Part shown: positions 1 to 64,000 of the stretch, one piece after another
Layout: each line of letters starts with the position of its first letter
Position numbering within the stretch: the stretch's first letter is position 1
Virus record (IMG/VR): IMGVR_UViG_3300035181_001974
Length of the DNA stretch: 64,000 bases
Direction: 5' to 3' (one strand)
Source of the DNA: a virus
Made by a program: the position numbers and the translations under genes
Notes under the pieces: generated by a model
Databases searched by the model: none
Told to the model about the DNA's origin: nothing
The model's input: the letters and a program-made list of their open reading frames with translations, nothing else

Positions 1-47
1 TTGCATGAACTGCGGAAACAGCAAATGCGGGTGAGATACTTACCTGC

Positions 48-470
48 ATGAGAATCACGCCTCGGCAGGCCGTCCGAATCAACGAGATCATTCAGGAAGA
101 AGTGCAAACGGCGCTGGAAAAGCGCCGTGAGCCCTCGTTCAAGGAAATGGTCAGTGGATTTGACACCGACACGCAGTTGGTCATCCAGGAACGTCTTTCG
201 CAGCTTGTCTTCGAAGAGGCGACCTCGGCGGTCGAGAATTTCCAAAAGAAGGCCTACGCAATCATCGCGGAGGAGACCTACCGGAAGTCTGATGGGTTGA
301 ACCGCATCACTCCTCGGACCCTCAAGGAATCGCTGGAGTACGTTGATGATCTCGAAGATCTCCGCGCAAATATTACCGTTGAGATCAGCTCGCGGTTGAA
401 CGACCTGTCAGACGGCATCTACGAGGCCGTGGCTTCTGTCATTGACCACAACGATTCAGAGGAACTGTGA
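48..470 (+). CDS. hypothetical protein (may begin upstream of window)
   Basis: 140-aa ORF in the co-directional gene array; no recognisable motifs. Confidence 0.3.
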   Translation: MRITPRQAVRINEIIQEEVQTALEKRREPSFKEMVSGFDTDTQLVIQERLSQLVFEEATSAVENFQKKAYAIIAEETYRKSDGLNRITPRTLKESLEYVDDLEDLRANITVEISSRLNDLSDGIYEAVASVIDHNDSEEL

Positions 471-826
471 TGAAGATCAAGTTGGGAACCCTACGTCGCC
501 TGATCCGCGAAAGTGTCATCTCCGAAGTCGGACTGTCGCCGGCGCTCTTTCGTGCCGGCAACACTGCCGTCAAGGATCCTCTCGAGTCGCAGAACATTTC
601 GCAGGCCTTGGGCAACCTCGAGCGCCACTTCAGTAATTCTGTGATGCATGCACTGCTGTTGGCACACGCCGACAAGTACGACGAGGGCTCACGTGAATTT
701 GACGATGCGACCTACGAGCAGTTGAAGCAGGCCGCCGAGGGCGCGACTGAGACCATGATGTCGCAGGTCGGTAGCGCGGTCAAGGGCGCCTGGGCTCGTG
801 CTCTGAAGGGCAAGTCGGAGTCCTGA
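467..826 (+). CDS. hypothetical protein with conserved N-terminal leader motif (MMKIKLGTLRRLIRES)
   Basis: 119-aa ORF; start overlaps upstream stop (ATGA); N-terminal motif shared with 826, 16120, 35035-38094(-), 50223, 52683, 42213. Confidence 0.45.
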   Translation: MMKIKLGTLRRLIRESVISEVGLSPALFRAGNTAVKDPLESQNISQALGNLERHFSNSVMHALLLAHADKYDEGSREFDDATYEQLKQAAEGATETMMSQVGSAVKGAWARALKGKSES

Positions 827-1089
827 TGAAGGTTCGTCTGGGAGATCTGAGGCAGATCATCTGCGAGGAGTTCATGCGCGGCGTCCCAGAGTTCATGGTG
901 CGTCAGGCGACGGACGACTGCACTGATCGGATCCGCCAGCACGTCAAGCGGTTCATCCAGCTTCGCGCTGAGAATCCGTCACAGGCCCGTGAGTTGATGC
1001 AGATCGCCAACAAGACACTGGCTGAGCTCGACGAGAAGATGTACGCTGTGGCTGAAGACGCCCTCTGGCAATTCATCCAGCAGACGTGA
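826..1089 (+). CDS. hypothetical protein with conserved N-terminal leader motif (MKVRLGDLRQIICEEF)
   Basis: 87-aa ORF, start overlaps previous stop; same N-terminal motif family. Confidence 0.45.
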   Translation: MKVRLGDLRQIICEEFMRGVPEFMVRQATDDCTDRIRQHVKRFIQLRAENPSQARELMQIANKTLAELDEKMYAVAEDALWQFIQQT

Positions 1090-1407
1090 GTTGAAACAGT
1101 CGACCTAACGTAGGTTATACTTCTTTCTCGTGGAGAGGGAATACTACGAGTGCCAGTGCGGTTGTGCTGAACACACGTTATGTATTGCAGTTGACACTGA
1201 AGACGGCCTCGTGACGACCGAGGTCTTTCTGTCGCACTATCATCCGTGGTATCGTTGCCTTTGGATTGCGGTGAAGTATGTTTTCGGCTTTCAGAGCAAG
1301 TCGGGCGCCTTTGGCGCCGTTCTGCTGCAGCCCGTGGATTACCCATGTCTCCACAATCTGTTCGAGTGATCTGAGGCCATCATCGATGCCAAGAAAGAGG
1401 ACACAGA

Positions 1408-2172
1408 ATGAAGCAGAAGAAATCCGCAAAAACCAGCAAAGGTTCTCAGCCCCAAGTTGAGGTGCCGACTATTTCTTCGCCTCCTCCGGAGCCCATCAAG
1501 ATCAAGGGCAAAGGCGCTGGTCCCAACACCGTCGAGCTGGTCGGCATCTACGGTGGCGATCAGAGCCATGCCATGTCAGCCTGGACCAGTACCTCGCGGG
1601 ATCTGACCGACGAGAAGCGTGCCCGACTTCCGAAGTTGTTGAAGGACCTCGCTTCTGCTGGTCACGAGACGCCTTTCGAGAAGTCGTCTCTGCACTTCCT
1701 GGTGACGACTGACATTGCCACGCACATCCACCTGATCAAGCACCGCATCGGCGTTTCTGTCAATGCAGAATCGGCTCGATATAAGGAGCTGAAGGACGAC
1801 AAGTACTACGTGCCATTCGATTGGGACGATGAAGAACGTGCTCGTTACATCGATCACATGGAACAGGCGATGGAACGCTACCATGAAACGTTGGAGCGAC
1901 TCGTGACCAAGGGAGTGCCACGCAAGCGCGCCAAGGAGACCGCGAGGTTCTATCTACCTTACGGCAATCAGATCACGGCTGACGTGATGTTCAACTTTCG
2001 AAGCTTCGTCCACTTCCTGAGGCTGCGCTACTCGAAGCACGCTCAGGTCGAAGTGCGGCACATCGCGGAAGCGATGCTGAAGCTCGCCCAGATGACCGGA
2101 CAATTTCAGGCCAGCCTCGAGGCGTTCGAGCTGGTGATGCCTGACGGCAATCTCCGCGCACTGTACGTCTGA
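1408..2172 (+). CDS. thyX: flavin-dependent thymidylate synthase ThyX
   Basis: ThyX signature RHR...S.R present (HLIKHRIGVSVNAESARY); 254 aa, typical size. Confidence 0.85.
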   Translation: MKQKKSAKTSKGSQPQVEVPTISSPPPEPIKIKGKGAGPNTVELVGIYGGDQSHAMSAWTSTSRDLTDEKRARLPKLLKDLASAGHETPFEKSSLHFLVTTDIATHIHLIKHRIGVSVNAESARYKELKDDKYYVPFDWDDEERARYIDHMEQAMERYHETLERLVTKGVPRKRAKETARFYLPYGNQITADVMFNFRSFVHFLRLRYSKHAQVEVRHIAEAMLKLAQMTGQFQASLEAFELVMPDGNLRALYV

Positions 2173-2180
2173 GGAAACAC

Positions 2181-2762
2181 ATGGCCAAGTTGATCGTCAT
2201 TGAGGGCCCTGACAAGGTGGGCAAGGAGACGCAGTCAAAGCTGTTGACTGCATATTTGAAGCACAATGGTCACCGCGCAACTCTCGTTGAAGTACCATTC
2301 AACGACAACTTTACGCACAAGGCCATCTACTGGATGTTGAGAAAAGGTATTGCCAAGTCGATGCCCAATCTCTTTCAGTGGACGCAGTACATCAACAAGC
2401 GAATCTTTCAAACCTATCAGCTGCCCGAACTCGAGGCCGACAATGACTTTGTCGTGCTCGATCGTTGGGCGCTGTCGGCCATCGTCTACGGTTGTGCAGG
2501 CGGGGCAAATCCCCAATGGACCCGTGAACTGTGTTCACGCCTCCGTAAGCCCGACCTGACAATCGTATTGCACGGTCGATCTCACATCGATCGCAAGGAT
2601 GACGTCTATGAGAAGGATGACACCCTCCAGGCTCGTGTTCGAGTCCTTTACGCAGATCACGGGAAGCATGATCCCGACACGGTGCTAGTGTCTTGTGAGG
2701 GCACTCGCGTCAATGTTCATGAGCGAGTCATTGAACAGGTCAAGAAGCACGGCCTTCTTTGA
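2181..2762 (+). CDS. tmk: thymidylate kinase-like dNMP kinase
   Basis: P-loop IVIEGPDKVGKETQ resembling Tmk IEGxxGxGKTT; DRWALSAIVYG resembles the Tmk DR..S..AYQ motif. Confidence 0.65.
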   Translation: MAKLIVIEGPDKVGKETQSKLLTAYLKHNGHRATLVEVPFNDNFTHKAIYWMLRKGIAKSMPNLFQWTQYINKRIFQTYQLPELEADNDFVVLDRWALSAIVYGCAGGANPQWTRELCSRLRKPDLTIVLHGRSHIDRKDDVYEKDDTLQARVRVLYADHGKHDPDTVLVSCEGTRVNVHERVIEQVKKHGLL

Positions 2763-2783
2763 TCACCCGTCAGATGAAGGAGT

Positions 2784-3044
2784 ATGATACGAACCATGAG
2801 CCACAAACTGAATGACACCGTTATCGCGCGTATTGCCCAGATCGTCCAGGAGGGCATGATCCTTGGCATTGACGTCGTCGATCTGATGCGCCAGATCGAG
2901 GTTGAACCTGCCGGCGATGGCGAGACGTTGACCTTGACCCCCGCCTACGTGGCATCCATCAAGCAGATGCACGAGAAGTTGCTCGCGGAAGCGCAGGAGC
3001 ATCAGCAGGCCCGTCAGGGTTCGAGCGTCATCTTCAAGAGTTGA
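2784..3044 (+). CDS. hypothetical protein
   Basis: 86-aa ORF, co-directional, no motif. Confidence 0.3.
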   Translation: MIRTMSHKLNDTVIARIAQIVQEGMILGIDVVDLMRQIEVEPAGDGETLTLTPAYVASIKQMHEKLLAEAQEHQQARQGSSVIFKS

Positions 3045-3119
3045 TCGTGGAAGAGTTGTCTTGGTGGCAGATCCTGTTCATCGGAGTGATGCTCTTCCCG
3101 TGCATGATGTTCAGAGAGG

Positions 3120-3488
3120 ATGACCTACCCGATGAGTGATCCCGAGATCATCAAGCGCCTCAACGCCGGTTCTTGGATTCAACACTTCACGGCCGGCCAA
3201 CGCTACATGCATCACAGTCAGGTCAATGATCTCTTCCGAGAGCTCAGTGACGTCCTCGACTGGATGAGTTACACTGACATCGTCCTGTTCCAGGCCGGCG
3301 CTGATCCACACATCAATGACCCGTATGGCGGGTGGATGACAACGGAACAGTTGCGACTCCGAGACGCAATGGTCTTCGATGACCTAGCCAAAAGTCGCAC
3401 TCCAGTGGCCTGGACCTCGCAGGCGGCTATCAGACTGAGAAGGATGGTAGCATCCCAAAGGTGCTCGAGATCCACGATAACACGATAA
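3120..3488 (+). CDS. hypothetical protein
   Basis: 122-aa ORF. Confidence 0.3.
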   Translation: MTYPMSDPEIIKRLNAGSWIQHFTAGQRYMHHSQVNDLFRELSDVLDWMSYTDIVLFQAGADPHINDPYGGWMTTEQLRLRDAMVFDDLAKSRTPVAWTSQAAIRLRRMVASQRCSRSTITR

Positions 3489-3503
3489 CACGATAACACG
3501 ATG
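3473..3503. repeat. direct tandem repeat (CACGATAA) x ~4
   Basis: read directly: cacgataa cacgataa cacgataa cacgatg, ending 6 nt before the ATG at 3509. Confidence 0.7.
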
Positions 3504-3508
3504 CGCGA

Positions 3509-3895
3509 ATGCGTGAGGGTGTACGGATGACCGATCGTTTGCAGATGCTTTGGGACCAACAGGAGTCGTTCATGAGGCTCCTGCAGAAGAAGCGCGGTTT
3601 CCCGGACTTCCCGACTGACATTACGTCGAAGCAAGGGCAGAAGTTCCTGAAGGACATTCGCAATCACATCATGGAGGAACTGTTTGAGGCCGGGCAGCAT
3701 CTCAAGAATGCAAAGTCACACCGGGCGACTGAACTTCCTCACGTGGACCGCGAGGAATACAAAGAAGAGCTAGTCGATGCTCTGCATCTCTACCTCGAGC
3801 TCGTCATCGCCTCAGGTATCACATTGGATGAACTGTTCGAGGCTTACCTCGAAAAGGGTCGCACCAACGTGGAGCGCATCGAAAATGGCTATTGA
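3509..3895 (+). CDS. all-alpha NTP pyrophosphatase (MazG / dimeric dUTPase / dCTPase-like)
   Basis: 128 aa, helical, acidic EE..E pattern (IMEELFEA, VDREEYKEELVDALHLYLELV) typical of the MazG/dimeric dUTPase superfamily to which T4 gp56 dCTPase belongs. Confidence 0.5.
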   Translation: MREGVRMTDRLQMLWDQQESFMRLLQKKRGFPDFPTDITSKQGQKFLKDIRNHIMEELFEAGQHLKNAKSHRATELPHVDREEYKEELVDALHLYLELVIASGITLDELFEAYLEKGRTNVERIENGY

Positions 3896-3910
3896 CTGAT
3901 ACGGTTTATC

Positions 3911-4372
3911 ATGCTCTCTCAATTTCTCGAATTTTTCAAGCGGACCTTCTGGTCACCCAAACCTCAGGCTCGAGTCATCGAAGTCAAGCCAGAGGATGAG
4001 AAGTTTCGCCCGCAGCGCAGAAATCGATGGGTCCTTGCAATCGAAGGTCTGGACACGTTCCTCGTTAAGAGCGCTCAGCTGCCGATGCTTTGGGCCGCAG
4101 CAGACCGCCAGTCATTCTTGACAGCGCAGTTTTACGAGATCGAAGGGCAATCGATCTACTCACAGTTTCAGGAGTGGTGTCAAGAGAAGAAGTCGCGCCA
4201 AGCCGTCTTCAAGTTCATCAATGCCGCCGGCAGCGCGACTGAAGTATGGACCATGACAGTCAAGCCACTGCACGCCACACCGCAGTTTCTTGACTACGGC
4301 GACCCGTCTCCCGTTATCACTGAGGTGGTGATGCAGGTCGAGAACATTCGCGTCGAAGTCACTGACGCTTGA
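3911..4372 (+). CDS. hypothetical protein
   Basis: 153-aa ORF. Confidence 0.35.
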   Translation: MLSQFLEFFKRTFWSPKPQARVIEVKPEDEKFRPQRRNRWVLAIEGLDTFLVKSAQLPMLWAAADRQSFLTAQFYEIEGQSIYSQFQEWCQEKKSRQAVFKFINAAGSATEVWTMTVKPLHATPQFLDYGDPSPVITEVVMQVENIRVEVTDA

Positions 4373-4628
4373 ACTTGATGCCCTTCATCACAAAGTAGGT
4401 TGAGATCAAGTCAAGCGCGTCAGACCAGTCGTTTTTGTCTTTGGCCTTTTCGACGGCAGTGTCGACCTCTTCCTGAGTGGCCTGCATCTTCTCGCCTGCC
4501 CATAGCAACATGTCGATGAATGCGTCGGCCTGCTTCTTGTCCTTGGGGACCTGCAGGTTGACAGGCGCCTCGCTCAGCATGATTTCGCTGATGAACTCAC
4601 GAAGTAGCGCGAGGGTGGATTTCGACAT
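4359..4628 (-). CDS. hypothetical small protein (only clear minus-strand gene in this region)
   Basis: 89-aa ORF, not overlapped by a stronger plus-strand ORF; convergent with 3911..4372. Confidence 0.35.
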   Translation of the reverse strand: MSKSTLALLREFISEIMLSEAPVNLQVPKDKKQADAFIDMLLWAGEKMQATQEEVDTAVEKAKDKNDWSDALDLISTYFVMKGIKFKRQ

Positions 4629-4720
4629 GACTATAAGTAGGCCTTTCGGGCCCGCGAGTGCCTGTGCACAATCGTTACTCGTTGGGGTAGGATGAAAGTA
4701 CCCTTACGGGAGGTGAAGAC

Positions 4721-5677
4721 ATGGACTTTGACGTCAAAAAGCGCACAATCCTCTACGTTCGGCACGGTTCTCACGCCTATGGCCTGAACGTCGCCACCTC
4801 TGACGAGGACTTCAAGGGCGTTGCCATCGCTCCCAAGGAGTACTACTTGGGCTTCATGAAGACGTTCGAGCAGGCGGAACACATGGGTTCCAAGAGCGAC
4901 GGCGTCGACTCGGTAACCTATGCCCTCAACAAGTTTGCTAGGCTCGCTGCCGACTGCAACCCGAACATCATCGAGATCCTCCACGTGGCCGACAGGCACG
5001 TGTTGAAGATCGACGAGTTCGGCGAAGAGTTGCGCAGCATCAAGGACGAGTTCTTGTCCAAGAAGGCGAAGTTCACCTTCTCGGGCTATGCCCATGCCCA
5101 GCTGCAGCGCATCAAGACGCATCGCTCGTGGTTGCTCAACCCGCCCAAGGAAGCTCCTTCGAGGAAGTCATTCGGACTTTCCGAGACGAGCAAGGTCTCG
5201 AAGTCGGAGTTGGGTGCCTACGATGCGGCAGTCGCCGACGGGATTGAGCTGGACCTGCCCAAGGACGTGCTGACCCTGTTCACGCGGGAGAAGCAGTATC
5301 AGGCTGCGAAGACGCACTACGACCAGTACGTCAACTGGCTCAAGACTCGGAACCCAGCTCGTGCCGAGCTTGAGGCCAAGTGGGGTTTTGACGTGAAACA
5401 TGGCATGCACCTGATTCGCCTCAAGACCATGGCCGTTGAAATCCTCGAAGACCATAAGGTCTACGTGGACCGTCAGGAACGTGGCGACCGCGAAGAGATC
5501 CTGGCGTATCGCCGGGGCGAGCACGACTACGATGCCCTGATTGAGCGTGCCGATGCACTGGAGAAACGTGCCAACGAGCTCTATGAGACCTCAACCCTGC
5601 GTCGAGAGCCCGACCGTAAGCTCATCGACAAATTCGTGGTGTCGATGACGGAGCGGTACCTGACGCTCCACGGCTGA
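4721..5677 (+). CDS. Pol-beta superfamily nucleotidyltransferase (RlaP-like, RNA-repair associated)
   Basis: N-terminal YVRHGSHAYGLNVATSDEDFKGV fits the nucleotidyltransferase GS...D.D fold motif; sits next to pnkp and near an RNA ligase. Confidence 0.5.
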   Translation: MDFDVKKRTILYVRHGSHAYGLNVATSDEDFKGVAIAPKEYYLGFMKTFEQAEHMGSKSDGVDSVTYALNKFARLAADCNPNIIEILHVADRHVLKIDEFGEELRSIKDEFLSKKAKFTFSGYAHAQLQRIKTHRSWLLNPPKEAPSRKSFGLSETSKVSKSELGAYDAAVADGIELDLPKDVLTLFTREKQYQAAKTHYDQYVNWLKTRNPARAELEAKWGFDVKHGMHLIRLKTMAVEILEDHKVYVDRQERGDREEILAYRRGEHDYDALIERADALEKRANELYETSTLRREPDRKLIDKFVVSMTERYLTLHG

Positions 5678-5693
5678 CAACAAACGCAGCGAA

Positions 5694-5723
5694 TCAATGC
5701 GGGTCAGAGACGGCCCGCATTGA
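5694..5723 (+). terminator. hairpin downstream of 4721..5677 (possible intrinsic terminator)
   Basis: tcaatgcggg / cccgcattga 10-bp perfect inverted repeat with a 10-nt loop, followed by tgttgtg (weak U tract). Confidence 0.35.
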
Positions 5724-5763
5724 TGTTGTGCAAAACAACCATCACAGAGAATAGAGTCAAGGT

Positions 5764-6768
5764 ATGCGTACTCTCGTGATTTTCAAGGGCCTGCCGGGTT
5801 CCGGTAAGTCGACCGAAGCCGCGGCGCTGGTGAAGCGCGAGCCCAAGCGTTGGGTGCGCATCAACCGCGATGATTTGCGCGGCATGTGCGTGGGCCCTGG
5901 CAACAACCCACACGCTCGTGACAACTCTCGTGAGGACCTTGTTCGCTCAATGAAGGAAGCGCTGATGCGTCAGGCCTTCGACGCGGGTTACGATGTCATC
6001 CTGGATGACACGCACCTGGTGCCGATGACCGTCAAGAAGCTGCACGCTGCGGCTGCGAGCTATGGCGACGTCAAGGTCATCGAGAAGGGTGTCAATGTTG
6101 ATGTCAAGACCTGCATCGCTCGCGATGCACAGCGCACCGGGTTCGCTCATGTGGGTGAGAAGATCATCCTTGACATGGCCCGTGGCGCTGGCCTCGACAA
6201 GGGGCGCAAGCTCTCCGACAAGGAGTGCTACTACGAACCGCGGCCGGACTCGTTCCGAGTCATCATCCAGGACGAGAGCCTGCCGAAGGCGATCATGTGT
6301 GACCTCGATGGGACGTTGGCCATCATCGGCAACCGCACGCCATACGATGCGTCGAACTGCGACGAGATCGACAAGCCCAATTGGCCGGTGATCCGAACAG
6401 TCCTGGCGATGCACGCTCAGGGCTACAAGATCATGTTCATGTCGGGCCGCGACCAGAAGTACCGTCCCGAGACGCAGCGCTTCATTGAGAAGTACTGCCG
6501 CGTCGCCAACCCAGCATTCACGCAGGACATGGTGGAGACATCTGCGACCATGCCTATCCCGTACGAGCTGCACATGCGTGGCGAGACTGCGCCCGATCCG
6601 GGAAAGCTCGACCAGCGCAAGGACGCCGTCATCAAGCAGGAGCTGTTCGACAAGTTCGTGGCCGGTAAGTACCACGTGGACTTCGTCCTCGATGATCGCA
6701 ATCAGGTCGTCGACTTCTGGCGCAGCATCGGCCTGACCTGTTTTCAAGTAGCCCCAGGTGCGTTCTAG
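5764..6768 (+). CDS. pnkp: polynucleotide 5'-kinase / 3'-phosphatase (T4 PseT-like)
   Basis: N-terminal Walker A FKGLPGSGKST; C-terminal HAD phosphatase motif MCDLDGTLAI; two-domain layout like T4 Pnkp. Confidence 0.8.
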   Translation: MRTLVIFKGLPGSGKSTEAAALVKREPKRWVRINRDDLRGMCVGPGNNPHARDNSREDLVRSMKEALMRQAFDAGYDVILDDTHLVPMTVKKLHAAAASYGDVKVIEKGVNVDVKTCIARDAQRTGFAHVGEKIILDMARGAGLDKGRKLSDKECYYEPRPDSFRVIIQDESLPKAIMCDLDGTLAIIGNRTPYDASNCDEIDKPNWPVIRTVLAMHAQGYKIMFMSGRDQKYRPETQRFIEKYCRVANPAFTQDMVETSATMPIPYELHMRGETAPDPGKLDQRKDAVIKQELFDKFVAGKYHVDFVLDDRNQVVDFWRSIGLTCFQVAPGAF

Positions 6769-7175
6769 GAGGATTTACGGGTCATCTTCTGGTGGCTGGG
6801 TTCACCGTACTTCGAACAGCGATGAGATTTTCGCATCTTTGCGCGAGTTTTATCGCTGTGTCGTTTTCCTAACATGGGCCGTAACTTGCTGAAAGTAATG
6901 CGTTGTTCACGTGCTTTCTGTCGATCTTCTTCGCTAAAATTGTATGTCAGACCGCGCATGCCTTTGTTCCACTGAGTCTTTCCTTTCCGACTCTCACTGA
7001 TTTTGCGGGTTTCCTCGCTACACTGACAACCTTCACGCTGATCACGAAACCGGCGCCGGTCACTGTGGATCAACTTGCACCAAATTGTTGGCGGCAAAAG
7101 TTCGAGATCTCGAAGAACGACTTGCTTCGCTTGAAGACTGGCGACATCGATGAGTCCTGAAAACTGCAAGCGCAT
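6765..7175 (-). CDS. NUMOD3-repeat DNA-binding protein (homing-endonuclease-like remnant?)
   Basis: three NUMOD3-like repeats (CSEETRKISESRKGK, FSEEDRQKAREQRITFSK, GKRHSDKTRAKMRKSH); no catalytic nuclease motif recognisable. Confidence 0.4.
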   Translation of the reverse strand: MRLQFSGLIDVASLQAKQVVLRDLELLPPTIWCKLIHSDRRRFRDQREGCQCSEETRKISESRKGKTQWNKGMRGLTYNFSEEDRQKAREQRITFSKLRPMLGKRHSDKTRAKMRKSHRCSKYGEPSHQKMTRKSS

Positions 7176-7381
7176 CCAGGAAGCCGTGAAGGAGGCGGGA
7201 GCCCACCTCGACGGGAAGCTTCCGCTTCATCCCGGACTCGCGAAGCGTAACTCTTATGCTCACCTCTGGGAACGCATCAAGTCAACGAAGGGGAAGAGCT
7301 ACAAGGACTGCGGAGACGATGAGGTCGATGAGATCCTCACCATTGTGAAGCATTACCGCGACAACCCCTGCTGAGGATGCC

Positions 7382-7711
7382 ATGCCGAAGAAGTACATGG
7401 ACGATTACAACTACCACGACTGGACGCAGTTCATGGTCGATCGTCCTGAGAAGAAGCCCAAGGGTCCGCATTTCGCTGCCGTCCTGTTCGACACCCGGAC
7501 GGAGTGGATGCCGGCCTACGATTCTCACGATAGCGATTCATCGTCGACGGTGCCTGACATTCACTACTTTGCCTTCCCTGACAAGGAAACGCTCGGTGAG
7601 TGGGTCCTACGTGCGGCCAGGGACAAGAAGAACTTTTTCTTTTTCGAGGTCAGACAGTTGGGTAATGCACAACTGCAGGTCAGCGTCGACCTGGGTCTCG
7701 GTAGCTCGTAG
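7382..7711 (+). CDS. hypothetical protein
   Basis: 109-aa ORF; overlapping 7377..7847 frame is low-complexity and likely spurious. Confidence 0.35.
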   Translation: MPKKYMDDYNYHDWTQFMVDRPEKKPKGPHFAAVLFDTRTEWMPAYDSHDSDSSSTVPDIHYFAFPDKETLGEWVLRAARDKKNFFFFEVRQLGNAQLQVSVDLGLGSS

Positions 7712-8450
7712 ACCACGTGCTACGGCAGCGGCTACGATCCCTACAAGTGAAATCGAGGATGAGGCTCTTCGCGATCTTCTGCTAGGGACAATACGTGTAG
7801 GAAGCACGCAGTTCCTGGTCGGGTGGCGGCCTCGCGTGGATGTCTGATCACAAGCGCGCTTGGCTCTATACGACAGAGCAAGAATACAAGCGTCACCTTG
7901 GAATGGCTGCGAGCACCTGTGACGACTAGGGACCCTGGCCGGAGATCCACGAGTTCGAGATCACCCACGTCCAGACGATCGACGTCTCCGAGAGGCTGGC
8001 AAAGAATCGCTTTCGCTATCGAAATGCCGAGGCGACACGCAATGCCTATCGGCAGAAGCTCCGGCAGTTTGAGGATGCTCAACGCGTGGCATTCCTCGAG
8101 GATGAACTACGTTGGGCAAAAGAGTGCGCGGGTATGTAACTTCACGATTCAGTGGAATAGAATTGTAACATGTTGAAGTGCGGTGACCAGGTCAAGATGA
8201 CCGAGGAGTTCAAGGTGATTCTTCGTGGGCAGTGCACTCCGTGAAATCACAAGGGACTTCGAGGTCCTGCCGATTCAGAGCTGCCCGACGAGGGCTGCAT
8301 TTCCTGCTCGACCTCACGCGTAGATGAGTTCGGCGAGTGTCTTGGCATCGTCGGTGACTTTACGTATGAGGATGCGAAAGACTTCGTTGACGTTCGCTTG
8401 CAATCCAGCGGCCTGCGCTACGGATACGAACAGAAACATCTGGTGAAGCT

Positions 8451-9338
8451 ATGAGCGAGATGAAAAAGTTCCCGCGCACAAGACACATTCGTGGTTCGCG
8501 GTTCCAACATGGGGACGACGACCTCGAGGCCGTCCCGTGGGAGGAGCTCGCCGGCAAACACCTCCTCATCGAGGAGAAGATCGACGGTGCTAACGTCGGC
8601 ATTTCCTTCGTCGACGGTGAGATGAAGCTACAGTCGCGTGGGCACTACCTTCATGGAGGTCCCCGTGAAAAGCAGTTCGAACTGTTGAAACAGTGGGCAG
8701 CGACACATGAGATGGGTTTGTACGAGATGCTTGGCGAACGCTACGTGATGTACGGTGAGTGGATGTTCGCCTGTCACACGATCTGGTACGACAGGCTACC
8801 ACACTACTTCATGGAGTTCGACGTCTTCGACAGGGAGACCGACACGTTCCTGTCGACACCCGCCCGTGACGAGTTGCTGAGACGCACGTCTGCACCCGTC
8901 AGGATCGTGCCTGTGCGGGTGATCGCAACTGGCCTTGTGTCGGGCGTCGAAGAGCTGAAGTCTATGATCGGCCCGTCTGCGTTTGTGAGCGAGGGAAAGT
9001 CACGTCACAACGACTCGTTGCTGTCGTGCGAGTCTTCGTGGTACGATGCTGTTGTTGTGTGTAACGTCCTGGGTAAGAGGGGACACTACGTGTTCCAGCA
9101 GGACGAGTGGATCGCCAGATGTGAAGAGCTGCGAAAGAAGTACTACGTCGGTCCCACGATGGAGGGCCTCTACGTCAAGTGGGAGAAGGACGGTATCGTG
9201 AAGGGCCGCTACAAGTTCGTGCGTGACGACTTCGTCAGCCACATCGCGGGGCAAGACGAACACTGGCACGACAGACCCATCTTGCAGAACGGCCTGATTC
9301 CAGGTGCGCTGGAGCACATGTTCAGGAGCGACACGTGA
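8451..9338 (+). CDS. rnl: ATP-dependent RNA ligase (Rnl2-like)
   Basis: ligase motif I KxDG in LLIEEKIDGANVGISF; motif IV-like YGEWM; size ~295 aa. Confidence 0.75.
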   Translation: MSEMKKFPRTRHIRGSRFQHGDDDLEAVPWEELAGKHLLIEEKIDGANVGISFVDGEMKLQSRGHYLHGGPREKQFELLKQWAATHEMGLYEMLGERYVMYGEWMFACHTIWYDRLPHYFMEFDVFDRETDTFLSTPARDELLRRTSAPVRIVPVRVIATGLVSGVEELKSMIGPSAFVSEGKSRHNDSLLSCESSWYDAVVVCNVLGKRGHYVFQQDEWIARCEELRKKYYVGPTMEGLYVKWEKDGIVKGRYKFVRDDFVSHIAGQDEHWHDRPILQNGLIPGALEHMFRSDT

Positions 9339-9880
9339 TGAAGAACAAGCAGGAACCCAACCTCAACGATGTGGCCCGGTTCATCGGAGCCGCGCTGCGG
9401 TATCCCGTGCCGCGGTGCAATGGCTCGTGGTACACTGACGGGACGCAACCGTGGACGTCGACCATTATGGTCTACCAGCACAAGGTCAAGTTCGCAGACA
9501 TTCGAATCTACTGCACGTTGGCTGATCAAGCTCTCGTCACAGAACGTTGGTTGAAGACGGGGCACACTGGCGACCCTGACCAACAATTCATCGACGAGTG
9601 TTACATGTTCGATGCGCGGCACTACCGCGATTGCTACCTGTCGATGCTTGCACTGCTCCCCGGCCCCGTCGCGCAGTACGTCTGCGAGTCGGCTGACTAT
9701 TCGCTGTTGCTCGTGGCTGACCTCGAGGAACTTGATCGGGCCATCGCCTGGAACGCGGAGAAGTGGGAGAACGGCAAGTACCCGCAGTATCTGACGCACC
9801 TGTGCAGACGTTACGGGAACGGAAAGACGTTCGACGACGTGCGACAGTACGTGGCCAATGTCTGTCGCTTCAAGCTCTGA
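9335..9880 (+). CDS. hypothetical protein
   Basis: 181-aa ORF, start overlaps rnl stop. Confidence 0.4.
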   Translation: MMKNKQEPNLNDVARFIGAALRYPVPRCNGSWYTDGTQPWTSTIMVYQHKVKFADIRIYCTLADQALVTERWLKTGHTGDPDQQFIDECYMFDARHYRDCYLSMLALLPGPVAQYVCESADYSLLLVADLEELDRAIAWNAEKWENGKYPQYLTHLCRRYGNGKTFDDVRQYVANVCRFKL

Positions 9881-9912
9881 TCCAACAACCCACTTTGAAG
9901 TAAAATAAGATC

Positions 9913-10761
9913 ATGCCGAAGCTTGCATGGGCCACTGACGTTCACCTTGATTTCATCGCTGAAAGACCGGGGGCTCTTGTGGCTTTTGGCCAGGCGCTGA
10001 TCAAGGACAATCCTGACGCCGTCCTCCTGACGGGTGACATCTCGATCGCTCGTGATCTGACGTATCACTTGTCGGCCGTGGAGAAGGTCGTCGGCCGTCC
10101 GGTTTACTACGTTTTGGGCAATCACGATTACTACGGTGGCACTACCGAGACAGTCCGCAAGGAGATGAAGGATGTCAGCAATATGTCGCAGTTTCTGCGA
10201 TACCTGCCGACCACGCCTTACGTGGCGCTCTCGCCGGCGACGGCATTGGTGGGCCACGATGGATGGTACGATGCCCTCTACGGCGATGCTCGAAACTCGC
10301 GGTTCATCATGATGGACTGGCACCGGATCGGTGACTTCGTCAGCGAGGGCGCGATGGGCGCAGCGTCGATGTACGGCGGCCGTTCACCCAACTATAGCAA
10401 GATCATCTCGGTCTCGCGGAAGTTGGCTCACGAGGGGGTGACCCACGTGATGAACGGCATCAAGGCAGCTGCTCGCTACCACACGGTCATCCTGGTGGCA
10501 ACGCACTTCCCACCTTTCGAGGAATCGCATATCTTCGAGGGGCAGAAGGGCGACGCGGCGCACCAGCCTTGGTACACGTCGAAGATGATGGGCGACATGT
10601 TGAGGCAGGCCGCGCAGGCCTACCCGAAGGTTCGCTTTGAGGTCTTCGCGGGTCACACCCACGGGAAAGCAGATCTGCAGATTACGAACAACATGTTTGT
10701 TCACGTGGGCGGCGCTGAATACTACCAACCGCAGCTTCAGACGGTCATCAACGTCCCGTGA
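9913..10761 (+). CDS. calcineurin-like metallophosphoesterase
   Basis: motifs LLTGDISIARDL (GD), VLGNHDYY (GNHD), ATHFPPF (GH-type). Confidence 0.7.
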   Translation: MPKLAWATDVHLDFIAERPGALVAFGQALIKDNPDAVLLTGDISIARDLTYHLSAVEKVVGRPVYYVLGNHDYYGGTTETVRKEMKDVSNMSQFLRYLPTTPYVALSPATALVGHDGWYDALYGDARNSRFIMMDWHRIGDFVSEGAMGAASMYGGRSPNYSKIISVSRKLAHEGVTHVMNGIKAAARYHTVILVATHFPPFEESHIFEGQKGDAAHQPWYTSKMMGDMLRQAAQAYPKVRFEVFAGHTHGKADLQITNNMFVHVGGAEYYQPQLQTVINVP

Positions 10762-11015
10762 GCTACACCTTCAGGCACAGTCACACGGCCTCGGGGAAGC
10801 AGCACGTCTTCCAAGGCCCAGGACTGAGTCAGCACGGTTCGAGCGTTCATCTGCAACAACACAACAACGAATGGGCTATCAAGTGCCTGAACGACGATAA
10901 GGATCGTCATGATCTTGCGGCGGACGTCATCTGTCACATGTTGGACCATGCTTACGAGGCCGGCCGTGAGGTGGCCCGGTTCGAGATTAGAGAGACATTG
11001 AGGATCATGAAATGA
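10758..11015 (+). CDS. hypothetical protein
   Basis: 85-aa ORF overlapping neighbours by 4 nt. Confidence 0.3.
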   Translation: MSYTFRHSHTASGKQHVFQGPGLSQHGSSVHLQQHNNEWAIKCLNDDKDRHDLAADVICHMLDHAYEAGREVARFEIRETLRIMK

Positions 11016-11803
11016 AAATCGAAAAGTTCACGGACGGCCTAGCAATTCAAGCCGACTGTACCGACCTCGTGACCGTCCTGGCGACGGTCGAGGCCACCGG
11101 GAAGGTCGGTTTGATCATTGCGGATCCGCCATACGGAAACGTGGTCCGTGAAAAGTGGGACCGCGTTCAACAATCCGATAAGGCATTTGCATCGTGGATG
11201 ATCGATTGGACGCTGCGTTGGACGACCCACGCACTTCACGATGGGGGCGCGTTCTACGTCTGGGGTGGCATTGGGCAGCCGAGCTTCAGGCCGTTCATGC
11301 GCTACCTGTGCGACGTGGAGATCAAGGACCAATTTGAGCTGGCGAACCTGATCACCTGGAAGAAGCGCCGTGCCTACGGCGTGCAGTGGAACTACCTTTT
11401 TACTCGCGAGGAGCTTGCTTACTTCGTCAAGGGTCCCATGAAGAAGCCTAGAAAGTTCCATGTGCCTCTCTTGGATGAGAAGCGTGGTTATGCGGGCTAC
11501 AATGCGAAGTATCCGGCCAAAAGCGAGTTCTATCGACGCTCCAACGTCTGGACTGACATCACAGAATTGATGCGGGGCAAGGTCCACCCGACGGAGAAGG
11601 TTCAACGCCTTCACGAGGTCATGATTGAGGTTCACACAGACCCAGGCGAGTGGATCATCGATCCCTTCGCGGGCTCAGGCGTCACGGGCTTCGCGGCGCG
11701 AAAGCTCGGTCGTAGGTTCGCGTTGGTCGAAAGTGACCCAACGATCTTTGATGACATGGTGAAACGCCTCCGTGTAAACGAGCCACCGCCCGTTGTATCC
11801 TGA
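11012..11803 (+). CDS. DNA methyltransferase, beta-class (N6-adenine or N4-cytosine)
   Basis: motif IV IIADPPYGN precedes motif I IIDPFAGSGVTGFAA (IV then I order = beta class). Confidence 0.75.
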   Translation: MKIEKFTDGLAIQADCTDLVTVLATVEATGKVGLIIADPPYGNVVREKWDRVQQSDKAFASWMIDWTLRWTTHALHDGGAFYVWGGIGQPSFRPFMRYLCDVEIKDQFELANLITWKKRRAYGVQWNYLFTREELAYFVKGPMKKPRKFHVPLLDEKRGYAGYNAKYPAKSEFYRRSNVWTDITELMRGKVHPTEKVQRLHEVMIEVHTDPGEWIIDPFAGSGVTGFAARKLGRRFALVESDPTIFDDMVKRLRVNEPPPVVS

Positions 11804-11815
11804 AGCAGAGGACAC

Positions 11816-12124
11816 ATGGATACCAAGACAGCACCCGTCACGGAAGAAGAAGTCAAGGAAATCGAAGAGAATGCTGAGCACCTCAAGAAGGTTCTCAAGA
11901 CGTTCGAGAACCAGCACGCCTACGCTGGCCCACGTCGAGCTCGATTGGAGGCGCTGATGAAGCGCAAGATCACTCGCAAGTGGAAGCCCGAGAAGACGGC
12001 GAAGATGGTCAGACGTTTGATCGCAGCTGGCCGCGATGATGAGCAGGCCGTGAACGCCATTGATCACATCAAGCACCGCCTGGAGCAGCTGGGGCGCAGT
12101 GATCGTGAAGCTGACTCGCGATGA
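11816..12124 (+). CDS. hypothetical protein
   Basis: 102-aa basic/acidic ORF. Confidence 0.35.
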   Translation: MDTKTAPVTEEEVKEIEENAEHLKKVLKTFENQHAYAGPRRARLEALMKRKITRKWKPEKTAKMVRRLIAAGRDDEQAVNAIDHIKHRLEQLGRSDREADSR

Positions 12125-12531
12125 GGTGGTCGAGGCCCACTGAGAGTGGGCCGCCAACCATCACAAGCTAGAGGTCACATGCGAAGTTGAGGTGACGGTG
12201 ATCATCAAGTCAAACCCCAACCAGGTGTACGAAGCTAAACAGATCACCGTCACCTTCCCGGAAGCCGCCGGTCAACCCTACGACCGCGAAGGCGATCAAT
12301 ATCGCTGATGCCAACGTGGATCCAATATCAACCAGGGACTTCCTCCTCGCCAAAAGAAGGATCTGCTCGAGCGACTGAAGCCATTGCGGGTCCTTGAGGC
12401 CGAACTGAAAAGGTCGACATGCTGCTCGATGCTCTCGATGGCAAAGACCAAAGTCGCTGGGGCTACGATAGAGGGTGATGCTACTCTCAATGCGACCTAT
12501 CATGGCGACGTCATCGTAGTAAGATCGGCCA

Positions 12532-13314
12532 GTGAACAGTGTTCATCTGGCCGATGCCTTTTCTGTGATCCAGTCGCTGCCCGAGGAGAGCATCGATCTG
12601 GTCTATACCGATCCACCTTTTGGAACCGGCACCGTCCAGCGGGCTCAAAGACGCGTGGGCGATCAAGTATTCCCGGAAATGGGCTATAGTGACAGGTTTG
12701 AGGATTACGTGGGTTTTCTCGTGCCTCATCTGGCGGCCCTACACAGGGTCTTGAAACCGACAGGAACTCTCTACTTGCACCTGGACCCTCGTTGGGTTCA
12801 TTATGCCAAGGTGGAGCTCGATAAGATCTTCACGCGGGATAACTTCCTGAACGAGGTCATCTGGGCCTATGATTTCGGAGGCCGCGGCAAGGATCGCTGG
12901 CCCGCTAAACATGATACGATCCTGGTCTATGCCAAGGAACGTGGCAAGCACGTCTTCAATTGGAACGACATCGATCGCATTCCGTACATGGCACCGGGGC
13001 TTCAGAAGGACCCGGCACGGGCCGCTGCTGGAAAGGTGCCGACCGACGTGTGGTGGATGTCGATCGTGGGAACCGCGTCCAAGGAACGCACGGGTTATCC
13101 AAATCAGAAACCCGTCAAGTTGATCGAGCGAGCGATTCTGGCGTCTTCACCGCCGGAAGGAACAGTCCTCGATCCTTTCTGCGGATCGGGAACAACTGCC
13201 GTGGCGAGCGCGGGTCTTGGTCGTCAGTTCGTAGTAGGTGATGCCAACCCGCAGGCAATCGCAATAACAAAGGCTCGGCTAGATGCGTTGAGTGTCCACT
13301 ATATTTGTACTTAA
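12532..13314 (+). CDS. DNA methyltransferase, beta-class (N6-adenine or N4-cytosine)
   Basis: motif IV VYTDPPFGTG then motif I VLDPFCGSGTTAVAS. Confidence 0.75.
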   Translation: MNSVHLADAFSVIQSLPEESIDLVYTDPPFGTGTVQRAQRRVGDQVFPEMGYSDRFEDYVGFLVPHLAALHRVLKPTGTLYLHLDPRWVHYAKVELDKIFTRDNFLNEVIWAYDFGGRGKDRWPAKHDTILVYAKERGKHVFNWNDIDRIPYMAPGLQKDPARAAAGKVPTDVWWMSIVGTASKERTGYPNQKPVKLIERAILASSPPEGTVLDPFCGSGTTAVASAGLGRQFVVGDANPQAIAITKARLDALSVHYICT

Positions 13315-13340
13315 AGTATAAAGCTTGGTAGTATGTAGGC

Positions 13341-14501
13341 ATGCAACACCATGCCTTGACGTTCAAAGCGCCGATCGTCGAACTGCTCTATAACGCAGGC
13401 GTTCTGAATGAACGCACGAGTTGGCTGTTGGGCAAGGTGCACGAGCACGGTGGCTTCATTGCTGGTGGATTTGCGACTAAGATCGCCTCGATGCAGCTGG
13501 TTCATGGTGGACCAGAGCACTGGTTGAAGACCAACAAAGAGTTGATCGCGGCGGGCATTAAGCGGGCCGCAGTCCACCTTGGTACAGATGATCCGTTCAG
13601 TTACCTCAAGGTCGCGGCAAGCGAGAAGTCCCTAGTGTCTTCGTGCCAATGGTACGATCGACCCATCGAGACATACGAGATGTCCGAGCGACCAGTCATC
13701 AATGAGTTGAAGCGTTACATGGGCATCGGGATGGGCTCAGCCGGGCTCGACTTCAACAACATTCACCAGACAAGGCACTTCTGGAAGAAGAACATGGGTG
13801 ACATCGATGTCTGGTTCCGGAATCGCTACTGCCTGGAGACATTCCTGTTCGAGGTCAAGCAGTCGCCGCAATACCTCGAGCCTGCACGCATCGTCAACAA
13901 CATCACCCCAGCCGGCTTTGGTGAAGAGTTCATCTGCTTTGCTCAGGGCGGATTGGATGGGCAGTTGGTGCAGACGATTACCAAGTTCCTCGGATCTCCA
14001 GAAGAGATCGTGGACGGCTTTGACATTTACAACGCCGCCTGTTACATCGTCAATGACCAACTTTTCATTCCCGAGGGGTGGGAGTGGCTCTTCCAGAACA
14101 AGATGATTCACATTCACACCTGGAAGCAAAACTACATGATGTCACGGTTGGCCAAGTGGGTCAAGAAGCACGGGTACGACAACGGCCTGACGCCCGCTAG
14201 CCTGCAGATGTTGAACGACAACATCGATCAGGTGATCCAGGATATCGAGGCCGGCGGTTATGCTCCGGTTTACCGTGAGAATGCACCGCCGCGGAAGCCA
14301 TACGATTTCATCTTCAACTACCTGCATCCGATCATGCGATGCTTCTCGTCTGAAAACCTGATGAAACTCAGCATGTACTACCCGCCTGAGGCCTACAATT
14401 ACCCGATGAAGGAATTGTACAGGCGGACCTCGGCGTCGCTGCAGCCGACAATTGAGAAGCTTACGAATCCCAAGTCACAGGTCGAGACGGATTTGAATTG
14501 A
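13341..14501 (+). CDS. hypothetical protein
   Basis: 386-aa ORF; upstream contains tacttaaagtataaag. Confidence 0.4.
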   Translation: MQHHALTFKAPIVELLYNAGVLNERTSWLLGKVHEHGGFIAGGFATKIASMQLVHGGPEHWLKTNKELIAAGIKRAAVHLGTDDPFSYLKVAASEKSLVSSCQWYDRPIETYEMSERPVINELKRYMGIGMGSAGLDFNNIHQTRHFWKKNMGDIDVWFRNRYCLETFLFEVKQSPQYLEPARIVNNITPAGFGEEFICFAQGGLDGQLVQTITKFLGSPEEIVDGFDIYNAACYIVNDQLFIPEGWEWLFQNKMIHIHTWKQNYMMSRLAKWVKKHGYDNGLTPASLQMLNDNIDQVIQDIEAGGYAPVYRENAPPRKPYDFIFNYLHPIMRCFSSENLMKLSMYYPPEAYNYPMKELYRRTSASLQPTIEKLTNPKSQVETDLN

Positions 14502-14505
14502 TGTT

Positions 14506-15477
14506 TTGACATACTTAAAGTCGATGTACCTGACGCCCCGGAAACTGCGTAGAGGCGCCAAGATCGCGCTAGTGGCTCCGGCCTCGCCGTTCAAGACGGA
14601 TGAGGTGACGGAGGGCATGGATATCATGCGTGAGATGGGACTCGTTCCTGTCTTGGGTCCCTGCGTTCGCAACCTACGCAGCGACAACATCCACGCGGGC
14701 AGTCTTGCAGATCGCGCCGCAGAGCTCAATTGGGCATTTTCGGACCCAAGCATCAACGGCGTGCTCGCCGTTTGCGGCGGCATGGGTTCAGCTGCAATCC
14801 TTCCCTATCTCGACTATCGAATGATTCGAGCCTCGAGAAAGGCCCTGTTGGGCATGTCTGACATCACGGCGTTGAATGCGGGCATCCTGGCCCGTGCCGG
14901 GCTCATCTCTATCAACGGTCAATCGCCGTCGATTCGTCTCGATAAGGGCGAGGCCATTCGCCGAGCCGATTCCGACTCGTTTCGATTGACGTTGCGCCTG
15001 ATGATGTCTGACGAGCCTTGGGGAACTCAACCCTTTGATTTTTCTGAATATTTTCCGAGGACCGTGTGCCCTGGCAAGGCCACTGGTAACGTGATTGGTG
15101 GAAACGCTGACACCTTCGTGCACCTGCTCGGGACGCCGTACATGCCTGAACTTACGGGCACGATCCTTTTCATCGAAGACGTCCACAAGAGCGGTGAGAT
15201 TCTCGGCCGCGAGTTCCTTCACATGCGTCTTTCGGGCATGTTGAACATGGTCAATGGCATCGTCATCGGAGAATTTGCCGAGGTCCCTAAGCGGACTGAG
15301 GAACGTGAACCGTCCATTGAAAACTCGATCGAGGAGTACTTTCGAAATGGTCCTCCCTGCACGTATGGTTACCCATTCTCACATGGGCCGCTGACCGGGC
15401 CGGTACCGATCGGCGCGCAGTGTGAGATTGATGCTGACGTTGGACACGTCAGCTTCGACTTTGCGATGGCGCGCTAA
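14506..15477 (+). CDS. LD-carboxypeptidase (peptidase S66, LdcA/MccF family)
   Basis: N-terminal AKIALVAPASPF, catalytic-serine motif LLGMSDITALNAG, length 323 aa. Confidence 0.7.
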   Translation: MTYLKSMYLTPRKLRRGAKIALVAPASPFKTDEVTEGMDIMREMGLVPVLGPCVRNLRSDNIHAGSLADRAAELNWAFSDPSINGVLAVCGGMGSAAILPYLDYRMIRASRKALLGMSDITALNAGILARAGLISINGQSPSIRLDKGEAIRRADSDSFRLTLRLMMSDEPWGTQPFDFSEYFPRTVCPGKATGNVIGGNADTFVHLLGTPYMPELTGTILFIEDVHKSGEILGREFLHMRLSGMLNMVNGIVIGEFAEVPKRTEEREPSIENSIEEYFRNGPPCTYGYPFSHGPLTGPVPIGAQCEIDADVGHVSFDFAMAR

Positions 15478-15530
15478 GGCCTGCGTAAATCGCTGTTGAA
15501 TCGTTCAGTGCTCAACAAAGAGCACGGACG

Positions 15531-16106
15531 ATGCAATTCTTGGTCACGACTAGTTATAGTGGTCCTACGAGGTTTCTCATGAAGAGAGCCCTTCTACTCA
15601 ACGCCGACTACTCGCCGCTCCATTTCCTATCGGACGTGGAAGCATTTATCATGGTCTACAAGGGCATCGCCGAGATCGTCGATCTCAGTGGTAAGCCTTC
15701 CATCTGGGAAGGTGAACAGCTGACGAGTCCTGGACGTACTTGGGACGTGCCTGCCACGATCCGCGTTCTTGAGCGCGTTCACAAGCGCTGGAAGGTTCCG
15801 CGTTTCCGGAAGAAGGTCCTCTTCAACCGCGACAATTGGCAGTGTCAGTACTGTCATGCGCCGCTTCACTGGAGCAATGTGACGATCGACCACGTGCAGC
15901 CCAAGTCGCGTGGCGGCGGGACGAGTTGGAAGAATTGCGTGGCTTCTTGTAAACCATGCAACAAGAAGAAGGCCAACAAGACGCCCGTCGAGGCCGGCAT
16001 GCCTTTGCGAAAGGCTCCAATGGAGCCGTCTCCATTGCACTTCTGGGACGTCGCAAAGGGCAATGATTGGCATCCCGATTGGGAGATGTTCCTTCCTCAA
16101 GGCTGA
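15531..16106 (+). CDS. HNH endonuclease
   Basis: CQYCHAPLHWSNVTIDHVQPKSRGGGTSWKNCVASCKPCNKKK = canonical HNH/zinc finger pattern. Confidence 0.75.
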   Translation: MQFLVTTSYSGPTRFLMKRALLLNADYSPLHFLSDVEAFIMVYKGIAEIVDLSGKPSIWEGEQLTSPGRTWDVPATIRVLERVHKRWKVPRFRKKVLFNRDNWQCQYCHAPLHWSNVTIDHVQPKSRGGGTSWKNCVASCKPCNKKKANKTPVEAGMPLRKAPMEPSPLHFWDVAKGNDWHPDWEMFLPQG

Positions 16107-16119
16107 ATAGTTACTCTTC

Positions 16120-16371
16120 GTGAGTAACGACAAGCGAATCTCGCGGATCACTGTCGGACAACTCCGGCGGTCGATCCGCGAGGAGTTTAAGCGGTTGTGC
16201 GAAGCACGTGACTGTTGGGGAGGCTCGCAGCCTGAGGAGACGTACGACCAGTTGCTGGTCGACGATCCTGTTTACGCCGAGCGCAGCGTATACGTGCCTG
16301 ATGATATCAAGGACGCCATCAAAAAGTGGATGGTGGCCATGGGGCTCGATGGCCGCAAACGCTCGCGTTGA
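16120..16371 (+). CDS. hypothetical protein with N-terminal leader-like motif (ITVGQLRRSIREEF)
   Basis: 83-aa ORF. Confidence 0.4.
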   Translation: MSNDKRISRITVGQLRRSIREEFKRLCEARDCWGGSQPEETYDQLLVDDPVYAERSVYVPDDIKDAIKKWMVAMGLDGRKRSR

Positions 16372-16407
16372 GATTGTGTACAATACTTAGAGCGTAGGAG
16401 TCACTTC

Positions 16408-17559
16408 ATGCGATTGAGGCTGCAAGAGCTACAGAGGGTCGTCGATCGGACCTTGGCCGAAGAAAAGGCTGTCGATGCCCTCCGTCAGGAAGTGTCCCGG
16501 GTGCTAGGTCCATCCGTTCTGACGAACGTCAAGTTGGACCAGCTGGCCGAGGGCGCCAACGATCGGATCAGCGTGCTGGAGCGAACTGGCCGTGAGTCAC
16601 AGATCAACTTCAAACCTGCTGTGATGTTGAAGTTCGCTGATAGCGCGTCAGTCGAGGCCCGCGTGCTTGCGGCCAGGACGCTGCCGGAGCGGTACGTTGC
16701 TCGGATGCGCGGTGACAAGAGCGCCGCTGTTCGTCACGCAGTCGCTCGCCGGTTGCCTGCGAGCCTGGTCAAGGAGATGCTGAAGCGCACGCCCAATGAC
16801 GATGCACTTCGTGTCATCTTCCACGACAAGAAGTTGACAGAGGCCGGCCTGGCCACTCCCGACAAGAAAGACGAACCGTTTGACATGTACGGCGAAGAAC
16901 CGTTGGGCGACACCGTCAAACAGGACGGCGCGGCCACTGACGAGGGCCTGAGCGACGCCTGGTACGAGACAACGGCACACAAGTTCATTCAGGACTATGG
17001 CGGCAATATCGAAGGACAATGGGAAGAGCCTGTCGTTCACAGGTTCTGTGCTTCGTCGAAAGCCACGTCAGGCGTGGAAATCGACGAGAAGAAGCTCTAC
17101 AAAGAGATCATGAAGCAGCTTAAGGAGAAGGACGATCGGACTCTGGAACGCTATGCGTTGAAGGAGATCGCCCAGTCACTTCGTGAAGGCCTCGAGCCTG
17201 AGCTGCCGCAGCTCTTCTCAGAAGCGGTTGACCCGTTGGAAACGCTGCTGCACTCAGACGTCTCGGCCGCAGAGTACGTCAAGCAGGCCAACAAGCTGTT
17301 CAATGTCCGCGAGTCAGTGATGCCCAAGTCGCTACGCAAGTTTCGCGTTACGGAAGGACTCTCGGGTGATATCAAGATCCCATGCTTGGCCCGAGTGCCT
17401 GGCAACGGCAACGTCTCGCGGTTGGCGGAACGTGCCCTCGACCTCTACGTCAAGAACTGGAACATGCTTCAAGCGATGAACGGCGAGCCCGTCAGGATCA
17501 ACTGGTCGACAAATCCTACTAAGGCAGGAATGATTTCGTTCAACGCTGAGTTGAGGTGA
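16408..17559 (+). CDS. hypothetical protein (helical repeats)
   Basis: 383-aa ORF, N-terminus MRLRLQELQRVVDRTLAEE weakly resembles leader motif. Confidence 0.4.
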   Translation: MRLRLQELQRVVDRTLAEEKAVDALRQEVSRVLGPSVLTNVKLDQLAEGANDRISVLERTGRESQINFKPAVMLKFADSASVEARVLAARTLPERYVARMRGDKSAAVRHAVARRLPASLVKEMLKRTPNDDALRVIFHDKKLTEAGLATPDKKDEPFDMYGEEPLGDTVKQDGAATDEGLSDAWYETTAHKFIQDYGGNIEGQWEEPVVHRFCASSKATSGVEIDEKKLYKEIMKQLKEKDDRTLERYALKEIAQSLREGLEPELPQLFSEAVDPLETLLHSDVSAAEYVKQANKLFNVRESVMPKSLRKFRVTEGLSGDIKIPCLARVPGNGNVSRLAERALDLYVKNWNMLQAMNGEPVRINWSTNPTKAGMISFNAELR

Positions 17560-17563
17560 GACG

Positions 17564-18118
17564 ATGAGGCGCCTCGCAGAAACACTTGAGGTGCAGGTGG
17601 TCGTCTCAGACCCGAACGTCTCAATCGTCCTCGACAACATGTGTTCAGAGTGGGGCGCGCTGCCCTACCCGCAGCTTTCGGTGTTGCTGGTCCACCTGAA
17701 GTTTCTAGCGATGGTTCACCAGAATCATCACTGGACCTCGAAGGGTGATTTGTTCTACGGTGATCATCTGTTGTTCGACAGGCTGTACACTGCCGTCGTT
17801 GAAGAGGTCGACTCGATCGCTGAAAAGGCAGTTGGCCTGGGCACGACGGAGAATGTCAACTTGGCGTTGCAGACGTCGCAGATCATGCGACTCGTGCAGG
17901 GTTACGGGATGTCGCAAATGATCCCACAGCCGACGGAGCTGGCCAAGCGCAGCCTACTGGCTGAAATGAACTTTCTCGTTGTCGTCAAGAATCTGGTCGA
18001 CTCCATGAAGGAGGCTGGCACCTTGACGCGTGGCCTCGACAATTTGATCGCTGGCATCGAGGACAAGCACGAGGGCCACGTTTACCTGCTGAAACAGCGA
18101 ATCGCCACCGGAGTCTAA
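17564..18118 (+). CDS. Dps / ferritin-like protein
   Basis: LSVLLVHLKFLAMVHQNHHWTSKGDLFYGDHLLFDRLY...EEVDSIAEKAVGLG mirrors the Dps pattern LYV.YVKLHNFHWNVKG.NFF.LHE.FEE.Y.E...D..AERI..LG. Confidence 0.6.
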   Translation: MRRLAETLEVQVVVSDPNVSIVLDNMCSEWGALPYPQLSVLLVHLKFLAMVHQNHHWTSKGDLFYGDHLLFDRLYTAVVEEVDSIAEKAVGLGTTENVNLALQTSQIMRLVQGYGMSQMIPQPTELAKRSLLAEMNFLVVVKNLVDSMKEAGTLTRGLDNLIAGIEDKHEGHVYLLKQRIATGV

Positions 18119-18119
18119 C

Positions 18120-18347
18120 ATGAAGAAGTTGTTGGCAGCGCTGATCCTGGCGCTCGGACTCAGCGGTTGCGTGGTGGGCCACGGTGGCTATCCAGTTGCG
18201 TACTACGATTATCCGCCCGGCGCGATTTACGTGAGTCCTGGCGTCTACTATCATATGGGCGTCTACTACACTTGGCATTCGGGTTACAGGCGCTGGTACC
18301 CGCATCCTGGGTATGGACATCCTCACAGTGGCTTCCGCCGTCACTGA
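18120..18347 (+). CDS. small lipoprotein, Tyr/Gly/Pro/His-rich
   Basis: signal peptide with lipobox LSGC; mature part low-complexity YY/PG/H rich. Confidence 0.5.
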   Translation: MKKLLAALILALGLSGCVVGHGGYPVAYYDYPPGAIYVSPGVYYHMGVYYTWHSGYRRWYPHPGYGHPHSGFRRH

Positions 18348-18400
18348 GCGGTCATTCAAAGGCCCGTAGAATATTCAAAAGAATGTCGTGGCTGTGGCCA

Positions 18401-18943
18401 TCACTTGGCCGAAGGCCATTTGCCGGTTGCCTTGTGTTGCATCCAGGCCGCGAGTCCCTCAGGATTTTTGGCGCCAGCCTTCTTCGCCTTGGTGACCTTG
18501 TCCTTGAACTTCTTGGTTCCATTGATCCAAGACTTTGCGGCCTTCTTTGATGGGCCATTGCGCTTCTTGGCCTCGTTCACATCAGGCGTATAAGTTGCGC
18601 CGCAATCGTGGCACAGCAACTCGCCCGGCACGTCGGTCTCAATTGCGTACTGACCTCCACACTCAGGACAGGTCGGGAAACCGCCGGCCTCGAGCGCCTC
18701 GTTTCTCTCGTCTGGGACGCCTGGGACTGCGGGCGCATCACCGATGGGCTCGCCGAAGCGTTCAACTAGGATTTTGAACATGCGGCGCGCTGTCTCATCG
18801 AACTGTTGCTTCTTCATTGAACTAAATATCGCTTCCTGTGTTACATTGAGGGCATGGACAAGGCGAAGAGCAAAGCAGAACTCCTCATTGAGATGGCTAC
18901 AATCCTCTACGAGGTCGATCCGATGGGTCTTCACTCTCCGCAC
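18401..18943 (-). CDS. zinc-ribbon protein, hypothetical
   Basis: CPECGGQ...CHDCG zinc ribbon; 180 aa; convergent with the lipoprotein gene. Confidence 0.45.
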   Translation of the reverse strand: MRRVKTHRIDLVEDCSHLNEEFCFALRLVHALNVTQEAIFSSMKKQQFDETARRMFKILVERFGEPIGDAPAVPGVPDERNEALEAGGFPTCPECGGQYAIETDVPGELLCHDCGATYTPDVNEAKKRNGPSKKAAKSWINGTKKFKDKVTKAKKAGAKNPEGLAAWMQHKATGKWPSAK

Positions 18944-19195
18944 GATGACGAGTACGAGAGTGAGGCGTTGTCAATCCTGGCGCGCTTCAACGAGGCGGGT
19001 TTTCAACTCGCAGATGCCGAGGAAGCAACGCCCATTGCGGTTCAAATGGTCTCCGACGTCTTTCAGTTTTGGTTCGACGAAATGTCTCGCGGAAGCGCCG
19101 GCATTGATTGGGAGCCCGTGTCAAGACGCTTGTTGATTGCGTATCTCGAAAGCTACCCGCGTAAAGGCAGTGTAGAGCACGTGACGATTGGATAG
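18854..19195 (+). CDS. hypothetical protein
   Basis: 113-aa ORF partially overlapping the minus-strand gene; uncertain. Confidence 0.25.
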   Translation: MDKAKSKAELLIEMATILYEVDPMGLHSPHDDEYESEALSILARFNEAGFQLADAEEATPIAVQMVSDVFQFWFDEMSRGSAGIDWEPVSRRLLIAYLESYPRKGSVEHVTIG

Positions 19196-19204
19196 AATGG
19201 ACGC

Positions 19205-20227
19205 ATGAAGACTGTCCTCGTCACGGGAGCCGCTGGTTTTCTGGGTTCGCACTTGATGCTACATCACTTGAGGGCGGGTGACAAGGTCCTCGGCCTCGAC
19301 AATTTCTGTTCGTCGAAGCCGGAGTCGATTCAGGTCGATGAGATCAAGAAGTTTCCGCTGGCGACGTTGATGTACTGCGATATCGCTGACGTCCATGGAG
19401 ACAGTCGCTTTAGTCGCGTGATTCACGATTACGACACCGGGTCGATGCACTCGGTACGCTTCGACATCATCTACAACTTCGCCTGCCCAGCATCGCCGCC
19501 CATCTACCAGCGCATGCCCGTGGAGACCATGATGACCTGTACGCTAGGCGTCCAGAACGTCCTGGAACTGGCGGCATCGCATGGATCGATCGTGGTCCAC
19601 GCTTCGACTTCTGAGGTCTATGGTGATCCCGAGAGTTCGCCGCAGGTCGAGTCATACCGAGGTCGCGTCAACTCCTACGGGCCCAGAGCCTGTTACGACG
19701 AGGGAAAACGTGCGGCAGAGGCCCTGTGCTATGACTACCTACATACCCACGGTGTCGACGCTCGCATGGTCCGGATCTTCAACACCTACGGTCCGCACAT
19801 GGACCCATACGATGGCCGGGTCGTCAGCAATTTCATCGTCCAGGCCTTGAAGGGCGAGAAGTTGACGATCTACGGTGACGGTCAACAGACACGTAGCTTT
19901 TGTTACGTGGACGACCTGATCAAAGGCATTGTGACCTTGGGCGATCTGGGCAACAACCCGCGGATGCCCATCAACCTCGGCAACCCGCACGAGTTCACGA
20001 TGAATCAGTTGGCGAAGGAGGTCATTCACCAAATCTACGGTGGGCGCGAGGCACCTCACCGCGATGTGGCCCGTTGGTTTGACTACAAACCGCTGCCTGT
20101 CGATGACCCGACGCAGCGTCGGCCCGACATCACCCAAGCCCAGAATCGTCTAGGGTGGGAGCCCAAGGTGCAGCTCGCAGAAGGCCTCAAACGTTCCATC
20201 GATTACTTCCGGAAGGTCATCGCCTAG
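19205..20227 (+). CDS. uxs: UDP-glucuronate decarboxylase (UDP-xylose synthase, UXS)
   Basis: Rossmann VLVTGAAGFLGSHL; UXS-diagnostic blocks ASTSEVYGDPE, GPRACYDEGKR, RIFNTYGP, DGRVVSNFIVQALKGEKLTIYGDGQQTRSFCYVDDL, INLGNPHEFT, RRPDITQAQNRLGWEP, YFRK. Confidence 0.85.
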   Translation: MKTVLVTGAAGFLGSHLMLHHLRAGDKVLGLDNFCSSKPESIQVDEIKKFPLATLMYCDIADVHGDSRFSRVIHDYDTGSMHSVRFDIIYNFACPASPPIYQRMPVETMMTCTLGVQNVLELAASHGSIVVHASTSEVYGDPESSPQVESYRGRVNSYGPRACYDEGKRAAEALCYDYLHTHGVDARMVRIFNTYGPHMDPYDGRVVSNFIVQALKGEKLTIYGDGQQTRSFCYVDDLIKGIVTLGDLGNNPRMPINLGNPHEFTMNQLAKEVIHQIYGGREAPHRDVARWFDYKPLPVDDPTQRRPDITQAQNRLGWEPKVQLAEGLKRSIDYFRKVIA

Positions 20228-20301
20228 ATGTAAAACTGATCGCTTCCGGTTTACCATGACGACATGGTTCTTGCAGACATTGCTGCCGAGGTTGCCGCTG
20301 G

Positions 20302-20622
20302 TTGCATCGTTGTTTCATAGCTCGTCACCCAGCTGAAGCCCACCTGGAACAAGCTGCCCAAGTGGCTCCGCGTGCTGATACCCATTGGTATGGCCACGTT
20401 GCCGCAGATCGCCGACATGGCCGGCTTGGTACACACCAGATTTTCGTTCACGATGAAAGCGTGTACTACGAAATTAAGGGAAGGTGGTCTGACAAGGCGT
20501 GCTATCAGCTTGCACTGATGCGAATCAAGTTTCCTGAAGTGACTATCGTGGTCATTGACGGTGTCCAGTACCGTCAATTGGGTCTACAGTACCGTGACAA
20601 GGTAAGGTGGGAAGGTAAATGA
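20302..20622 (+). CDS. small PD-(D/E)xK-like ORF upstream of dnaE (possible homing-endonuclease relic)
   Basis: IFVHDESVYYEIKGRWSDK...TIVVIDG resembles the nuclease cores of HEG at 22907 ([12 protein letters not shown]...VVVASG) and the relic at 29868 (VYVEVKGWWRDD). Confidence 0.35.
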   Translation: MHRCFIARHPAEAHLEQAAQVAPRADTHWYGHVAADRRHGRLGTHQIFVHDESVYYEIKGRWSDKACYQLALMRIKFPEVTIVVIDGVQYRQLGLQYRDKVRWEGK

Positions 20623-20676
20623 CGCAGCAAGGAAAGGAGGACGCCAAGGGAAGCTCGGTGCGAGTGCCCCGACGAT

Positions 20677-22362
20677 TTGTCGGTTTGCACAACCACACGG
20701 GCTTCTCGTAATGCGCCCTTCGATGGTTTGGGCTATCCCGATGAACACTTCAAGTGGTGCATGGAGAACGGGCTCGATGGCCATGCCATCACCGAGCACG
20801 GGAACATGAACTCCTATGCCCACGCTCAACTGTGGGTCGAGGAGTGGGCCAAGGCCAATAAGGGAAAGTCGTTCAAGTACATTCCCGGCGTCGAGGCGTA
20901 CTACCATCCCGACCTGGAGCAATGGAAGAAGGACGTCGAACTCGCAGAGCAGGCGAAGGGAGACAGGAGGGTTGCGGCCAAGCTTGCTAAGGAGCAGGAA
21001 AAGCTGCAGACCAAGATCATCGCCACCATCGATGAAAATGATGAGACTGAGGACATTGAGATGTCCAACGCCTTGACTGTCGAAAACGAGGAAGAGTCCA
21101 AATCGACCAAACACTTCAATCCCGTCAACCGACGGCATCACCTAGTCATTCTGCCCAAGAACCAGAAGGGCCTGTTGGCGATCTTCGCAGCATGTTCGAA
21201 GGGATTCTTGAAGGGCTTCTACAAGTTCCCGCGCATTGACCATGCTGTCCTCAAAGAGGCAGCCAAAGGCGGCGACATCATCGTCAGCAGCGCTTGTATC
21301 GGCGGCATGCCGGCGTACTCCATATTCCAGGAAATCCAACAGTACAAGTTTGACGAGCTCGACGCACGGTTGCTCAGTGACCCTGTGCTGCTCGAGAAAT
21401 GCGTTGTCGCGGTGGGCAATACCTACCAGCACATGGTCGATGCAGTCGGCGAAGGAAACTACTTCCTCGAGCTGCAGTTCAATCGCCTACCGGCGCAGAA
21501 CCTCGTCAACCGCGCGATCCTGGAGTTCGCTCGTCGCAATGGGCTCAACAAGCAGCTGATCGTCACCGGCGATGCTCACTACTATAATCCCGATCGTTGG
21601 AAGGACCGTGAGCTCTACAAGCGCCTGGGTTGGATGAACTACCAGGAGATCAATCCTGACGCGATTCCGAAGTCGAAGGATGAGCTGAAGTGTGAGCTCT
21701 ATCCGAAGAACGCCCAACAGATGTGGGATGAGTACCAGCGCTCCAAGGAAGGCACCGACTGGTATGACGATGAAGTCGTCTGTGACGCCATTGAGCGGAC
21801 TCACGATATCGCACACAGTGTCATCGGGGAGATTCCACCCGATCGTTCGCCCAAGTTTCCGACGAGGTTGTTGGTGCCCGAAGGCACGACCTCGTTCAAT
21901 CACCTCATCTCGCTTTGTAAGGTGGGCATGGTGAAGCGTGGTCTTCAAGACAAGCCAGAGTATATCGCGCGCCTCAAGGAGGAACTCGGCGTCATTAAGG
22001 TGATGAAAAACTCTGACTACTTCATTTCCTACCAGAAGATCATGGAGCTGGCACGCAATGTGTGCCTTACCGGCCCAGCCCGCGGTTGTTTCGTTCCTGA
22101 GACGCGGGTTCTAATGGCTGACGGCATGCATGCTCCCATTGGCACCATCAAGGTGGGCGACGTTATCAAGGATGCATATGGTGTTGATCAGATGGTGACT
22201 CAGATCTTCAGGTATCAGGTTGATGAGGAGCTGCTAGAACTCGAGTTTGATGACGGTAAGAAGATCAGGTGCACCAAGGAGCATAAGTTTCTGACGAAGA
22301 ATCGTGGGTGGATTGAAGCACAACACTTGACTGAAGATGATGACCTAATCGAGGTTGAATGA
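20677..22362 (+). CDS. dnaE: DnaE N-terminal extein (PHP + palm start) fused to N-intein 1; true start at 20618 in another frame (frameshift)
   Basis: frame A 20618..20710 encodes MTQQGKEDAKGSSVRVPRRFVGLHNHTGFS* (PHP motif), frame of ORF continues NAPFDGLGYPDEH...; N-intein 1 = 22087..22359 (CFVPETRVLMADG...LIEVE). Confidence 0.8.
   Translation: MSVCTTTRASRNAPFDGLGYPDEHFKWCMENGLDGHAITEHGNMNSYAHAQLWVEEWAKANKGKSFKYIPGVEAYYHPDLEQWKKDVELAEQAKGDRRVAAKLAKEQEKLQTKIIATIDENDETEDIEMSNALTVENEEESKSTKHFNPVNRRHHLVILPKNQKGLLAIFAACSKGFLKGFYKFPRIDHAVLKEAAKGGDIIVSSACIGGMPAYSIFQEIQQYKFDELDARLLSDPVLLEKCVVAVGNTYQHMVDAVGEGNYFLELQFNRLPAQNLVNRAILEFARRNGLNKQLIVTGDAHYYNPDRWKDRELYKRLGWMNYQEINPDAIPKSKDELKCELYPKNAQQMWDEYQRSKEGTDWYDDEVVCDAIERTHDIAHSVIGEIPPDRSPKFPTRLLVPEGTTSFNHLISLCKVGMVKRGLQDKPEYIARLKEELGVIKVMKNSDYFISYQKIMELARNVCLTGPARGCFVPETRVLMADGMHAPIGTIKVGDVIKDAYGVDQMVTQIFRYQVDEELLELEFDDGKKIRCTKEHKFLTKNRGWIEAQHLTEDDDLIEVE
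22087..22359 (+). other. N-intein 1 (91 aa), followed by stop
   Basis: C1 after GPARG; block A CFVPETRVLMADG..GTIKVGDVI; block B TKEHKFLT. Confidence 0.8.
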
Positions 22363-22446
22363 AACTCAACTAAGTTTACCTGATCCTCGTCAAATGTCTA
22401 TTAGACAGGGATCTCAAGGCTTACATGAAGAGAGCGAACGCATATC

Positions 22447-22944
22447 ATGAAGCTCAGAAGTAAGACTGTCGTACCGTATAAGGGTGAGGTCGTAGACCTG
22501 TGTGTGGAAAACAGCCACACTTACAACGTGGAAGGTATTGCAGTCCACAATTCGGGCGGTGGCTCTCTGGTCGCCTACGTCCTATACATCACCGACTTGG
22601 ACCCGTTGTTCTGGGACCTGCCTTTCGCGCGATTCCTTAGCGTTCACAGGTGTCTGTCGCCAGACACAAAGGTATTGATGTCAGATGGTTCGTCGTCCGC
22701 GCTTCGAGACGTGAAAGTCGGTGACAGCGTTGTCTCACAGGATGGCTCACACCGTAAAGTTACGTTCACCATGACCACAAAACATGAGAAGACGTACCGC
22801 GTGAAGGTGAATGGTACTACGTTCACGTGTTCTGAAAATCATGTGTGGTTGACAGTGGGTCCTGATGGACAACCTGTGAAGAAGTATACATCTGAGCTGT
22901 CGACGAGTGACGAGCTGTACACGTACCACTATGAGCATCATTGA
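22447..22944 (+). CDS. dnaE: C-intein 1 (22447..22551) + extein 2 (22552..22650) + N-intein 2 (22651..22941)
   Basis: [35 protein letters not shown]|[33 protein letters not shown]|[13 protein letters not shown]... Confidence 0.8.
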
Positions 22945-23872
22945 GAAACAGTGTAAACACTGTGGTATTATGTTTCAGTTCAACTATGAGCCCAACTGCA
23001 AGGGTTCTGGTAGTAGGCTCCATCGCCCGTACTGCACTGATGAGTGTGCCGTCGCTCACAGGAAGCTGATGTCACACGCTCCCATGCCCTCGAGGCTTGT
23101 GAAGACGTGCGTCGAGTACGGCGATGAGTTCTACGTTCCAAAGTGTCACAACAACAGAAAACTATGTTCGAATGCGTGCAGGCACAAGTACACTGCGAAA
23201 GCGCTGACAAAGAATGAGCTCCGTACACTGACATGTGTACAGTGTCTAGGCACTTTCTCAACGAAGAACGTCAATCGCAGGTTCTGTTCACCCAAATGTT
23301 TCGCTGCATCGAGGTTTGACCGCCACACGTTGGTATGCGAAGTTTGTAGCGAACCGATCGTCACCAAGAAGAGCTACGTGCCGCGGTTCTGTTCCAAACG
23401 GTGCACCCGCGAGGCACAGTCACGTGATATGGTTGCTTCACATGTGAACGGACGCTCGTGTTTTCGTTCCGACATCCTAAACAGCCCGTACTTCAAGAGC
23501 TCGTTCGAAGCCGACTACTACAGATATTGCTTGCACCTCGGTAAGATGCCATTCTATGAACATAGGTCTTTCCATGTTGTCATCGATGGCAAAGAGAAGT
23601 GTTACACTCCAGACTTTTGGTTCAGTGATGAGGACCGATACGTGGAGTTGAAAGGTGTGCGAGAAGGCAAATCGCGTTTCTCAAAGTTGCTTAACTCAAA
23701 CGCACGTTCACGGGAAGTCGTTGTGGCGTCTGGTCAGCGCATCGACGTCGTGTACATGAATGACTTCTATGGTGAACTTCGTCGACAAGGTTTGTACCAT
23801 ACGATTGCCAATCTAGAGCACAGGGACTATGCAGGAACCCAACATCTCATCAGCAAGCACGGCCAAAATTGA
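22907..23872 (+). CDS. free-standing homing endonuclease (multi CxxC zinc-ribbon + PD-(D/E)xK core) between halves of intein 2
   Basis: six or more CxxC pairs; C-terminal [17 protein letters not shown] = PD..(D/E)xK motif; nested between N- and C-intein 2. Confidence 0.65.
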
Positions 23873-24566
23873 AGCTATCGAGGTTGTCGATGAAAGTGTA
23901 GAACTCATCGACATCGAGGTCGAAGGCCAGCATACGTTTTGGGTGTCCAACAACGATAGCGATTGGGTGCTGACACATAACTCTGGTGCTCCTGATATCG
24001 ACTGCGTCCACGAGGACCATCTTGTCGTCATGACAGACGGCACTCATAAGCGAGCTGTTGACATCATTGTCGGCGACGTCGTCCTGGGAGGCGATGGAAT
24101 GCCACACGCAGTAACTGCGACCTATGCTAGAAATTTGCGGCCATTCGAGGACGCTGTCTGGGTCAGAGTTAGGGCCAATGATGGTACGTTGGGCCACATT
24201 TTGGTGGTGCCCGGTCACAAATTTGTCAGAGCTGACGGCGTCATCGTGTACTGCCGCGACCTTAAGGTCGGAGATGAATTGATGGCATCATGCGGCAGCG
24301 TTGAGGTCGTATCGATCGAGCACGGTGGTTGGGGCTCTTCCAACGCTAGATACGTCGACCTGACTGTTGAAGACGATCACAGATTCCACGTGGTACCGTT
24401 CAATACGTCCATTCTAAGTGGAGGTGATCCATCACATGACGTCGGTTATTGCATGGGCGTCATTCCTGGCACGTTCCTTGCGTGTGGCGAAGGAGACAAT
24501 TTTTGCAGCGATTGGTGCGCGTCTAAGAGAAGAACAGACCACAGCGAGCGCAACTATGAAATTTGA
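23829..24566 (+). CDS. dnaE: C-intein 2 (to 23981) + extein 3 SGAPDID (23982..24002) + N-part of intein 3 (24003..24563)
   Basis: ...VELIDIEVEGQHTFWVSNNDSDWVLTHN|SGAPDID|CVHEDHLVVMTDGTHKRAVDIIVGDVV...PGHKFV...RYVDLTVEDDHRFHVV then a non-extein-like tail. Confidence 0.7.
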   Translation: MQEPNISSASTAKIEAIEVVDESVELIDIEVEGQHTFWVSNNDSDWVLTHNSGAPDIDCVHEDHLVVMTDGTHKRAVDIIVGDVVLGGDGMPHAVTATYARNLRPFEDAVWVRVRANDGTLGHILVVPGHKFVRADGVIVYCRDLKVGDELMASCGSVEVVSIEHGGWGSSNARYVDLTVEDDHRFHVVPFNTSILSGGDPSHDVGYCMGVIPGTFLACGEGDNFCSDWCASKRRTDHSERNYEI

Positions 24567-24868
24567 GCTGGAGTTGGGACCGTGTCCGAGCAACGTTGAT
24601 GCGGTGCAGCTTACAGACAACGGCGATTCTGCCGAGCAGATGATGTGATAGTGTCTGGCCTGGAAAGAATAGCTCAGACGAGAGCTGCAGAAAATCCTGA
24701 ATTTCAAGATTGTCAGGTCAAACTGCGCGTTAAAGGGTTTGAGCACGATTTGGCCCCCATACTATGGGGCTACGTCGTGCGATGACGCCGACGCCGACGA
24801 GCGCACAATTGACGCCATCTTCTGGCTCAAAGAAAATGCGTCCTCAAAGTTTGACGATGACATTAGCG

Positions 24869-26602
24869 TCACGCTGTGACGTCTAAGACGTAGCGAGAGT
24901 TGCTACAGCCATAGATGCGATAAACGCCGGCAGCCTCCGCTACCTGTTTTTCTGTTAGACCTTGCTTCTTGTTGGCTCGGTACTTGAACCTGTCGTAACG
25001 ATGCATGAAGTCAGTCCACCAGAAGCGAGCGACTGTGGTACCGTTGAACTTCATGCCTGAGGTGGCATAACCGTTTCCTCCCAAGCGATTGTCTGAGTAA
25101 GACATCAACCTCGCTGCATTGTTTTCTCTTGCTATAGCTTTTGCCTTTGATAGCAATTTTGACACCCCGCCTCGTACATGTGTGCCAAGCTTGAAGCACA
25201 GGCGAGCGATCTCAATCGTCGTTCTGTCTGCCCCATTTCGTGCCCACCTAAGGCTGCAGGCGCCTACGATTTCGCCCGATGAGGTTACCAATCGCACGGC
25301 AAATTGGGCCCTCACGTGACCGTCGAGGTGGCACTGATTGATGAATTCTCGAACTTCTTCGGGCTCGCAGCGTTCTGCTTTCAACTTACGCGCATCGACT
25401 TTGGTAGAAAACCCAAGGCGATGGCGCAACATGCTTTCGATTATCGGTCGTTTGTCGCGCCACTCATCCTCAAATAACGTGAAAAGCGATACGCCGGCTT
25501 TGAGGGACAGCAATCTCTTCTTTTCCGCGTGATCGTGCTCAAATCTATTGGCGGCCTCGCTGTGCCAGTATAGGCCATTGCACTCGATGGCAAACATGCG
25601 CGATGGAATGAGTATGTCGAGCTCCATTCCGCCGAGCGTCTTACGATCGCTAAGGACTGCGTCAGGTGCCAGCGTCTGGATAAATGCGTAGACGTCCTGT
25701 TGCCACCTGCTCGTTTTGTCTGACCAAGGCGGAAAGCAGGTGGGACACTTGGCCTCGTTGTTGAACACTGCGCCAACGCAACGCTCAAATATTGTTGAAC
25801 ATATCGTGCATTCGATGCGCGCTTTGGTGACAGTATCGACATATTCGTCAATGAGTTTAAGCTGCTTTTCTTTGAGGCGTTTTTGTACCTCGTCGTGCGT
25901 CAGCAACTTTGCCTTGCGCATTTTTTCAAGCGTTACGTCGCTAAAGAATCGTCCTTTCAACGAAGCGCTGATCTTCTTACTGCGAGATTCAATGATGCTA
26001 GACGTATCCTTTGTCAGGCCAAGTGACCAGCCGCTGTGCGTTGCATAATACCTCCGCAGGCTGTCGCTGATTTTTGCCGCCTTTTGTTTAAGGCTTTCGT
26101 TGTTTTCCTTTGTCTTGTCGGAGTTGTGGTGACCGTGTTCCTTGTAGTGAGCTCGCATGTTTGCAGCACTGGCTGACATGCGTTCGTCATTGTCTTTCGT
26201 CAGGCCTTTGTTCCATGACGAGGTGCCCTTGGACGCGTATGCGTGTTTTCGGCTACAACGTGGACACCGTTCGGGGTATCCTTTTTCTTGATCGATGAAC
26301 CTGACCCAGTCGCAACAATCGATGCACGTCTTCCTGCACCCTGGGTACCTTGTTTCATACACAACGACGGGTGATTTTTGGTGCGTTTTTGTGCAGTGCA
26401 ATGTCAACTTACGCCCGCTGTCATATGACGCCTCACACCACGGACACGCGTAAGTTGACACCTGTTTGGGAGGCCTGGCGTCTTCTCGCCTGTGTCGTGC
26501 CTCGTGGATCTTCAATGCTCGTAGCGTTTCGTGGTTTCGACCACAACGAGCGCATGTAAATTCAACTGTAGTTGAGTTAGGATTCATGTGATGGTCGTTC
26601 AT
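24869..26602 (-). CDS. homing endonuclease: C2H2 zinc fingers + NUMOD3 + Vsr-like (DUF559/EDxHD-type) nuclease + C-terminal GNAT-like domain; inserted antisense inside intein 3
   Basis: FTCARCGRNHETLRALKIHEARH and YACPWCEASY..HCTKTH fingers; NUMOD3-like GHHNSDKTKENNESLKQKAAKIS; nuclease core ELDILIPSRMFAIECNGLYWHSE...D; C-terminal RGGVSKLL...RFWWTD shared with 27288..29087. Confidence 0.7.
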   Translation of the reverse strand: MNDHHMNPNSTTVEFTCARCGRNHETLRALKIHEARHRREDARPPKQVSTYACPWCEASYDSGRKLTLHCTKTHQKSPVVVYETRYPGCRKTCIDCCDWVRFIDQEKGYPERCPRCSRKHAYASKGTSSWNKGLTKDNDERMSASAANMRAHYKEHGHHNSDKTKENNESLKQKAAKISDSLRRYYATHSGWSLGLTKDTSSIIESRSKKISASLKGRFFSDVTLEKMRKAKLLTHDEVQKRLKEKQLKLIDEYVDTVTKARIECTICSTIFERCVGAVFNNEAKCPTCFPPWSDKTSRWQQDVYAFIQTLAPDAVLSDRKTLGGMELDILIPSRMFAIECNGLYWHSEAANRFEHDHAEKKRLLSLKAGVSLFTLFEDEWRDKRPIIESMLRHRLGFSTKVDARKLKAERCEPEEVREFINQCHLDGHVRAQFAVRLVTSSGEIVGACSLRWARNGADRTTIEIARLCFKLGTHVRGGVSKLLSKAKAIARENNAARLMSYSDNRLGGNGYATSGMKFNGTTVARFWWTDFMHRYDRFKYRANKKQGLTEKQVAEAAGVYRIYGCSNSRYVLDVTA

Positions 26603-27445
26603 TCATTTTTGGCGTCCAACAAGAGCGTCGTTGTTCACAACACCGATCTTGCCAGGCGAGATGAGGTTCTTGATGAACTTCGAAACTTTTTTGGGTGGGA
26701 AAACGTCGTTCCCATCAGCAATTATAACTGTTTCAAACTAAAAACGCTTGTAAAGGATATCGGCAAGTTCTACGGCATCCCATTCGAGGAGACCAACGCT
26801 GCCACGCGGACCGTCGAGGACGAGGTCCGTAAGGCGACGATGAAGGAAGGCGACGACAAGAATCTGTTCGTCTTGACCTACGATGAGGCCATGGCCTTCC
26901 ACTGCAGGGCTCCTAAGGGCCCGGAGTCGAAGTCCATCTGCCAGGGCTGTAGCCCAGAGTGTAAGCAGCCGGTCAGCCCGTCGTTTCGCGGCTTCATTGA
27001 GAAGTACCCGGTCGTCGCCGAGTCGATCAAGATCCTCTTCAAGCAGAATCGTAGTCTCGGTCGTCACGCGGGTGGTGTGCTGATTGCAGACGATTTGCCC
27101 AACAAGATGCCTTTGGTGACGTCCAAAGGCAAGGCCGGCGTCCGCGAGCCACAGTCACCTTGGGTCGAGGGCGTAAATTATAAACACCTTGAGAAGATCG
27201 GAGAGTTCATCAAGTACGACCTCCTAGGTCTAGAAACGATGCGGCTCATCGAGCGCGCCATCGAGCTCATCATCAAAAAGGAACGACATGAAAGAGGGTG
27301 GTTTGAGATCCAACTCGACGATGGAACGACACGAGGCGTCTACGGCGACCAACGAATCGTCACCAGCAACAGGGGCACCATCCTTGCGAGGGAGCTCGGG
27401 CCCGGCGATGACATCGTGTCCTTCGAGGTGCCCACAGTGCAATGA
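26588..27445 (+). CDS. dnaE: very short C-part of intein 3 (at most 22 codons, ..HSFLASNKSVVVHN) + extein 4 (DnaE palm/fingers segment)
   Basis: VVVHN|TDLARRDEVLDELRNFFGWENVVPISNY..KTLVKDIGKFYGIPFEE aligns to E. coli [48 protein letters not shown]; later RHAGGVLIA, KYDLLGLETMRLIERAIELI; in-frame stop 3 codons upstream of the first listed start. Confidence 0.75.
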   Translation: MMVVHSFLASNKSVVVHNTDLARRDEVLDELRNFFGWENVVPISNYNCFKLKTLVKDIGKFYGIPFEETNAATRTVEDEVRKATMKEGDDKNLFVLTYDEAMAFHCRAPKGPESKSICQGCSPECKQPVSPSFRGFIEKYPVVAESIKILFKQNRSLGRHAGGVLIADDLPNKMPLVTSKGKAGVREPQSPWVEGVNYKHLEKIGEFIKYDLLGLETMRLIERAIELIIKKERHERGWFEIQLDDGTTRGVYGDQRIVTSNRGTILARELGPGDDIVSFEVPTVQ

Positions 27446-29087
27446 TCCATTGCGAAAAGCTAGCCTAAATTCGCTCCGCGCACATCTCCTTAAAAAGCAC
27501 GGGCTCAATGCGGAGGCTGCGTACCTTCTTTTTCGAGAGCACCCTGGACCGTGCGTTCAGTGTTCAGGGCCGGTCAAGTTCATGACCTTTCAAACGGGAT
27601 ATGAACGTCTCTGTGGAGTTTGTAGCAAGAAGAACTCTCAAGTAAGAGGTGCGCTTAGCCGGAAATCAAAATCATTGCCTGCATGGAACAAGGGGCTGTC
27701 AGAAACAACGTCTGAATCGGTTCGAAGGGCCGCACAAGGTTGTCGTGATTTCATCAAAAAACACGGGCACTGGAGAACAGGACAAACTAAAGAAAATAAT
27801 GAATCTATCACAAGAGCTGCGCATAACATCTCTCGAGCATTGACTGAAAAATGGCAAGTAGAAAAACACTGGACGCAGCACGGTCAGACGTCAGAAACTG
27901 ACGATAGGATCAAACGGCGATCAGAACGGATCGGCGAAGGCGTTCGCTTGAATCATTGGTCTCGGAACGCTAATTCTGAAGATATCAAACGTTCGATCAT
28001 CGAGACTAGAAAACGCCTTATCGAGAACGGCACTAACTCTCCTTTTCGGTTGTCTCTCGAAGAGGTCGAACGGCGAGTTGATGCACTGCGGTCGAGGTGG
28101 AACATCGAAAAATTTGAGTTTGCTGGATACTCAACACCGGTGCATGTGACATGCGTCAGTTGTAACGTACCTGATATTGTTCCCTTTAACGTCCTTTACA
28201 AGGGAAAGGTGTGTTCAACGTGCTACCCGGCTAATTTCTCTCGCTGGCATCGTGAGGTGTTCGATTTCTTCGTCAAGCTCGATTCGAACGCCATCGCCAA
28301 CGACAGACAGTCAATCGCGCCTTATGAGCTGGACATCGTGTCAGGTAACGGAAGGATTGCCATCGAGTGCAACGGTGTCTATTGGCACAGTGAGGCGACC
28401 GGTACTCCACCATCGTATCACCAAGACAAGTCGACTCGCGCTCTTGAGCGTGGTGTGTCGTTGCTACATATCTTCGACGATGAATGGCACCATGATGTAA
28501 AGAAAAACATCATCAAAAGCATGATCAGGGTAAAGCTTGGTCTTGCTACTCGCGTGATGGCACGAAAGCTACATCTTCGCAGCGGTCGTCCAGCCATCAC
28601 CGCTCAGTTCATGGCGAACAATCACCTCGATGGAAACACTCCTTCGTCGCATTCGTTCTGGCTAGAGGACATTGCTGGAAACATTATTTGTGCATTGACA
28701 TTGCGAAAACCGCACCAGCAGACTAAGTGGGGATCTAAGACAATTGAATTGGCGCGGGTTTCAACGGCCCGCGATACCATCGTCGTTGGAGGCATGTCGC
28801 GGTTGATCAACGCTGCCAGGGATTGGTCACGTGAGCATGGTTACCAAAAAATGATCACATACCGTGACATGAGGTTGGGTGGCACTGGCCGGGCGTATGA
28901 ACTATCTGGTTTTAGATTTGATCACATGACGCAGCCTAGGTTTTGGTGGACGGACGGACAAAATCGTATCGATAGATTTGCTGTCAGGGCGATTCCGGGG
29001 ATCGCATCACAAGAAGAGATGGCGATGGAACACAGGCTTTTTAAGATCTTTGGTTGCTCCAACGCGGTGTACGTTATGGACCTGTGA
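27411..29087 (+). CDS. homing endonuclease (paralog of 24869..26602) inserted directly in the dnaE extein; ORF track start 27288 is probably an overlap artefact
   Basis: Zn-finger/NUMOD3-like N-terminus, Vsr-like core ELDIVSGNGRIAIECNGVYWHSE, C-terminal GGMSRLI...RFWWTD...FGCSNAVYVMDL domain. Confidence 0.65.
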   Translation, partial: TSCPSRCPQCNDPLRKASLNSLRAHLLKKHGLNAEAAYLLFREHPGPCVQCSGPVKFMTFQTGYERLCGVCSKKNSQVRGALSRKSKSLPAWNKGLSETTSESVRRAAQGCRDFIKKHGHWRTGQTKENNESITRAAHNISRALTEKWQVEKHWTQHGQTSETDDRIKRRSERIGEGVRLNHWSRNANSEDIKRSIIETRKRLIENGTNSPFRLSLEEVERRVDALRSRWNIEKFEFAGYSTPVHVTCVSCNVPDIVPFNVLYKGKVCSTCYPANFSRWHREVFDFFVKLDSNAIANDRQSIAPYELDIVSGNGRIAIECNGVYWHSEATGTPPSYHQDKSTRALERGVSLLHIFDDEWHHDVKKNIIKSMIRVKLGLATRVMARKLHLRSGRPAITAQFMANNHLDGNTPSSHSFWLEDIAGNIICALTLRKPHQQTKWGSKTIELARVSTARDTIVVGGMSRLINAARDWSREHGYQKMITYRDMRLGGTGRAYELSGFRFDHMTQPRFWWTDGQNRIDRFAVRAIPGIASQEEMAMEHRLFKIFGCSNAVYVMDL

Positions 29088-29105
29088 AAGTACCTTTACA
29101 AAGAC

Positions 29106-29582
29106 ATGGCAAAAGTCGTTGCTAACGTTGACGCACATACAAATGCGGTATCATTCAATGACATCAAGACCTGGTTCGAGCAGCACATGCACCCGGCCGT
29201 CATTGATTTCACCGATCCCAAACCTTACGAGGTCTACGAGAAAGGCAAGTGGGCAGGCATCTTCCAGTGCGTCGACCAGGACACGGCAGTGCTGATGGGC
29301 GATGACTCGTACAAGTTGATCAAGGACGTCCATGTCGGTGACGAGGTGACGGTCTTCGATGAAGTCAAGCAGCAGTTCACCACATCAGTCGTCGACGTCG
29401 TTTACGACCAAGGACCCAAGGAGTGCATCGAGCTCGTGTTCGACGACGGCAAGAAGCTTGTCTGCACCGCTGATCATCCCATCTTGACGAAGAATCGCGG
29501 GTGGGTTGAGGCACAGCACCTAACCGAAGACGACGAGTTGATTGGGTCTAGCAGTGGTTACGAAGCTCGTGGATTGACGTGA
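29106..29582 (+). CDS. dnaE: extein 5 (29106..29267) + N-intein 4 (29268..29579)
   Basis: AVIDFTDPKPYEVYEKGKWAGIFQ|CVDQDTAVLMGDDSYKLIKDVHVGDEV...; N-intein 4 tail (LVFDDGKKLVCTADHPILTKNRGWVEAQHLTEDDELI) is paralogous to the N-intein 1 tail. Confidence 0.75.
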   Translation: MAKVVANVDAHTNAVSFNDIKTWFEQHMHPAVIDFTDPKPYEVYEKGKWAGIFQCVDQDTAVLMGDDSYKLIKDVHVGDEVTVFDEVKQQFTTSVVDVVYDQGPKECIELVFDDGKKLVCTADHPILTKNRGWVEAQHLTEDDELIGSSSGYEARGLT

Positions 29583-29666
29583 GGCGGGCGTTTTGGTCGC
29601 AGGTTTCGCCGCGACCGTGGCCATGTCGCCTTACAGAGACGCAACAGGCCCACGACTCCGCAACAT

Positions 29667-30056
29667 GTGATTGTACGGACGCGCTCCGCTCATCGTAGCG
29701 CCCCTTTGTACTTTCTGCACTCAGCGGGCAACGGGAACGGAAAGAATGGCGTCGTCGACCTGTATGACAACTGGCGTCATTGCATGGACGAGGGCTTCAG
29801 CGAGGAGGAGATCAGGATCCAGCTCACAAGAGAGGCGTACATGATCTTCCATCGTCAATGACCGACGTTGGAGCTCTTTAAGCGGGTGTACGTGGAAGTC
29901 AAGGGCTGGTGGCGTGATGATGCTAGGGAGAAGTTTGACGCATTCGTAACGTTGCATCCGACGCTCAAGTGTGCACTTGTCAGTGGATATGACCTACAGT
30001 TGCTAGAAAAGAAGGAGACGACGCTTGAAGCTTGTGTCATCACGCAGCGTGGGTAA
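29667..30056 (+). pseudogene. decayed homing-endonuclease relic (PD-(D/E)xK core) between halves of intein 4, with in-frame TGA at 29859..29861
   Basis: ...MIFHRQ*PTLELFKRVYVEVKGWWRDDAREKFDAF resembles [15 protein letters not shown] of HEG 22907; far too short for a functional HE. Confidence 0.5.
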
Positions 30057-30624
30057 GCGCCACGTCTACGACATCGAGGTGCGAAATCATCATAATTTCG
30101 TCGCTAACGACGTCGTTGTTCACAATTGCACGGGCCAGGGCGCTCAGCGACTCTTTGTCAAAGGCAAGCCCAAGAGCATCATCGACATCGCGACGCTGAC
30201 CAGCATCTATCGCCCGGGTCCCTTGGCCGCCAAAGTCGATCGACTGTACTTGGAGGCGAAGAATGACGGCAAGGAGTTGGAGTGGGGCGATCACCGCGTC
30301 AACGACATCCTGAAGAAGACATACTCGTGTTTGACGGGTGACACACATATCCTTACTGAGCAAGGTGAGGTTCCCATTAGACAAATCGTTGAACAAGGAA
30401 TGGTGGGAACTAAGCTTCCGTCATACAATGAAATGACGAAGACCGTCGAGATGGACGAAGTTGTCGCTGTCGCCTCAAACGGCGTACGTGACATCATCGA
30501 GGTTGAGCTGGAGGGTGGAGAAACTTTGTCTTTGACTGAAGATCACCTTGTCATGACGCCTCGTGGTTGGGTGCAAGCAGGTGAACTGACGTCTGAAGAC
30601 GAGATTTTGGGAATGAAGTACTGA
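30025..30624 (+). CDS. dnaE: C-intein 4 (30025..30126) + extein 6 (30127..30327) + N-intein 5 (30328..30621)
   Basis: MKLVSSRSVGKRHVYDIEVRNHHNFVANDVVVHN|CTGQG..IATLTSIYRPGPLAAKVDRLY...KKTYS|CLTGDTHILTEQGEVP...; IYRPGPL matches DnaE ALFRPGPL. Confidence 0.8.
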   Translation: MKLVSSRSVGKRHVYDIEVRNHHNFVANDVVVHNCTGQGAQRLFVKGKPKSIIDIATLTSIYRPGPLAAKVDRLYLEAKNDGKELEWGDHRVNDILKKTYSCLTGDTHILTEQGEVPIRQIVEQGMVGTKLPSYNEMTKTVEMDEVVAVASNGVRDIIEVELEGGETLSLTEDHLVMTPRGWVQAGELTSEDEILGMKY

Positions 30625-30630
30625 AACCAG

Positions 30631-30830
30631 GCTACTTCGTCGTGCCATCACTCAACCTCATCATCGAGTACGACGGCGACTATTGGCACAGTAACCCAGC
30701 GAAGCATGAACTAACACCTGCGATGAAGAAGCAATTTAGGCTTGATCAATTATGGACGCTTGCCACAAGAACTTGAGGCTTCACGGTGTACCGCGTCTGG
30801 GAGTCTGATGCCTTGAACTATCACCTCAAA
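30631..30830 (+). pseudogene. Vsr-like (DUF559/EDxHD-type) nuclease-core relic with in-frame stop, between halves of intein 5
   Basis: YFVVPSLNLIIEYDGDYWHSNPAKHE...RLDQLWTLATRT*GFTVYRVWESD matches only the catalytic core of HEGs 24869/27411/31990; no DNA-binding region. Confidence 0.5.
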
Positions 30831-30847
30831 TTGAGGACAATTTAGAC

Positions 30848-31093
30848 ATGAAGATTGATGATTTTGAAGAGGAGTTGCTTACGTCGTTCAAGAACTTTAT
30901 CAACACGATGAAGTCACATACGGCATTTGGAAAGCGTGATGATCTCACGTATGCCGACTGGTTCGACACATTTCGAGCTTATGAAGAGGTCGGAAATGAT
31001 ATGGAGCTCGAATACCATGGTCAACGTGTTTTGAGTGTTGATGGACCAGTGTGCCAACTCTGCGCATCATCATTGAACATGAAAGAAAAATGA
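30848..31093 (+). CDS. hypothetical small protein inside intein 5 gap
   Basis: 81-aa ORF. Confidence 0.35.
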   Translation: MKIDDFEEELLTSFKNFINTMKSHTAFGKRDDLTYADWFDTFRAYEEVGNDMELEYHGQRVLSVDGPVCQLCASSLNMKEK

Positions 31094-31094
31094 T

Positions 31095-31412
31095 ATGAGC
31101 GCAGATCTTTACACTAGCGAGATCGATGACGATGTTTATGGATCTCTAACGCTAGAGATGAACGTTCATGGGAATTTGCGAATCATTGCATATGATCCTG
31201 GGACTAGAGATTTGGTAGGTTGCTGTCAGTTTCCACCCTCGCATGAGGGTTTCAACGAAGCCCAACGATTGATCAACGCTTTGCAAGAATGGATGCGTCA
31301 TGTGGGGGAAAATCTCAACCCTTGCCGAGTCGTTCTAGGCAGTGATGCTTTGTCGCGCTCAATGTCATTACACATTGTTTGTCAGACTCATCGTGAAACG
31401 GAGCGTAAGTGA
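31095..31412 (+). CDS. hypothetical small protein inside intein 5 gap
   Basis: 105-aa ORF, start 1 nt after previous stop. Confidence 0.35.
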   Translation: MSADLYTSEIDDDVYGSLTLEMNVHGNLRIIAYDPGTRDLVGCCQFPPSHEGFNEAQRLINALQEWMRHVGENLNPCRVVLGSDALSRSMSLHIVCQTHRETERK

Positions 31413-32110
31413 TGCCTGACGTAGTTCCCGTCAAGATCCGTGCGATCAAGCGTGTTCCTGCACAGCCTGTGTACGACATCCAGGTCAAGAAGAACAACAA
31501 CTTCTTCGCAAATGGCCTTCTCGTGCATAACTGCATAATTTTTCAGGAACAGGTGATGGAACTCGCCGAGAAGGCTGCCGGCTTCCCGAAGGACAAGTGT
31601 GACGAGGTCCGTCGCGCAATCATGAAGCGCAGCATCTCGGGCGGTGAGGCGGCAAAGAAGGCAGCCCAAGAGACCCGTGACGGGTTCGTCAAGGGTTGCA
31701 TCGCCAACGGTTATACCGAGAAGGTGGCCAACAACCTCTACGACAAGATTCTGTACTTCGCGGGCTACGGCTTCAATAAAAGTTTGTACTTTTCGGAACC
31801 AGTAAATACCTTTTTTTCAGACGGCACGTTCAAAGAGACAAAGCAGCTTCAACACATCGAACCCGGCGACCTGGTCATGTCTCGTGATGAGAATTCAGGT
31901 AAAAACATCCTCGTCCCTGTTGTTGCAAAACACGACCACGGTGAGCTAGACTTGGTAGAAGTGGAGTTGGTGACCGGAGAGAAGGTAAAGTGCACGTGGG
32001 ATCACAAGTTCAGGACGAAGGAGACAAACGAGATGTTGCCCCTGTGGATGATTGCCGAACGGGGCCTCAGCATCGTTGTGACCGATGTAGCAGGCTCTTC
32101 GTCTACCTGA
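31409..32110 (+). CDS. dnaE: C-intein 5 (31409..31531) + extein 7 (31532..31780) + N-intein 6 (31781..32107, Ser1)
   Basis: ...PVYDIQVKKNNNFFANGLLVHN|CIIFQEQVMELAEK...KILYFAGYGFNK|SLYFSEPVNTFFSDGTFKE...TWDHKF; extein matches E. coli GIILYQEQVMQIAQ...VEKFAGYGFNKS. Confidence 0.8.
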   Translation: MMPDVVPVKIRAIKRVPAQPVYDIQVKKNNNFFANGLLVHNCIIFQEQVMELAEKAAGFPKDKCDEVRRAIMKRSISGGEAAKKAAQETRDGFVKGCIANGYTEKVANNLYDKILYFAGYGFNKSLYFSEPVNTFFSDGTFKETKQLQHIEPGDLVMSRDENSGKNILVPVVAKHDHGELDLVEVELVTGEKVKCTWDHKFRTKETNEMLPLWMIAERGLSIVVTDVAGSSST

Positions 32111-33039
32111 AGGCCTACGAAAAACACCAAGCTAGGTGCCAAGGATTCATACTCGGTGACAGTGAGAGTGTCACATGCCAAGTCTGTGGCTTCACGGGTA
32201 AGGCACTGGCAAAGCACTTGTCGGGGACGCATGGTATGAGCAAAGAAGAATACCTGAAAGCGTACCCGACTGCCGCAATCACATCGAAAGTCTCGACAGC
32301 GCGTTTCAAGCATCGTGGGCAGAATTTCGCCTGGCTCAAACGAGCGAAGGCACGCGGTGATGATTTGACTGCCTACAAGGAAAAGATGGGCCGTGCGGTC
32401 AGTGAGGCCATCACGAGCAATCCGGGCGAGAGGAAACGTCGCTCTGAACTAATGGGAGAACTTAATCGACGACCTGAAGCCCGTAAACGTTCATCAGACG
32501 TTGCAAGACTAACGTCAACCCGGCCTGAGATACTCAAGGCACGTGCTGAGCGCCTGGCCCGTTGGCGTGAGTTGAACCCCGATGAGTTCTACGAAAAGTG
32601 CACAAAAGCTGCACATGCTATTTGGCATAGCATTCCGGAATTAGCGTTGTTTGATTTGTTGAAAAACGTTGAAGGTTATGATTTTGTTCATAATCAGGTC
32701 GTCAAGTCAGTTGCTTTTCCAAACAAATCTAAAAGAAAGCAAGTTGACATTGCCGATCGATCAAGACACATTTATGTTGAATTTGATGGAATCATCCATT
32801 TTAATGCACGTATTAAAGGCGAGGATAATTTTGAACGAGTGAAGTGCATGGATGCAATGCTTGATGATTACATCACTAAACATGATTGGACACTCATTCG
32901 AATTTCTTACGATCAGTTCTCATACAAGGATGGCGGTCGCTTCGAACCTGATTGCTTGAAAAAGCTTTTTGAGATCCTGAAAGATCCTCGACCTGGCGTT
33001 CATCGGATAGGAAAAGCGTATGAAAAGACCGCCGTTTGA
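31990..33039 (+). CDS. free-standing homing endonuclease (Zn finger + basic NUMOD-like linker + Vsr-like core) between halves of intein 6
   Basis: CDRCSRL..HQARCQ and CQVCGF..H finger; core HIYVEFDGIIHFNARIKGEDN...LIRISYDQF (DUF559/Vsr pattern). Confidence 0.65.
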   Translation: MHVGSQVQDEGDKRDVAPVDDCRTGPQHRCDRCSRLFVYLKAYEKHQARCQGFILGDSESVTCQVCGFTGKALAKHLSGTHGMSKEEYLKAYPTAAITSKVSTARFKHRGQNFAWLKRAKARGDDLTAYKEKMGRAVSEAITSNPGERKRRSELMGELNRRPEARKRSSDVARLTSTRPEILKARAERLARWRELNPDEFYEKCTKAAHAIWHSIPELALFDLLKNVEGYDFVHNQVVKSVAFPNKSKRKQVDIADRSRHIYVEFDGIIHFNARIKGEDNFERVKCMDAMLDDYITKHDWTLIRISYDQFSYKDGGRFEPDCLKKLFEILKDPRPGVHRIGKAYEKTAV

Positions 33040-33244
33040 AATCGCACTGAATGACATTGCCCAACGCATGGGTCTGAGTCCGATCGAACTGTTACGGGCC
33101 GCGGCACGTTACCGACGCAAAAGCGAAACGAAGGTTGAACTCCAGCCGACTGACGAGTACATTGAAGAAGAGTATGCTAAAGCAATGCTTGATGAACCGA
33201 ACGCAGGAGCGATCGAAGACCTGTTGAAGGACCTGCTCACATGA
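33020..33244 (+). CDS. hypothetical small protein
   Basis: 74-aa ORF between HEG6 and C-intein 6. Confidence 0.3.
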   Translation: MKRPPFEIALNDIAQRMGLSPIELLRAAARYRRKSETKVELQPTDEYIEEEYAKAMLDEPNAGAIEDLLKDLLT

Positions 33245-34371
33245 GTAACATCAAGTCTATCACACCCGTGGGTCGACACCAGACCTATGACCTCGAAGTC
33301 GATCACCCGGATCACCAGTTCTATCTCGCTAACGGGATACTGACGTCTAACAGCCATGCAGTGGCATACGCCATTGACAGCTTCTGGTGCGCCTGGCTGA
33401 TGACATATCACGAGGAGGAATGGCTGTGTGCCTATCTCGAAAGCATGTCGCACACTCCTGCTCAACGTGCTAAGGCGTTCAGCGAGGTAAAGGCCTTGGG
33501 CTATCAGATCGTCCCGATCGACATCAACCTGGCGGGGCTCGGGTGGACCGCGCTGCCCGGCAAGAAGTTGATGCCGTCGATGACGTCCTGCAAGGGTGTC
33601 GGCGACTCGGCGGTCGAAGAGATCATGGCCAACCGTCCCTACAACACTATCGAGGAGTTGCTGTGGGATGACAACTTCGAGTGGAAACACAGCAAGTTCA
33701 ACAAGAAGGCGATGGAGGCCCTGGTCAAGATCGGTGCCTTCGGCAGTATGGACATCGTGGGCGAAGGCAAGGTCTTCAACAACTATCATCACATGCACGA
33801 GGTCCTCTTCGGTTCTCACGTGGAGACCGTGACCAAGAAGCGCAAGGGCGTCGAGGTCACCGAAGAGGTCGACATCGATCACGGGGCGTTGATCAAGCGA
33901 CACCCGAAGTCTGACCCGCACGAGGGCCTTAAGAACTTCTACCAGTTGGTCAGGGACTACGCTGACATCGAGGACTGGTCGTCTTCTGAACGTGCTCAAA
34001 ATATGGTCGACGTCTTCGGTGCTTTGGACGTCACCGCCATGATTGACATCGAAATCTTGGCTGCCTTGGAGAAGAAGGGCGTCAATAGCATTGACGACCT
34101 GGAGCACGGTGACACGGCGGTCGTCTGGTTTGTCACGGCCCCTGTTGCTGCAAAGAAGGGTGGCAAGCCGGTGACGGGCATCAAGAAGAAGACCCGCAAT
34201 GGCAAGGAATATGTGCAAATCTTTGCGGTTGGACCCACTGGCAAGGCCACGAAGATTTCTGTCTGGGGCGGCAAGGAGCTTCCTGACCCCTTCATCCTGT
34301 GTTGTGCCGAGGTCAAGAGGGACGACTTTGGCGCGTCGACGACGGTCTGGAAGTTGAGGGAAATCACGTAA
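33241..34371 (+). CDS. dnaE: C-intein 6 (33241..33351, ends TSN) + extein 8 = DnaE C-terminal region (fingers end, OB domain)
   Basis: MSNIKSITPVGRHQTYDLEVDHPDHQFYLANGILTSN|SHAVAYAIDSFWCAWLMTYH..; LGYQIVPIDINLAG matches E. coli GLKILPPDINSG; KGVGDSAVEEIMANR matches KGVGEGPIEAIIEAR. Confidence 0.8.
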   Translation: MSNIKSITPVGRHQTYDLEVDHPDHQFYLANGILTSNSHAVAYAIDSFWCAWLMTYHEEEWLCAYLESMSHTPAQRAKAFSEVKALGYQIVPIDINLAGLGWTALPGKKLMPSMTSCKGVGDSAVEEIMANRPYNTIEELLWDDNFEWKHSKFNKKAMEALVKIGAFGSMDIVGEGKVFNNYHHMHEVLFGSHVETVTKKRKGVEVTEEVDIDHGALIKRHPKSDPHEGLKNFYQLVRDYADIEDWSSSERAQNMVDVFGALDVTAMIDIEILAALEKKGVNSIDDLEHGDTAVVWFVTAPVAAKKGGKPVTGIKKKTRNGKEYVQIFAVGPTGKATKISVWGGKELPDPFILCCAEVKRDDFGASTTVWKLREIT

Positions 34372-34564
34372 ACATAAAACCCATGTACACCTACGAACAG
34401 TTGATCGAGAAGATAGTCCGTGCCAAGGTCTCGCTGGCAACCACCGCGGGCACTCGGACTCGTGCCCAGCTGAATGCGATCACGAGGGCTACGCTCCGTG
34501 CAACTGTGGGGCCACGGCACACAACAGTCATATCTCTGCGTCTTTGGAGGACCTGAAGCTATGA

Positions 34565-35038
34565 ATGACGAGGGCGTGCCCAACGCGGACGCACTCCGAC
34601 AGTGGGCCGAGGCTTGGGAAGCCGCTGAACAACAGTGGGAAGAGACGATGGAGAGGACGGAGCGCGACAACAGGTGCCTCGAGGAAGAAAGGATCGCAGA
34701 TGAGTCGACGCGGCATCGTGATAACGCTACAGGTCTCTCTCCCAACTTGGGATAAAGAAAAGAACCAGTGGATGTTGCCTCCTCCCAGCGTTAAGCTGGC
34801 GCGGAAGCTACGCATGGCCCTCAGCAATGACATGACAGAAGCCTCGGAGGAAGAGATCGAGGCGTATGCCGTCCAGCTAGCTGAGGACTTCAAGAAAGAA
34901 GTCACGCTTGATGAGTGGAGTGGATTTTTCCGCGGGATCATCGAGCGAGTTCGTGACTATGATCGCGAGGGTCACGAGCGACGTGCTAGATTTAGCAACA
35001 TCTCCCCGGGCATCGGCAACCGCAAGGACGACGTTTAG
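34565..35038 (+). CDS. hypothetical protein
   Basis: 157-aa ORF; overlapping alternative frames make the start uncertain. Confidence 0.3.
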   Translation: MTRACPTRTHSDSGPRLGKPLNNSGKRRWRGRSATTGASRKKGSQMSRRGIVITLQVSLPTWDKEKNQWMLPPPSVKLARKLRMALSNDMTEASEEEIEAYAVQLAEDFKKEVTLDEWSGFFRGIIERVRDYDREGHERRARFSNISPGIGNRKDDV

Positions 35039-38000
35039 CCGTCAATCGGCTCCCAGATCTGGCTGTGATCCGAGTCAGCCTTCTTGACCTTGAGCTTGCC
35101 GTCGTCCGTCTTGGAAATGACTGCCTGCTCACCGGCCGAGAACTGCGTGTCTTGTCCGGCCACGTAGGCTTGACCTTTCAATCGCGTCGCGGCCGGGTGA
35201 CCTTTGAATCGGCCGTAGATTTTGTAGGTCGTCTTCGGACCCTTGGCTGCCGTGGGCTCAATCGCTGCAGCTGCGGCGGGCGCGGCAGCTGTTGCCTTCG
35301 ACGGCGGCGACTTCTTAATCGGCGGCGCCACGTTTTCTGGTGCATTTTCCTCACGGGCGCCCGAGGCCGTCGTCATCAACGGGAATGCGGTCAACAGGTA
35401 CCTGTCGCCATACTTGACCATCGCCATGTTGTACGGGTGACCACCGCTACCCGGAGCATGGACAGCCTTGACGTATGTGACCTCGGCACCGCGCTTCAAG
35501 GCAACCTGAGGTAGGTTCTTGGTGTACGTCTCACGGCCATTCGGGCTCGTGAACTTCCAGTAGACCGCGCCCTTGGTGCGCATCCTGGACGCACGGCTGC
35601 GATTCGGTGACAACTTCGTGTACTTGCCACCGCGGATGACGGGCTCGGAAGAGTAACGATTGACCTCGATCTCTTCACTTTCGATCTCGTCATTTTCGCG
35701 GCCGGTGATGTCAAAAGCCGAGACATCATTGCTGATGTAGTACGTCCTGCCCGGGCGTGCGCCGGCCGAGCCGACCTCAGAGCGCCTTGGCTCAACGCTG
35801 CCACGAACCTTGTTCAGGGCATGCATGGCAGCAGCCGCGCCCGCGGGCGTCAGCTGGAACAGCGCGCCCTTGTCGATACCCGGCGGTGCCCAGTACCAAG
35901 CTGAGCCGCTGGCATTGATGCCTCGCACGGGTTCCTTGCCGTGTTGAGTGCTCTTCCACAAATCGTGGCGTCGAACCAGGCGACCCATCCAGTCAAACCA
36001 TGCTGACTCGATTTCTTCGCGGGTGGCGTGGCCGTTGTTCTGCAGCAAGAAGATGACAATGAACTCGTCAGACTTGAGAGACTTTGTCGAGATGTCGCGC
36101 CAGGAGGGATTCATGATGTCCTGGTTCTCGTTTTCGTCGCTGAGCTCTTCCAACAAGATCCTACGCATGCCCATCGCAGCCTTGACATAGGCCTCAGCGA
36201 CCTTTAGGGACTTCAGAGTCTTGCGAGCGACCCTCCTGACGAAGTTGTCGCTGTCTTTGGTCAAGGCCTGCAGGACATCGTTGCCGACAGCGGCATTTGA
36301 CGCGGCAGCCGCGCGGATGGCGACGGCCTCATCGCGGGATAGCTGTTTCAGAACATTAACGGGCGTGTTGGGGTTAGCAGCCACCGCGGCCCGCGTAGAA
36401 GTCGACTCATCACCTGCGAGGACAGCTAGGTCCTCCTTGGGCGTGACCGGATTGTGGGCCACCGCAAAGCGGTAGGCGTGATTCTTGCTGAGGGCGAACT
36501 TGCTGGCATTTGACGCTCCGATCGACGGGTTCTGCAATAGCGCCGTCCTGATGTCGGGCGTGACCGACTTCCACAACAACTCGACAGTGTCAGAGTCGAT
36601 GTTCGACTGCTTCAACAACTTGATCAAGAACTGCGTCGACAACTTGTCACGGAGCTTAACGATCAAGGCACCTAGGTGAGCCGGTGGCAGGTTGGGTGCC
36701 TTCATGATGTTCTTCAGGTCGTATTCGTCAGTGACGGGGATCAACATGAGCTGCTCGGGCGTCAAGTTCAGTTCGTCAATGTGTCTCAACACCTGACCTG
36801 CGACGACGTGGTAATGTGAAGCAGAGCTGCTTTCCACGGCTTCCTTGAACTGCTCAAGCGTGTAGCGCCCGCTTTTGATCAAGGCCCACCATGCATCGTG
36901 TTTTGCCATGTCATTCTTGAAGTTCGGAATGACCTTAACGATCTCGTCCTTCAATGCGTCAGGAGCGCGTGGATTCTCCATGATGGCCGCGATGACGGCC
37001 TCGTTGCCGCTCTTCACCAACTGCGTGAAGTTCTCTTCTGTCAGGTTGGCATGTTCGATGGCCCGCTTGATGTAGTAGCTGTTGCCGCCATCGCCGATCT
37101 TCTGAATGAAGAACATCGCCGCATCGGGCGTCAAGTTGCCGATGTTGTCGCTGAGCGCATACATCAAGAATGAAAGCATGTACTTGTCTTCTCCGGTCTC
37201 GACCTTCTTCGCCGCGAGATCATAGACCTTCTGCACCACCCGCAACGTCATCTTGGCACTCTTGGCGATTTTTTGTAGCGCCTGCGAAGACACGTCTTTG
37301 CCCGCCATCAGGTCATTGACATGCTCCTCAACCGCGCGTTGTTCGTCCTCAACCTCACGGGTCAGTGGGACCTTCTTGACGTGAGCCTCAATCTTTGACC
37401 AGATTGCCGGCCACTCGACGCCCACGTGTTTAGCAACTGTCGATACCGGGACTCGTTTGTCAGAGGCATCGTAGGCCTCATTATTGCGGCCCGCCTCGTC
37501 ACGAATGACGATGGCGTACTTGGAACTCGGAGGCGGGGGTGTGGTCTGCAACTGCGTCTTGTCAATGACGAAGTAGAACTTGTTGTTGCTGGTTGAATAC
37601 GTCGAGAAGTAGTTGTGGCTCGTGGTCGCTGCAATGCACCACTTGGTTCCGATGCCGTACTTGCAGGAGGCTCCCATGGTGTGAGGACGGATGACCAACC
37701 AGTGATCATCATTGTAGATCACGTCAGAATCAGCCTTGGCCTGCTTGGACTCCTGGCTCTTCGACTTGCCACCCAAGGCCTGGACAGCGGTCTCGATGGC
37801 GCTGGGATCTTCATACTGGTTGATGTCCTTCTTCTCGAGTCGCTGCTTGTTGCCGTCGAACAATCGCATGTTCTGGACGACGACGTTGACTGAAAAGCCA
37901 TCGTCGACCTGCTTGGCACACCACATCAGGTACTTGTTGTTGGACCCTTGCGGCTGATTCTCGACTAGGTCATCGAAGTCCTCGTCGGAAATGTCAGGGT

Positions 38001-38094
38001 ACCGTTCACGGGCGTCTTCTATGCGGCCTTCGACGAGAATCTCAACGTAGCTTTCTAGGATTGACTCGCGCAATGTGCCCAGGGTGACCTTCAT
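35035..38094 (-). CDS. large (1019 aa) protein: N-terminal leader motif, central HEAT/ARM-like repeats, C-terminal domain shared with 52683..54134
   Basis: starts MKVTLGTLRESILESYVE; repeats such as VRAAVAANPNTPVNVLKQLSRDEAVAIRAAAASNAAV; C-terminal TYKIYGRFKG...DGKLKVKKADSDHSQIWEPI. Confidence 0.6.
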   Translation of the reverse strand: MKVTLGTLRESILESYVEILVEGRIEDARERYPDISDEDFDDLVENQPQGSNNKYLMWCAKQVDDGFSVNVVVQNMRLFDGNKQRLEKKDINQYEDPSAIETAVQALGGKSKSQESKQAKADSDVIYNDDHWLVIRPHTMGASCKYGIGTKWCIAATTSHNYFSTYSTSNNKFYFVIDKTQLQTTPPPPSSKYAIVIRDEAGRNNEAYDASDKRVPVSTVAKHVGVEWPAIWSKIEAHVKKVPLTREVEDEQRAVEEHVNDLMAGKDVSSQALQKIAKSAKMTLRVVQKVYDLAAKKVETGEDKYMLSFLMYALSDNIGNLTPDAAMFFIQKIGDGGNSYYIKRAIEHANLTEENFTQLVKSGNEAVIAAIMENPRAPDALKDEIVKVIPNFKNDMAKHDAWWALIKSGRYTLEQFKEAVESSSASHYHVVAGQVLRHIDELNLTPEQLMLIPVTDEYDLKNIMKAPNLPPAHLGALIVKLRDKLSTQFLIKLLKQSNIDSDTVELLWKSVTPDIRTALLQNPSIGASNASKFALSKNHAYRFAVAHNPVTPKEDLAVLAGDESTSTRAAVAANPNTPVNVLKQLSRDEAVAIRAAAASNAAVGNDVLQALTKDSDNFVRRVARKTLKSLKVAEAYVKAAMGMRRILLEELSDENENQDIMNPSWRDISTKSLKSDEFIVIFLLQNNGHATREEIESAWFDWMGRLVRRHDLWKSTQHGKEPVRGINASGSAWYWAPPGIDKGALFQLTPAGAAAAMHALNKVRGSVEPRRSEVGSAGARPGRTYYISNDVSAFDITGRENDEIESEEIEVNRYSSEPVIRGGKYTKLSPNRSRASRMRTKGAVYWKFTSPNGRETYTKNLPQVALKRGAEVTYVKAVHAPGSGGHPYNMAMVKYGDRYLLTAFPLMTTASGAREENAPENVAPPIKKSPPSKATAAAPAAAAAIEPTAAKGPKTTYKIYGRFKGHPAATRLKGQAYVAGQDTQFSAGEQAVISKTDDGKLKVKKADSDHSQIWEPIDG

Positions 38095-38359
38095 GCATGG
38101 TAATTATTCCCTCCATCGTGCGGGTGCACGCCTAAGTGTAAACCGAGGGCGTACTAAAGTACTTTCATGTCATGTCGTCGAATGATGATATTGTCAAGGT
38201 CACCTGTCCTGAGTGCGGGGCACCTCACTGGGCGTTCGACCCACAAAAGTGGCACACCAATCGTGGGTTGCTGTGCAGTCCGTGTTGGGTCCGAATTCGA
38301 CCAGGAATCATCCAAACGATCACAAACTCCCTACAGGAACTCTACGACAGTAGCAAACC

Positions 38360-38929
38360 ATGAAGCAGCAGGTCCTCTTCGGCTGCGGTTGGCCGCCTCG
38401 CCCGAATCGCACGGATCCCGAGGTGCTCGAGCGCCTGCTCGATGCCCTGATGCCACGCGTCATTCAGTGGATGAAGTCCGCGGGCGATGACACCGACAAG
38501 TTTGAGAAATCCTACCTGAAGGAGATCCATGATGACCTGAGAAGTGCCGTCAGGTTCGACGACGATGCGTACGACATTGCCAAGATGTTGGACAACATTC
38601 ACTACTGGGAGGTTGATCACGAGCTCCTCCACCTCTTGGAGGATGTAGCTTACATGCGAATCAAGGCTCACAATTCTCTGATCGCGGAATGGGTAAACCA
38701 CCATGGGGTTACTCCCAAATATTCTGTGGGCCAACGTGTGACCTTTAAGCACCGTGGCAAGGACCAGGTGGGTGAGGTGTCGAAGGTTGAGGAACAGCTG
38801 GCGCAGTACGTGGTCTTCTGCGAGTCCCTGGGACACGTGCGCAAGGGCGTGGGCAGTCACGGGCTCTACGTGAACTATGAAAACGTGCAAGATGCGCCCG
38901 AGCTGAACACGCCGATTCCCACGGTTTAA
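38360..38929 (+). CDS. hypothetical protein
   Basis: 189-aa ORF. Confidence 0.4.
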   Translation: MKQQVLFGCGWPPRPNRTDPEVLERLLDALMPRVIQWMKSAGDDTDKFEKSYLKEIHDDLRSAVRFDDDAYDIAKMLDNIHYWEVDHELLHLLEDVAYMRIKAHNSLIAEWVNHHGVTPKYSVGQRVTFKHRGKDQVGEVSKVEEQLAQYVVFCESLGHVRKGVGSHGLYVNYENVQDAPELNTPIPTV

Positions 38930-39044
38930 GATAATCGGCATGGCGTAACGCGGGATAGAGTTTCGTGTAGTAACAGATGTTGATTTCCCAAGATTGTATT
39001 TGATCTTGCCCGTCAAGATCCAGACGTAATCTGGAAGGAAGTAA

Positions 39045-39584
39045 ATGAAACAATCACTAACGTTTTTTGTCGGACCAGATCGTTGTGGTAAGACCGAGAT
39101 GGCCCGCGAGCTTTCGCGGGTAACTGGCATTCCGTATTTCAAGGCGACCTCAGAATACACCTCATTTCTAAGCTCGCGGGTCACCAAGAACGACAAATTC
39201 TTGAATCAACTGCGTTTCGCAGATCCCCGTGTATATGACCTGTTGAAGCAAACGGGCTACAGTGTCATCTTCGACCGAGGCTTTCCGTGTGAGTATGCAT
39301 ATGCAAAGGTATTTGGCCGTGAGACCGACTTGATGATGCTGCGACACATGGACGAGGCATGGGCATCATTGGGCGCTCGCGTGATCTTTGCGCAACGCTC
39401 CAATTACGCGGGTATCAAGGACGACCTCGACCCTAGCATTGGAGAAGAGCTGCTGACCAGCCTTCACAGCGCCTATGAGGAATTTGCAAGTTGGTCGAAG
39501 TGCAGGATCTTGAGGTTGAACGTTGACGACGAGAACCTCGCCCGCGAGACCGAGGAAATCATCGACTTCCTTAACAAGGACTGA
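39045..39584 (+). CDS. P-loop nucleoside/nucleotide kinase (dNK / dNMP-kinase family)
   Basis: Walker A FFVGPDRCGKTEMAREL; later DRGFPCEYAYAKVFG resembles dNK/Tmk DR...S..AY; candidate kinase for hm-dCMP. Confidence 0.45.
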   Translation: MKQSLTFFVGPDRCGKTEMARELSRVTGIPYFKATSEYTSFLSSRVTKNDKFLNQLRFADPRVYDLLKQTGYSVIFDRGFPCEYAYAKVFGRETDLMMLRHMDEAWASLGARVIFAQRSNYAGIKDDLDPSIGEELLTSLHSAYEEFASWSKCRILRLNVDDENLARETEEIIDFLNKD

Positions 39585-39585
39585 C

Positions 39586-40269
39586 ATGGCAAAACCCATC
39601 AATTACGACAGTGGCTTCTTTGACGATGGTCGGCAGTATTTCGCTCACGGGCTACCGGCGTGGAAGGATTTCGTTTTGAATGTTCTGAAGGCTGAGTCGA
39701 TTGCCGACTTCGGCTGCGGTCAAGGTGATTGGTTGGAGCCGCTCGAGGGCAGCATCCCGGTCTGGGGCTGCGATGGCTTCGCTGACGTCAATCAGCTGAG
39801 GATCGATGTCAAGAACTTCCAAAAGATCGACATTGGGACTGTGTCGCCTCAGAACCTGACGGTGGGCTCACGCGATGTCTGCATGTCGCTCGAGGCGATG
39901 GAACACGTGACTCATGACAAAGAGTCGAACTTTTTGGACTGCCTGTTGTCGCCGGATCCGAGGCTCGTAGTCTTCGGCGTGGCCTCGGGCTGGGGTACCT
40001 ATGATGCCAACTTGACGTTGAAGGTCAATCGGTTGGGCGAGCGCCTGCCGGGAGGGCCAGATTGGCACCCACAGTGGGGGCGTCACCATGTCAACTGCCA
40101 ACCGGTCGACGAGGTCATCAAGAAGATGGCGACCCGCGGGTACGTGGTCGATCCCGCGTTGTCAGCTGCATTTGCCAACCTCAAGGTGCCAGGTAAGGGC
40201 AATCGCCTGAAGTGTGCCTTTGCGAGCTTCTACCGCAAGAACACTCGTGTCTACAAGAAGGCGACCTGA
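39586..40269 (+). CDS. class I SAM-dependent methyltransferase
   Basis: motif I IADFGCGQGDWLEPL; start taken at MAKPINYD (ORF-track start 39523 overlaps upstream gene in another frame). Confidence 0.5.
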   Translation: MAKPINYDSGFFDDGRQYFAHGLPAWKDFVLNVLKAESIADFGCGQGDWLEPLEGSIPVWGCDGFADVNQLRIDVKNFQKIDIGTVSPQNLTVGSRDVCMSLEAMEHVTHDKESNFLDCLLSPDPRLVVFGVASGWGTYDANLTLKVNRLGERLPGGPDWHPQWGRHHVNCQPVDEVIKKMATRGYVVDPALSAAFANLKVPGKGNRLKCAFASFYRKNTRVYKKAT

Positions 40270-40547
40270 TGCACCCCTGTTGCTACTATGGGAAAGACAC
40301 TTCTGACTACAAGAACCACTATGGTATGGAGTGTCTTCTCATGGAAGCAAAAAGTGTGGAGGCAAGATTATTGCACCCAATGTGTTGCCTATAGTCTGTG
40401 TTCGAGACATGTCTTTTTTCTAGAGCTTCAGGTGCTTGCATAGCATTTGACGCCATAGCGATTGATCGACGTTTGTCGCTTGGCCTGATCGCTTGCCTTT
40501 TCCTTCAACCCAATACAACTTGATAAACAAGTAGTAGATACTGCTTC

Positions 40548-41885
40548 ATGGAACACAAGAGGCTCTTGATCGAGACACAGTTGAGCAATTACAATACCTA
40601 CGGTAAGTTTCTGCTCGAATGTGACTCAGGATGGCAGATGGTGATGGGCCGCGTCCGTGAAATGCTGAAGCTCAATCCTGACCTTCACATTGACGTGATG
40701 TGCCCCAAGACGGGTGATCCCGCTGGTCGTCAGGTTATCACAGATCCCCGGGATGTCAATGCTGACCTGTGGGCCAAGTACGGTGAGGATGGCGAGCGCC
40801 GTCTGAATTTCATCGAGCACGAGATCATCGCCAACGCGTTGGTGACACGGTACGACTTCAACTGGTCGGCACTCGCCAGTGCCCTTGATCTCGGAATGCA
40901 GAAGATCGGCAAAAAGCCCAAGTGGGACGCGGTCTACATCAACGACCCAATGCACCTTCGCAACTTCAAGGCGTTGTTCCACGTGACTGGTGGTTATAGG
41001 CCCAGGTTTTACGTGCACAGTCACTTCGTCGACGTACCTTCTTGTCCCAAGTTTCCGGAAGAGGCCTCGCTCTGGTTCGGCCAGCTTGAGGCAGCCATAA
41101 AGGCTGACTGGAACTTCTGGCAGTGTCCCTCGGCCTTGAAGGAGTTCGAGCGCGAGGCTGACAATGTCCTGAAGCGGGACATTGTCAATGACATCTTGAT
41201 GAAGTCGGATCCCTGGGACGATGGTTACTCAGCCGAGGAGATCAACTCTAAGCCCGACATGAGCAACGTCAGGTTTGATCCCGACCTGTTGAATCGCTGG
41301 CACGCCGAAGGCAAGGTCATCCTCTTCGTCCCGAACCGTGTCGGCGGGCGCGGTCGTTCGTCGGACTACACCAACTGTGGCAAGTTCATGTTTGACATCT
41401 TGCCGAAACTCCGTGAACTGCGCCAGGACTTCGTTGTGCTAGCGGGCAACCCCAGCCAGAAGTTCTTCAACCACGAGCTCGAGAAGGAGTGCGGGCCTAA
41501 TGGCTACGTTTCATTGGTCCCGGATGCCTTTAACCGCGACGAGTTCAAGGTCATCTGTCGTCAGGCTGACATCGCTGTCAGCCTCTATGATCAGGACACC
41601 TATGGGGGCACCGCCGCTCGAGAATGCATTGAGCTCGGGTGTATGCCTCTGTGGATCGATAACTTCGAATATTCGAGCATCGCTCAGGAGGCCAGTAAGT
41701 GGCCCTTCTTGGCGTCGCCGGACTTCAAGGATCTGCATCACATTGCTTCAGCTTTGATTCATAACATCAAGGAACGACCTGCGTACATGAAGGACTGGCT
41801 CGATCGTCTGCGGACGGTCGTCCGAGCTCGATGTTCGTACGAGGCCACGACGCCGATGGCGATGAAGCGCATGGACCTGCTGTGA
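40548..41885 (+). CDS. putative GT-B fold glycosyltransferase
   Basis: C-terminal half KVILFVPNRVGGRGRSSDY...ADIAVSLYDQDTYGGTAARECIELGCMPLW resembles the GT4-like nucleotide-sugar binding domain; weak. Confidence 0.4.
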   Translation: MEHKRLLIETQLSNYNTYGKFLLECDSGWQMVMGRVREMLKLNPDLHIDVMCPKTGDPAGRQVITDPRDVNADLWAKYGEDGERRLNFIEHEIIANALVTRYDFNWSALASALDLGMQKIGKKPKWDAVYINDPMHLRNFKALFHVTGGYRPRFYVHSHFVDVPSCPKFPEEASLWFGQLEAAIKADWNFWQCPSALKEFEREADNVLKRDIVNDILMKSDPWDDGYSAEEINSKPDMSNVRFDPDLLNRWHAEGKVILFVPNRVGGRGRSSDYTNCGKFMFDILPKLRELRQDFVVLAGNPSQKFFNHELEKECGPNGYVSLVPDAFNRDEFKVICRQADIAVSLYDQDTYGGTAARECIELGCMPLWIDNFEYSSIAQEASKWPFLASPDFKDLHHIASALIHNIKERPAYMKDWLDRLRTVVRARCSYEATTPMAMKRMDLL

Positions 41886-42212
41886 AGAACGATAAAGATC
41901 CCGATCACATGGATCAATTCATTTTCGCGAGGTGGCTCGACAGTCTACCTGCAAATAAAGAGAAAAGCGCTTCAAAGAGGTTGCTGAGGCTGCCCGTGAG
42001 AAAGAAAAGAAGCGCATCGAAGAGCTAAAGAAAGTGCCCGTCAGACCCACGGATTCTTGCGTATTCTGTGGGGGACTCGTTAGTGCTGAGTTCAAAAACA
42101 TCAATTTCGGTGGTCGTCTGGCAATTTCAAGGGCACTCTTGCGAGAAGTGTAGGCCTAGTTATAGGCCCCCTCCGCCTAAGGTAATAATTACCTGCCAGG
42201 GAGACTCCGCCG

Positions 42213-43007
42213 ATGAAGAAGTCAGAGCTTGTTCAAATGATCCGTGAAGAGGTACTCGCCGTCGTAGCCAACCTCATGGAGGCCGCTGCAGCGCCTCCGA
42301 AGTCATTTTCCGAGTTTCGCAAGGCATTTGCCATGGCGCTCGAACAGGCCGGTGCGCCGGATGATCTCGTCGACGAGGCCCTCGATGAGGATTACGAAGG
42401 TGGGCCCATCTTCGGCGCGATTTACGAGGCGTGGACCAATATCGAGGCCGAGATGTCTGGCATCCGTGATCCTGCAGAACGCCATGATACGTGGCTCGAT
42501 ATGGTCGAGTTCTACGTTCACGATGCAGTTCTTGACATGGCGGACAGTTACTTCAACGCCATGAACTATGCCCCAGGTCACAGGCCCGCAAAGTTCGATC
42601 CGAAGGCACTGGCAACGGCCGTCGTTTCCGTGATGTCGGGTTCGAAGACAACTGCTCTCATCAAGAAGGCTCCGAAGACGCTGACTGAGGTCGTCAATGC
42701 TGTGCGTGAGGCCATACGCCTCAAGGGGACGAAGGTCACCTGTTCGCCCATGCCGGATGCAAAGACGTTGAAGACGAAGTGCAGTATGATGGTTCCGCCC
42801 GAGCAGTGCATGAAAGTGTCAATATATCTTGATGAGGTCATGATAAAGCTTGGATTTGAGTCCTCGATCGAGGATCCTGCTGCGATCCTAGCAGACACTT
42901 CCGATGAGGGTTTGTTTGCCGACTACACCAGCCCGTCAATTCGTGGTGTCTTGGATGCTGACCCTGTCCGGGGTACCATCTTTTTGTCGCTAAACACGAC
43001 CCGTTGA
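42213..43007 (+). CDS. hypothetical protein with N-terminal leader-like motif (MKKSELVQMIREEVL)
   Basis: 264-aa ORF; upstream GGTAATAATTACC. Confidence 0.4.
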   Translation: MKKSELVQMIREEVLAVVANLMEAAAAPPKSFSEFRKAFAMALEQAGAPDDLVDEALDEDYEGGPIFGAIYEAWTNIEAEMSGIRDPAERHDTWLDMVEFYVHDAVLDMADSYFNAMNYAPGHRPAKFDPKALATAVVSVMSGSKTTALIKKAPKTLTEVVNAVREAIRLKGTKVTCSPMPDAKTLKTKCSMMVPPEQCMKVSIYLDEVMIKLGFESSIEDPAAILADTSDEGLFADYTSPSIRGVLDADPVRGTIFLSLNTTR

Positions 43008-43039
43008 ACTAAGGACTCTGTGAGGCATATAATGACCTC

Positions 43040-43999
43040 ATGAGAGTTTTGATTACGGGTGCCGCGGGTTTTATAGGTTCGAACCTGACGAAGGCGTGTC
43101 TAGATGCTGGGTGGCACGTCACCTGCGTCGATGACCTGAGCAACGGTCACCGCGAATTCTTGCCATCGCCCATCGCAGTGCGCTTTCAACCCAACGACTT
43201 TGCGAACTCCACGGTCCTCGATCGGATCAGGCGTCAGGAGTTTGACACGGTCATTCACCTGGCGGCGGTCCCGCGGGTCTCTTACTCAGTCCTCTATCCC
43301 TTGAGAACGCATGAGGTCAACGTCGACAAGACATTGCTCCTCCTGGAGGCTTGCAAGGGCAATGTCAATCACGTCGTCTTCGCCTCCAGCTCATCTGTGT
43401 ACGGAGGCGCTGATGTGCTGCCGACCCCTGAGACTTTTCCACGGAATCCCAAGTCGCCTTATGCTCTGCAGAAGGCGATCATTGAGGACTATCTGCGGTT
43501 GTACAGCGAGCTTTACGGTCTCGACTCAGCCTGCATGCGGTTCTTCAACGTCTTCGGACCCAATCAACTCGGCGATTCACCGTACGCTACTGCGGTTTCT
43601 GCGTGGTTGACGGCGATCAAGAAAGGCGTGCCTATGCGCTCCGACGGTGACGGCTCACAGTCCCGTGACATGTGTTACGTGGACAACGTGGTGTCAGCCT
43701 GCATGAAGGCAGCCACGTATTCTGGAAAGCTTGGAGCCGAAACATTCAACGTGGCGTGCGGTGATCGAACGACGAACAAAGAGATCCTTGAGGAGCTCAA
43801 GCGTCGTTATCCGGGCGCTTCCTATGTCGATGCCCCTTGGCGCCCGGGTGATGTGATGCACACGCAGGCCGACGTTTCGAAAGCTGAGCGTGTACTCGGG
43901 TACATCCCCGTGGTACGATTCTGGGACGGCTTGGACCGCACCATCAAGTGGTACGAGGACAACTGGTCGTGGACCAAGGTATTGAAGCTGCACACATGA
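43040..43999 (+). CDS. UDP-sugar 4-epimerase (extended SDR; candidate UDP-xylose 4-epimerase)
   Basis: VLITGAAGFIGSNL; SSSSVYGG; catalytic SPYALQK (YxxxK); RFFNVFGPNQ. Confidence 0.7.
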   Translation: MRVLITGAAGFIGSNLTKACLDAGWHVTCVDDLSNGHREFLPSPIAVRFQPNDFANSTVLDRIRRQEFDTVIHLAAVPRVSYSVLYPLRTHEVNVDKTLLLLEACKGNVNHVVFASSSSVYGGADVLPTPETFPRNPKSPYALQKAIIEDYLRLYSELYGLDSACMRFFNVFGPNQLGDSPYATAVSAWLTAIKKGVPMRSDGDGSQSRDMCYVDNVVSACMKAATYSGKLGAETFNVACGDRTTNKEILEELKRRYPGASYVDAPWRPGDVMHTQADVSKAERVLGYIPVVRFWDGLDRTIKWYEDNWSWTKVLKLHT

Positions 44000-44184
44000 A
44001 AATCATCGAAACAACACACGCTGTTACAAGCAGTAATGATCTACGCACTGCTCTAAGAGAACATGTCGACACTGCGAAGTTTGCTGGGTTTCTACCTTCC
44101 CAACAAGAACCGGTGCTCTTGGAGCTTGTGAGTCTAAAGAATGGATCGCTGGTAATCAAAACATCGAGAAGCGTGGAGGAATAG

Positions 44185-44844
44185 TTGATTCAAATTCAAT
44201 ACAAGGTTGCCGATGTTCGCTCCTTGTTTAAGGACCTCAAGGAACGCCAGGAACACGTTACTGACAAGTCTGGTTGCAAGATGATCGAGGTCGTCGGTGC
44301 TACGTTCATCGCTAACGAAACATCGATCTTCGGAACGGTCAATCAGGACTACGTGGCTCGTGAGATTGAATGGTATCGCTCCATGTCACGGAACGTCAAT
44401 GACATCCCCGGTGGAGCACCAGCGGTCTGGAAGGCTTGTTCATCGAAGAGAGGCGAGATCAACTCCAATTATGGTTACCTCATCTGGAGCGAGGACAACT
44501 ACAAGCAATATGACCACGTGCTAGCAGAGCTGAAGCGTGCTCCGGAGAGCCGGCGTGCCGAGATGATCTATACGCGGCCCTCAATCTGGAAGGAATATAA
44601 CCGCGATGGGATGAGTGATTTCATCTGCACGGACTCAGTTCAGTATTTCATTCGCAACGGTCAAGTCATTGCTGACGTTCGCATGAGGTCGAACGACGTC
44701 GTCTTTGGATACAAGAACGACAAAGCCTGGCAGGATTATGTTCACCAGCAGTTGGCGGCAGATTTGGGTCTACCCGTGGGTCCAATGATCTGGCACGCTG
44801 GGTCACTTCATGTCTATGAACGACATTGGAATCTCATTGATTGA
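44185..44844 (+). CDS. deoxycytidylate 5-hydroxymethyltransferase (T4 gp42-like, ThyA fold)
   Basis: long collinear matches to T4 gp42: KGEINSNYGYLIWSEDNYKQYD, PESRRAEMIYTRPS, DGMSDFICTDSVQYFIRNG, VRMRSNDVVFGYKNDKAWQDYV, AGSLHVYERH; TTG start. Confidence 0.85.
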   Translation: MIQIQYKVADVRSLFKDLKERQEHVTDKSGCKMIEVVGATFIANETSIFGTVNQDYVAREIEWYRSMSRNVNDIPGGAPAVWKACSSKRGEINSNYGYLIWSEDNYKQYDHVLAELKRAPESRRAEMIYTRPSIWKEYNRDGMSDFICTDSVQYFIRNGQVIADVRMRSNDVVFGYKNDKAWQDYVHQQLAADLGLPVGPMIWHAGSLHVYERHWNLID

Positions 44845-45124
44845 TCACGATCGATTAGTACGATACGTCTTGCCTTCAAGCGATAATCATCGCTTGGCAG
44901 CCATTTATTGAATCTATGATGACTTGTGCATGCATCAGGGTGACGATGGTTACGTCGGCATTGCATACAAGCATCGTTTCGCTTCAAGAATCATCGTACA
45001 CGATGTGCACATAACATTGTATGTCCACATTGCTCATTAACGTGAAGAGGACCTACGATGTTGCGATACCACTTGATAAATTGCAAAAGTACCGTGAACT
45101 CTACCAGGATTCTACATACGGCAA

Positions 45125-45303
45125 ATGAAGCGCAAGCCCGTACCTAACATTGAGGACCTCTTCGTGGCGGCGATTCAATCGTCGCTTGAGGCAGCGCACC
45201 TCCTCAAGTTGTCGCACGACCAGTTCATGGCCCTTGTGGAAGGTGCTTGGCAGGTCGATGCGGAACGTATGTCGAAAGAAACCCAAGAAGGCAAGGAGAA
45301 ATA
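45125..45303 (+). CDS. hypothetical small protein (59 aa, below ORF-track cutoff)
   Basis: ATG at 45125, ends ...EGKEK* just before 45307; located in an otherwise AT-richer intergenic region. Confidence 0.3.
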
Positions 45304-45306
45304 GCA

Positions 45307-45852
45307 ATGACCTGTATCATTGGTTTGGTGGACGGTAAGAACGTGTGGCTCGGCGGCGATCGTGCCGCGACGGGCGGCAATCTAGGTCGCACCCTCATCA
45401 AGCATCCCAAGATCTTCACGAAGAGCGGTATTGGCATCGGCGTCAGCGGCTCGTCCAAGGTCATGGATGCCATCCAACACGCCATCGAGTTCCCGAAGCA
45501 CGAGGAAGGCGTGGCGACTAAGACGTTCCTCGTTAATGATCTGATCCCGGCCTTCCGCGAGGGTCTGAAGAAGCTCGACTGCCTCGTTGAACACCACGGG
45601 CAGTGGTATTTTCACGGTGCCTTGTTGATCGGGTACAGAGGCGAACTGCACATGGTCGAGGGCAACTTCCAGCTCATTGAGAGTGCACGGGAGTTTGACG
45701 CGATCGGCAGCGGCGCCGAGCCAGCACTGGGTAGCCTCCGTGCCACGCGAAATGAGGGGCCGAAGAAGAGGATCCTCGAGGCGCTCAAGGTTTCTGCAGA
45801 AAACAATGCCGGCGTCGCACCACCGTTTGACACCCTGATGGTGAAAGGTTGA
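45307..45852 (+). CDS. HslV / proteasome-beta-like Ntn-hydrolase, paralog 1
   Basis: MTCIIGLVDGKNVWLGGDRAATGG.. compare HslV [24 protein letters not shown]; C-terminal DAIGSGAEPALGSLRA matches HslV AIGSGGPYAQAAARAL. Confidence 0.6.
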   Translation: MTCIIGLVDGKNVWLGGDRAATGGNLGRTLIKHPKIFTKSGIGIGVSGSSKVMDAIQHAIEFPKHEEGVATKTFLVNDLIPAFREGLKKLDCLVEHHGQWYFHGALLIGYRGELHMVEGNFQLIESAREFDAIGSGAEPALGSLRATRNEGPKKRILEALKVSAENNAGVAPPFDTLMVKG

Positions 45853-45855
45853 ACC

Positions 45856-46401
45856 ATGACCTGCATTGTCGCACTGGAACACGAGGGTACTGTCTGGGTC
45901 GGTGGTGACTCTGCAGGCATCGATGGTTTGAGCATCTGCAACCGGGCCGATGAGAAGGTCTTTATCAACGAGAACCTCATCATGGGGTTCTGCGGGTCCT
46001 TCCGCATCGGTCAGTTGCTACGCTACTCGCTCGAGGTCCCCGAGCAATCGGTGAAGCAGACCGACGACATGGAGTACCTGGTCAATGACTTTGTTGATGC
46101 TGTCAGAGAACTCCTGAATGAGAAGGGCGCGGCGAAGAAGGAGAACGAGCTGGAAGAGCATGAGTCGTCCTTCATCGTTGGCTTCAAGGGTAAGATTTAC
46201 GTGGTTGAAGAGGACTACCAGGTGGGTCGACCCCGTGAGAACTACGCGGCCGTGGGCTGCGGCGCCCAGATCGCTCTGGGCGCCCTGTACGCTACGAGGA
46301 ACAGCAACATGCAACCCCAAGATCGTCTCCGCGTGGCCCTCGAGGCCGCAGCAGAGTACAGCGCGGGCGTTCGAGGACCCTTCGCCTTTTTGAGCCTCTG
46401 A
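45856..46401 (+). CDS. HslV / proteasome-beta-like Ntn-hydrolase, paralog 2
   Basis: MTCIVALEHEGTVWVGGDSAGIDG..; AAVGCGAQIALGALYA. Confidence 0.6.
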   Translation: MTCIVALEHEGTVWVGGDSAGIDGLSICNRADEKVFINENLIMGFCGSFRIGQLLRYSLEVPEQSVKQTDDMEYLVNDFVDAVRELLNEKGAAKKENELEEHESSFIVGFKGKIYVVEEDYQVGRPRENYAAVGCGAQIALGALYATRNSNMQPQDRLRVALEAAAEYSAGVRGPFAFLSL

Positions 46402-46413
46402 CACAGGAGAGAG

Positions 46414-46989
46414 ATGCAGAACCCTTCCTTCACCGTTTTCTGCGGTCCGATGTTCTCGTCAAAAACATCGCGACTGTTGATGGAACTGGAGCGTTGCAAG
46501 TTCCAGCACAAGTCCGTCGCGGTCTTCAAGCCGCAGATCGACACTCGTTATGCAGTCGGTGACATTGTCAGTCACAGCGGCTGGCGAGCGCAGGCTGTGA
46601 CGGTGAAGGAAGGCGCCGACCTGTTGCAGCACATCCTCGACAGCGACACCGACTACAAGGTCATCGCTGTCGACGAGGCCTTCATGATTCACGGGATCGC
46701 TGAAGTGCTAATTTTCTTGTATCGCTCGGGTTTCTCGATCATCGTCTCCACGTTGGACATGGCCGCCAATGGGAAGCCATTCCCGGAAGTCACCCAACTG
46801 TTGCCTTGGGCGACCGAGGTCATCAAGTGTACCGCTGTCTGCACTGTTTGCGGCCGTGATGCTCATTATACGCATAAGAAGGTCACGGGCGGTGATGAAC
46901 ACACCGTCGAGGTGGGCGGCGACGAGCTCTACGAGCCGCGGTGTTGGGAGCACCACTTGCTGATCAACAACAAGCACAAGATGCCTTGA
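46414..46989 (+). CDS. tdk: thymidine kinase
   Basis: P-loop VFCGPMFSSKTS; zinc motif CTAVCTVCG...C..H; size 191 aa. Confidence 0.85.
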   Translation: MQNPSFTVFCGPMFSSKTSRLLMELERCKFQHKSVAVFKPQIDTRYAVGDIVSHSGWRAQAVTVKEGADLLQHILDSDTDYKVIAVDEAFMIHGIAEVLIFLYRSGFSIIVSTLDMAANGKPFPEVTQLLPWATEVIKCTAVCTVCGRDAHYTHKKVTGGDEHTVEVGGDELYEPRCWEHHLLINNKHKMP

Positions 46990-47004
46990 CAAATACATCA
47001 TCAG

Positions 47005-47457
47005 ATGACGCTAAAATCACTCATTACCGAGGCGGTACGGGCGCACCTGTTTGAACAGGTCCGCAAGAAGTTCAACATGCACCTGCCCGATGATCTCAGG
47101 CAGTTGGCGACCCTCTTCAAGAGCGCTGGACACCAGCTCTACGTTGTCGGCGGTTCAGTCCGCGATGCTTTGCTGGGCAAGGAGCCCAAGGATTACGACG
47201 TTGCGACTGAGGCGACTCCTGACCAGGTTATTTCGCTCCTGGAGACTGATCCCGGCCTCAAGATCCTGCCCATCGGCAAGTCATTCGGCGTCGTCAAGGT
47301 GATCACTCCCGAGGGCGGTGAATATGAGATCGCCACCTTCCGCAAGGAGACGTATGCTTCTAATACTAGGGATGACTTTGTGAAGTTTATCCGCGCAAAG
47401 GGACCAGAGTATGAGAAAAGGCTTCGTCTGTTCATTGATCGATCCGATCACGCCTAA
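47005..47457 (+). CDS. cca: CCA-adding tRNA nucleotidyltransferase, N-terminal piece (head domain) - gene interrupted
   Basis: LYVVGGSVRDALLGKEPKDYDVATEATPDQV...GEYEIATFRKETY is the class II CCA/polyA polymerase head; the continuation motif (RRDLTINA) is found only in the downstream ORF 47654..48529. Confidence 0.75.
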   Translation: MTLKSLITEAVRAHLFEQVRKKFNMHLPDDLRQLATLFKSAGHQLYVVGGSVRDALLGKEPKDYDVATEATPDQVISLLETDPGLKILPIGKSFGVVKVITPEGGEYEIATFRKETYASNTRDDFVKFIRAKGPEYEKRLRLFIDRSDHA

Positions 47458-47614
47458 AATTCGTTACGTTGGTATAACTGTAGGACCGTGGAATAAAGGT
47501 GTTCTGGCAACTCAAGAACACAAACGTAAATTGGGTGTTCCCAAGCCCCTAGAACAAAAGAACATTCAGAACGTATTGCTCAATCAAAACGTGAAATGTG
47601 GGCAAAAGGATTGA
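47411..47614 (+). pseudogene. GIY-YIG homing-endonuclease-like relic inside the CCA gene interruption
   Basis: KGFVCSLIDPITPKIRYVGIT mirrors I-TevI GIYQIKNTLNNKVYVGSA (GIY...YIG spacing); ORF only 67 aa. Confidence 0.4.
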
Positions 47615-47653
47615 CCGGTCGACTTACTACAACTTCTAAGAAAGACGTAACAG

Positions 47654-48529
47654 ATGACGTGGCAAAAGATAGCAAAGGAAATATTTCCTGAAGAATTCAA
47701 GCAATTTGAAAGACTTAATGGTCGTCGGCCCGACGCGGTCGAGTTCACTGACATTGCTTCGGACGTGCAGCGCCGCGATCTGACGATCAACGCCTTGTTC
47801 TACGACATCGACAAAGGGGAGATCGTCGACTTCGTCGGCGGAATCGACGACATCCAGAACGGGATCGTCAAGGCAGTTGGAGACCCAGGTGCGCGATTTG
47901 CAGAAGACAGGTTGCGCATCCTGCGGGCCCTGCGATTTGCGACACGCATGGGGTCACAACTTGACCCTGCGACGGCTCAGGCCATCAAAAATGACAATAA
48001 GTTGAGCGGGGTTTCCCCTGAACGAATTAGAGACGAGTTTTTGAAGGGCATTCTAGCGACCCGATCTGTGCCGTCGTTCCTTGACATGATGGAGGAGTAC
48101 GACCTCTGGCCACAGGTGTTCCCGGGTCTTAACGTTGCGCGGGTTCCGATCGACACGAAGAACGTGCCGGTGGTTCTCGCCCGATTGTTGTGGGGTAACG
48201 CTCCCGATCTTGTGGCAAAGCGCCTTAATGCGTTGAAGTACTCTGCCGACGAGGTAGCGCAGGTGACGTTTCTCCTGCGATTCAAGGACTTGACTCCCGA
48301 GAATGCCTTCAGGCTACGCAAGGCTTACCTGATCAGCAAGCTGTCGGACAAGGACTTGATTGAGTTCGCTGCAATGAAGAGCACGCCTGAACCGCGCTTG
48401 GTTCGAGCCTTCCTGAAGTACAGGCCCACCATCACAGGTGATGAGCTAATGGCACAAGGATTCACGGGCGCTCAGTTGGGCAAGGAGATGGAGCGCCGTG
48501 AGACGGAGCTCTTCAAGGAGTTACTGTGA
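47654..48529 (+). CDS. cca: CCA-adding tRNA nucleotidyltransferase, C-terminal piece
   Basis: GRRPDAVEFTDIASDVQRRDLTINALFYDIDKGEIVDFVGGIDDIQNGIV...AVGDPGARFAEDRLRILRALRFATRMG = canonical continuation of the head plus neck. Confidence 0.75.
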   Translation: MTWQKIAKEIFPEEFKQFERLNGRRPDAVEFTDIASDVQRRDLTINALFYDIDKGEIVDFVGGIDDIQNGIVKAVGDPGARFAEDRLRILRALRFATRMGSQLDPATAQAIKNDNKLSGVSPERIRDEFLKGILATRSVPSFLDMMEEYDLWPQVFPGLNVARVPIDTKNVPVVLARLLWGNAPDLVAKRLNALKYSADEVAQVTFLLRFKDLTPENAFRLRKAYLISKLSDKDLIEFAAMKSTPEPRLVRAFLKYRPTITGDELMAQGFTGAQLGKEMERRETELFKELL

Positions 48530-48984
48530 TGACCCACAATAGCGAAGAACTGCGGCCCACCTGGCCTTCGATCTGGATGGCAGTCGCCAAGACGATTGCC
48601 TTGCGTTCTTACGATCCCAGGCTAAAGGTGGGCGCCATCGTCGTCTCATACGACAATACCCAGATGTTGTCGATCGGGTACAACGGCAACTACAAAGGCG
48701 GGCCACACGAGCACGAGTCGAAGGAACCTGGCAAGTCAGGCTTTATTCACGCCGAGGTCAATGCGCTGGTCAAGTGTGACTTCAACTTTCCCAAGAAGAA
48801 ACACCTGTACGTGACTCACAGCCCGTGCAAGGACTGCGCCAAGTTGATCATCAATGCTGAGATTGCCCGAGTTGTTTATGAGATTCCCTACCGCGATCCG
48901 GCAGGGCTAAATCTCCTGCGGTCCGTCGGTATTGAAGTGCTATCGCTAGAGGATGCGATTATCAACTCAAGATTGGCCCGTTGA
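48526..48984 (+). CDS. dCMP deaminase
   Basis: zinc-binding HAEVNAL and PCKDCAKLI motifs; 152 aa. Confidence 0.85.
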   Translation: MMTHNSEELRPTWPSIWMAVAKTIALRSYDPRLKVGAIVVSYDNTQMLSIGYNGNYKGGPHEHESKEPGKSGFIHAEVNALVKCDFNFPKKKHLYVTHSPCKDCAKLIINAEIARVVYEIPYRDPAGLNLLRSVGIEVLSLEDAIINSRLAR

Positions 48985-49244
48985 CTTTTACGTCAAAAGC
49001 ATCAATACGTACATTCAGTACGACAGCGAATATTGGCACGGTCTTGACCGCTCCATCGACGTCATGATGGCATCACAAATCCACGTGACAAAGGAATCTA
49101 TCGCAACTGGCTTTCAGATCGTGCAAAGGATGAGTGGTTTACCGCTCAAAACATGACTCTATCGATAGTTGTACATGGAAGAACGAAAGCCAATCGTGAT
49201 GACCTGCGTCTCAAGCTGGAGAGAATACTTACCGCCAGGGCCCG

Positions 49245-49529
49245 ATGAAGACACTGACTGAGGCTGATGTCCTTCGCATTATGCGTGAGGAATGGGATAA
49301 CAAGGTCAATCAACTCGCTGAGACCATCGACGTCGCACTGACGGCGAAACTGGGCAAAGGTGATGAGAAGATCGTCATCTCTCCCGAGCTAAAGGTACTG
49401 CACAAGAAGAGCGGCATCCGCTACACGGTTGACTCCGTCGGGCCCCGCGATTGCATTCTCCGAACGCCGGAAGGTGAGACCTTCCTTGTTGACGCTACAA
49501 CCTTGGAGCAAGAATATGAGCTTGACTGA
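49245..49529 (+). CDS. hypothetical protein
   Basis: 94-aa ORF. Confidence 0.35.
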   Translation: MKTLTEADVLRIMREEWDNKVNQLAETIDVALTAKLGKGDEKIVISPELKVLHKKSGIRYTVDSVGPRDCILRTPEGETFLVDATTLEQEYELD

Positions 49530-50226
49530 CAAAGACACGGGCCTCGACGTCGACGGCCTTCTAAGGAAGTCCGTGAAGGAGACGATGGGCGCGGCACGCG
49601 AGCCTCTCAAGGAAGCGTACGTGGCCGAGCAGAAGCCCTTCAAACAGGTCTCCGAGCTCATCTCACAGAAGACCAAGGACGCTCACACCGCCCTCTACAA
49701 GGACTACATTGAGCAAGTGAATCAGGTCTCGTCGGAGCTCGACACCGCAGATCGTTCGGGTGCCAATTCGAAGCACAGCGACTTCAGATCGTTGAAGCTA
49801 GACGAGGCATACAACCTCAATGCCGTCTGGCTGCACGAGTTGTACTTTGCCAACTGTTTCGATCCTCACAGCGAGATCGTGATGGATTCGATCTCGTACC
49901 TGAAGCTACAGCGTGACTTCGGGACCTTCGAGGACTGGCAACGTGACTTCATTGCCTGCGGCATGGCGGCGGGCAACGGTTGGGTGGTGTGCGGTTATCA
50001 CGCCTTCTTGAAGCGCTATGTCAATGTCATCATCAGCAATCACAGCCAGGACGTCATGGTTGGGTTGTACCCTATCATCGTGGTCGACATGCATGAACAT
50101 GCCTACTACCGCGACTACCTGTCCGACAAGAAAAGCTATCTCATCTCGCAGATGCGCGAGTTCAACTGGACCGTGATCGAAGACCGCTTCAAGCGCGGTG
50201 AGGCGATTGCAGTGGCGGTGAAGTGA
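49516..50226 (+). CDS. Fe/Mn superoxide dismutase-like protein
   Basis: C-terminal NGWVVCGYH...PIIVVDMHEHAYYRDY matches SOD G.GWAWL...P.LG.DVWEHAYY; N-terminal His ligands only partly conserved; start taken at MSLTDKD. Confidence 0.55.
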   Translation: MSLTDKDTGLDVDGLLRKSVKETMGAAREPLKEAYVAEQKPFKQVSELISQKTKDAHTALYKDYIEQVNQVSSELDTADRSGANSKHSDFRSLKLDEAYNLNAVWLHELYFANCFDPHSEIVMDSISYLKLQRDFGTFEDWQRDFIACGMAAGNGWVVCGYHAFLKRYVNVIISNHSQDVMVGLYPIIVVDMHEHAYYRDYLSDKKSYLISQMREFNWTVIEDRFKRGEAIAVAVK

Positions 50227-50822
50227 TGGACAGAAAGATCAGGATCAAGGTCGGCGATCTGAAGCGAATCCTCCGCGAGGAATTTCTACGTGAGGCCGGC
50301 GGCAATGATCCCACGGCCGGTAAGGAACCTGAGCGTGAGGACGGCGAGGACTCTGTCGACGCGCAGATCGATCGTTACCTCGGAGAATACGAGAGCGAAG
50401 CCAAGTCCGCCAAGACCGAAGGCAAGGACTGGCGTCGCGCGGTCCGGCGCATTGTCGAGGCCGGCGATGACGAGGGTGACAATGAAGGTGGCGATGATGA
50501 GTTCGGCCTCGGCGACGAAGGCAGCGACGCGCCCTCGAAGCCCGGCGTCGATTCCATCGACATGGACTCTTATGCCAATTCTGTGATGCGCCTGATCGAC
50601 AACGCCGCGTCACTGTTGGAGTTGCGCAACACATTGCTCCGTCGAGCGGCCAACTTCCTGGGCAAGAACTATGCCCCAGAAGTCGTAGAGGCGTTCAAGG
50701 AGAACCTGCGTTCTGAGCACGGCATCGAGATCGGTAAGTCGCCTGAAGAGGCAGCCGACGATGAGTTCCCGGCTCCCGCCGCCGCCCGAGCTGGGGGTGG
50801 TGCCGGAGGCGCTCCCGCATGA
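50223..50822 (+). CDS. acidic protein with N-terminal leader motif (RIKVGDLKRILREEFLRE)
   Basis: 199 aa, Asp/Glu-rich middle, Gly/Ala-rich tail. Confidence 0.45.
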   Translation: MMDRKIRIKVGDLKRILREEFLREAGGNDPTAGKEPEREDGEDSVDAQIDRYLGEYESEAKSAKTEGKDWRRAVRRIVEAGDDEGDNEGGDDEFGLGDEGSDAPSKPGVDSIDMDSYANSVMRLIDNAASLLELRNTLLRRAANFLGKNYAPEVVEAFKENLRSEHGIEIGKSPEEAADDEFPAPAAARAGGGAGGAPA

Positions 50823-51160
50823 GACATGACATCTTCCAGTCACGAAAATGCATCCACGTCAAGCTGACGAAGGAAGTTCACGCAGCCCTGCGGGCGCGGC
50901 TCTTCCAACACGGCATTTCGATGCAGGATGTCTTTGACGAGTTTGCTCGTCAAGTGGCGGAAGGCTCGCCTCGGGCAATTGCCATCGTCGACGGCCTCGT
51001 CAATCGCAAGTTGCGTGAGGTGATCGACGGCAAGCCCAAAAAGCGTCGCATCGAAGGTTTCGGTGAACTGGACTCAGAGGCGTTGTACAGTTTGATCAAC
51101 AGGGACGAACAAGATGGAACTCAAGATGGAAAGCCCGACGCCAAAGAAGAGCTTGCTTAA
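50819..51160 (+). CDS. hypothetical protein
   Basis: 113-aa ORF. Confidence 0.35.
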   Translation: MRHDIFQSRKCIHVKLTKEVHAALRARLFQHGISMQDVFDEFARQVAEGSPRAIAIVDGLVNRKLREVIDGKPKKRRIEGFGELDSEALYSLINRDEQDGTQDGKPDAKEELA

Positions 51161-51416
51161 CAAGCTAATCGACAAGGCCATTGATACTTCAGCGAAGGTC
51201 ATGGACTTGAAGAACGACATCCTTGACCTGGCACACAACGTCAACATATTGACCAAGTCAGTCGTCGGAGTCGCGCAGGCGGTTCAGTCGCATCATCAGG
51301 CGATTTCGGAGCTGTACGCCATCCAGGCGCAGATTCTTAAGGTCATGAATGGCAACTCTCTTGATTCCAAGCTCTCCGAAGGCAAGAAGAAGGAGGGGCG
51401 TGACAAGCCTAACTGA
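51114..51416 (+). CDS. hypothetical coiled-coil protein
   Basis: 100-aa ORF. Confidence 0.3.
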   Translation: MELKMESPTPKKSLLNKLIDKAIDTSAKVMDLKNDILDLAHNVNILTKSVVGVAQAVQSHHQAISELYAIQAQILKVMNGNSLDSKLSEGKKKEGRDKPN

Positions 51417-51418
51417 AT

Positions 51419-51811
51419 ATGACGTGGTTGCTAACAACTTGGGCATTCGTCAAGAAGTACTGGCAGATCGGCCTCCTAGTCCTTGGAGTCATCGTCGGAT
51501 TCATCCTGTTTCGCGGGCAGGGTAGTGACTACGCTAAGCGCCTGAAGGAGATTCAGGACGCTCACGATGATGAAATCAAGCAAATCAACGCCGCTCGCGC
51601 TGAAGAAGAGCGCCAACATGATCTCGATGTCAAGCGCCTGCAGGATGCTCTGAGCGCAGTTCAGGCACAGTATGATGCTGCCAAGAAGGACCTCGACGAC
51701 AAGAAGAAGAAGGAGATCGAGGACATCGTCAAGCAGTACGGTTCGAATCCTAACGAGCTCGCCAAGCAGTTGAGCGCGGCGACTGGCTTTCAGATCGTCC
51801 TACCTGCGTGA
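51419..51811 (+). CDS. membrane protein, N-terminal TM helix + coiled coil
   Basis: WLLTTWAFVKKYWQIGLLVLGVIVGFILF hydrophobic segment then heptad-rich region. Confidence 0.4.
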   Translation: MTWLLTTWAFVKKYWQIGLLVLGVIVGFILFRGQGSDYAKRLKEIQDAHDDEIKQINAARAEEERQHDLDVKRLQDALSAVQAQYDAAKKDLDDKKKKEIEDIVKQYGSNPNELAKQLSAATGFQIVLPA

Positions 51812-51825
51812 TGTAGTATGAGGGC

Positions 51826-52341
51826 ATGTGGAAAAGACTCTTCTCCCTTATCCTCTGTTTCACATTGATCTTTAGCTATGTTCGCCCGGCGTTGGCCGAC
51901 GACAACGGCGTGACGTTGCCTGACATCACCGTCCCTGACGGTGAAAAAGACCTAGGCGCAGTCATTTCGCCGATGAAGAAGGGCGACAAGGCGCCCTTCA
52001 CTGGCATCCTCCTGTCCCCTAAGGCTGTGGCGACGGTGATCGCTCAGCTACACGCTGCCAACGATCAGATCAAGATCGAGGTAGATCGCGCGAGGGGCGA
52101 GGACAAGGCCCAGTGCGATTTCAAGCTTTTTGAAGCCAAAGCGAAGTCAGACGCAGACCAGAAGGTGTTGCAGGCTCAGATTGACGCCAAGCAGAAGGAG
52201 CTCAATGCGGCCGAAGAGCAACTCAAGAAGGCGCAGTCGTCAAACTCTTGGATGCCCGTCTACGTGGGTCTGGGCGCCGCAGGCGGGATTGGCCTCACGT
52301 TGTTGACTGTCTACACGGTGTCGAAGGTGACCAGCAAATAA
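51826..52341 (+). CDS. secreted/membrane coiled-coil protein (signal peptide, C-terminal TM)
   Basis: MWKRLFSLILCFTLIFSYVRPALA|DD signal; C-terminal VYVGLGAAGGIGLTLLTVYTV. Confidence 0.4.
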   Translation: MWKRLFSLILCFTLIFSYVRPALADDNGVTLPDITVPDGEKDLGAVISPMKKGDKAPFTGILLSPKAVATVIAQLHAANDQIKIEVDRARGEDKAQCDFKLFEAKAKSDADQKVLQAQIDAKQKELNAAEEQLKKAQSSNSWMPVYVGLGAAGGIGLTLLTVYTVSKVTSK

Positions 52342-52362
52342 CGCGAGCGTCCTATTTAGACC

Positions 52363-52680
52363 GTGCCGGACACTTCGGAGGCTCCCATGGCAGACGATAA
52401 CACAACTCCTGACCCGACTGAGGTCAAACCAGCGTGGTACTGGATCAAGGACACAAAAGGCTATGGCTCTGTCACTGTGACGATGGTTTTCGTCGCCTTT
52501 TGGGTGACGACCTTGGCCTACATTGTCTCGTTGGTCGAGAAGATCGGCGGCGTGACGATCAGACCGTTTGACGTGGCAGCATGCTCTGCTTACTTTATTC
52601 CGATCTTGACGCTGTACTTTGGCCGCAAGTTCACTGACGCCAAGTTCGGAACTGCCTCGACACCCGGTCCCAAGGACTGA
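52363..52680 (+). CDS. small membrane protein (2 TM)
   Basis: two hydrophobic stretches. Confidence 0.35.
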   Translation: MPDTSEAPMADDNTTPDPTEVKPAWYWIKDTKGYGSVTVTMVFVAFWVTTLAYIVSLVEKIGGVTIRPFDVAACSAYFIPILTLYFGRKFTDAKFGTASTPGPKD

Positions 52681-52682
52681 GC

Positions 52683-54134
52683 ATGAGCAAGGTCACAGTC
52701 ACCGAGGAGGCCATCCGTGAGATGGTCCGCGAGGTCCTTGACAACAAGGACCTTGGCCGCGTTCTGGTGCCTGAGGGCACCGGCAAAACCGATGAACCAA
52801 TCAAGGTCAATGACGTGGTCGATCCTTCGGCCGCCGTGACCAATCCCGGCAACCCAGATTTTCGGCCACACAGCCGAGCAGAGCTCAAGGTTGCTGTCGA
52901 TGCGCTTAGCGCAGATCTGCCCGATGAAAAGGTGCCCGATGTCTACGAGAAGTTGGTCGGTGCCCTTGAGGTTTCACAAGAAAAGGATGATGGGGACAAG
53001 ATGAAGAAGGACACGAAGACCGAGGCTGTGATCCGTGCTGCGGTCAGGCAGCATCTGCGTGATAACCTCGACCTGACCGAGGCCTTTCCGAAGAAACAGA
53101 AGGAGTTTGGTCCAGTCGTCGGACCTCTGCCCCCTGTCACGAAGGTCCCGACGGGCGTTCACGGTGCTGAGTACATGCGCAAGGCCGAGAAGTACCGCAA
53201 GGACCTCAGGTCGGCACTGAAGGGTCCTTTGGAGGAACCAGAAGCTGACGAGGTCGAGGCGATGGCTGACGATGACGCTCGCAAGTTCAAAACTGTCTCT
53301 GACGTGGGCGGCGCCTCCTTCCAGGACATCGCTGCCGAGCTTGGCTTTTCAGTTGCGGGCGCCAAGCAGGCCGTCGACAAGGCGATGGCGAAGGCCCAAT
53401 GGTTGGGTCAGCTCGAGGAGGAATCTCCCGAGGAACTCGAAATCCTCGTTCTGTCAGCCATAAATGACTACATCAAGCTGTTGACCAAGTCGGGCGAACT
53501 GACGGCTGCCGACGTGCAGCTGATGAAGGATCATCCAGACATCGTCCGCGAGCTCGACGGCTTCCGCGAGTTCCTCGACAAGTCGATTCGCAAGGCCCGC
53601 AAGACTAATCAGGCTATCATCAATCCTATCAGCGACGAGGGCGGCGAGGCTCCCAAAGTCACCGCCTCCGCGGCCGCATCTGCAGCGCCACCCGCGACGG
53701 CTCCCGCTGCCAAGGCCGGTAAGGACACGTACAAGGTCTACAAGGGTGGACCGAAGTACGGTGGCGCCTCCGTGGTGACGCGGTACAAGGGTAAGGTCTA
53801 CGGCAAGTCGGGCGCCTCGGAGTTCAAACCGGGTGAGACAGGTCGGGTCTCGATGGATGGCGACAAGCTAAAGGTCAAGAAGACGGGCTCTGATCACACT
53901 CAAATTTGGGATCCGGTCGGCGAGTCGAAGGTCATCAAGAAGGTGATCAAGAAGGGCAACGTCACCATCGTCCTCGAGGCCGGTGCCCGCATGGTCGGCA
54001 CCGGCGACCAGGTGACTTGCAAGTTCTGTGGGCAGCCAGTTGAGGTGATGATCGCAATTCCGGGTGGCGAGAAGTACCTCGACGACCACGGCCCGTGTCA
54101 CGGGTCAAAATCGCGAGTCGCAGCAGCTACCTGA
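52683..54134 (+). CDS. 483-aa protein with N-terminal leader-like motif and C-terminal domain shared with 35035..38094
   Basis: MSKVTVTEEAIREMVREVL; C-terminal DTYKVYKGGPKYGG...DGDKLKVKKTGSDHTQIWDPV. Confidence 0.5.
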   Translation: MSKVTVTEEAIREMVREVLDNKDLGRVLVPEGTGKTDEPIKVNDVVDPSAAVTNPGNPDFRPHSRAELKVAVDALSADLPDEKVPDVYEKLVGALEVSQEKDDGDKMKKDTKTEAVIRAAVRQHLRDNLDLTEAFPKKQKEFGPVVGPLPPVTKVPTGVHGAEYMRKAEKYRKDLRSALKGPLEEPEADEVEAMADDDARKFKTVSDVGGASFQDIAAELGFSVAGAKQAVDKAMAKAQWLGQLEEESPEELEILVLSAINDYIKLLTKSGELTAADVQLMKDHPDIVRELDGFREFLDKSIRKARKTNQAIINPISDEGGEAPKVTASAAASAAPPATAPAAKAGKDTYKVYKGGPKYGGASVVTRYKGKVYGKSGASEFKPGETGRVSMDGDKLKVKKTGSDHTQIWDPVGESKVIKKVIKKGNVTIVLEAGARMVGTGDQVTCKFCGQPVEVMIAIPGGEKYLDDHGPCHGSKSRVAAAT

Positions 54135-54142
54135 GGTGATGC

Positions 54143-54910
54143 ATGGACTTCGGGCAACCTAACGCAGTAATTGTTGCAGCAGTTCAGTTCGAGCCTAAGC
54201 TGTTCGACGTGAGGCAGAACCTCGCGACAGCGCAGCAGTTGGCCTTCGAGGCTGCTGCAAAGGGCGCTCGCGTGATCGTGTTGCCCGAGCTCTGCACCTC
54301 CGGCTATGTCTTCCGCAATCCCCGCGAGGCGATGGAGTGCGCTCAGACCCGTGATGGGTACCAAACAGAAGCGTTCCTGCCGATCGCTCGACGGTTCAAC
54401 TGTCACATCGTCTTCGGTTATCCAGAGCTCCGCGAAGGCATGCTGTACAACTCAGCGGCTACCGTGGGCCCTGGAGGCCTCGTAGGAAATTCGCAGAAAC
54501 ACAACCTATGGGGCAATGACAATCTTTGGGCGCAGCCTTCAGATGTTCAACATGAGGTCCTGGTAACTCCGGTCGGTCGCCTGGGTGTGCTGATCTGTCG
54601 GGATGCCATGAACAAGTACCGGGAATCGTACCAGTTCTTCAAGCCCGGTCACAAGTTCTATCCCAAAGGCTCAGTCGACACCATTGCACTGTTGACCAAC
54701 TGGGGCGCTGCCTTCGGTTATCCTGACTCGGCCTGGGTCGAGCTGGTCGAGGACACTCGAGCCAACTTGATCGTCAGCAACCGCGTGGGTGAAGAACGTG
54801 ACCTGAAGTGGAAGGGCGGTTCCTGCATCATTGACCGCGATCGTCGGATCTGGACCAATGGCTCTTCCTTCACAGAGTCGGCCGTCGTCGGTGGAGTGGT
54901 GTTGCTGTGA
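54143..54910 (+). CDS. carbon-nitrogen hydrolase (nitrilase superfamily)
   Basis: VAAVQFEP...RVIVLPELCTSGY (catalytic Glu), LICRDAMN (catalytic Cys). Confidence 0.65.
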   Translation: MDFGQPNAVIVAAVQFEPKLFDVRQNLATAQQLAFEAAAKGARVIVLPELCTSGYVFRNPREAMECAQTRDGYQTEAFLPIARRFNCHIVFGYPELREGMLYNSAATVGPGGLVGNSQKHNLWGNDNLWAQPSDVQHEVLVTPVGRLGVLICRDAMNKYRESYQFFKPGHKFYPKGSVDTIALLTNWGAAFGYPDSAWVELVEDTRANLIVSNRVGEERDLKWKGGSCIIDRDRRIWTNGSSFTESAVVGGVVLL

Positions 54911-55278
54911 AGTTGACGGACCTACACGAGGAGTTCATCAACGTGGCGCGAAGACCGATGCAATTCGGTCGCCTGCCCGTCAATACCCGTAGGGTTGAAC
55001 TGCCCGTGGTGCCGATGGATCGTTGGGTCAAGGAAGGCTCGCCAGCCCATCTGACGAAGACGTATAAGTTTCGCAGGCAGTCTGATCGCAATCCCTTTGT
55101 GTTGGCCTTGATGGAATACGAGGAACAGGTTGGACACCACGCGCGGTTGACCCTAGATGAGGATACCGTGAAGGTGGAGCTGCTGACGAGGGACATCGAG
55201 CAGGTCACAGAACTCGACAAGGAATTTGCTAAGTACGCTGACGACGTCTACAAGGACCTCGCCATGCGGCCCGATTGA
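54907..55278 (+). CDS. hypothetical protein
   Basis: 123-aa ORF. Confidence 0.35.
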   Translation: MKLTDLHEEFINVARRPMQFGRLPVNTRRVELPVVPMDRWVKEGSPAHLTKTYKFRRQSDRNPFVLALMEYEEQVGHHARLTLDEDTVKVELLTRDIEQVTELDKEFAKYADDVYKDLAMRPD

Positions 55279-55292
55279 TGTAAGATTGGGAG

Positions 55293-55691
55293 ATGGAAGC
55301 AAAGGCTGACACTAGCAGAGTCCTGATGAGCGAGATCCTCGAGGGTCACCTCGATGATGCGGAAAAGTCACAGCAACCCCTAGGCTTCATTATTGCCGTT
55401 ATCGGAGTCCAGGTGGGCGCTGGCATCGAGACCGTCGTCGGCTCGGTCAAATCGTATCGTGCTGAAAAGGCCGTGGTCGAGGTTCACGATCTCGAGGCAA
55501 GAGTGACGATCGAGGATGGTTACGGCCTAGTTCAAGCCGGGACTTCATTGAAGATTGCGGGCTTTGAGCTACACTTTGGCGAGGAAATCCACCGCGTCGA
55601 GGGGCCGATGATCATTCAAGGCCTCGGTCTGCAGGATCTCGATCCACAAAGAGGGATGTGCACTGTGTCCATGCAGCTGCGCCGCGAGTGA
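55293..55691 (+). CDS. hypothetical protein
   Basis: 132-aa ORF. Confidence 0.35.
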   Translation: MEAKADTSRVLMSEILEGHLDDAEKSQQPLGFIIAVIGVQVGAGIETVVGSVKSYRAEKAVVEVHDLEARVTIEDGYGLVQAGTSLKIAGFELHFGEEIHRVEGPMIIQGLGLQDLDPQRGMCTVSMQLRRE

Positions 55692-56128
55692 CCTATTTAC
55701 GACCTGAGGACGTTCTTGCCATGAAAAGCCATTGTTGCAGCTATGATTCGGGATGCTACGCTCCTAGCGCCGACTACAACTATGAAGACGTGGATTGTGA
55801 CTGCAGTTGCGAGCGCTGCGCCGAGAGCGAGCTCTACCGTGAGCCACTGGCACCGGAAGGCGCTCCTCCGTGCGGTGAATGTGGAGCGCTAGAAAACGAG
55901 CCACACGCCCCAGGCTGCCCCGCCGAGCCCGCCACGGGCCTCGCTGAATCAGCCCGTCGTCGATCGACGAGCGATCAGATCATCGGTTCGTTCGACAAGT
56001 TCATGGACGCCACCTTGATCAAGGAGGCCGCATCGCGCACCGTCGTGGCCAAGGACACGCCACAGCGCATCTACAACAAGAAGTACCGCGAGACGCCTGC
56101 AAACCGCACCCGCGTCGGAGGCAAGTGA
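55658..56128 (+). CDS. Cys-rich hypothetical protein
   Basis: CCSYDSGCY, CDCSCERC, CGECG clusters. Confidence 0.35.
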   Translation: MHCVHAAAPRVTYLRPEDVLAMKSHCCSYDSGCYAPSADYNYEDVDCDCSCERCAESELYREPLAPEGAPPCGECGALENEPHAPGCPAEPATGLAESARRRSTSDQIIGSFDKFMDATLIKEAASRTVVAKDTPQRIYNKKYRETPANRTRVGGK

Positions 56129-56721
56129 TGACACAGAAACTGAAGACAGGTAAGAGCCTCGGCGTCTTCTTCGACACGCTCGTTGAGGAGGCAGTGAAGC
56201 AGGCGCTGTACCAGCGTTCGCTGCAGGAAAAAGAAAAGCAGGATTCGTTGTCATCGTCAATGACGTCGACAGACCCTGATGAGGCGCCCGACAAGGCTCC
56301 TGACGTTGATCACTCGTCAAAGACAGGTGATGACGATGAGGAGGCGATGGAATCGGGCAAGGTCAGTGCTGACGATGTCATCGAAAAGCTCAACGCGATT
56401 CGTTCAGGCCACTCCTTCCGCGACGAGAAGGTCAAAGGCAACATGCAGCAGTACGTGGAGTCCCTGTCAGACGCAGAGAAGACCGCGCTGTTGGCCTTCC
56501 TGAAGGGCATCTCGCAGATTGTGACAGGCGAGATTGCGGCGCAGCAGGCCTCTGACCCGAGCGAGAAGCCCGCAGACGTCAAGATGAAAAAGGGCCCGGA
56601 GCCAGCGCAGGTCAAGCACATCAAGCCCAACGTCATCAAGTCGCAGCAGCCCAAGACGAGCAAGAAGCCGGGCGCTGAGGACACCTCAGGACCGGTCCCG
56701 ATCACTCCCAAGAAGAAGTGA
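56125..56721 (+). CDS. hypothetical acidic/disordered protein
   Basis: 198-aa ORF. Confidence 0.35.
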   Translation: MMTQKLKTGKSLGVFFDTLVEEAVKQALYQRSLQEKEKQDSLSSSMTSTDPDEAPDKAPDVDHSSKTGDDDEEAMESGKVSADDVIEKLNAIRSGHSFRDEKVKGNMQQYVESLSDAEKTALLAFLKGISQIVTGEIAAQQASDPSEKPADVKMKKGPEPAQVKHIKPNVIKSQQPKTSKKPGAEDTSGPVPITPKKK

Positions 56722-56753
56722 TCAATCTGACAATCTCAGTTTAGGGTACACGC

Positions 56754-56963
56754 ATGCAACCAATCATTGAAACAAGGGTGATCTCTCTGCCAAGGGGCGG
56801 CGAACTCGAGGTCGGAATGACCCAAGGGCTGATCGACAGGATCAGGTATCAGTTCGGCCTGTCACCTGACCAGAAGATCGAAGACGATCACGTGAGGATG
56901 TTCGTCTGGGGTTCAGTCAATTCGGCCGTCGACAAGGCTGAACTGGAGATGGCACATGGCTGA
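56754..56963 (+). CDS. hypothetical small protein
   Basis: 69 aa. Confidence 0.3.
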   Translation: MQPIIETRVISLPRGGELEVGMTQGLIDRIRYQFGLSPDQKIEDDHVRMFVWGSVNSAVDKAELEMAHG

Positions 56964-57225
56964 GAAGGAAACGTTGGTCGAGTACATCCAGTTGGTGGCT
57001 GAGGCCCGGATGCGTGAGGCCGACGTTTCCGATGGCACGAGGGTTCCACACGGATCAACGAAGCACATCAAGGACCTCGAGGCCCGCATTGCTGATCTGA
57101 CGCGGTGGCGTGACAAGCAACGTAAAGGTTCTGAGGCACGAGCCAACTATGCCCGCGTGGTCGCTCGCCTGAAGGCAGAGTTGAAGTCAGCGAGGCGCGC
57201 CGCAGAAAAGGCGAAGAAGAAATGA
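56956..57225 (+). CDS. hypothetical small basic protein
   Basis: 89 aa. Confidence 0.3.
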   Translation: MAEKETLVEYIQLVAEARMREADVSDGTRVPHGSTKHIKDLEARIADLTRWRDKQRKGSEARANYARVVARLKAELKSARRAAEKAKKK

Positions 57226-59342
57226 TCCTGAATGAAGGCGGTGCTGCAGGTCACCTGCAACACCTGTACGAAAATCTGGAGCTAACCTTTGGCGAGATCA
57301 AAGAGGTCATCACCAATGCCTCGGAGGGCAAACTGGAGAAGGCTTCTGAGAAGCTCGATGGCATGAACCTCGTCTTCACCTACGACGTGTCGGAGGGTCG
57401 CCTGAAGGTCGCCCGCACCGGCAGTGACATCAAGGGAGGAGGCATGGACGCGGCGGGCCTGGCGAAGAAGTTCTTCGGACGCGGAAATGTGGAGGTCGCC
57501 TTCAATTCGGCCTTTAAGGTCCTAAATGATGCCCTAGGATCGCTCGGCAAGCAGGACGCAATCAAGGTCTTTGGCGAGACGGGCACGCGGTGGTACTCAA
57601 TGGAGATCATCTACTCCCCAGAGCCCAATACCATCATCTACGATTCCAACAGCATCATTTTTCACGGGTGGCCTATCTTTCAGGTCAACAAGGACGGCAG
57701 CGTCGACCAGACCGACGATGACACCGGTGTTGAGCTGCTTTCAAGGCGCGTTGACCAGATGCAGAAGGCGATCTCGCTCCGCGACTGGCGAGTCCGCGGG
57801 CCCTCTCTGCTCAACTTGAAGCGATTGTCGGATGGCAGCGTGGCAGCCAAGGCCATCTCGCGGATTGATGCGGCAATGGCCACTGCGGGCGTCGATGATT
57901 CCAACACGGTCTATGACTACCTGCGTGTCCTGATGTCGCAGGAGGTCGCAGAGCTCGGGCTGCCCAAGTCTGCCGCCGCCGCCGTTGTTGAGAGGTCGAT
58001 CACGGCGCCCGGAGCTCCAGGCGTGCCGGAGATCAAGAAGATGCTGCCTAAGGAACAGCAAGCTGTCGCTGCTGACTTCGTCAAGCGTTCCGAAGACCTT
58101 CTGAAGCGTATGGTCCAGCCCATCGAACAGGCGATCACGGATTTTGCAATTGAGGTGCTCCGTGGTGTTGACTCGACGTTGATCTCCAAGTCTGACGAGG
58201 AGGTCGCCCGTCTCCGTGCGCAGTTGCAGAAGGCGATCAGGGCAATCGAGGCCTCAGGTAACGCAGCAGCGATGGACGTCCTGCAGAAGGAAATGTCTCG
58301 CCTGGGCCGCGTTGAAAATATCAGTGCGGCGATGGAAGGCATGGTCTTCTTCTACAAGGGCAAGGCCTACAAGTTTACGGGCGCATTTGCGCCAGCTCAC
58401 CAGATCTTGTCATTGTTCAAGTACGGACGCAAGGGCATCCCGAAAATGGACATTGGCGAGGCACGTCTACGCGCCGCTATTAGCCGCCTCCTCCGTGAGG
58501 GCGGCCATGCCTTTGACAACGTGGGCCCAATCTCACTGCAGGACTTTCGTTCTGTTTGGCCTCAGTTGAAGGCCGACCTGATGGCACTGGGCTGCACCAA
58601 GGTCGAATTTATTGGCACCACGGGCAAGAAGCAGCTGATGGGCGACATCGACCTGGCGGCAGAATATCCTGGGACCCGCGATGAACTCTACGCTGCCGCC
58701 GTCGACATGTTTGGCAAGTCTTCAGTCGAGAAGATCGGATCGAACATCGTCTCTATCAGCTATCTGGTTCCCTCGTCTGGGACTCACGTGCAGGTTGACG
58801 TGATGATGGGCAAGGTCGGCTACATGACCTGGTCCCGCTTCGGAACCTCACCTGATCCGGGCCACGTGGACTACTCGCCCGTCAAGGGCGTCGGTCGCAA
58901 TGTGTTGCTCAACGTCATCAATAGGTTCGCGGCGGCTCAGCAGTTCCCAGGCCAGCAGACCGACCTTGATCGCACGCGTTACAGTGTTGACTTCGACAAA
59001 GGCCTGTTCAAGGTCGTCCAGACCAAGCGTAACAAAACGCCCGGCAAGCCACCACTCAAGGACTGGCGCACGGTGGAGCGTGAGCTGGTCAGCGACGATC
59101 CCAACAAGATTGCCTCTGTGATGTTCGGCAAGGGCGTCAAGGCTGACGATCTCCGCCGCATCGAAGACGTGGCCGCAGCGCTCAGGCGCTCGCCGCTGCT
59201 CAATAGGCTCGCACCTGAGATTCTTGCCACGTTTGCTCAGGAAATGAGGGAGTTGGTGGCTAAGACGCCCCACATGCTGGGAGATGACCCTGATAGTGCA
59301 CTCCGCTATATCGATATGATAGCTAGTGGCAAGGAGACTTAG
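57222..59342 (+). CDS. hypothetical large protein (706 aa)
   Basis: long uninterrupted ORF, no motif recognised. Confidence 0.45.
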   Translation: MILNEGGAAGHLQHLYENLELTFGEIKEVITNASEGKLEKASEKLDGMNLVFTYDVSEGRLKVARTGSDIKGGGMDAAGLAKKFFGRGNVEVAFNSAFKVLNDALGSLGKQDAIKVFGETGTRWYSMEIIYSPEPNTIIYDSNSIIFHGWPIFQVNKDGSVDQTDDDTGVELLSRRVDQMQKAISLRDWRVRGPSLLNLKRLSDGSVAAKAISRIDAAMATAGVDDSNTVYDYLRVLMSQEVAELGLPKSAAAAVVERSITAPGAPGVPEIKKMLPKEQQAVAADFVKRSEDLLKRMVQPIEQAITDFAIEVLRGVDSTLISKSDEEVARLRAQLQKAIRAIEASGNAAAMDVLQKEMSRLGRVENISAAMEGMVFFYKGKAYKFTGAFAPAHQILSLFKYGRKGIPKMDIGEARLRAAISRLLREGGHAFDNVGPISLQDFRSVWPQLKADLMALGCTKVEFIGTTGKKQLMGDIDLAAEYPGTRDELYAAAVDMFGKSSVEKIGSNIVSISYLVPSSGTHVQVDVMMGKVGYMTWSRFGTSPDPGHVDYSPVKGVGRNVLLNVINRFAAAQQFPGQQTDLDRTRYSVDFDKGLFKVVQTKRNKTPGKPPLKDWRTVERELVSDDPNKIASVMFGKGVKADDLRRIEDVAAALRRSPLLNRLAPEILATFAQEMRELVAKTPHMLGDDPDSALRYIDMIASGKET

Positions 59343-59345
59343 ACT

Positions 59346-60731
59346 ATGCCGACGATCATCCAGAAGAAGATTCCTGAGGTGCTGCGGCACATTATTCGAC
59401 AGATGCTGGTCGAGAAGCTCATCGTTGAGGCTGACGATGAGTCACAGTCCTTGCCCACCTCAACGTTCAAGGCCGGCGAGGAATTTGACGCCCTCGAGAA
59501 GGCTGCCAAGGAGCGCTACGAGGCCGCGCAGGCTGAGCTCAAGGCCTGGGATGAAAACGAAAAGCGACGCGTCAACTTTCCGGCCGCTGTCGATGCCCTT
59601 AGGGCCTCCAAGAAGATCAGCAAGGACAATGCGCGCAAGGAGTTGATGAGCAACCCCGCGACGCGGTACGATGTCAAGCTGGCGCAGACCAAACGGCCGA
59701 CGCTTGAGAAGCAGCTCGCCAAGGCCGAGACGGAATACGCTGAGTACAATCCTGAACTTCGCGGTTACGTCCGGGCTCGGTCCGGCGGTGCCAAAACTGC
59801 GGCCGATAAGGTGATGCCCCCGAATGGGAAGGCAGTCCGCCTGTCAATCGACAGCGTCAAGCCACTGAGGTGGTACGCCTGGCCCCCGATAGGATCGTCA
59901 AAGTTGATCTACCATGATGCCAATGACAAGAACGTGGGCCCAGGCGAGCAGTGGCTGGCCTGGCTGTTTGGCGGCCAGGTCCAGGGCGGCGGCGTTCCAT
60001 TCGACGTTGTCACTCCTGACGGTCGCATTTGGGAGGTCAAGGAGCTCAAGAAATCCTCAGACACCATTCGCCCGGGCACTGAAGGTCGCAAGGCATTCAA
60101 GCGCGCCAAGAAGCGCCTCGAGGGCATCGTCCAGCAACTGCGTAACTTTTCGATCCTGGCCCGGCGCTCGGGGTTCCTGCAACCCGGCGAGCTAGATGAG
60201 ACTGACAAGCGGATCGTCGACTACGTCAACGTCTTCGTGGAAGACGACTATGAGATGATCGTCGGCAAGGGTGAGATCTCGCGGGACAGATTCATTGCCC
60301 TCCGCGGCGTGCTCAAGGCACTGCAGCAGTTCCGTCAGAAGCACGGCAACCAAACGTCAATGGAGGACCAACCTGACACGCGGGTTGCCTTGAACGACAA
60401 GGAAGTCAAGGTCGACAAGCCAACGTTCATCGACGTGGCCAAAAAGGTAGAGAAGTCCACCGGCACCAAGAACATCCTGGCCGACTTTGAGAAGATTGAT
60501 CTGCTACTGTCGACGCTAAAGGACCCTGCCTTCGAGAACCCAGCTGAGTTCTTCAATGAGTGGTTCCTTTCGGTCGACGTCAACGAGGTCTTCTCGGAGA
60601 CCGACGGCGTCATCGTTGTCAACCCACGTGGGTTCATGATGATACCCAAGTCGATGTTGAAGAAGGCCCTGCGGTTCGACAAGGTCACGCAGATGCAGCC
60701 CAGGTTTGCCCTAACGCTGCCTCACAACTGA
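59346..60731 (+). CDS. hypothetical protein (461 aa)
   Basis: long ORF. Confidence 0.45.
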   Translation: MPTIIQKKIPEVLRHIIRQMLVEKLIVEADDESQSLPTSTFKAGEEFDALEKAAKERYEAAQAELKAWDENEKRRVNFPAAVDALRASKKISKDNARKELMSNPATRYDVKLAQTKRPTLEKQLAKAETEYAEYNPELRGYVRARSGGAKTAADKVMPPNGKAVRLSIDSVKPLRWYAWPPIGSSKLIYHDANDKNVGPGEQWLAWLFGGQVQGGGVPFDVVTPDGRIWEVKELKKSSDTIRPGTEGRKAFKRAKKRLEGIVQQLRNFSILARRSGFLQPGELDETDKRIVDYVNVFVEDDYEMIVGKGEISRDRFIALRGVLKALQQFRQKHGNQTSMEDQPDTRVALNDKEVKVDKPTFIDVAKKVEKSTGTKNILADFEKIDLLLSTLKDPAFENPAEFFNEWFLSVDVNEVFSETDGVIVVNPRGFMMIPKSMLKKALRFDKVTQMQPRFALTLPHN

Positions 60732-60733
60732 CG

Positions 60734-61384
60734 TCAGCCTTTTAGGTACCGAGACACGAAGTCGCGGATCAAGGCCTCGCCCCTGACCTTTTTGCTTGTG
60801 AGCTTCTTCGCTGCAGGCTTTTTGGCAGGGGCTGCCGGGGCCTTGGGCGCCGACAAGATGTTCCAGACGGCCTCGCGGTCGATTTCTTTTGGCAGGTTGG
60901 CAATGAAGCCCTTCTTGTCTCCCGTGGACAGGAACTGTCGCATCTTGGTGCCGCTAACGTTAACCGTCTGGGTCCTCTCGATCGGCTTCAGAATAATCTG
61001 CCCATTGTGGAATAGGTTTCCAGCATACTTGTCGAGCGATTTTTCCGGGAAGTTTTGTGCAAGGTCCTCGGGATCAGCGTAGATGGTGAAGATGTCCTCG
61101 GTGTCGCCGGCCTCATTGGCCTCGCCAATGTCTTCATAGACGTTTCGGACAGGCGAACCGCCGTACGTCACGCGGACGTTGCCTGGCAGCGAGGGCTCAA
61201 TGAACCTCTTCCAGATCTGCTCCATGTCGGAGCCAAGGATGGGCAGCTCACCAGGCCGCATGCGATCGCTGAGGCTTACGTATAGGTGGACTTCATCATT
61301 TTCCTTGGCTGCCCACCGCACCAGGCCATCGTGACCTGCGTGAAATGGTTTCGCCGACATCGCGATCAGACCGATAGTTGCCAT
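60734..61384 (-). CDS. cytidylyltransferase-like nucleotidyltransferase (candidate NMN adenylyltransferase)
   Basis: N-terminal GLIAMSAKPFHAGHDGLV = (T/H)xGH nucleotidyltransferase motif. Confidence 0.5.
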   Translation of the reverse strand: MATIGLIAMSAKPFHAGHDGLVRWAAKENDEVHLYVSLSDRMRPGELPILGSDMEQIWKRFIEPSLPGNVRVTYGGSPVRNVYEDIGEANEAGDTEDIFTIYADPEDLAQNFPEKSLDKYAGNLFHNGQIILKPIERTQTVNVSGTKMRQFLSTGDKKGFIANLPKEIDREAVWNILSAPKAPAAPAKKPAAKKLTSKKVRGEALIRDFVSRYLKG

Positions 61385-61419
61385 GTCAAAATCTCCGGAT
61401 CCAGTGTAGGATAACTAGC

Positions 61420-61884
61420 ATGGGAGCAAAGAACAAGGAGCACAAGGAGCGCCGAAAGACCATCTCTTGTGGCACGCTGGTGTACAGGTTTGGAGAAACC
61501 TGGGATGACACGTGTATTTTGCTGGTGAAGCAGTTCGCTCACAAGGACTCGTGGGGCATTCCCAAGGGTCACATGCACGAAGGCGAGACACCGGAACAGT
61601 GCGCGACCCGTGAGACCCGTGAAGAAGCAGGAATTGACGTCATCCTAGAGGATCGTCTGCCTGACGCGTATGCCGGCTACAAGCATGAAGACAAGACCGT
61701 GGTCTCGTACCTGGCACAGCAATCGTGCTCACGGGTGCCTGATGCCAGCGATCCAGATTCTGAGGTCGCCGACGCGCGTTGGTTCAGGGTCGGCGAGCTG
61801 CCGATCATTCACGCCTACCAACGTGCGTTGATTGCAGAGGCCGTCAATCGCCTGCATGAGGCCTTTCATAAGGAGGAAGGGTGA
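61420..61884 (+). CDS. NUDIX hydrolase
   Basis: Nudix box GHMHEGETPEQCATRETREEAGI; start taken at MGAKNKEH. Confidence 0.75.
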   Translation: MGAKNKEHKERRKTISCGTLVYRFGETWDDTCILLVKQFAHKDSWGIPKGHMHEGETPEQCATRETREEAGIDVILEDRLPDAYAGYKHEDKTVVSYLAQQSCSRVPDASDPDSEVADARWFRVGELPIIHAYQRALIAEAVNRLHEAFHKEEG

Positions 61885-62227
61885 AGGCCAATCCACCGTC
61901 AGTCGATGAGGATTTCTATATCGAAATCAAGTACCCAGTGTCGGGTAGTGTTGACCAAGTGCAGGACGCCGCAGACATTGAGTTCCTTCGACAGAACCTG
62001 TATCGAGCTCTCAAGATCCTGTCGGAGTTGCTGAATGGACCCGAAAATAGTCGAGGCCCTTGCTGATGTCTTTACGTATGCCGCTCACGTGGATGAGTGG
62101 AAGGTCATCAATCGTGAATTGTTGAAGACGTTGCCGGCACCCCTGCGCAAGGAAGTCAACATCAACCGTTACGAACTAGCGCGACGTTGGTCTGAAATGT
62201 CGGGGCGCCCGGTGGTATTTAGTCGAG

Positions 62228-63346
62228 ATGAAGCGCCTCAAGGAACATCAGGTCCTACGTGAGTACGTCAGAACAGTCCTGAAAGAGGGGGACGACGTTG
62301 CCTCTGTGATGAGTGCTGCCTACGCGATGACGCCGTATGGCGTTCACTACACGTCGGGCGATATGCTCTACAAGGCGTTTGTTAAGCCTTTCGTTGACGT
62401 GGTCGACGTCGCCGTTGGCAAGACCAAGGAGATGAGCCAGCGCGTTCAGACCCTGGCCAAGGTCGGCTTTGAGGCAGTGGCGACGAGCCTGCTGCCTTTC
62501 TTGACGTCTGATTACAAGGAGATCTTCGACAAGGAAAAGGAAGAGCTCGACAAGATCCGCAACGAGTACAGTGAGGTCTATGCAGCGACCTGGGACGCCT
62601 TCAAGCAGACCGATGTGGCGCTGACGGCGTTCTTCTGTTATCCTGGTGCCGTCCTGACGGGCGTCATGGCCAAGAAGGCCCCTGATGTTGCGCTAAGAAT
62701 GTTGGGCATCCTGTCGGGCGGCACGCTGGACTCGTGGATCGAAAAGGTCCGTAAGGCAATCGGCGGGGGCTTTGGTACTGGCAAAAGCAGCAAGGATCAC
62801 TTCGAATCACCAGCGGGCGGCTATGGAGGTGGCGGCACGATGGGCATGGACTATATGTACGGATTCGATTATGGCGGGGGCGGAGGTTACGGTGGCACTC
62901 ACGAGAGCGTCATCCGTGAGGACGATCAAAAGAAAAACAAGAAGCAGAAGGTGGTCGACCTGATCACCTCTGAAAAAGTCGTCAAGAAGGCGCTCAGTTC
63001 GCCGGAGGCTCAGCGTATGCAGAAGAAAGCGCGGGCGGCAGTGCACAATACCTTGAAGACAGTGTTGGAACATGCTCAGGCCGTCTGCACCGCCAAGTCG
63101 GTGGAAGAGCTACAGAAGAAGATCGGCAAGCCGTTGAAGGGACTCGATAAACTACAGCAAGCCAAGCCCGAGGAACGCCAGGCTGCAGAGCAGCAGATGC
63201 TAGCAACGGTCAAGAAATCCATGAAGGAGTTCTATGTGAAGTCGTTGGAAGGCAACGTCAAGCAGGTCCTCGAGGCCGGCATTCCCAAGAACAGCGGCTA
63301 TGTTCGAGACTACGAGAGCGTTATTCAGAAGATCAAAAGCTTCTGA
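62228..63346 (+). CDS. hypothetical protein with Gly/Tyr-rich segment
   Basis: 372 aa; GGYGGGGTMGMDYMYGFDYGGGGGYGG. Confidence 0.4.
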   Translation: MKRLKEHQVLREYVRTVLKEGDDVASVMSAAYAMTPYGVHYTSGDMLYKAFVKPFVDVVDVAVGKTKEMSQRVQTLAKVGFEAVATSLLPFLTSDYKEIFDKEKEELDKIRNEYSEVYAATWDAFKQTDVALTAFFCYPGAVLTGVMAKKAPDVALRMLGILSGGTLDSWIEKVRKAIGGGFGTGKSSKDHFESPAGGYGGGGTMGMDYMYGFDYGGGGGYGGTHESVIREDDQKKNKKQKVVDLITSEKVVKKALSSPEAQRMQKKARAAVHNTLKTVLEHAQAVCTAKSVEELQKKIGKPLKGLDKLQQAKPEERQAAEQQMLATVKKSMKEFYVKSLEGNVKQVLEAGIPKNSGYVRDYESVIQKIKSF

Positions 63347-63378
63347 ACACTGAGTTCACGTGTAGTATCTTTCAGAAC

Positions 63379-63672
63379 ATGGCAAAGCGAAGCAAGGGTC
63401 CTGAGAAACAGTATAACATCGGCGAGATGATGCCGGATGAGGTTAACGCCCTACGCGCCCTCGTCAAGGAGTTCATCGGCAAGATCAACAATGTCGACAA
63501 CGAGATCGACCTCCTCAAGGAGGACCGCAAGGAAATCATCGAGGAGTACGCAGAAAAGCTCGACATGAAGACGCTGACGGCTGCCCTCCGTGTCGTCCAG
63601 ATTCAGCGTGGCGTGGCGCACAAAGATACGTTCGACTTGTTCATCGAGGCATTGACTGATCCTGCTCAGTGA
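63379..63672 (+). CDS. hypothetical protein
   Basis: 97 aa. Confidence 0.35.
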   Translation: MAKRSKGPEKQYNIGEMMPDEVNALRALVKEFIGKINNVDNEIDLLKEDRKEIIEEYAEKLDMKTLTAALRVVQIQRGVAHKDTFDLFIEALTDPAQ

Positions 63673-63686
63673 TGTAGGATTGTTAC

Positions 63687-63986
63687 ATGGACGATCGAGC
63701 GTTTGCTGATGAAGTGATCGAGCGTCTCAATGACATTGTCGTTGACCCTGACGTTGCCCAGGATGTTGGACGTCTCATCCTGTACGGAAAGACGCCTATC
63801 TCCTCGAAGGCCACGCTAAATCACAAATCAATCCAGTGCCCAACTGGTCTTTTGGGATTTCTTGGCCAGTTGAATGGTATCGTGGGAACAATCGATTCTG
63901 GCCCTCGTGAGAGTTGGGGCTTCATTGTTGCAAGATTTGAAGGCAATCGTCTGATCAAGTTCGAGAGAACCAAGGAGCAGCCGTGA
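63687..63986 (+). CDS. hypothetical protein
   Basis: 99 aa. Confidence 0.35.
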   Translation: MDDRAFADEVIERLNDIVVDPDVAQDVGRLILYGKTPISSKATLNHKSIQCPTGLLGFLGQLNGIVGTIDSGPRESWGFIVARFEGNRLIKFERTKEQP

Positions 63987-64000
63987 CTGACAAACCTGAG

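Follow-up and report, generated by a model that had tools for sequence, protein, structure and literature searches.

A CCA-adding enzyme gene of a metagenomic phage, probably split by a decayed homing endonuclease cassette and made as two associating polypeptides

The window (the whole 64,000-nt stretch of viral DNA that was analysed, IMG/VR record IMGVR_UViG_3300035181_001974) contains a class II CCA-adding enzyme gene broken at 47356-47716, at an FRKETY/NGRRPD junction with the flanking parts in different frames, which raises the question of whether the intervening DNA is spliced out, has killed the gene, or leaves an enzyme that is made in two pieces. Unbroken relatives read ...EYEIATFRxD(I/M)GxGRRPDAVEF... 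across the split site. In the window, 361 nt of extra DNA lie there (~47347-47716 if the cassette-derived E-T-Y codons are also counted), the frame shifts by +1 between the two enzyme parts, and GC content is 0.38-0.45 within the inserted DNA versus 0.55-0.60 outside it. In Pfam searches, PF01743 was split over two ORFs (positions 1-77 in 47005-47457 and positions 73-125 in 47654-48529), and PF12627 was also matched in 47654-48529, the third ORF of the locus. These ORFs, the divided Pfam match, and the unbroken relatives bear out the interruption and its position as given in a preliminary description of this DNA, whose claims of a continuation in a different frame and of AT-richer DNA in between also held. 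The split arrangement is present on at least eight contigs of the same phage (100% and 99.9% identical) and is therefore not an assembly error. The T4-like phage setting suggested in that description was not recovered: no catalogued phage had DNA similarity to the window, and its closest named relatives, by protein-level matches only, are huge uncultured phages.

All features of the locus lie on the plus strand. The N-half ORF (47005-47457, 150 aa) consists of a body (47005-47346, with PF01743 positions 1-77 and 75% identity to the unbroken P0001/L004), where motif A (GGSVRD...DYD), the strand with the third carboxylate (EYEIATFR), and the first part of the BxA motif are located, and of a cassette-derived end (47347-47457) made up of E-T-Y plus a 33-aa tail (ASNTRDDFVKFIRAKGPEYEKRLRLFIDRSDHA, residues 118-150) and closed by a TAA stop at 47455-47457. 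The C-half ORF (47654-48529, 291 aa) begins with a cassette-derived segment (47654-47716; ATG plus a 21-aa head, MTWQKIAKEIFPEEFKQFERL, residues 1-21), followed by a body (47717-48529) that holds the rest of PF01743 (73-125) and PF12627, with what is left of the flexible loop (NGRRPDAVEFTDIAS), motifs B (RRD) to E, and the neck, body, and tail domains. Between the two halves lie a 67-aa ORF (47411-47614), identified below as the relic of a GIY-YIG homing endonuclease gene (HEG), and a deletion scar together with the C-half translation-initiation region (47615-47653), recognized by direct comparison with the sequence of a related phage contig (L035). The locus thus shows the features of genes-in-pieces: what was one ancestral ORF is now a pair of neighbours, each with its own stop and start, orthologues without the split exist, and an HEG relic lies between the pair. 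No promoter- or terminator-like site was found between the N and C halves. The Shine-Dalgarno-like AGGAAGGA of L035 corresponds to AAGAAAGA (47638-47645) in the window, where 10 of 13 surrounding-motif bases agree by eye; as a ribosome-binding motif for the C half it is weak, and other window genes also have weak or no such motifs, most being without a strong one.

The 441 codons of the two halves contain no stop or frameshift, and all invariant motif residues are present. Together they provide a PolyA_pol head with motifs A-E, a flexible loop, and an RNA-binding neck/body, as in class II CCA-adding enzymes, and since the flexible loop is present the enzyme is, by its sequence, not of the CC-adding type. 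By sequence, the scores of E. coli PAP I (1e-36) and of CCA-adding enzymes (5e-35) are alike, and the bacterial PAP signature [LIV][LIV]G[RK][RK]F (PMC2910056) is absent, the residues there being IGKSF. An AlphaFold2 model of the concatenated N and C halves gave a complete CCA-adding enzyme fold (pLDDT 91.4, pTM 0.80), for which Foldseek returned 6qy6, 1miv, and 4x4w at E~1e-16. The split enzyme is a putative CCA-adding enzyme, poly(A), A-only, and CC-only activity being the alternatives. The split site, between the BxA motif and motif B, falls in the variable flexible loop, which is required for A addition (PMC2910056), so that splitting there could leave the enzyme with a changed or incomplete activity. 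Inteins in longer (500+ aa) homologues were considered and rejected, the extra length being N- or C-terminal, away from the split site.

The claim that the 67-aa ORF carries a GIY-YIG relic was confirmed by homology to an intact endonuclease at the same site in L035. An intact 224-aa GIY-YIG/NUMOD HEG occupies the split site there and matches GIY-YIG, NUMOD3, and NUMOD1 (passing PF01541, PF07460, PF07453, and PF22083 in Pfam), and the 67-aa ORF aligns with its residues 1-66 (pairwise tblastn, E=2e-10). DNA at the left junction is 68% identical between the window and L035, the blastn alignment at the right junction begins only at 47657, and in both sequences the start of the endonuclease frame overlaps the tail-coding sequence by 46 nt. 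The order of N tail, HEG, and C head is also found in L090, whose HEG passes PF22945 and PF07460, and in L093; the HEG of L092 is frameshifted. Instead of an intact GIY-YIG domain (GIY, YIG, Arg, Glu, and Asn) followed by DNA-binding modules, the window ORF keeps the first ~27-66 residues, with the GIY...YIG start retained but the remainder of the catalytic domain, like the DNA-binding domains, gone. Profile libraries gave no significant Pfam or PHROG match for this ORF, and a frameshift-corrected conceptual relic protein gave no significant GIY-YIG or NUMOD3 match in either library. NUMOD3-like motifs can be read in two frames of the relic DNA, although this reading is unproven. No paralogues of the relic were found elsewhere in the window. 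Judging from its sequence, the HEG in the window phage is dead, with about two thirds of its length lost.

GIY-YIG HEGs are common within phage group I introns, and the insertion sits in a conserved catalytic region; both points would suit a group I intron with a decayed GIY-YIG ORF, from which ~360 nt would be spliced out to give a single 387-aa enzyme. The preliminary description had left the choice between such an intron and a split gene and had proposed a covariance-model search for the former. This search returned no match to RF00028 (Rfam) in 46800-48300 at E<=10 or in the whole window at the gathering threshold, and the loci of L035, L090, L092, and L093, with intact or decayed HEGs, had no intron model match at E<=10, whereas the T-even td/I-TevI intron, the positive control in the same search, scored 42.5 bits (E=5e-9). 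An intron would find 221 in-frame U(-1)/G(omega) combinations at the locus, a number that makes splice sites non-discriminating. The RNA fold is unremarkable, with an MFE z-score of -0.72 that speaks against a ribozyme, and to either side of the HEG the DNA is constrained at the amino-acid level in the exon frames, the other frames containing stops. Moreover, the C ORF of L090 begins 4 nt after the HEG stop and the HEG of L093 overlaps both of its neighbours, and therefore no non-coding room is left for a P3-P9 ribozyme core, which takes about 200 nt or more around the ORF. Splicing of a group I intron is highly improbable in view of these results, and the interruption is, as far as its sequence tells, not such an intron; the other half of the earlier proposal, two polypeptides, stands with the separate N and C ORFs and the unsplit relatives.

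Unbroken syntenic relatives exist (L004, 75% identical, L001, and L002), and comparisons of filled and empty alleles reveal what was inserted. In a near-isogenic pair with flanks that are 98.9% identical, L092 (filled) carries a 1309-nt cassette, tail and head included, in place of 6 nt in L101 (empty); substitutions, most of them silent, are clustered in the ~35 nt to the left of the cassette, and on the right the cassette ends sharply at K-GRRP. In the other pair, the split P0122 and the unsplit P0004 agree over 137 aa bar one residue. Divergence from the empty alleles begins at the E of E-T-Y in both pairs. Because two near-isogenic filled/empty pairs show it, the tail and head are part of the mobile cassette, and these alleles define the cassette boundaries and evidently record its movement as a unit. 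Presence/absence polymorphism with an altered flank, a criterion for free-standing HEGs, was thus found in relatives and not in the window's own lineage. The empty site lies around 1880-1930 in L101 and around the FRRDMGKGRRPD codons in L004.

Considering that the C-to-A switch is controlled by the loop where the tail and head lie and that the tail is predicted to be helical by itself, tail and head might form a functional insertion domain, for example one modifying the flexible loop or substrate choice, with the HEG simply located inside this domain and the halves associating via the normal domain interface. Two possible in-frame tail-head fusions (P0219 and P0218) would fit such a domain. 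However, their sources are of low quality or possibly chimeric, namely a 776-nt contig at 0.7x coverage and a probably chimeric protein, and for three split genes the nearest relatives without a split (P0001/L004, L101/P0050, and P0004) wholly lack the module, which means that it arrives with the cassette and was not pre-existing in the host gene. We consider this explanation unlikely, with a small but real chance of being correct.

Homologous tails are found in at least 48 N-half clusters, and among 43 N halves Y117 is nearly invariant and F125 invariant. The tail is kept in L035 with a pN/pS of 0.22, the other frames containing stops. The head is kept in L035, L090, L092, L093, L098, L099, P0212, and P0213, as well as in numerous representative C halves; of the representatives at 50% identity, many are C halves that bear a head. 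The pN/pS of the head versus L035 is likewise 0.22. Corresponding values are 0.26 for the N-half body versus L004 and L035 and 0.23-0.30 for the C-half body; set against the 0.22 of tail and head, the enzyme bodies have 0.26-0.30, with synonymous sites saturated and with part of the bodies' low pN/pS possibly dating from the unsplit state because the cassette moves. The tail and head are, by this measure, evidently under purifying selection as coding sequence. When IMG/VR and JGI contigs were scanned with degenerate patterns of the tail and head, few loci emerged, and most examples come from protein databases. Origins by duplication, of the tail from the downstream exon with later divergence and of the head from the upstream exon, were dropped after Smith-Waterman comparisons with shuffled sequences (z ~0 for tails and <=2-3 for heads).

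Such constraint bears on whether the gene is simply dead, the insertion having inactivated the enzyme so that the two ORFs are decaying remnants, or one half has taken another role. The split lies in the catalytic head domain at the very loop required for A addition, and the ribosome-binding motif at the C-half start is weak, both points in favour of a dead gene. Yet the HEG is mostly lost while both halves are intact over all their codons with every invariant motif residue. Dozens of divergent lineages have the split form, each time with intact halves next to one another; the tail and head, found in the cassette state and nowhere else, have the low pN/pS given above. Inactivation therefore appears distinctly improbable.

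A split intein, in which tail and head would be intein halves trans-splicing the two polypeptides, is suggested by the order of N-extein, HEG, and C-extein, which resembles that of fractured genes, where split inteins lie on either side of a free-standing HEG (PMC2677866). Our locus shares with these genes the order of N part, HEG, and C part, the metagenomic and phage distribution, and extensions that belong to the mobile unit. However, the extensions here are predicted to be plain helices of 33 and 21 residues, are far below the size of a HINT fold, and lack intein motifs and nucleophiles; the head is followed by Asn-Gly or Lys-Gly rather than by a Cys/Ser/Thr nucleophile, and no intein Pfam match was obtained. 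Trans-splicing is thus a scarcely credible explanation, and considering that intein motifs and nucleophiles are missing from tail and head, any reassembly must be non-covalent.

The reading that we prefer, and regard as likely, is that the CCA-adding enzyme gene was split by an HEG cassette, now decayed, and is made as two associating polypeptides. A homing cassette with neither intron nor intein would have entered the catalytic head domain where its flexible loop begins, bringing, in order, a tail-coding segment with a stop, a free-standing GIY-YIG/NUMOD HEG, a ribosome-binding region, and an ATG with a head-coding segment; in the window phage the HEG has since decayed while the split stayed. 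One transcript would then give polypeptides of 150 and 291 aa that associate into one active site, with motif A and the carboxylates supplied by the N half and motifs B-E and the tRNA-binding body by the C half. Furthermore, the 33-aa tail and the 21-aa head may fold at the loop into a small module of helices and so keep the two halves attached to each other, in which case the insertion would be harmless to the phage. AlphaFold2 predicts the insert as four helices at the flexible loop (block pLDDT 72-89), at 122-131 and 134-147 in the tail and at 153-160 and 162-171 of the concatenated model in the head. Tail pLDDT is alike in the N half alone and in the concatenated model, a comparison that does not discriminate head dependence, and the AlphaFold2 alignment is without depth in the insert because MAFFT misaligned tails and heads once unsplit sequences were included. 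From sequences and models we infer expression of both halves, their assembly, and an adaptor role of tail and head; for assembly the support is indirect and comes from the intact halves, the signs of selection, and the AlphaFold2 model. That the cassette brings its own protein-level "splint", a tail and head folding into a helical module that rebuilds the invaded enzyme non-covalently, is a tentative proposal to which we give somewhat less than even weight.

Known systems resemble this locus in part. In Aeromonas phage Aeh1, nrdA is split by the free-standing endonuclease gene mobE ("genes-in-pieces", PMC2988022), also with no intron or intein and with a promoter-less HEG cassette packed tightly between the halves; however, mobE is an HNH rather than a GIY-YIG endonuclease, the target here is a tRNA nucleotidyltransferase, our cassette gives each half a conserved peptide extension and is observed to move as one piece, and the window HEG itself has decayed. 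The topoisomerase genes 39/60 of phage T4 contain mobA and a 50-nt ribosomal bypass cassette (PMC2988022; bioRxiv 10.1101/2022.08.31.505936), and there, too, a mobile HEG cassette has extra sequence that keeps the invaded gene functional. The T4 element acts on the ribosome by translational bypass, whereas the extra elements here are translated peptides, and bypass is implausible at the window locus because of the ~200 nt gap and the separate start codon. Aeromonas phages 25 and 44RR have a split DNA polymerase gene 43, with a seg-like insertion or IC-UTS (PMC2988022). There, too, the gene forms two cistrons, whether or not a seg-type (GIY-YIG) HEG resides in it, and the split outlasts the HEG in relatives without one, as in the window and L099, but the enzyme is another and no conserved cassette-borne tail/head pair is described there. 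The T-even td/I-TevI element likewise places a GIY-YIG endonuclease with NUMOD-type DNA-binding modules in a conserved nucleotide-metabolism/RNA-processing gene; its ribozyme core is detected by Rfam, in contrast to the window locus and its relatives, where none is.

Phage genes split by free-standing HEGs are known for few enzymes only, and how HEG-split proteins assemble is an open question according to a review (PMC2988022). No report of a split CCA-adding enzyme gene was found in the searchable literature. The CCA-adding enzyme is thus a new target for HEG splitting, inside the catalytic head domain at the flexible loop, and the locus belongs to a large, previously unremarked metagenomic family, comprising N halves in at least 48 clusters and C halves in many, in which the same short-peptide pair is always brought by the mobile cassette. 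Annotations should treat the two ORFs as one split enzyme, conceptually joined, and not as a pseudogene or an intron-containing gene. If the peptides are assembly adaptors, they would explain how the element spares its host gene and would represent a compact natural protein-splitting tool. The splint, if true, would be a natural portable split-protein adaptor and a third route, besides self-splicing introns and inteins, by which an HEG may reside harmlessly in essential coding sequence.

In the window, the gene for the CCA-adding enzyme is divided between two ORFs in different reading frames, with a dead homing endonuclease gene (HEG) on the same strand between them. The N half (47005-47457; 150 aa) matches positions 1-77 of the Pfam PolyA_pol head domain, and the C half (47654-48529; 291 aa) carries positions 73-125 of this domain together with the RNA-binding domain PF12627. 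The thymidine kinase (TK; 46414-46989) and dCMP deaminase (48526-48984) genes adjoin this three-ORF stretch on the 5' and 3' sides, and GC content drops from 0.55-0.60 outside to 0.38-0.45 across about 47350-47710. The preliminary description of an enzyme gene interrupted by AT-richer DNA is thus confirmed. Since the identical arrangement occurs on at least eight contigs (the longest 309 kb), and two retrieved contigs are 100% and 99.9% identical to the window, the interruption is a genuine feature of a large phage genome. The closest uninterrupted relative, protein P0001 on contig L004 (75% identical), lies in the same gene order (thymidylate synthase, TK, CCA enzyme, dCMP deaminase, SOD) and reads FRRDMGKGRRPD where the window has FRKETY, 361 nt and NGRRPD. 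Over 100 further homologues, as well as two huge uncultured phages, likewise show no interruption at the split site, which lies just past the BxA motif (R113-K-E115) and ahead of motif B (RRD) in the nomenclature of PMC2910056. Inteins at this site in longer homologues were ruled out, the extra length being terminal extensions. On sequence alone, scores of the enzyme against E. coli poly(A) polymerase are about as high as those against CCA-adding enzymes; the PAP signature is absent, and the flexible loop required for terminal A addition (PMC2910056) is retained. Because the split lies in this loop, the enzyme may be altered or incomplete in its activity at that step. No tRNA genes, and no Rfam families at the gathering threshold, were found in the whole 64-kb window, although a tRNA-maturation enzyme is encoded. 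Directly 5' of the TK gene lies an adjacent paralogous pair (45247-45852 and 45856-46401, + strand); the first gene has no recorded Pfam match, and a copy of the second on the identical contig L008 weakly matches Proteasome (PF00227). A further 67-aa ORF (48953-49156, +) lies in a second patch of low GC (0.44-0.48) and overlaps the 3' terminus of the dCMP deaminase gene. It gave no Pfam match, but its motif IQYDSEYWHG looks like that of a nuclease, and it may be another mobile-element remnant.

The 67-aa ORF between the halves (47411-47614) was not recognised by profile libraries. However, IMG/VR contig L035, whose CCA enzyme is 63% identical to that of the window, has an intact 224-aa ORF at this place that passes Pfam thresholds for GIY-YIG, NUMOD3, NUMOD1 and an I-HmuI NUMOD-like domain. 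The window ORF aligns to residues 1-66 of this HEG (MRKGFVCSLIDPITPKIRYVGIT versus MKKGFVYSLICPKTSDVRYVGIT; E=2e-10), verifying the GIY-YIG relic previously proposed, and the DNA of both cassette junctions is 68-70% identical. The window HEG lacks the remainder of the catalytic domain as well as the DNA-binding modules and is therefore dead. The order N half, GIY-YIG HEG, C half recurs in L090, L092 (HEG frameshifted) and L093 (in a T4-like context); in L099, an unrelated 93-aa ORF without family match (427-708) replaces the HEG. The HEGs of L035 (273-947) and L090 (3971-4681) share only their C-terminal DNA-binding half (45% identity) and differ in the GIY-YIG Pfam family of their catalytic domains, suggesting a domain swap between same-site endonucleases. 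Next to the split gene of L090, positions 501-3181 contain two tRNA genes, a PTH2-like gene and short pieces of a release factor (PCRF, 52 aa; RF-1, 134 aa), which may be fragmented too.

A group I intron, the other reading initially offered for the interruption, is rejected. Rfam searches found no group I/II intron in the window region (permissive filters, E<=10), none in the whole window at the gathering threshold and none in L035, L090, L092 or L093, whereas the same search detected the T-even td intron with I-TevI (Intron_gpI, 42.5 bits, E=5e-9). The RNA fold of 47340-47730 is no better than shuffles (z=-0.72). In L090 only 4 nt separate the HEG stop from the C-half start, and in L093 the HEG overlaps both flanking ORFs; therefore non-coding room for a ribozyme core is absent there. 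Enumeration of U/G splice pairs gave 221 in-frame solutions and was uninformative. A split intein was also excluded, as the pieces are 33 and 21 aa and lack nucleophiles and intein domains. The split-gene reading, with two ORFs for one enzyme, is supported.

The segments flanking the HEG encode a 33-aa tail of the N half after FRKETY (ASNTRDDFVKFIRAKGPEYEKRLRLFIDRSDHA) and a 21-aa head of the C half before NGRRPD (MTWQKIAKEIFPEEFKQFERL). In the comparison of the window with L035, pS and pN are 0.87 and 0.19 for the tail segment 5' of the HEG start and 0.70 and 0.15 for the head; pN/pS of both is 0.22, compared with 0.23-0.30 for the enzyme body, and stops occur in the tail's other frames. A search that used the N half as query gave 91 short proteins, and 48 of these (90%-identity cluster representatives, some on contigs as long as 453 kb) finish with FRxxxY and a homologous tail. 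Among 43 aligned N halves, tail residue F125 is invariant and Y117 nearly so, as catalytic residues are. By exhaustive HMMER search, many C halves of about 295-335 aa open with the head motif W-x-x-I-A-K-x-x-F-P-x-E-F/Y. These segments thus appear to be translated peptides, and they travel with the HEG. The flanks of split L092 and unsplit L101 are 98.9% identical on both sides, and a 1309-nt segment (tail, frameshifted HEG, extra domain, head) stands in L092 in place of 6 nt of L101. A run of mostly silent substitutions occupies the ~35 nt to its left and its right edge is sharp at AAAGGTCGTAGA, a pattern that might be expected from co-conversion or from selection for a cleavage-resistant target at a homing site. 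Split P0122 and unsplit P0004 differ at one of 137 residues, and then diverge from the same Asp-to-Glu position as L092 and L101. Both pairs show that tail and head are foreign to the host genes and arrive together with the HEG, the cassette being mobile as one unit. In L092 (4765-6150) and P0223, an additional domain of about 100-170 aa precedes the head-bearing C half as an in-frame N-terminal fusion; the L092 domain weakly matches ART-PolyVal, DUF3990 and PARP (E 0.01-0.05). In P0219 (on L102) and P0218, tail and head are joined in frame without the HEG, as though the split had healed; one comes from a 776-nt contig with 0.7x coverage, and the other ends in unrelated sequence and may be a chimera. 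Some phage CCA enzyme genes (L099 709-1020; P0213, P0141, P0161, P0183) end with EDPLRILRFFRFFSRFN and a stop, which marks a second break downstream of motif D; the gene of these phages thus seems to be split into three or more parts. P0214 (1312 aa) has a tandem pair of CCA-enzyme-like modules plus further domains (four matched stretches).

Continued function of the split enzyme is supported, since the HEG is gone yet the 441 codons of the halves are intact, with every invariant motif residue kept. Persistence of the split across many lineages, some others of which also lack the HEG, points in the same direction. No promoter- or terminator-like site was found between the halves. The start codon (ATG) of the C half is conserved in L035, and AAGAAAGA upstream of it resembles L035 AGGAAGGA by eye, the blastn junction alignment beginning only at 47657; other window genes likewise lack strong Shine-Dalgarno motifs. 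AlphaFold2, run on the joined N and C sequences with an alignment to 77 relatives, confidently modelled a complete enzyme (mean pLDDT 91.4, pTM 0.80) that matches solved class II CCA-adding enzymes (E~1e-16). Tail and head were predicted as four helices (122-131, 134-147, 153-160 and 162-171; block pLDDT 72-89, in a region where the alignment has no depth), and the N half modelled alone gave similar confidence for the tail. We infer that the two polypeptides may associate into one enzyme, in which the four amphipathic helices would form a small module bridging the halves at the loop.

The locus belongs to the genes in pieces, its nearest known parallels being genes of T4-like phages that an HEG has split, namely nrdA/mobE in Aeh1, genes 39/60 with mobA, and gene 43 in phages 25 and 44RR (PMC2988022). 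Two further close systems are the mobA-bypass cassette of T4 and the split-intein "fractured genes". Unlike the genes-in-pieces precedents, the target here is a CCA-adding enzyme, and the cassette carries conserved peptide extensions for both fragments; searches of the open-access literature yielded no account of such extensions or of a split gene for a CCA-adding enzyme. In the window, a widespread mobile cassette is seen in its final, decayed state, and the hypothesis that its tail and head serve as an adaptor is the part of the finding worth testing.
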